Positions 1 through 23,923 of a stretch of 23,923 bases of DNA are shown one piece after another. Position 1 is the stretch's first letter. Each line of letters starts with the position of its first letter. Location of the stretch: positions 1 to 23,923 of the forward strand of contig NW_021836484.1 in assembly GCF_006345805.1 (NCBI RefSeq), given 5' to 3'. The position numbers were made by a program, and so were the translations under genes. This DNA comes from Octopus sinensis (Eukaryota). The notes under the pieces were generated by a model. The model saw only the letters and a list, made by a program, of their open reading frames with translations, did not search any database and was not told the DNA's origin.

Positions 1-2111
1 TCCAGTTCTGCTCCACGGAAAGGCCTTCCCTGTTCCTGCCCACACGGAGCAGGGTCGATGGACTGACACCTGTCGCAGCTCCCGACCACCTTCCGGACGC
101 TTCACCTAGTGACGTCAGCATCATTTTTTTTTTGCACAGATACAGGGTCCTGCCCACACCCAGGTGATGCATAGCATGTTGTAGTTCTTCAGTTCAGAGT
201 CATAAACCGACACGCCGCAGCTATCCCTTTCCGGGCCTCCTCCGGTTCTTCCAACCACGCTCTTTTCACCCTGGTCAGTACGTCCTCCGCCCTTTTTTCT
301 CCGAAGGCCGAAAACAACGTTCATTCAGTCCGAATTCGGCGATCAATTCACCTAGAACTCCTAGACGGCGCTTCACTAACATCTCCGCAGCACCTTTCGT
401 CCGCACTCTCCTGTCACCGGTGATCACCGATCCTACCCAGCCAAGCACAGTGGCCGAATCCGTCCGCATTTCAATCGTGCGCAGCCCCCATTTCAAGGCC
501 AAGTTCACCCCTTTCAGCAGCGCGTCTAATTCGGCGACATTGATGTGGTTGAAATCATCTGCTTTCCGAAGCCAGGCCGCGTCCTCCACCGCAGTGCCTT
601 CGATTGCCAACACCACCCCTATCGCTATACTGCTAGCATCACACCAGAGGGTCCCGCATTTCGTCTTGGTCACGTACCAGTTCCCCCTGACCGGGTCTTC
701 CACTCTTGTTTTCTCTAGGATCTCCTGCATCATCGCCACCGTCCCTTCTCCCACCTTGTCGCCCCACCTCTCTCTTCTGCTCGTCTATTGGTGTGTAACT
801 ACACGCCGTGCGCAGCCATCCAGCGATCGGGTAGTGACCGACCAACTTCCCACACACCGAGAACAGCTCTCTCCTGCTGACGCTGGAACTCAGCTCTGGG
901 ATTTCATTTCCTCTCCGGAACACCAATTCACCTGATCCATCTCTTCGCAGCTTCAGCCCCAGCGCGGCTCCCCCTTCAATCGACTCCGGTGGCTTAGCAA
1001 TCAGTCCGAACTTCTCCAGATGTCTAACTACCTCGTCGGCTGGCACCCAGTTTCGTCCACCAAAATGTCGTCAATGTAGGAGCTAGTGGCCTTTCTAATC
1101 TTGCCGTCTTTCCCTAGGACGGACCTAAGCACTGCCGCCATGATCTTCGGAGCGGAATTCAGCCCGAAACCCAGCCTGGTTAGACAGTACGTCCGGTCCT
1201 TGTACCGCACCAGCTGATATCGCCATAGTTTGTCGCTCACATGGAGCTGCAAGTATGCCGATCTCAAGTCGACAATCGTCGCTGCCTCAGTCGACTGTCT
1301 CCACTTACGTAATGCCTCACCACAAACGTCTGTCGCCTCACCTCCCGTGTGACACGATATGTGCTGGTTTAGCTCCTGAAGTCCAGCACCGGTCTGACTT
1401 TCCCTTCGTAGGCTGCACCACCGCCATCAGGGGTAGCACTCCGCCCGCTACCTCCCCCCTTCCAAGGGACAAGGACCCCTTCCTCGATCTACCTCTTCCA
1501 CCTCGTCTTCAAACTCGACCCTGGCGTGGCCTTTCAGGGTATGCTGGTAACAGCTCACCCTGTTCTCCAGCGTCGGGGGCTCGTCCTTCCATCGCCACTC
1601 TATCGTCCACCGCTGACCATCGAACGCCGCCTGAAAGTATTTGTCCTCGATGGTGTAAGCGGCGCAGTCCCTCGCGGGGCTCTGCTCTCTCTGGCGATCC
1701 TGACTCGCAGTGCACGACGCCCCACGCTTCTGAACGTGACCTCATTTCCCACAACACTGACGCCACCGAGGCAGTTGATGGCGTCCATCCCCATCACCAC
1801 ATCAACTCCATCTATCACGCGTTCGGCCAAATTGCCTGCAGCCTTAGCGTCGCGCCGCGCACCACTATCTCTACCTTGCTGCTGCCTCTGCAACGGATTT
1901 CGCTGCCGTCGACCGCCCGGACACTACTCACCCCGTTCCATTCCTTCGTCACCCTCGAAGTCACCAGGGTGGTCGTTCAGCCCGTATCCACAAGGGCCTT
2001 GAACGTCTCCCCCTCGACCTCCACGTCAATCAATGGCAGCGTCTCCAATAGCGCCTCTACTCGTTTGAGGGGAAAGTTCGAGAGGCAGCAACTTCCCCGC
2101 GGTCGTTTCCC
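1..2111 (-). pseudogene. pol: Pol: aspartic protease, reverse transcriptase, RNase H and N-terminus of integrase; multiple frameshifts and stops
   Basis: PR: ETFKALVDTG*TTTLV (TGA at 1977-1979) ... GVDVVMGMDAI. RT: KVRPVLDF, IVDLRSAYLQ, CLTRLGFGLNSAPKIM, YIDD at 1067-1078. RH: WCDASSIAIGVVL...HINVAELDALLKG...RTDS (ORF 275..754). IN zinc finger: HAMHHLGVGRTLYL...VRKVVGSCDRCQSIDP (about 55-190), with EGLSVEQNW at the window edge. Confidence 0.9.
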
Positions 2112-2825
2112 TGGTCGCAACCACGGGCAATGTGCCCTGTCTGCCTGCATCGATAGCAAACGGGCCCCGGCTGCGTACAGTCCCGCGCCATGTGCGGTCC
2201 CTGGCATCTAAAACACCGTCCTGAGAACGGCCGCTCTCGTTGCACGGTGAGCTTCTGTACCTCTTTCTCGGGACGTCGTCCGTCTTTACGCGCCTCCGTC
2301 ACCGCCATCGCTATCGCCTTCCGCCCAGAGTGTCTCGTCAACGCGCGAGCCTGAGCTACAAGTTCGCTCAATGGCATTTTTTAAACCCCGGGCAGTCGTT
2401 GTAGGTGAATCCCTACATCGTCGGGGAACCCATTCACGAACGCCAGTCGGGCTGCTCTCTCCAGTCCTTCTCCGGCAAACCCGGCCAGAGTCGCTAGCCT
2501 TCTAGCTTCTGATGCAAAGTCGTCCACTTGGCCTCCCGTCCACCTGATTGCACCTAGCTTAGCGAAAGCTGTGTACTCGCATTCCGTGTAGGCGTCACGC
2601 AAGCGTCGCTCTATATTCTCCTCGCTGAGCCGTTCCTCTTCATCCATCTCTAGGTAGAGCATCAACGCGCTCCCTTCCAAATACAGCGCATAAAGACTCG
2701 CCACGTCGCTTATGCCCTGCAGTCTCGCCACCAGCCTGATTTTGCGAATCCAGCCCACTACATCGCCTTCGCCTTTAAAAGGTCTGACGACGTCACTGGC
2801 GATCCTAATTTTGCAGACCTCGTGT
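2057..2825 (-). pseudogene. gag: Gag-like ORF with two zinc knuckles, interrupted by one in-frame stop
   Basis: Reads ...KIRIASDVVRPFKGEGDVVGWIRKIRLVARLQ... (ORF 2381..2758), then TAA at 2381-2383, then continues in frame as ORF 2057..2377. Knuckles are CFRCQGPHMARDC (one residue shorter than canonical) and CYRCRQTGHIARGC (CX2CX4HX4C). The start codon appears degraded near 2820-2825. Confidence 0.88.
2069..2111 (-). promoter_or_regulatory. Predicted -1 ribosomal frameshift cassette (gag to pol)
   Basis: Slippery heptamer G GGA AAC (2111-2105) is in the gag frame. It is followed by a 6-nt spacer and the hairpin GGGGAAGTT-11 nt loop-AACTTTCCCC (2098-2069). The -1 frame reads GKRPRGSCCLSNFPLKRVEALLETLP straight into the protease. 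Confidence 0.75.
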
Positions 2826-2852
2826 TGAAAAAAAATGTGAATGTTTAAGAAC

Positions 2853-2864
2853 GCCGAAATAGCT
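2853..2864 (-). other. Putative non-canonical primer-binding site, complementary to tRNA-Phe nt 1-12
   Basis: Minus strand AGCTATTTCGGC immediately follows the inferred LTR end. The plus strand GCCGAAATAGCT equals the first 12 nt of animal cytosolic tRNA-Phe(GAA) (GCCGAAATAGCTCAGTTGGG..., recalled from memory). Confidence 0.7.
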
Positions 2865-3140
2865 TGTAGTGAGTGCGCAAGAATATAGAGGCACCTACCT
2901 TCTCTTCGTAGTGACGGAGACCCTCCAGTGATGACTAGTCCTTCCTCACAGCCCGACCCGAAACACTAACGATAGCAGCTGCTAGCCCAAACCCTTAGCG
3001 ACGTCCTCACACGTCTTGTCACCTGCGACCGACCCACGTTGGAAAGGGCAATTTCCGCTCCCTGCGCACGCCTGACAGCTGACCCCTTCCGCTTGCCCCA
3101 GCTTCCGGTCAACGCACCCGGCTGCTGACGTCATCCCACA
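2865..3140 (-). repeat. Putative 5' LTR (~276 bp)
   Basis: On the minus strand it starts TGTGGGATGACG (3140) and ends CACTACA (2865), giving TGT...ACA termini. It lies upstream of gag and ends exactly where (TA)n begins. The second LTR is outside the window, so the boundaries are inferred. Confidence 0.7.
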
Positions 3141-3153
3141 ATTATATATATAT

Positions 3154-3184
<31 letters not shown>

Positions 3185-3190
3185 GTATAC
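3141..3190. repeat. (TA)n microsatellite flanking the LTR
   Basis: Direct reading of the sequence. Confidence 0.95.
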
Positions 3191-3404
3191 ACACTTATAC
3201 ACAGTGAAAAATATGAGGACCAAATTAAATAGATCAACACAATCAAAAGCGAAGCACACTGTTTGGCTAGACAGAAAACTCGAGAAAACTCAAAACATTC
3301 AGATAAGTGGTTAAGGGTAAACTGAACGGATATTCCACTGGTATCTAGTATTCCGCAAATAGAAAAGTATCGAAGGGTTTATTGGTACGTTTAACGCAAC
3401 GCAA

Positions 3405-3800
3405 TCTATATATATAAAGCTGAAGTTGTCTGTGTGTGGCAGGTTTGGTAGCCTTCAACTAACACTATCTCCTTCGAGACCCTGCGGCGCAAGTTGACCA
3501 GAATTGAGAGTATGATAGAAGAAGGCTTGCTCTTCCTTCCGTAGAAGAAAAAATTTAAATCGGACCGTGTTAACACCAAAAATTATTTACATCAAAAAGG
3601 TGCTTTTTTTCTATGAAAATCCCTATTTTTTACGATTTTTTGACTGCTGTGTCGCCATTTTTCGGTGTATTTCAACCAGAAAAATGTTCACTTAAAGAGA
3701 ACAACAGGCTACATAATGCAAAATTTTTACTTTTCGAAAATTCCAATTCTAAAGGGTCGAAAAGAAAACAAGCCCGAGCGACGCTGGGCTATACTGCTAG
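3405..3800 (+). mobile_element. Non-autonomous Helitron (396 bp)
   Basis: 5' TC terminus (A|TCTATATATATAAA at 3404/3405) and 3' CTAG|T (3797-3801), inserted between A and T with no TSD. Subterminal GC hairpin AGCCCGAGC-GAC-GCTGGGCT at 3771-3790. Confidence 0.85.
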
Positions 3801-3988
3801 TTATAGTAATAAAGATAAAACGAATAGGTAATTTGTGCATTACTATACGTGTTTCAGTTGCTAAAATTTGTCATTATTAACACATTGTGTCATACAACTT
3901 AGTATGCAATAATATACTAGATTATATAAGATTATGTGTTTACATAACATGGCCACTTCATCAGAGTTCTATGGGATTATGGTAGCAT

Positions 3989-4330
3989 ATGAAATTCTCA
4001 AGGAGAGCTGTGACAGTTGCCAGTATATACACCAAACAGCGAGTCCAAATAAAAATTTATCAACGGTTACTAGTTGATTATGTCATTATCTCTGACCGCT
4101 TTGATTCTGTGCTGAACGTTCGTGTAAAGAGAGAGGCAGGACTATCAACTCATCACCACCTAGTTGTCTGCAACCTGAGATTATCGACAGCGGGGAGAAT
4201 TCACAAAATGGGTAAGTTCAATGAGACTTACAGGATAAAGTAAGAAGCTCTGGTGAACGATGGAATCAGAAGCAAATATGCGGATATTTTGCATCCAAAA
4301 TCAGAGAGCTTCCAGAACAAACTGAGCAAA
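3989..4330 (+). pseudogene. Degraded RTE-type LINE fragment (C-terminal part of AP endonuclease)
   Basis: ORF 3989..4243 contains LVDYVIISDRFDSVLNVRVKREAGLSTHHHLVVCNLRL, which matches the IDY...RV.RGA..STDHHLV motif pattern of RTE endonucleases. Confidence 0.65.
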
Positions 4331-4510
4331 CGGGGACGAGATTGTTTTGTTTGGCAGTTTTATAATGTTGTCAACGAAAACGGATCTAGTTTAATCAGAA
4401 AGTTAGAAATGCTATCCGAGCAAAGACGGAGCATTACAAAGCTTTGATTGGAAACAAATTTCCACTTTTGCGAAATCCTTCGAACGTCTCTCTTCATTTT
4501 AAGACCTTTA

Positions 4511-4690
4511 TTCTTATTTCTTTATTGCCCACGAGGGGCTAAATATAGAAGGGACAGACAAGGAGATTAAGTCGATTACATCGACCCACAGTGCGTAACT
4601 GGTACTTAATTTATCGACCCCGAAAGGATGAAAGGCAAAGTCGACCTCGGCGGAATTTGAACTCAGAACGTAGCGGCAGACGAAATACCT
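4511..4690 (-). mobile_element. tRNA-derived SINE family 1, head-truncated unit of a tandem dimer
   Basis: Reverse complement contains the B-box GAGTTCAAATTCC, the central GTCGACTTTGCCTTTCATCCTTTCGGGGTCGATAAA (Meta/MESC-like domain) and an AATAAAGAAATAAG tail. It is homologous to 4691-4922 and 8709-8944. Confidence 0.85.
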
Positions 4691-4922
4691 ATTTCTTTAC
4701 TACCCACAAGGGGCTAAACACAGAGAGGATAAACAAGACAGGACAAACGGATTAAGTCGATTACATCGACCCCAGTGCGTAACTGGTAGTTATTTAATCG
4801 ACTCCGAAAGGATGAAAGGCAAAGTCGACCTCAGCGGAATTTGAACTCAGAACGTAGCGGCAGACGAAATACTACTAAGCATTTCGTCCGGCGTGCTAAC
4901 GATTCTGCCAGCTCGCCGCCTT
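4691..4922 (-). mobile_element. tRNA-derived SINE family 1, full-length
   Basis: Sense strand starts GGCGGCGAGCTGGCAGAATCGTTAGC (A-box-like), followed by the B-box GAGTTCAAATTCC and the same central domain and tail as the other copies. Confidence 0.88.
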
Positions 4923-6110
4923 GACGTTTATTCTTACCATCGAGAATTGTATGTTGTTGACGTCATAAGAATTTTATAAACTTTCGAGAGGAAATGAAAT
5001 AATTCGTTTTTCGAATATCTCGAAACACATACATAAATCTATCAGCTATAGCATATAAATATGTGAACGAAAAGCCCATTTTGGATAGAGAGAGTCGAAG
5101 CCAATATTTACATGCTTTTATAGTTTTATGTGTGTGTTTCGAGATATTCCAAAAAAGTTGAACTGAAGTTTTATACAAATACCTTTCAAACGGTGTAGAT
5201 TACGATTACAAAGAAATTTGTAGGCAAAATTTTTGGAAGGGGTGGGTGGGGGTGGAGCAGTTTCTGGAAAACGGTGTTTCGGATCGGACGGTCCACATAA
5301 GTTGGAATTTCTCCGTTTTGACGGGGATTTTTTCCAAAGTCGTCAGAATGATGGGAGACATCTTTTCACGAAAAAAAAAAAGAAAAAAATTTTGAAAATT
5401 TATTTCATTTCACTCCCGCCACCCCAGTCCGAAACGATTTTGGTCTTCTTTTTTTCTTTTTTCACTACGCACTTAAAACCCGTGAGAGAAACATCTTCGG
5501 TTTTAAAAAATATTGTTAATAATTTCAGTGGAAAATGTGTGATTTAAGGGAGATCTGGCTGTTGTTTCTAGCACATCTTAAAACCACCCTTGTTTCTTTC
5601 TCACTCACACATCTACTGATATTTTTCAATATTTTTCTCCCCATAAACAAATCTTATGGAATGGTGATGTCAAAATAACACACGTCCTAACCAAGCGTGG
5701 CCATGTTTATGTGTAAAAAAAAACAACCTAAAAATATATTTAGTATTCATATTAATCTGTCAAATGGAATTGTTTTATTTACGTTATTTTGAATTATTCA
5801 GGTTCAAGAGGGGTATCCACAATATTTGCTTGTTATTTTGTAAATTTTTTATATATAGATTTGAAATTTTGTCAGTGGGTGCTTTATATACCGCTGGTGT
5901 AATTTTAGCTGATCTTGCTGAGTAAATTTGACTTTTATGGGCAGGCAAATTTAATTAACAAGTGTAAAAGCAATAATCTATGGGTAAACAGTAATATGAA
6001 ATTCTTAATGCATCTACCTTTTTTGATCTGTTACTAAAATTATTCCAGATGGCAACCGACGAAGATTTTCTCACTTTTCAGATAAGGTAATTAATTTGAA
6101 TGAATTAATA

Positions 6111-6186
6111 TACAGGTATAATCGGCATTCTTTCGGTAAGTATATTTCGTACAGGTATAATCGGTATTCTTTCGGTAAATATTTCG
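6111..6186. repeat. Tandem duplication of a ~38-bp unit
   Basis: TACAGGTATAATCGGCATTCTTTCGGTAAGTATATTTCG (6111-6149) is followed by TACAGGTATAATCGGTATTCTTTCGGTAAATATTTCG (6150-6186). Confidence 0.85.
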
Positions 6187-6510
6187 TACCTCGGTGTGGA
6201 ATAATTTTTTTCCCCAGTTTCTTTTTCGGGTGCATTATACGTATTTGACCTCCAAACCCGCAGCAAGCCACTTTTTTCCGGAAAAGAAAAGTGCGAGGGG
6301 TGGTGGGGACCTCGAAGTTTCCCCACCAAGGGAGTTTTGTTTCGTGGGTCTTTTTCTTTTTCGGGTTATTTTGCATGCTTAGAACGAATGTGAAATCAAA
6401 ATTACCCGTGAACAGCTCCTTTTTTCCAGAAAAGGAAAGATCTGGCTACTATTTCTAGCATGCCCTGCTACCACGTAACAGTTATTTGTGTTCACACCGA
6501 AATATTTACC
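6174..6510 (+). mobile_element. Unclassified dispersed repeat with inverted terminal motifs (MITE-like)
   Basis: GGTAAATATTTCG (6174-6186) is inverted at 6498-6510, and TCGGTGTG(G)AA is inverted as TTCACACCGA. The body is homologous by eye to the reverse complement of 17700-17985 and to 17528-17660. Confidence 0.5.
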
Positions 6511-7435
6511 AACTTTTTTTTCCCTTCCATCTATTTTTTCCACTCTATGGAAGTCAATATTTTCTCTATTGATATCCGCCACAGTTAATTTTGCTTTTCT
6601 CCCAGTTTTGTGCTTTCTGGAAGAAAAGTCCTCATATTATTCTCAAAGCTACGAGAATTCACTAACGTGATTTGTTTGTTTAAAAAAAAAATTTCGTTGA
6701 GAAATTAAATATAACGGGTTTTGGCCGGTTTAAACACTAAACGGTTAAAAAGTGCCAAAACTATAAAATCAGCTTTTTCTTTTACCTTTTTTGCTGATTA
6801 TTTAGTTTTAAATTTTAAAGGGCCTTAAAAAAGGCCGATTTCATAGTTTTGGCCCTTTTAAAAAAAGGTTTTTAAAGGCTTTTAGAGCCAGAAAAGGGTA
6901 AGAACTCAAATGAAACAATATTAGTAACGCTATTTGAAACAGTTTCATAGCCCGCAAAATATTCGTTGGGAGTCAATTACAGTTATTTCCCCTGTCGAAT
7001 GTTCTAGAACATCCCAAGCGAACATTGGTTAGCCCTCCCTTTGCTAGCATACAAGGCGTAACTGCTAAACGACACACGGGAGGGCGCTAGAAGCATATCA
7101 TCCACCTAAGAGCGTATTCCAATTAAATTTTTCTCTTTCTTCTCTAAGTCACGACGAGGTCATCTTCGGGGAGAGAGCCAGGCACACAGTTTCGATATTC
7201 TATCCTACCAGCAACTCTCTATGGCATTCTACGCCTAGTGCCTGTCTGAAAGTAATTTTTGTAGTTTGAATTCCTCCCATTTTCTGACTGTCATCGTGGA
7301 ACATGGCAAAATGTTCAGAACCTTTTACTTCGATCCCAGATAACTTTATTGAACATCGTGTACTCACAGTACGAGTTCGTTTGTTAAGTTGATTATGTGG
7401 CTATAAAAAAATGAAAATAAAAAAAAGTGAAAAAC

Positions 7436-7894
7436 ATGTATGTATGTATGTATGTATGTATGCATGTACGTACGTATGTATGTATGTATGTATGTATGTA
7501 TGTATGTATGTATGTATGTATGTATGTATGTATGTATGTATGTATGTATGTATGTATTATGTATGAATGTGTGTGTTGTATGTAATGTATGTATGTATGT
7601 GTATGTATGTATGTATGTAATGTTATGTATGTATGTAGTATGTATGTATGTATGTATGTAAGTATGTATGTATGTGTGTGTGTATGTATGTATGTATATA
7701 TGTATGCATGTACGTACGTATGTATGTATGTGTGTGTGTATGTATGTATGTATGTATGTATGTATGTATGCATGTACGTACGTATGTATGTATGTATGTA
7801 TGTATGTGTGTGTGTATGTATGTATATATATATATACATACATACATAATACATACATACACATACATACATACACACACACATACATACATAA

Positions 7895-7930
<36 letters not shown>

Positions 7931-8152
7931 GAATGTATGTATATACACATACATGTTTCTGTATATTAGCACATACATACATATGGAGATACACACGTTT
8001 AGTTCTAGCTACGCAATGTATGTAGGCACACAAACACACTCACACACACACACATACACGCACAGGCACAAACATAAAATTAAAACACACACACACACAC
8101 ACACACACAAAAAAAAACTACAAGAAACAACTATAGACACACACACACACAC
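7436..8152. repeat. Compound microsatellite (TATG)n-(TA)n-(CATA)n-(TA)n-(CA)n
   Basis: Direct reading. It explains all the Y/V/C/M and H/T/Y/I ORFs at 7364-8189. Confidence 0.97.
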
Positions 8153-8442
8153 AAGATCACACAATTTTTGTTTATGTATTCAGGCATAACAACAGACCAG
8201 TTTGTGTTACCGAATCTGTCAAACTGTCCTTGTCATCGCCGTTGCCCCTGGCTGCTCACATATTTGCAATTCTGTATAGATGTGTTACTTTATTCCTGCG
8301 GATGAATATGTACGCCATCCGCCCCACATCCGTCCCACTCGCACAGATATGCGCACAAAGACGTACTTTAATACATGCTAACACACTACGTTTGCTGTCC
8401 TATAATAATACTCAGTTATACAGTTCATATACCTGTGTATGT

Positions 8443-8635
8443 GACTATGGCATTACAACCAGCCAGGAACAGTCTTCGCTACATTTGCGGTACCTGCCAG
8501 AGGGAGTGTTTGTCCAGGATAGGACTACACAGCCACAGCAGGAAATGTATCAGGACATGAAATATAAAAGCCGGACTAGACTACTTTATGCGCAACTCCA
8601 TTGTCTCCCGAGACAGAAAGGATGCCAACCAACCA
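8443..8635 (+). mobile_element. 5'-truncated RTE LINE insertion (3' end only) with 12-bp TSD
   Basis: 8444-8629 matches 12650-12835 at 185/186 nt and ends in a (CAAC)n tail. It is flanked by ACCTGTGTATGT at 8431-8442 and 8636-8647. Confidence 0.92.
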
Positions 8636-8708
8636 ACCTGTGTATGTATAAATGTGTGTGTGTGGCGACACCCATCCAGATTCACATACATAATCATTGA
8701 TACAAGCA

Positions 8709-8944
8709 GGTAGGCGAGCTGGCAGAAACGTTAGCACGCCGGGCGAAATGCTTATCGATATTCCGTTTAACGCTACGTTCTGAGTTCAAATTCCGCCGAG
8801 GTCGACTTTACCTTTCATCCTTTCGGGGTTGATTAAATTAAGTACCAGTTACGCACTGGGGTCGATGTAATCGACTTAATCCCTTTATCTGTCCTTATTT
8901 GTCCCTTCTATGTTTAGCCCCTTGTGGGCAATAAAGAAATAAGA
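8709..8944 (+). mobile_element. tRNA-derived SINE family 1, full-length
   Basis: GGCGAGCTGGCAGAAACGTTAGC head, GAGTTCAAATTCC B-box, central GTCGACTTTACCTTTCATCCTTTCGGGG and AATAAAGAAATAAGA tail. Confidence 0.88.
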
Positions 8945-9017
8945 TATATGCCCTCGTACATTCACATACCCCCCTCCCTCCCAGACACATATACACACGC
9001 ACGCACGCACATACACA

Positions 9018-9177
9018 TGACAGGCTTCTTTCAGTTTCCGTCTAACAAATCCACTTACGAGGCTATGGTCGGCCCGAGACTATAGTAGGAGACACTTGCC
9101 CAAGTTTCCTGCAGAGGGACTGAACTCAGAACCATGTTTGTTGGGAAACAGCTTCTTACACAGCCAAGCCTGCACCT
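9018..9177 (-). mobile_element. tRNA-derived SINE family 2 (CORE-like), head and core only
   Basis: Homologous to the heads of 14821-15214 and 23393-23832 (CTTCTTTCAGTTTCCGTCTA.CAAATCCAC...GACACTTGCCCAAG). Confidence 0.75.
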
Positions 9178-9189
9178 CTCCTCACCTCT

Positions 9190-9301
9190 TTTTATATACA
9201 TATATAATATATATAATATTATAGGTGTTGTGTGTATTATGTAATATATATATATAATATTATATTATATGATATTATATTATATATATATAATATTATA
9301 T

Positions 9302-9354
<53 letters not shown>

Positions 9355-9410
9355 ATATTATATATAATATAATATTATATTATATATAATATTATATTAT
9401 ATTATATAAA
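9190..9410. repeat. AT-only microsatellite/low-complexity tract
   Basis: (TA)n and (TATAT)n units, directly upstream of the RTE element. Confidence 0.95.
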
Positions 9411-12400
9411 AACCGGAGGGGACACTTCAGTGCTGCTGTAAAAAGCTGCAGAAACAACACGGGAGGTAACAGTCACGAGTGATAAGTCCATTCAGATTGG
9501 CGTAAAATATGGGCGCTACGGGTTACCTCTGACGGTGGGAGGGATCTCCGTGTCCTATTGGTTAGCTACTGCCCACCTCAAGCTGGGCAGCCCCCAGTTA
9601 ATAAGGTGCTGACCCGCCACAGGCCGCCTGCTCCATTGGGTGCTTGGAGCTAAGAGTATAACTCGAAAAGCGGCCTGCAACCTCTGCACCAGGCAAACAA
9701 CTAAAAGTCAAGAAAACACCAGTTCTTCGGTTGGCAAGCTGGAATGTCAGGACCATGTGTCAGGATTGAAGACACAAGGAAAACGGCCATCATTGACCGT
9801 GAACTAAAGAGGCTCAACATAGATATTGCTGGGCTGCTGGAGACAGGACTTCCCTTTGTAGTGAGAAACTCACTACTCTCCTCAATAGAACCACCATCAG
9901 GAGGCACTGAGCGTATCCTCTCACTGCGCCTCTCGACTTCTTCTGGCTCAGTACATCTACTCAGCATCTATGCTCCCACTCTCTACAGCTCAGAGGAGAC
10001 CAAGGACCAGTTCTACAAAGACCTCAACTGTGTCATAGAAAATATACCAACGACTGAAAATATCTACCTTCTAGAGGATTTTAACGTTCGCGTGGGATCT
10101 GACCATGATTCGTGGCCCATTTGTGTTGGACACTTTGGTATTGGCAACATGAATGACAATGGTCAGAGACTACTCGAATTCTGCACATACCACAACCTGT
10201 GCATCTCAAACACATTCTTTACCAACAAGGCATCCTGGAGACATCCAAGATCTCACCACTGGCATCAGCTGGATCTCATCATTACACGGAGATCCTTTCT
10301 GAATTCTACTCTATTGACCCGCAGTTACCACAGCGCGGATTGTGACACAGACCACTCACTAATTAGAAGTAGGGTGAGGATTCTGCCTAAAAATGTCCAT
10401 CGCTCCAAGAAAGTGGGCCGACCACGCATCAACACCGCCAGAACCTCGGACCCTACACTGCGAAAATGTTTTGCTGCTTCTATCAAGGTTGCCCTCAGTA
10501 GCTGCCCAGCCTCCTCTGCTGAAAGTAGGTGAGACTATATCAGGGAAGCCTTGTATACGACATCAATAGATACTTTCGGCATGAAAGAAAGGCAAAACCC
10601 AGATTGGTTCAATGCTGGGCTCTCAGAGCTGGAGCCAGTTATCGAAGCAAAGCGTGCAGCTCTAATGCAATACAAGAGTGACTCTTCTACAAAGTCACTC
10701 GAAGAACTCAGAAAGGCACGAAATAAAACCCAACTGACAGCTAGACGCTGTGCAAATAAGTATTGGCAGGAAATCTGTCAGAGTATCCAGTCAGCTGCTG
10801 ACAGGGGCGACAAACCCGTGGGATGTATGCCGGTTTGAAGAAGGCCCTCGGTCCATCCGCAACAAGTCAGCCCCTCTGAAATCAACTACTGAGGATCTCA
10901 TCAGGGACCAAGGCAAGCAAATGGATAGATGGGTGGAGCACTACAGATCTCTACTCACGGGAGACTACAGTGGCTGAGGCTGCAGTCGAGAGTGTCAAGA
11001 TCTTGCTAGTCATGTGCGAACTTGACAGTCCGCCATCTATAGCAGAGCTCACCAAGGCTGTTGACTCCCTAGCAAGAAATAAGGCTCCGGAAAAGACGGC
11101 ATCCCCTCAGAGATCATCAAAGCCGGCAAAAACACCATCCTGCTTCGGCACCTTCATGAGCTTCTGTGTTAGTGCTGGGAAGAGGGTACAGTCCCTCAGG
11201 ATATGCGAGATGCTAACATCATTACGCTTTACAAAAACAAAGGTGACCGTGGTGATTGTAACAATTACCGTAGTATATCTCTTCTAAGCACTGTTGGAAA
11301 GACCTTTGCCCGCGTTATCCTGGCCAGGCTACAACTACTTGCTTCTCGAATCTATCCGGAATCGCAGTGTGGCTTTAGAAGAAGCAGATCAACTATCGAT
11401 ATGATATTCTCCATACGCCAACTTCAGGAGAAGTCCAGAGAGCAGAAAATGCCATTATATATGGCCTTCATTGATCTAACAAAGGCTTTTGACTCGGTAA
11501 GCAAATAGGCCTCTTCATCCTGCTCCAAAAAATCGGATGTCCACCAAAGCTGCTGAGGATTATCAAGTCTTTCCATGATGACATGCAGGCACAATACAGC
11601 ACAACGGTTCAACATCAGCCGCCTTCCAAATAAAAACGGGGCAAAGCAAGGTTGTGTCCTCGCTCCTACTTGTTTGGCATCTTCTTCTCGCTCTTACTTT
11701 CACATGCCTTTCAGACATCAGATGATGGAGTGTTTTGCACAGTAGAAGTGACGGGAAACTGTTCAATCTCTCGCGCCTGCGTGCCAAGCCCAAAATCAGA
11801 AACGTCCTGATCAAGGAGATGTTATTTGCTGATGATGCCGCTCTGGTAACACACACAGAAGAAGCCCTCCAAAGGCTCATTAACTGTTTTGAGCAAGCAT
11901 GTAACGACTTTGACTTAGCTATCAGCCTTAAGAAGACCAACATCATGGGCCAGGCTACATCGGACATCTCAAACATACATATTGGAGACCACAGATTACA
12001 AGAGGTGGAGAAGTTTACCTATCTGGGCTCTACCGTCACCTACAATCTATCCCTTGACGCTGAGCTCAATATACGCATTGGCAAGGCAGCTGCTGCGATG
12101 GCCCAACTCTCCAAACGGGCTTGGAACAACAATAAGCTGACCAAGACCACGAAAATGAAGATCTACCAGGCATGTGTACTCAGCACTCTACTGTATGGAA
12201 GCGAGACCTGGACGCTATACACACGCCAAGAGCGTCGCCTAAACATCTTTCACCTGCGCTGCCTCCGAAAAATCCTCCGCATCAAATGGCAGAATCATAT
12301 CCCAACAAAGATGTCCTCAGGCAAGCAGGAATACCAAGCATGTTTTGCACTCCTCACACAAAGACGTTTGAGATGGCTTGGGCATGTTAGCCGTATGAAA

Positions 12401-12838
12401 GATAGCAGAATCCCCAAGGACATACTCTACGGAGAGCTTGCTAGGGGTACTAGGTCTGTGGGTAGACCGATCTTACGTTACAAGGATGTTTGCAAAAGGG
12501 ACATGAAGGCCTGCAACATCAATATTAGCGGTTGGGAGGCAGTTGCCGGCAACCGTGGAGAATGGCGACGTACCGTAAAAGAGGGAATACAAAGGAGTGA
12601 CACAGAGAGAGAGGAGAAATGGAAAGAAAAGAAGAGACGTCAACAAGAAACTATGGCATTACAACCAGCCAGGAACAGTCTTCGCTACATTTGCGGTACC
12701 TGCCAGAGGGAGTGTTTGTCCAGGATAGGACTACACAGCCACAGCAGGAAATGTATCAGGACATGAAATGTAAAAGCCGGACTAGACTACTTTATGCGCA
12801 ACTCCATTGTCTCCCGAGACAGAAAGGATGCCAACAAC
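9411..12838 (+). mobile_element. RTE-clade LINE, near full-length, disrupted
   Basis: A ~300-bp 5' UTR, one EN-RT ORF (see next feature) and a 3' tail CCATTGTCTCCCGAGACAGAAAGGATGCCAACAAC followed by (TA)n. The 5' boundary is inferred from the end of the AT tract. Confidence 0.92.
9719..12766 (+). pseudogene. RTE ORF: AP endonuclease, reverse transcriptase and C-terminal Cys/His motif
   Basis: EN: LRLASWNVRTM, IYAPTL, DFNVRVG, LDLIITRR, DCDTDH. RT: LYKNKGDRGDCNNYRSISLL, QCGFRRSRSTIDMIF, FIDLTKAFDSV, LFADDAAL, FTYLGS. C-terminus: CGTCQRECLSRIGLHSHSRKC. Broken by stops (e.g. 10530-10532, 11506-11508), frameshifts and an apparent deletion near 9850. Confidence 0.93.
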
Positions 12839-14731
12839 TATATATATATATATATTAGAAAAAATGAGGTAATCAGATCGGATGGTTCATATTTATAGAT
12901 ATTTATTTATATATTACATTTTTTACATATATATCATATCATTCAGATCATATCATTCGGATTAGCGCTTTCTCCCAATCCAGTGGGGTTTTCAATAATT
13001 ATTACCTGTAAGGTTTTTATTCCCATGCTGGCCACTTGATATGATCGGTATTTTAAATAACGATCTTATCCTTATATATACACATATATTAGGGTGACCC
13101 CCCCCCCACAAAAAAAAAGAAAACAAAAAAGAAAAAAAAAAGAAAAAAAAAGACACTTCATCAACTTGCGAGGCTTGACTTGTAGAGACTACCCGAAATT
13201 TGAAGAAAATTCCATATTGATATTGATATTTAGTATCGCCACTCAGCGATTCAGTATTTCGTTTTCAGCATGAAATAAAACTTAACGTAATACATAGCTT
13301 GTAATTGAGATATAGTAAAAGTATTCTATTTATCAATATATGAAATAGTTAACGCACACACACACACACACATTCCATATGTCGGCCAAATGAGTTCCTC
13401 CTCTCCCTGCTTGTGTGAGGCTGCGCTTCACTCCACGCCGTAGGTCGTATTCTCTAATCAGTTTTGTTATGGCTTTTGTCGTCTGTAGATGCGTCAGCGC
13501 TCCACTCCCGTAGTATTTTAATTAAATTTATCTATCTTAATGAAAAGAAGTGGAAAACAGATCTGAGTTATTGTATTGTAGCAATATCGTTCTCTCATTG
13601 CTATCTTCACTGTTTGAGAAGAGTATTAAGAATACTCTCGTTCGAGATTACAAACATCTTCGGCTAGTTCAACATTGTTGTAAACACTAATTCGATTGGC
13701 TGACACGTGGTCTCTACTACGTTCGCACCGCTGGTTATCACGTGACGCGATTTGCCTCCGCTTATTTTCGCGCCATAGTTCCAAGCAGCCAATCACAGCT
13801 TTCCATTTCTGAAGTTCATTGGGAGCCACATAAACCTTATAAAACAAGGGTTTCTCAGACAAGTATTCGTCTTAGGTTTCAAGTCCTTCTCAGGGCGAAC
13901 CTCTGACCACACAGAGCATACTCGACCATGTTCCAGTTTCGAAAGGCAGTCGACCACCATTAATACAAGATGTTACAGATACCTCTCATACTGTTAGTGT
14001 GAAAATATCACCATGAAAAGAACGGTTACAGGATATCTATAACTAGAGAAAAATAACCAAGCAGAATATATAATGAAGACGCAGCAAAAACCAAGCGACA
14101 GACACAACTCATCGCCAAACATCGAAGATTTAATTTGTACACAAGACAACTACAGATTCAGCTATAGCGGTTAGGTGAAAATCTCACCACGGAAAAAAAC
14201 GGCTACAGTTAACACATCTGGAAGTATATTCATATCAAGAGAAAGATAAACACAATGAGTGATTCAATTAATCTCAACTACGAGACGCAATATCTTGATA
14301 TGGAACTCTTACACTGTACCTCATAAACGGTAAATCAATTATCTGTTCTTGGGTTCTAGTTCTTCTAAGAACCACCTTAAGCCATCTGTTACTACCTGTT
14401 GCCAGGCTGATACCAACAACATGAACTGTGTACCAAATTCCATCGTCATTTCACTGGTCAGTACCTTTTACGCCTCACGAACACACAGACACAAAACATG
14501 CTAACACTTACAAACTTCCAACATCAAGCATGATGTAAATATGTAAAATAATAATGTATATATCTCAAAAAGAAATATTGTTGTCATTCCATTTATGTGT
14601 GTTGCCGCTGCATGTAAAACTGGTCAGTAAAGAATTATTAAGAATAGGATCGCGTGCGACTGTGTCTCTTATACGATACGACCGTATGTGATACTATTTT
14701 TATAGTATATATGATTGAAAATATTATTAGT

Positions 14732-15700
14732 AAAAAAAAACTCCCATCGATTGGAGATGTATTACGATGCTTTTTCTATCTCACACGTGATAAGAAAACG
14801 GCGAAAGAAACATTAGATACTACTCTTTTACTCTTACTTGTTTCAGTCAATTGACTGTGGCCATGCTGGAGCACCGCCGTTGGTCGAGGAAATCGACTCC
14901 AGGACTTATTCTTTGTAAGTCTAGTACTTATTCTACCGGTCTATTTTGCCGAACCGCTAAGTTACGGGTACGTAAGCACACCAGCATCAGCTGTCAAGCG
15001 ATGTTGTGGGGGAACAAACAAACACACACACACACACACACATACACATACAACGGGTTTTTTTCAGTTTCCGTCTACCAAATCCACTAACAAGGGTTTG
15101 GTCGGCCTGAGGCTATAGTGGAAGGCACTTGCCCAAGGTACCACGCAGTGGGACTGAACCCGGAACCATGTGGTTGGTAAGCAAGCTACTTACCACACAG
15201 CCACTCCTGCGCCTATATTGTGTATTCAGAAATTAATGAGATCTGGGGCAACCAGGGACAAACTACACGTACTTACCAAGATTCGAAAAACAATATAGAT
15301 CACTCTAAAATAACAAAATCAAAGAGAGATCAAAATCAAATTGCAAATTTAAGGATCGCAAGGATGACTTATTTGAAATTGTTCACGCTGATGCAATGAA
15401 AAGGGTGTCAGACGAAGAAGATCGTTTATTTCTAAATGGTCAGAGAGAGAGAAAGGAAGGCGAGTGTTATTGAGAGGAATTATGTTGCAAAGTAACAGAG
15501 GAAACACAAACGGCTAAAATAGGAAACGCAAACGGGTAGAAGAAGAAAAGAGACATAGCCGTCCTCACGCACTGCTCATGAGGAATTCCGGAAGGAGCTT
15601 TGTGAGACCACTGCTGAGACGCTTCCGAAAAAAATGAAAATTTCAGTAACCGTTGGAAAACCGATTATAGCAGCGACTCGATAAATTCCTAGCGATATCT
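14732..15700 (+). pseudogene. Degenerate DNA-transposon protein remnant (hAT/hATm-like N-terminal half), interrupted by a SINE
   Basis: KKLPSIGDVLRCFFYLTRDKKTAKETLD before the SINE. After it: IVYSEINEIW, and in a shifted frame KDDLFEIVHADAMKRVSDEEDRLFLNGQRE (from 15360). These resemble KLPS..VL..FFY / LF.IAHADA....EED..FL..QR motifs I associate with hATm-type transposases; the family assignment is from memory. Confidence 0.5.
14821..15214 (-). mobile_element. tRNA-derived SINE family 2 (octopus OR/OK-like, CORE-like), full-length
   Basis: Sense head AGGCGCAGGAGTGGCTGTGTGGTAAG...GGGTTCAGTCCC (A/B boxes), CORE-like GGTACCTTGGGCAAGTG, an internal (TG)n, and a LINE-like tail GGTGCTCCAGCATGGCC...GAAACAAGTAAGAGTAAAAGAGTA. 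Homologous to 23393-23832. Confidence 0.88.
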
Positions 15701-15819
15701 GAAGAAGGAATTTTTATATTCTGAAATATTATTATATCAGACTATGAATAATTAAATCATAACAGTTATTATAGTCCACTTTGCATTGTTGGGTCATTCA
15801 AGACACGTTATATTTCTCT

Positions 15820-15834
15820 CTCACACACACACAC

Positions 15835-15909
<75 letters not shown>

Positions 15910-16078
15910 ACACATACACAGACACTCACACATACACACTCACACACACACACACTTACACACATTCACACACACACTCACTCACACTCACACACACACA
16001 CACACTCACTCACACGCACACACAACACTCTCACACGCACACACACACTCTCACAACGCACACACACACACACACGGA
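15820..16078. repeat. (CA)n / (CACT)n compound microsatellite
   Basis: Direct reading. It explains the His/Thr ORFs 15781..16113 and 15786..16085. Confidence 0.97.
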
Positions 16079-16384
16079 CATATAAAGTCATCAATGACAG
16101 AGAAGTGGTTTGATGAAATCTTATTTAACATTAAGAAAATTCTAATATTACGGCAAATCGTTTCGTGATTCAAAAATATGCAGATAACTTATACTATATT
16201 TAATGATAGATAAATTACTTAGATACCTGCATTAATGCAAAATGCAAAAAATCCTTCAAAGTAATGCAGAATTTAAGCTACGCCCTTAGGTGAAAGATGT
16301 AACGTTATAGGAACGCCAAGTCAACACTTTAAAAGATTATGGAAGACAATAATAATAAAATTGATATAAATTAATAGGATTTTC

Positions 16385-17239
16385 GGATCTTTTCCTTTTG
16401 AACGGCATATGTCAACACAATTTCTAGTTAACTAAACACTTTTAAACTTCGTATACTGGTAGAATGTGTTTATAAAACATCATTTTTTCTTGGCTTTATT
16501 GAGAAAATTCTATAGTTTGTAACATATTTCCACTTTAAAATCGAGCATTTCGGCAATTTTAACCAATCAAATACGTCCATTTGGAGTCAAAACATACCGT
16601 GCTGTATGAATATGTCACTTGTTTAAGAAACAGATTGGGTTTATTTACATTTGCGAAGAAAAAAATATACCCTTCCCCCACCCCTGACCCTACCCCTAAC
16701 CCTAACTCTAACCCTAACGCTAACTAACCCTAACCCTAAAATAGATTGAAATGCAAAGATCGATACTAGGGTTATAATTATGGGTGACAATTTCATACGA
16801 CACCGCCACAGAAAATGAGATTTTTTCCTAGCGGTGTCAAATGAAAATGTCACCCATAATTATAACCCTAGTATCGATCTTTGCATTTCAATCTATTTTA
16901 GGGTTTGGTTTAGTTAGAGTTAACGTTAGGGTTAGGGTTAGGGGCGGGGGAAGGGTATCTTTTTTTCTTCGCAAATGTAAATAAACCCAATCTGTTTCTT
17001 AAACGAGGACATATTCATACTGCACGGTATGTTTTGACTCCAAATGGACGTATTTGATTGGTTAAAATTGCCGAAATGCTCGATTTTAAAGTGGAAACAT
17101 GTTACAAACTATAGAATTTTCTCAATAAAGCCAAGAAAAAATGATGTTTTATAAACACATTCTACCAGTATACGAAGTTTAAAAGTGTTTAGTTAACTAG
17201 AAATTGTGTTGAAAATTGCCGTTCAAAAGGAAAAGATCC
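16385..17239. mobile_element. Foldback non-autonomous DNA transposon (855 bp; Merlin-like by GG termini and 8-bp TSD)
   Basis: Arms 16385-16806 and 16831-17239 are near-perfect inverted repeats starting GGATCTTTTCCTTTTGAACGGCA, with a 24-bp spacer. Flanks are GGATTTTC (16377-16384) and AGATTTTC (17240-17247), a 7/8 match. The foldback structure is certain; the superfamily is inferred. Confidence 0.85.
16681..16955. repeat. Inverted telomere-like tracts inside the foldback element
   Basis: Degenerate (CCCTAA)n at 16681-16740 and (TTAGGG)n at about 16898-16955. Confidence 0.9.
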
Positions 17240-17527
17240 AGATTTTCTAATAAATGGAAAGGAATTTTAGTAATATAATTAAAAATATATAAGTAACATA
17301 ATTAAACAATATTTTCATAATTTAGATTTCAAAAACGTAAGTTAAGTTGTACAGTAAGTATTTATAATTTAGTTTTCTCTTTAAACAGACGATATTTAAT
17401 CTTTTTAAAAATTATTTTCAAATGAATACCATTACAAAAATGTTTTGGGGTATATTTAAAAATTATTTTAAAGTGAAAATGACTTTAAAAATATAATAAT
17501 ATTGCGTAAAAGACCCATCTCTAACCT

Positions 17528-17985
17528 TAGTGTGAAATAATTTTTTTCCATAGTTTTTTCAAGTACATTGAGTGTTTCTCACCTCCAAAAGACTTGGCTG
17601 CTATTTCTAGCACACCCTACTACCACGTAACAGCTATTTGCGATGAAGGACCCGAATAGTTGTTTTGTTTGTAGCAGGGCGTGCACGAAATAGCAACGAA
17701 ATCTGTCTTTTTCTGGGGAAGGGAGCCATTTACACGTGATTTCGATGTCATATTCATTGAAAGCATGCGAAATAACCTGGAAAAGAGAAAAAAACCCACG
17801 AAACGTTGGTGAGAAACTCAGAGTTTTTCGGGAAACTCCGAAGTCCCCACAACCCTACCCCCTACTTTCCGAAAGAAAATAGCTTGCGGTGGGTTTGGAG
17901 GTGAGATATATTGAATGCACTCGAAAATACCCGTGGAAAAAATTATTTCACACTGAAGTACGAACGACTCCTTTACGAAATATTT
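17528..17985. mobile_element. Two oppositely oriented pieces of the same repeat family as 6174-6510
   Basis: 17528-17660 (+, internally deleted) shares GTGTGAAATAATTTTTT...CACCTCCAAA and TGGCTGCTATTTCTAGCA...TACCACGTAACAG with 6190-6490. 17700-17985 is a minus-strand copy ending GAAATATTTACC. Confidence 0.55.
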
Positions 17986-18046
17986 ACCCAACATCGGGAC
18001 AGGCATACGAATAGAAGGGTTGATGAGACTGATAAAGCAAGGGCTA

Positions 18047-18170
18047 AGCGTCTGGGGGAACAGAGGGAAAGAGACAGAAGCAGGAGAGATCACGAATCGG
18101 ACACTTGAAGAACTGAGCGCCTGGCGGAAACAGAGGGAAAGAGACAAAAGCAGGAGATGTCATGAATCGG
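18047..18170. repeat. Diverged tandem duplication, 70-bp period
   Basis: CAGAGGGAAAGAGACA.AAGCAGGAGA..TCA.GAATCGG starts at both 18061 and 18131. Confidence 0.8.
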
Positions 18171-18527
18171 ATGTTCAGGTGAATATAAACGGAATAAAAC
18201 AAGTTTTGCGTAAACCGATCAACGGGTTACCAAGATACGCGTTTTTTTTCTCCGGGCACATTTATAAATATCCAAACCAGCGTATTATGGGGAAAATGCT
18301 TTGAAATGTGAATACATACAGAATAACAGAACTTTCGCATAAATAGGACCACAGATTCCCGAGATGCGCGGTTTTTTCGGGTACCTTGACCTATTGGTGA
18401 TCCAGCAGGTCACGGGTAGTCTAGTTTATTATTAAAAATTTTGAAAATAAAAGATCGGAAGCATATATAAAGATATAATAATAATAATCCTTTCTAATAA
18501 AGGCACCATACCTGAAATTTGGGGATG

Positions 18528-18697
18528 GGGGTCAATTACATCGATCCCAGTTTTTCACTAATACTTAATTTATCGACCCTGAAAGGATGAAAGGTGAAGT
18601 CAACCTCGGTGGAATTTGAACTGAAAACGTGAACACAGACGAAATACTGTTAAGCATATCGCCCGGCGTGCTAACGATTTTGCCAGCTGTCCATCTT
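18528..18697 (-). mobile_element. tRNA-derived SINE family 1, diverged copy
   Basis: TTTATCGACCCTGAAAGGATGAAAGG...GGAATTTGAACT...GGCGTGCTAACGATTTTGCCAGCT aligns with 4691-4922. Confidence 0.8.
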
Positions 18698-18710
18698 AAT
18701 AATAATAATG

Positions 18711-18744
<34 letters not shown>

Positions 18745-18760
18745 TAACAATAATAATAAT

Positions 18761-19070
18761 ACTCTCAAAATACAAAGACCTGGAAATAGAGGTAACTAGA
18801 ATGTGGAATCTGAAAACAGAAACAATTCCTATCATAGTAGGTGCATTAAGCATGATAAAAAAATATTCAGACAATACATAACAAAAACACCAGGACTTAC
18901 AAACACATATAACATACAGAAAATTGCACTACTAGGCACTGCACACATCCTACGCAGAACACTTTCCATACAATAACCATCAGAGCATCACAACAAATCA
19001 CAGCACATACCCAAGGCACACAGAGCTGCGCTCGGTAGTGAAGTGAAAGCACGCAAAAAAAATAAAACTA

Positions 19071-19073
<3 letters not shown>
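18761..19073 (+). mobile_element. R4/Dong-like non-LTR retrotransposon, 3' end (REL-endonuclease C-terminus plus 3' UTR)
   Basis: LSKYKDLEIEVTRMWNLKTETIPIIVGAL, then after a frameshift IQKIALLGTAHILRRTLSIQ* (stop 18974-18976), then a ~100-bp 3' UTR. Embedded in (AAT)n on both sides (18697-18760 and 19074 onward). Confidence 0.75.
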
Positions 19074-19164
<91 letters not shown>

Positions 19165-19360
19165 TGAATAATATAATAATAATAATAATATTAGTAATAG
19201 TAATAGTAATAATAATGGTAATAGTTATAGTAATAATAATAATAAGAATAATAAATAATAATAATAATAATAATAATATTGGTAATAGTAATAATAATGG
19301 TAATAGTAATATAATATAATTTAATAATAATAATAATAATATAATAATAATGATGATGAT

Positions 19361-19397
<37 letters not shown>

Positions 19398-19450
19398 GGA
19401 TGATAATAATAATAATAATAATAATGCAATAACAACAACAACAACAACAC

Positions 19451-19487
<37 letters not shown>

Positions 19488-19541
19488 GACGATGATGATG
19501 ATGATGATGATAATAATAATAATAATAATAATAATGCTAAT

Positions 19542-19634
<93 letters not shown>

Positions 19635-19670
19635 CGATGATGATGATGATGATGATGATAATTATAATAA
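19074..19670. repeat. Compound trinucleotide array (AAT)n/(AGT)n/(GAT)n/(AAC)n, ~600 bp
   Basis: Direct reading. It explains the poly-L/I/H/T/D ORFs 18998..19936 and 19492..19761. Confidence 0.97.
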
Positions 19671-19671
19671 T

Positions 19672-20290
19672 CGTGAAATAAATGGCCTAGTTTCAACAGT
19701 GCAGAATAAAATTTGGAGACTAAAAAGTGTGGTATGCTTACAATACAAAGAGGCAAAGTAGTCTCGTTTGATGCTGTAAACCGCCCCAACGGCGAGAAAA
19801 TCAAGGATATTGAGACTAATGGATATAAATATCTGGGGATTTTAGAATACGACAAAATCAAAGAAAGTGAAATGAAGGAAAGCTTTAGGCGAGAATATCT
19901 CAGAAGAACCAGGTTAATTATGGGAAATAGACTCAATGGAAAAGAATAAAATCAAGGCAATGAACACATAGGTTGTTTGCTTAATGCGTTTAGACGCAGG
20001 TGTTGTTAGGTAGACAGAGAACGAGCTCGAGGAAATGGACAGGAAAACTAGCAAGGTGATGACAATTAACAAGCAACTACTCCCCAAAAGCGATACTGGC
20101 AGACTGTATGTCCCTAGAAACAGGGGAACAAGAGTTATCATAGGATGCAACATATGTGTTGTCAACGAGAGGAACAGTCTGAGATGGTGCGTCAAACAGG
20201 AGAGTGAATCCTTGCTCGCCGCTGTTAGAATTAACAATACAACACCTACCGATAATGTGATGCCCCCTAGGCCGAAGAAAGTGGGGAGTT
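19672..20290 (+). pseudogene. R4/Dong-like RT fragment (RT C-terminal/thumb region)
   Basis: EINGLVSTVQ...KKCGMLTIQRGKVV...GYKYLGILEYDKIKESEMKESFRREYLRRTRLIM..RLNGKNKIKAMNT...ELEEMDRKTSKVMT...SDTGRLYVPR. This is the KC...RGK / YKYLG / EY.RR / DRKT / RLY.PR pattern of R4-clade elements. Confidence 0.78.
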
Positions 20291-20329
20291 GCTGTTTTAC
20301 TCCATGATTCTTTCAGCGCAGATGTCAAG

Positions 20330-21700
20330 GACATTTTCTCCAACGACTACTTGCGAATCAGTAAAGACCTGTCTGTGATTGGGCTCTACATACCGCCCCC
20401 CCCATCCCTAAGCACCCTTGCACTAATTCTAAGAGTGCCTCGAGAAGATCAAATCTTTCCTTCTGCAATGTAACCCAGGAGATATTCTGATGATGGTCGA
20501 CTTCAACCTTCCCTCTGTAGACTGGTCCACTAATATTGTTAGATGAAGAACCTTAACCTCAAGCTCAGACAAAGCAGCTGTGAAGTTACTTTTTGAATTT
20601 ACGGGTAATGTTTTCCTGTCACAACTCGTCCATGAGCCAATCAGAAACAACCAAAGTGTCTTGGACCTAGTGCTAAGCAACCATGCTAACACTATTCATA
20701 ACATAACAGTGAAAAGAATCCTCCTGTCCGATCATGACATAGTACTCTGTTACCTCACTCTCCAGCATCCAAAAATTTGGCATAAATCACAAACTCCAGT
20801 GTACCTTTTTTGATAATATGAATTTACACAAGTCAAACTGGAGTGCGATTACTCAAAACTTATCGCAAGTGGACTGGTCCTTCACTCTCGCTTTCTCCAA
20901 TACCACAACAAACACAAACGCATGGCAAGTATATGAGGACACAGTTATCCACATATTCTCAAAACACCCACCTCATGACTCATAAATAAGAGTAGATGCA
21001 GGATTCCAAAACAGAGAAAAGCGCTCACCAGAATAAAAAGAATAAACCGAAAAATCAATACTCTAAAATACCGTAAATCCTTGAGTATAGTCTGCCCTTG
21101 AGTATAATACGCAGAAGATTTTTAGGGGGCTGTACCTCTGAAAAACCTAAACCTTGTGTATAATACGCACCCCTTCTCTAACTTGAGTCAAGGAGGTCTA
21201 TATAACGTCCTTGGTTTGTAAAAATGTATACAGTAACGTCATTTATTATTAATGCAAACGTGTACTTTTTGTGCATTTCTTTGCAGAAGATAATGAAATA
21301 ACAGTAATAACAGTAATAACGTTCAATAAATGTTGCTTACTGCAAGTTATGGATGATTCTTTTATGACTTCCTTGCTTTCAGGCTTAGCTTAAGGTATTT
21401 TCGTGCCCGACATCACAAAATACGTCCGAATAAAATGTGCCGGACAGCAAATAGAGACTCGGACATTGCTTAGAAAATATTTTTCATTTTTAACCTCGTA
21501 TATAGTACGCAGTAGGGATTTTGACCGTTAAATTTTGGGAAAAATTTGCGGATTATACTCGAGGATTTACGGTACCACCATCAATATCATCCCCAACCGA
21601 GAAGATTAATAAACTTGGAATCAAAGAAGCAACAACTGCAGGACTGTATGAGAACCCTCATAAATGACCAAAGAGCTGAAGAGGAAGCCTACGATCAACC
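20330..21700 (+). pseudogene. CR1-group LINE remnant (AP endonuclease and linker), split by a MITE
   Basis: VIGLYIPP, MVDFNLPSVDW, QLVHEPIRNNQSVLDLVLSN and LSDHDIV are EN motifs. RINRKINTLKY|HHQYHPQPRRLINLE... reads through once 21071-21574 is removed. Confidence 0.7.
21071..21572. mobile_element. Tc1/mariner-superfamily MITE (Tc2/pogo-like TIRs), 502 bp, TA TSD
   Basis: TA|CCGTAAATCCTTGAGTATAG at 21069-21090 and TTATACTCGAGGATTTACGG|TA at 21553-21574. Confidence 0.88.
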
Positions 21701-22109
21701 AATTACTTTATCTCGTAAATTAAAAATCTGATGTTATTTGGAATTAAAGTTGGGAAATTTGGGTAATTTTAGCCAGTCAACAGACAGTGTGGCATTAGCA
21801 GTTTGTTACCATGACAACCGCACCCTGTGTTGTGTTTCACTTCACCCGTGTCTGTGCAGCACGTTGTTCTGTGCTGATTCTTCATATCGCGAGATTCTTT
21901 TCACCCCGTGTTTTGTTTTAATTTTTCTGTGTGTTAGTATATTACATATTTTTCTTTGCTTCTGTGGATTAGTATTTTTACGTACTTTTCATTTCACATA
22001 TTTTGGGGACAATTTCTTTATTGACCAGTGTTATTCTTATTGTAGTTTATAAATCCAAGCACGACAATTTCACTCAACTTTGGAGTTTTGGCGACAGACG
22101 CCGCCTTTT

Positions 22110-22120
22110 CACACACACGC

Positions 22121-22157
<37 letters not shown>

Positions 22158-22232
22158 ACACACACACACGTACGCACGTACGCACGTACGCACACACACA
22201 CATACACACACACGCGCGTACGCACGCACTTA
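22110..22232. repeat. (CA)n / (CGTA,CGCA)n microsatellite
   Basis: Direct reading. Confidence 0.95.
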
Positions 22233-23014
22233 TATATTAATGAAGTACACAAATACATAACAGTGTACATAATACTGAAATACGCATAAAGTTAACACAT
22301 GCAGACAAATATATTAATATAACAAATTAAAAAAATAATAAAAACATACAACCAATGAAGATATAAAAGAAATAGTAAGATGATACATGTTGATTTTATT
22401 AGGTTAGGTATTCTGTTTATTTAAAAACCTACAGGTCATTTCACAGACGCTAACTATAAATTTCACAGGATACAACCTAAAGTTGACACCGCTCCGCTAA
22501 CCGCAAAAATTTGTCTCGCTATTGGCTAAAATACAGTTTTTAAAAAATTTTTAAATCTCTGTAACTTTTCCTCCAATCTTTTTTTTCTTTCACAGCATCA
22601 TACCATCAAAAGCAATAAGACTGAAAAACTACATTTTGTAGCCGATTTTCAGATTTATACATATGCATATTTTGTGAATCAGTTTAACTAGATCTCATTT
22701 CAGTGGGGAACTTAATTCATAGTATTTTCCCATTATGCACCAGTTTGGCTGAGTAACATTGCAAGCAAGATTCAATCTGACTTTTAATGCATTTTATATA
22801 TGTCCCGTTAATTATTGCTTTCATGTGAATCGTTTCCCGCCCTACTTCTTTTTTTTTTTTGGCAAAGCTCACAACTTCTGGGCTCGTTGCTCCTTAAAGG
22901 AATATTGTGCTAGAGGTTAACATCTTCATCTTCCCTTAAAGTACAAACATCACTAAGAAGATTCGTGCGATTTTGTCCTTAACTGTATTCTCTGGTTTAA
23001 CTCGACTCCGATAT

Positions 23015-23085
23015 TTGACTGGTACTCGACTGCGGGTGGTTGATAGGCACAGGTGACATTGACGGGATTTGAACTGAGAAAGGCC
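23015..23085 (-). mobile_element. Highly degraded SINE family 1 remnant
   Basis: GACTGGTACT...GATAGGCACAGGTGAC...GGGATTTGAACTGAGAA resembles AACTGGTACT...GAAAGGCAAAGTCGAC...GGAATTTGAACTCAGAA of the intact copies. Confidence 0.4.
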
Positions 23086-23392
23086 AATTCCCGGAACTAG
23101 ATGAACTAGATGATTAGTCACTTTTTTCATGAAAATTTCAGGTTTTATGTAACATTTTAAAAAATAGATTTTGACTTTTCGAATATGATCTTATTCAATT
23201 TTTGCTGTGCTCATTGCAAATGTCAAACTAACCCATAGCGGGCGTTATCACTTATGTTAAAGATCAACTTTCTATGCATCACAAGGACAGGCACATTCGA
23301 GTGGAGTTGTATTTAGTTCTGGCAATGAGAGAGTTAATTGTTAATCAGAAACATACGATTACCGCAATAACGCGTAATTGATGAGCGTAGTA

Positions 23393-23832
23393 ACTCTTTT
23401 ACTCTTTTACTTGTTTCAGTCATTTGACTGCGGCCATGCTGGAGCACCGCCTTTAATCGAGCAACTCGACCCCGGAACTTATTCTATTGTAAGCCCAGTA
23501 CTTATTCTAATCGTCTCTTTTAACCGAACCGCTAAGTGACGGGGACACAAACACACCACCATCGGTTGTCAAGCAATGCTAGGGGGACAAACACAGACAC
23601 ACAAACACATACACGCATACATATATATATAATATATATAATATATATTATATATATATATATATATACTATATAACGACGGGCTTCTTTCAGTTTCCGT
23701 CTACCAAATCCACTCACAAGGCTTTGGTCGACCCGAGGCTATAGTAGAAGACAATTGCCCAAGGTGCCACGCAGTGGACTGAACCTTGAACCATGTGGTT
23801 GGTAGACAGGCTACTTACCACACAGCCACTCC
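23393..23832 (-). mobile_element. tRNA-derived SINE family 2, full-length with expanded internal microsatellite
   Basis: Collinear with 14821-15214 from tail (ACTCTTTTACTCTTTTACTTGTTTCAGTC) to head (CACACAGCCACTCC). Contains internal (CA)n plus about 55 bp of (TA)n. Confidence 0.88.
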
Positions 23833-23923
23833 GAAATAACATTCAACAGCGAGCCAGTTTAGACTGTTGTTGGTGTTGTCATTTGACCCCGGTCAATCCT
23901 GATCGTGTAGACAGACCTATGAT

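Follow-up and report, generated by a model that had tools for sequence, protein, structure and literature searches.

The 23.9-kb stretch of Octopus sinensis DNA analysed here, referred to below as the window, carries on its minus strand a decayed LTR retrotransposon that runs off the left edge; no second LTR was found within the window. Gag and the protease, reverse transcriptase (RT), RNase H and integrase parts of pol are all recognizable, though broken, with the integrase ending at the window edge (Table 1). The copy is dead, with stops and frameshifts all through pol.

Table 1. Features of the retrotransposon copy in the window.
Feature	Position	Strand	Description
5' LTR, 267 bp	2865..3131	-	Sense TGTGGG...CACTACA; inner edge from homology to relatives
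Primer-binding site, predicted	2853..2864	-	Sense AGCTATTTCGGC; complementary to tRNA-Phe nt 1-12 (GCCGAAAUAGCU)
gag	2057..2830	-	From translation; one in-frame stop at 2381-2383; in-frame ATG lost
Aspartic protease region	1600..2056	-	ALVDTG at ~1980-1997; interrupted by a stop and frameshifts
Reverse transcriptase	1028..1560	-	YIDD at 1067-1078; frameshifted; pol alignment A3 consensus
DUF7047	792..878	-	Pfam E 4.5e-14
RNase H domain	275..754	-	WCDASS...TDSAT; RVT_3 E 1.9e-7
Integrase start (HHCC zinc finger)	1..190	-	'MHHLGVGRTLYL' versus A3 consensus 'MHHMGVDRTLYLARK'; cut by left window edge

On the plus strand, positions 2853-2864 read GCCGAAATAGCT and are followed by TGTAGTG (2865-2871). 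Read on the sense (minus) strand of the element, the junction is CACTACA/AGCTATTTCGGC, where the slash marks the LTR edge, with zero spacer between the 5' LTR and the 12-mer. The inner edge of the window LTR was set by relatives whose LTR pairs end in ...ACA right before AGCTAT, and the outer edge was inferred from the TG dinucleotide and a repeat boundary. A (TA)n microsatellite (3131-3185) adjoins this outer edge and makes the target duplication unreadable, even with the 3' end at hand.

The gag translation contains two CCHC zinc knuckles at approximately 2120-2218 (zf-CCHC, Pfam E 2.9e-8), the ALVDTG of the protease agrees with the 'ALVDTGC' in the consensus of pol alignment A3, and the RT open reading frame at 1028-1267 reads 'LTRLGFGLNSAP...SSYIDDILV'. 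The RNase H fragment shares 85% identity with Octopus sinensis LOC115216286 and 81% with an O. bimaculoides protein. In the AlphaFold model of a relative, the DUF7047 counterpart comprises three helices (390-447; mean pLDDT 77) and is read here as a predicted RT thumb, with RNase H apparently following directly, without a tether domain. Two earlier readings were rejected. A diverged 3' LTR at window positions 1-135 had rested on a 59% alignment, and positions 1-190 encode the integrase zinc finger instead. An integrase-less family, considered because no integrase domain is on record for the pol gene, was discarded after a relaxed Pfam scan and PDB matches revealed a short integrase.

Across the family, 32 pol proteins matched RVT_1, DUF7047, RVT_3/RNase_H, Integrase_H2C2 and rve, and none of these proteins contained the signature domains of BEL/Pao (Peptidase_A17/DUF1758-9), copia (RVT_2) or gypsy (RT_RNaseH). 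The protease–RT–RNase H–integrase (PR-RT-RH-IN) order excludes copia. The PDB yielded weak matches to retroviral proteins (MMTV integrase, 1e-10; foamy virus PR-RT, 4e-4), a fold search against viral structures returned only generic retroviral and caulimoviral Pol matches, and a scan of a viral contig collection with the pol profile yielded no relative.

The remainder of the window is rich in other repeats. A LINE-like (non-LTR) retrotransposon, recognizable by its endonuclease ORF and RT fragments, occupies 9744-12766 on the plus strand, and its last ~190 bp recur 4.2 kb upstream at 99% identity (8444-8633 versus 12650-12838). Since these repeats lack TG..CA ends, the upstream one probably represents a second, 5'-truncated LINE-like copy of which the 3' end is left, rather than one half of an LTR pair. 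Two families of short interspersed repeats, probably SINEs, were also observed (14831-15207, 23404-23832 and 8982-9173; 4572-4922, 8690-8941 and 18531-18715), with copies 71-91% identical in both families and some of them inverted. A large near-perfect palindrome lies at 16371-17253; its arms, 246 nt each, show 96% complementarity, further inverted repeats are nested inside it, and either a foldback-type element or an inverted duplication may underlie it.

Relatives of the element were gathered via their gag or pol proteins, so that the sample is blind to the 12-mer motif. The window gag has 23 homologues with 32-53% identity over the aligned part (best full-length match, 48%), and an intact pol query gave 835 matches at E<1e-20. 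Named hosts include Octopus sinensis, Argonauta hians and the crabs Petrolisthes manimaculis and P. cinctipes; a search with RNase H extended the list to Oratosquilla, Elysia and the bryozoan Watersipora. Members of the family number in the hundreds, from molluscs, crustaceans, bryozoans and marine metagenomes, and the site is conserved over deep divergence. DNA was retrieved for 18 loci (L001-L018), of which L017 and L018, with identical protein and leader, were counted once, giving 17. Complete relatives span 4.17-4.41 kb; besides gag they encode a protease, RT, RNase H and a short integrase.

The LTR boundary was read from the relatives that retain both LTRs. In L002, L003, L010 and L011 the LTR pairs are 100% identical, measure 238-351 bp and are flanked by clean 5-bp target duplications (CTTTC, ACTGC, TAAAC and TCAGT), and a G-rich polypurine tract, e.g., GATCAGGGGGGCG, lies 5' of the 3' LTR. 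These LTRs start with TGTTG, or with TGTGG in L011, and all end in ACA except those of L011. The LTR pair of L016 is 90% identical, and L017 also contains both LTR ends. In all six of these loci AGCTAT... lies flush with the 5' LTR, and flanking DNA follows the 3' LTR. The LTR–LTR comparison thus shows that the boundary proposed in the initial annotation was right and that the 12-mer is internal to the element rather than LTR sequence; together with the window sequence, it upholds the claim that the 12-mer abuts the LTR end without a spacer, and the proposed check that the 12-mer should follow 5' LTRs only came out as expected in relatives with both LTRs.

Several copies depart from this pattern. 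The intact L011 element (1625-6031, Argonauta hians) has LTRs ending in ...GATCAAG rather than CA despite its clean TCAGT duplication, and its final LTR base lengthens the pairing with tRNA-Phe to nt 13. L001 (8700-10861, Octopus sinensis) is a 1.9-kb copy with an internal deletion that retains gag and both LTRs, the latter 93-94% identical across the ~85 bp that can be aligned; its primer site has changed to ATTGGTATTTCGGCA, in which the acceptor-stem part alone is kept. The LTR junction of L005 was not readable.

An alignment of the junction from 15 loci, covering 25 nt upstream and 40 nt downstream of the LTR edge, revealed conserved columns only at tACA/AGCTAT-c.c-GGC. The LTR end followed by AGCTAT-NNN-GGC, or a decayed copy of it, was present in 16 of the 17 loci, with surroundings that were otherwise unalignable, which bears out the suggestion that the 12-mer is a trait of a distinct lineage. 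In the window the exact 12-mer occurs once, its chance expectation there being ~0.003 on both strands by simple arithmetic, and the sole further site at two mismatches or fewer, at 4679, is unrelated. The ~90-nt window leader preceding the gag homology contains no TGG, in agreement with the initial observation that a TGG-type site is absent. The LTR and the gag ATG are separated by 12-16 nt in several relatives; in L006, L007, L012, L013 and L014 the ATG lies 1-4 nt past the 12-mer block, which makes the block the sole non-coding stretch from U5 to gag and leaves no room for another primer site. Position and conservation considered, the 12-mer very likely acts as a primer site.

The base after the 12-mer was C (GGCC) in 9 of the 15 loci and is unpaired in mature tRNA. 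This extra C may, speculatively, represent a non-templated addition by RT at the primer 5' end, or else be a sign of a partner with an extra 5' G.

The sequence of tRNA-Phe is conserved animal-wide, and on this basis the octopus tRNA-Phe was taken to be alike. The 5' end of human tRNA-Phe(GAA) is GCCGAAATAGCTCAG, with GCCGAAATAGCT as its first 12 nt (published primer, PMC10505166), and that of human tRNA-Lys3 is GCCCGGATAGCTCAG (PMC8715211). Against the human tRNA-Phe reference, the window site is perfectly complementary to nt 1-12, as the initial annotation had claimed, including nt 8-12 beyond the acceptor stem. Six variants of the site were distinguished in the family (Table 2), and the L012 site, AGCTATCCGGGC, is the exact complement of nt 1-12 of tRNA-Lys3, i.e., Lys(UUU), again with the human sequence as reference. 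For the variants with implied primers GCCGGGAUAGCU, GCCGUGAUAGCU, GCCGCGAUAGCU and GCCUAGAUAGCU, a literature search found no matching tRNA. We know of no tRNA that fits these four. Some of these partnerless variants occur in elements with identical LTRs, and those sites must therefore work.

Table 2. Variants of the predicted primer-binding site (PBS), with the primer that each implies.
PBS	Implied primer	Loci
AGCTATTTCGGC	GCCGAAAUAGCU	Window, L008, L011, L017/L018; decayed in L004; partly kept in L001
AGCTATCCCGGC	GCCGGGAUAGCU	L002, L003, L009
AGCTATCACGGC	GCCGUGAUAGCU	L007, L013, L014, L015
AGCTATCGCGGC	GCCGCGAUAGCU	L006
AGCTATCTAGGC	GCCUAGAUAGCU	L010, L016
AGCTATCCGGGC	GCCCGGAUAGCU	L012

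Variation among the sites is restricted to tRNA nt 4-6, while GCC (nt 1-3) and AUAGCU (nt 7-12) of the implied primer are constant. The constant U8, A9, G10, C11 and U12 agree with the tRNA consensus, and nt 4-6 fall in the part of the acceptor stem where tRNAs differ; one conserved partner that tolerates mismatches, or a partner other than tRNA, would also fit these constant blocks. The predicted RNA duplex of the window site with tRNA-Phe comprises 12 bp at -18.7 kcal/mol, and perfect site–primer duplexes range from -18.7 to -23.5 kcal/mol. Pairing of the other variants with Phe or Lys introduces 1-3 mismatches and a loss of 6-13 kcal/mol. No further pairing of at least 8 nt with the rest of tRNA-Phe was detected within 300 nt on either side of the site, and no tRNA genes were found in the window (ARAGORN) or in L001-L005.

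The Phe-type 12-mer is unchanged where gag is only 32-38% identical to that of the window. In a crude neighbour-joining tree of gag, the Phe-type site appears on both main branches and each other variant is limited to one, a distribution consistent with an early Phe-type state followed by switches. Assembly GCA_046766455.1 carries two families that differ in their variant, L012 (Lys-UUU type) and L015 (GCCGUGA type), an indication that a single host provides two or more primers.

From these comparisons, we consider it probable that the 12-mer is a minus-strand primer-binding site that, family-wide and directly after U5, pairs with the first 12 nt of a cytoplasmic tRNA. On the best reading, the partner would be tRNA-Phe in the window copy and in four or five other lineages, and tRNA-Lys(UUU) in one lineage. 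In the mechanism that we propose, the element RNA would invade the acceptor and D stems of the tRNA to form a 12-bp duplex ending at the tRNA 5' terminus. Since tRNA base 12 pairs with the first base after U5, it is base 12 that must bear the 3'-OH, and a cut between nt 12 and 13 (U12/C13), at the inner edge of the duplex, would be required to place this 3'-OH at the first base past U5. RT would then extend the 12-nt 5' fragment of the tRNA into minus-strand strong-stop DNA, and plus-strand strong-stop synthesis would copy the 12-nt RNA and run off at the tRNA 5' end; such a run-off would account for the exact 12-nt length of the conserved block. Candidates for the cutting enzyme are the RNase H of the element, by analogy with Tf1, or a host nuclease that produces short 5' tRNA fragments. 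To our knowledge, nt 1-12 of tRNA-Phe carry no copy-blocking modification, and the cutting of an RNA:RNA duplex after nt 12 is without precedent for any tRNA. Our judgement is evenly balanced on the fuller proposal that a widespread LTR lineage may use, as the starting point of reverse transcription, the 12 nt at the 5' terminus of a host tRNA (Phe, Lys-UUU and others), released as a primer by a cut in the D stem.

The primer could instead be another small RNA with a tRNA-like 5' end, such as a tRNA-derived SINE RNA, a precursor tRNA or a Pol III transcript, or one RNA that tolerates mismatches at positions 4-6. Such a partner would account for the four of six variants that fit no known tRNA and for the constancy of GCC and AUAGCU, given that no site matches any of the other tRNAs with a UAGCU D arm (Ala, Cys, Tyr, Ile). 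It would also accommodate the C at base 13, which would need a G upstream of position 1; such a G is absent from mature tRNAs except tRNA-His. However, that C could equally come from the non-templated addition considered above, two variants are perfect over 12 of 12 nt with Phe and Lys(UUU), and the mismatches and energy lost on cross-pairing are unlikely to be borne by elements with identical LTRs. We regard a primer of this kind as unlikely. A role in cis, with the block serving in packaging, dimerisation or the translation start context while its tRNA match is coincidental and priming proceeds otherwise, draws on the location of the block only 1-40 nt ahead of the gag start and on the fact that the priming role rests on sequence comparison. 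Nevertheless, the block lies flush with U5, which is the exact position of a primer site, and no alternative candidate site is available. A pairing partner for a cis signal would be expected within the element and none was found, and locally the RNA does not fold better than shuffled sequence (z 0.46). Moreover, 12/12 matches to two tRNAs starting from nt 1 each have a chance probability of ~3e-6, assuming ~45 distinct tRNA 5' ends, and a purely cis-acting role appears decidedly improbable.

Self-priming of the Tf1/sushi type, in which the element transcript pairs its own 5' end with the site and is then cut, shares with our proposal a site of similar length (12 nt here, 11 nt in Tf1) and pairing with the 5' end of an RNA. 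A complement of the site was nevertheless absent at three mismatches or fewer from the 400 nt upstream in every relative, and at two or fewer from anywhere in five complete elements or the window copy. The best site in the window LTR has 3 mismatches, which arithmetic makes a ~10% chance event, and it is not conserved in relatives; the argument of the initial annotation that the LTR lacks a copy of the 12-mer is thereby sustained. With the complement missing from LTRs and whole elements alike, priming of the Tf1 type is excluded on the available sequences, and we leave self-priming in general very little probability. That the LTR edge is misplaced and an ordinary TGG... site for a tRNA 3' end lies elsewhere is scarcely credible: the edge in the window itself is only inferred, but relatives that retain both LTRs and a target duplication place it exactly, no TGG occurs in the leader, and gag begins 1-4 nt past the block in several relatives.

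The priming of LTR elements is taught as three modes, i.e., from the 3' end of a tRNA, from an internal tRNA cut (copia, Ty5) and by self-priming (Tf1). If the proposal holds, this family would represent a fourth mode and a trans-acting counterpart of Tf1 self-priming, and it would pose the biochemical question of what cuts a tRNA after nt 12. It is known that 3' tRNA fragments silence LTR elements via their primer sites; for this family 5' rather than 3' tRNA fragments could feed or block priming, and the class suited to silencing it would be the 5' fragments, which are abundant. We found no account, in the open-access full-text literature, of primer sites that pair with the 5' end of a tRNA, which is weak evidence of absence. 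A large recent survey of metazoan elements tested the last 12 nt of tRNAs only (PMC13524379). As standard pipelines check tRNA 3' ends only, elements such as these would score as being without a primer site.

Among described LTR lineages, the family resembles Troyka and the Kuafuorterviruses, which are likewise little-known lineages of aquatic invertebrates with a PR-RT-RH-IN order. Membership in either was considered and rejected. Troyka elements have CG..CG termini and 3-bp target duplications (PMC12440569), whereas the family described here has TG..CA termini, 5-bp duplications and a YIDD motif, and the comparison with Troyka drawn in the initial annotation did not hold. Kuafuorterviruses carry the RT motif I/V/LADD and measure 5-6 kb (PMC11673190), against YIDD and 4.17-4.41 kb here.

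With canonical elements that are primed from tRNA 3' ends, this family shares the placement of its site flush with U5, TG..CA termini, a target duplication and a polypurine tract ahead of the 3' LTR. The termini are seen in the window LTR (TGTGGG...CACTACA) and in the relatives, except that the L011 LTR ends in ...CAAG; the tract is seen in the relatives. However, the window has no canonical TGG... site, and the family's site is complementary to the opposite end of the tRNA.

In copia, 1731, Ty5 and Tca2, a tRNA is cut in its anticodon stem and the resulting 5' fragment, ~39 nt long, primes reverse transcription; sites of the copia/Ty5 type pair with approximately nt 25-39, in most cases of initiator tRNA-Met. 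The family described here is similar in that the primer would be the new 3' end of a cleaved 5' tRNA piece rather than a CCA end, and in having no TGG site. In contrast to copia and Ty5, its complementarity covers nt 1-12 of Phe, Lys and other primers rather than ~nt 25-39, the implied cut lies in the D stem, and the site spans the whole fragment up to the tRNA 5' terminus.

In Tf1, the element transcript pairs its own 5' end with the site over 11 bp and is cut at the edge of this duplex. Self-priming has been described for Tf1/Tf2/Tj1 and the sushi group (PMC4600332). The present family would share with these elements a duplex of 11-12 bp with the extreme 5' end of an RNA and an implied cut at its edge, possibly by the RNase H of the element; whereas the partner of Tf1 is its own transcript in cis, the partner here would apparently be a host tRNA acting in trans.
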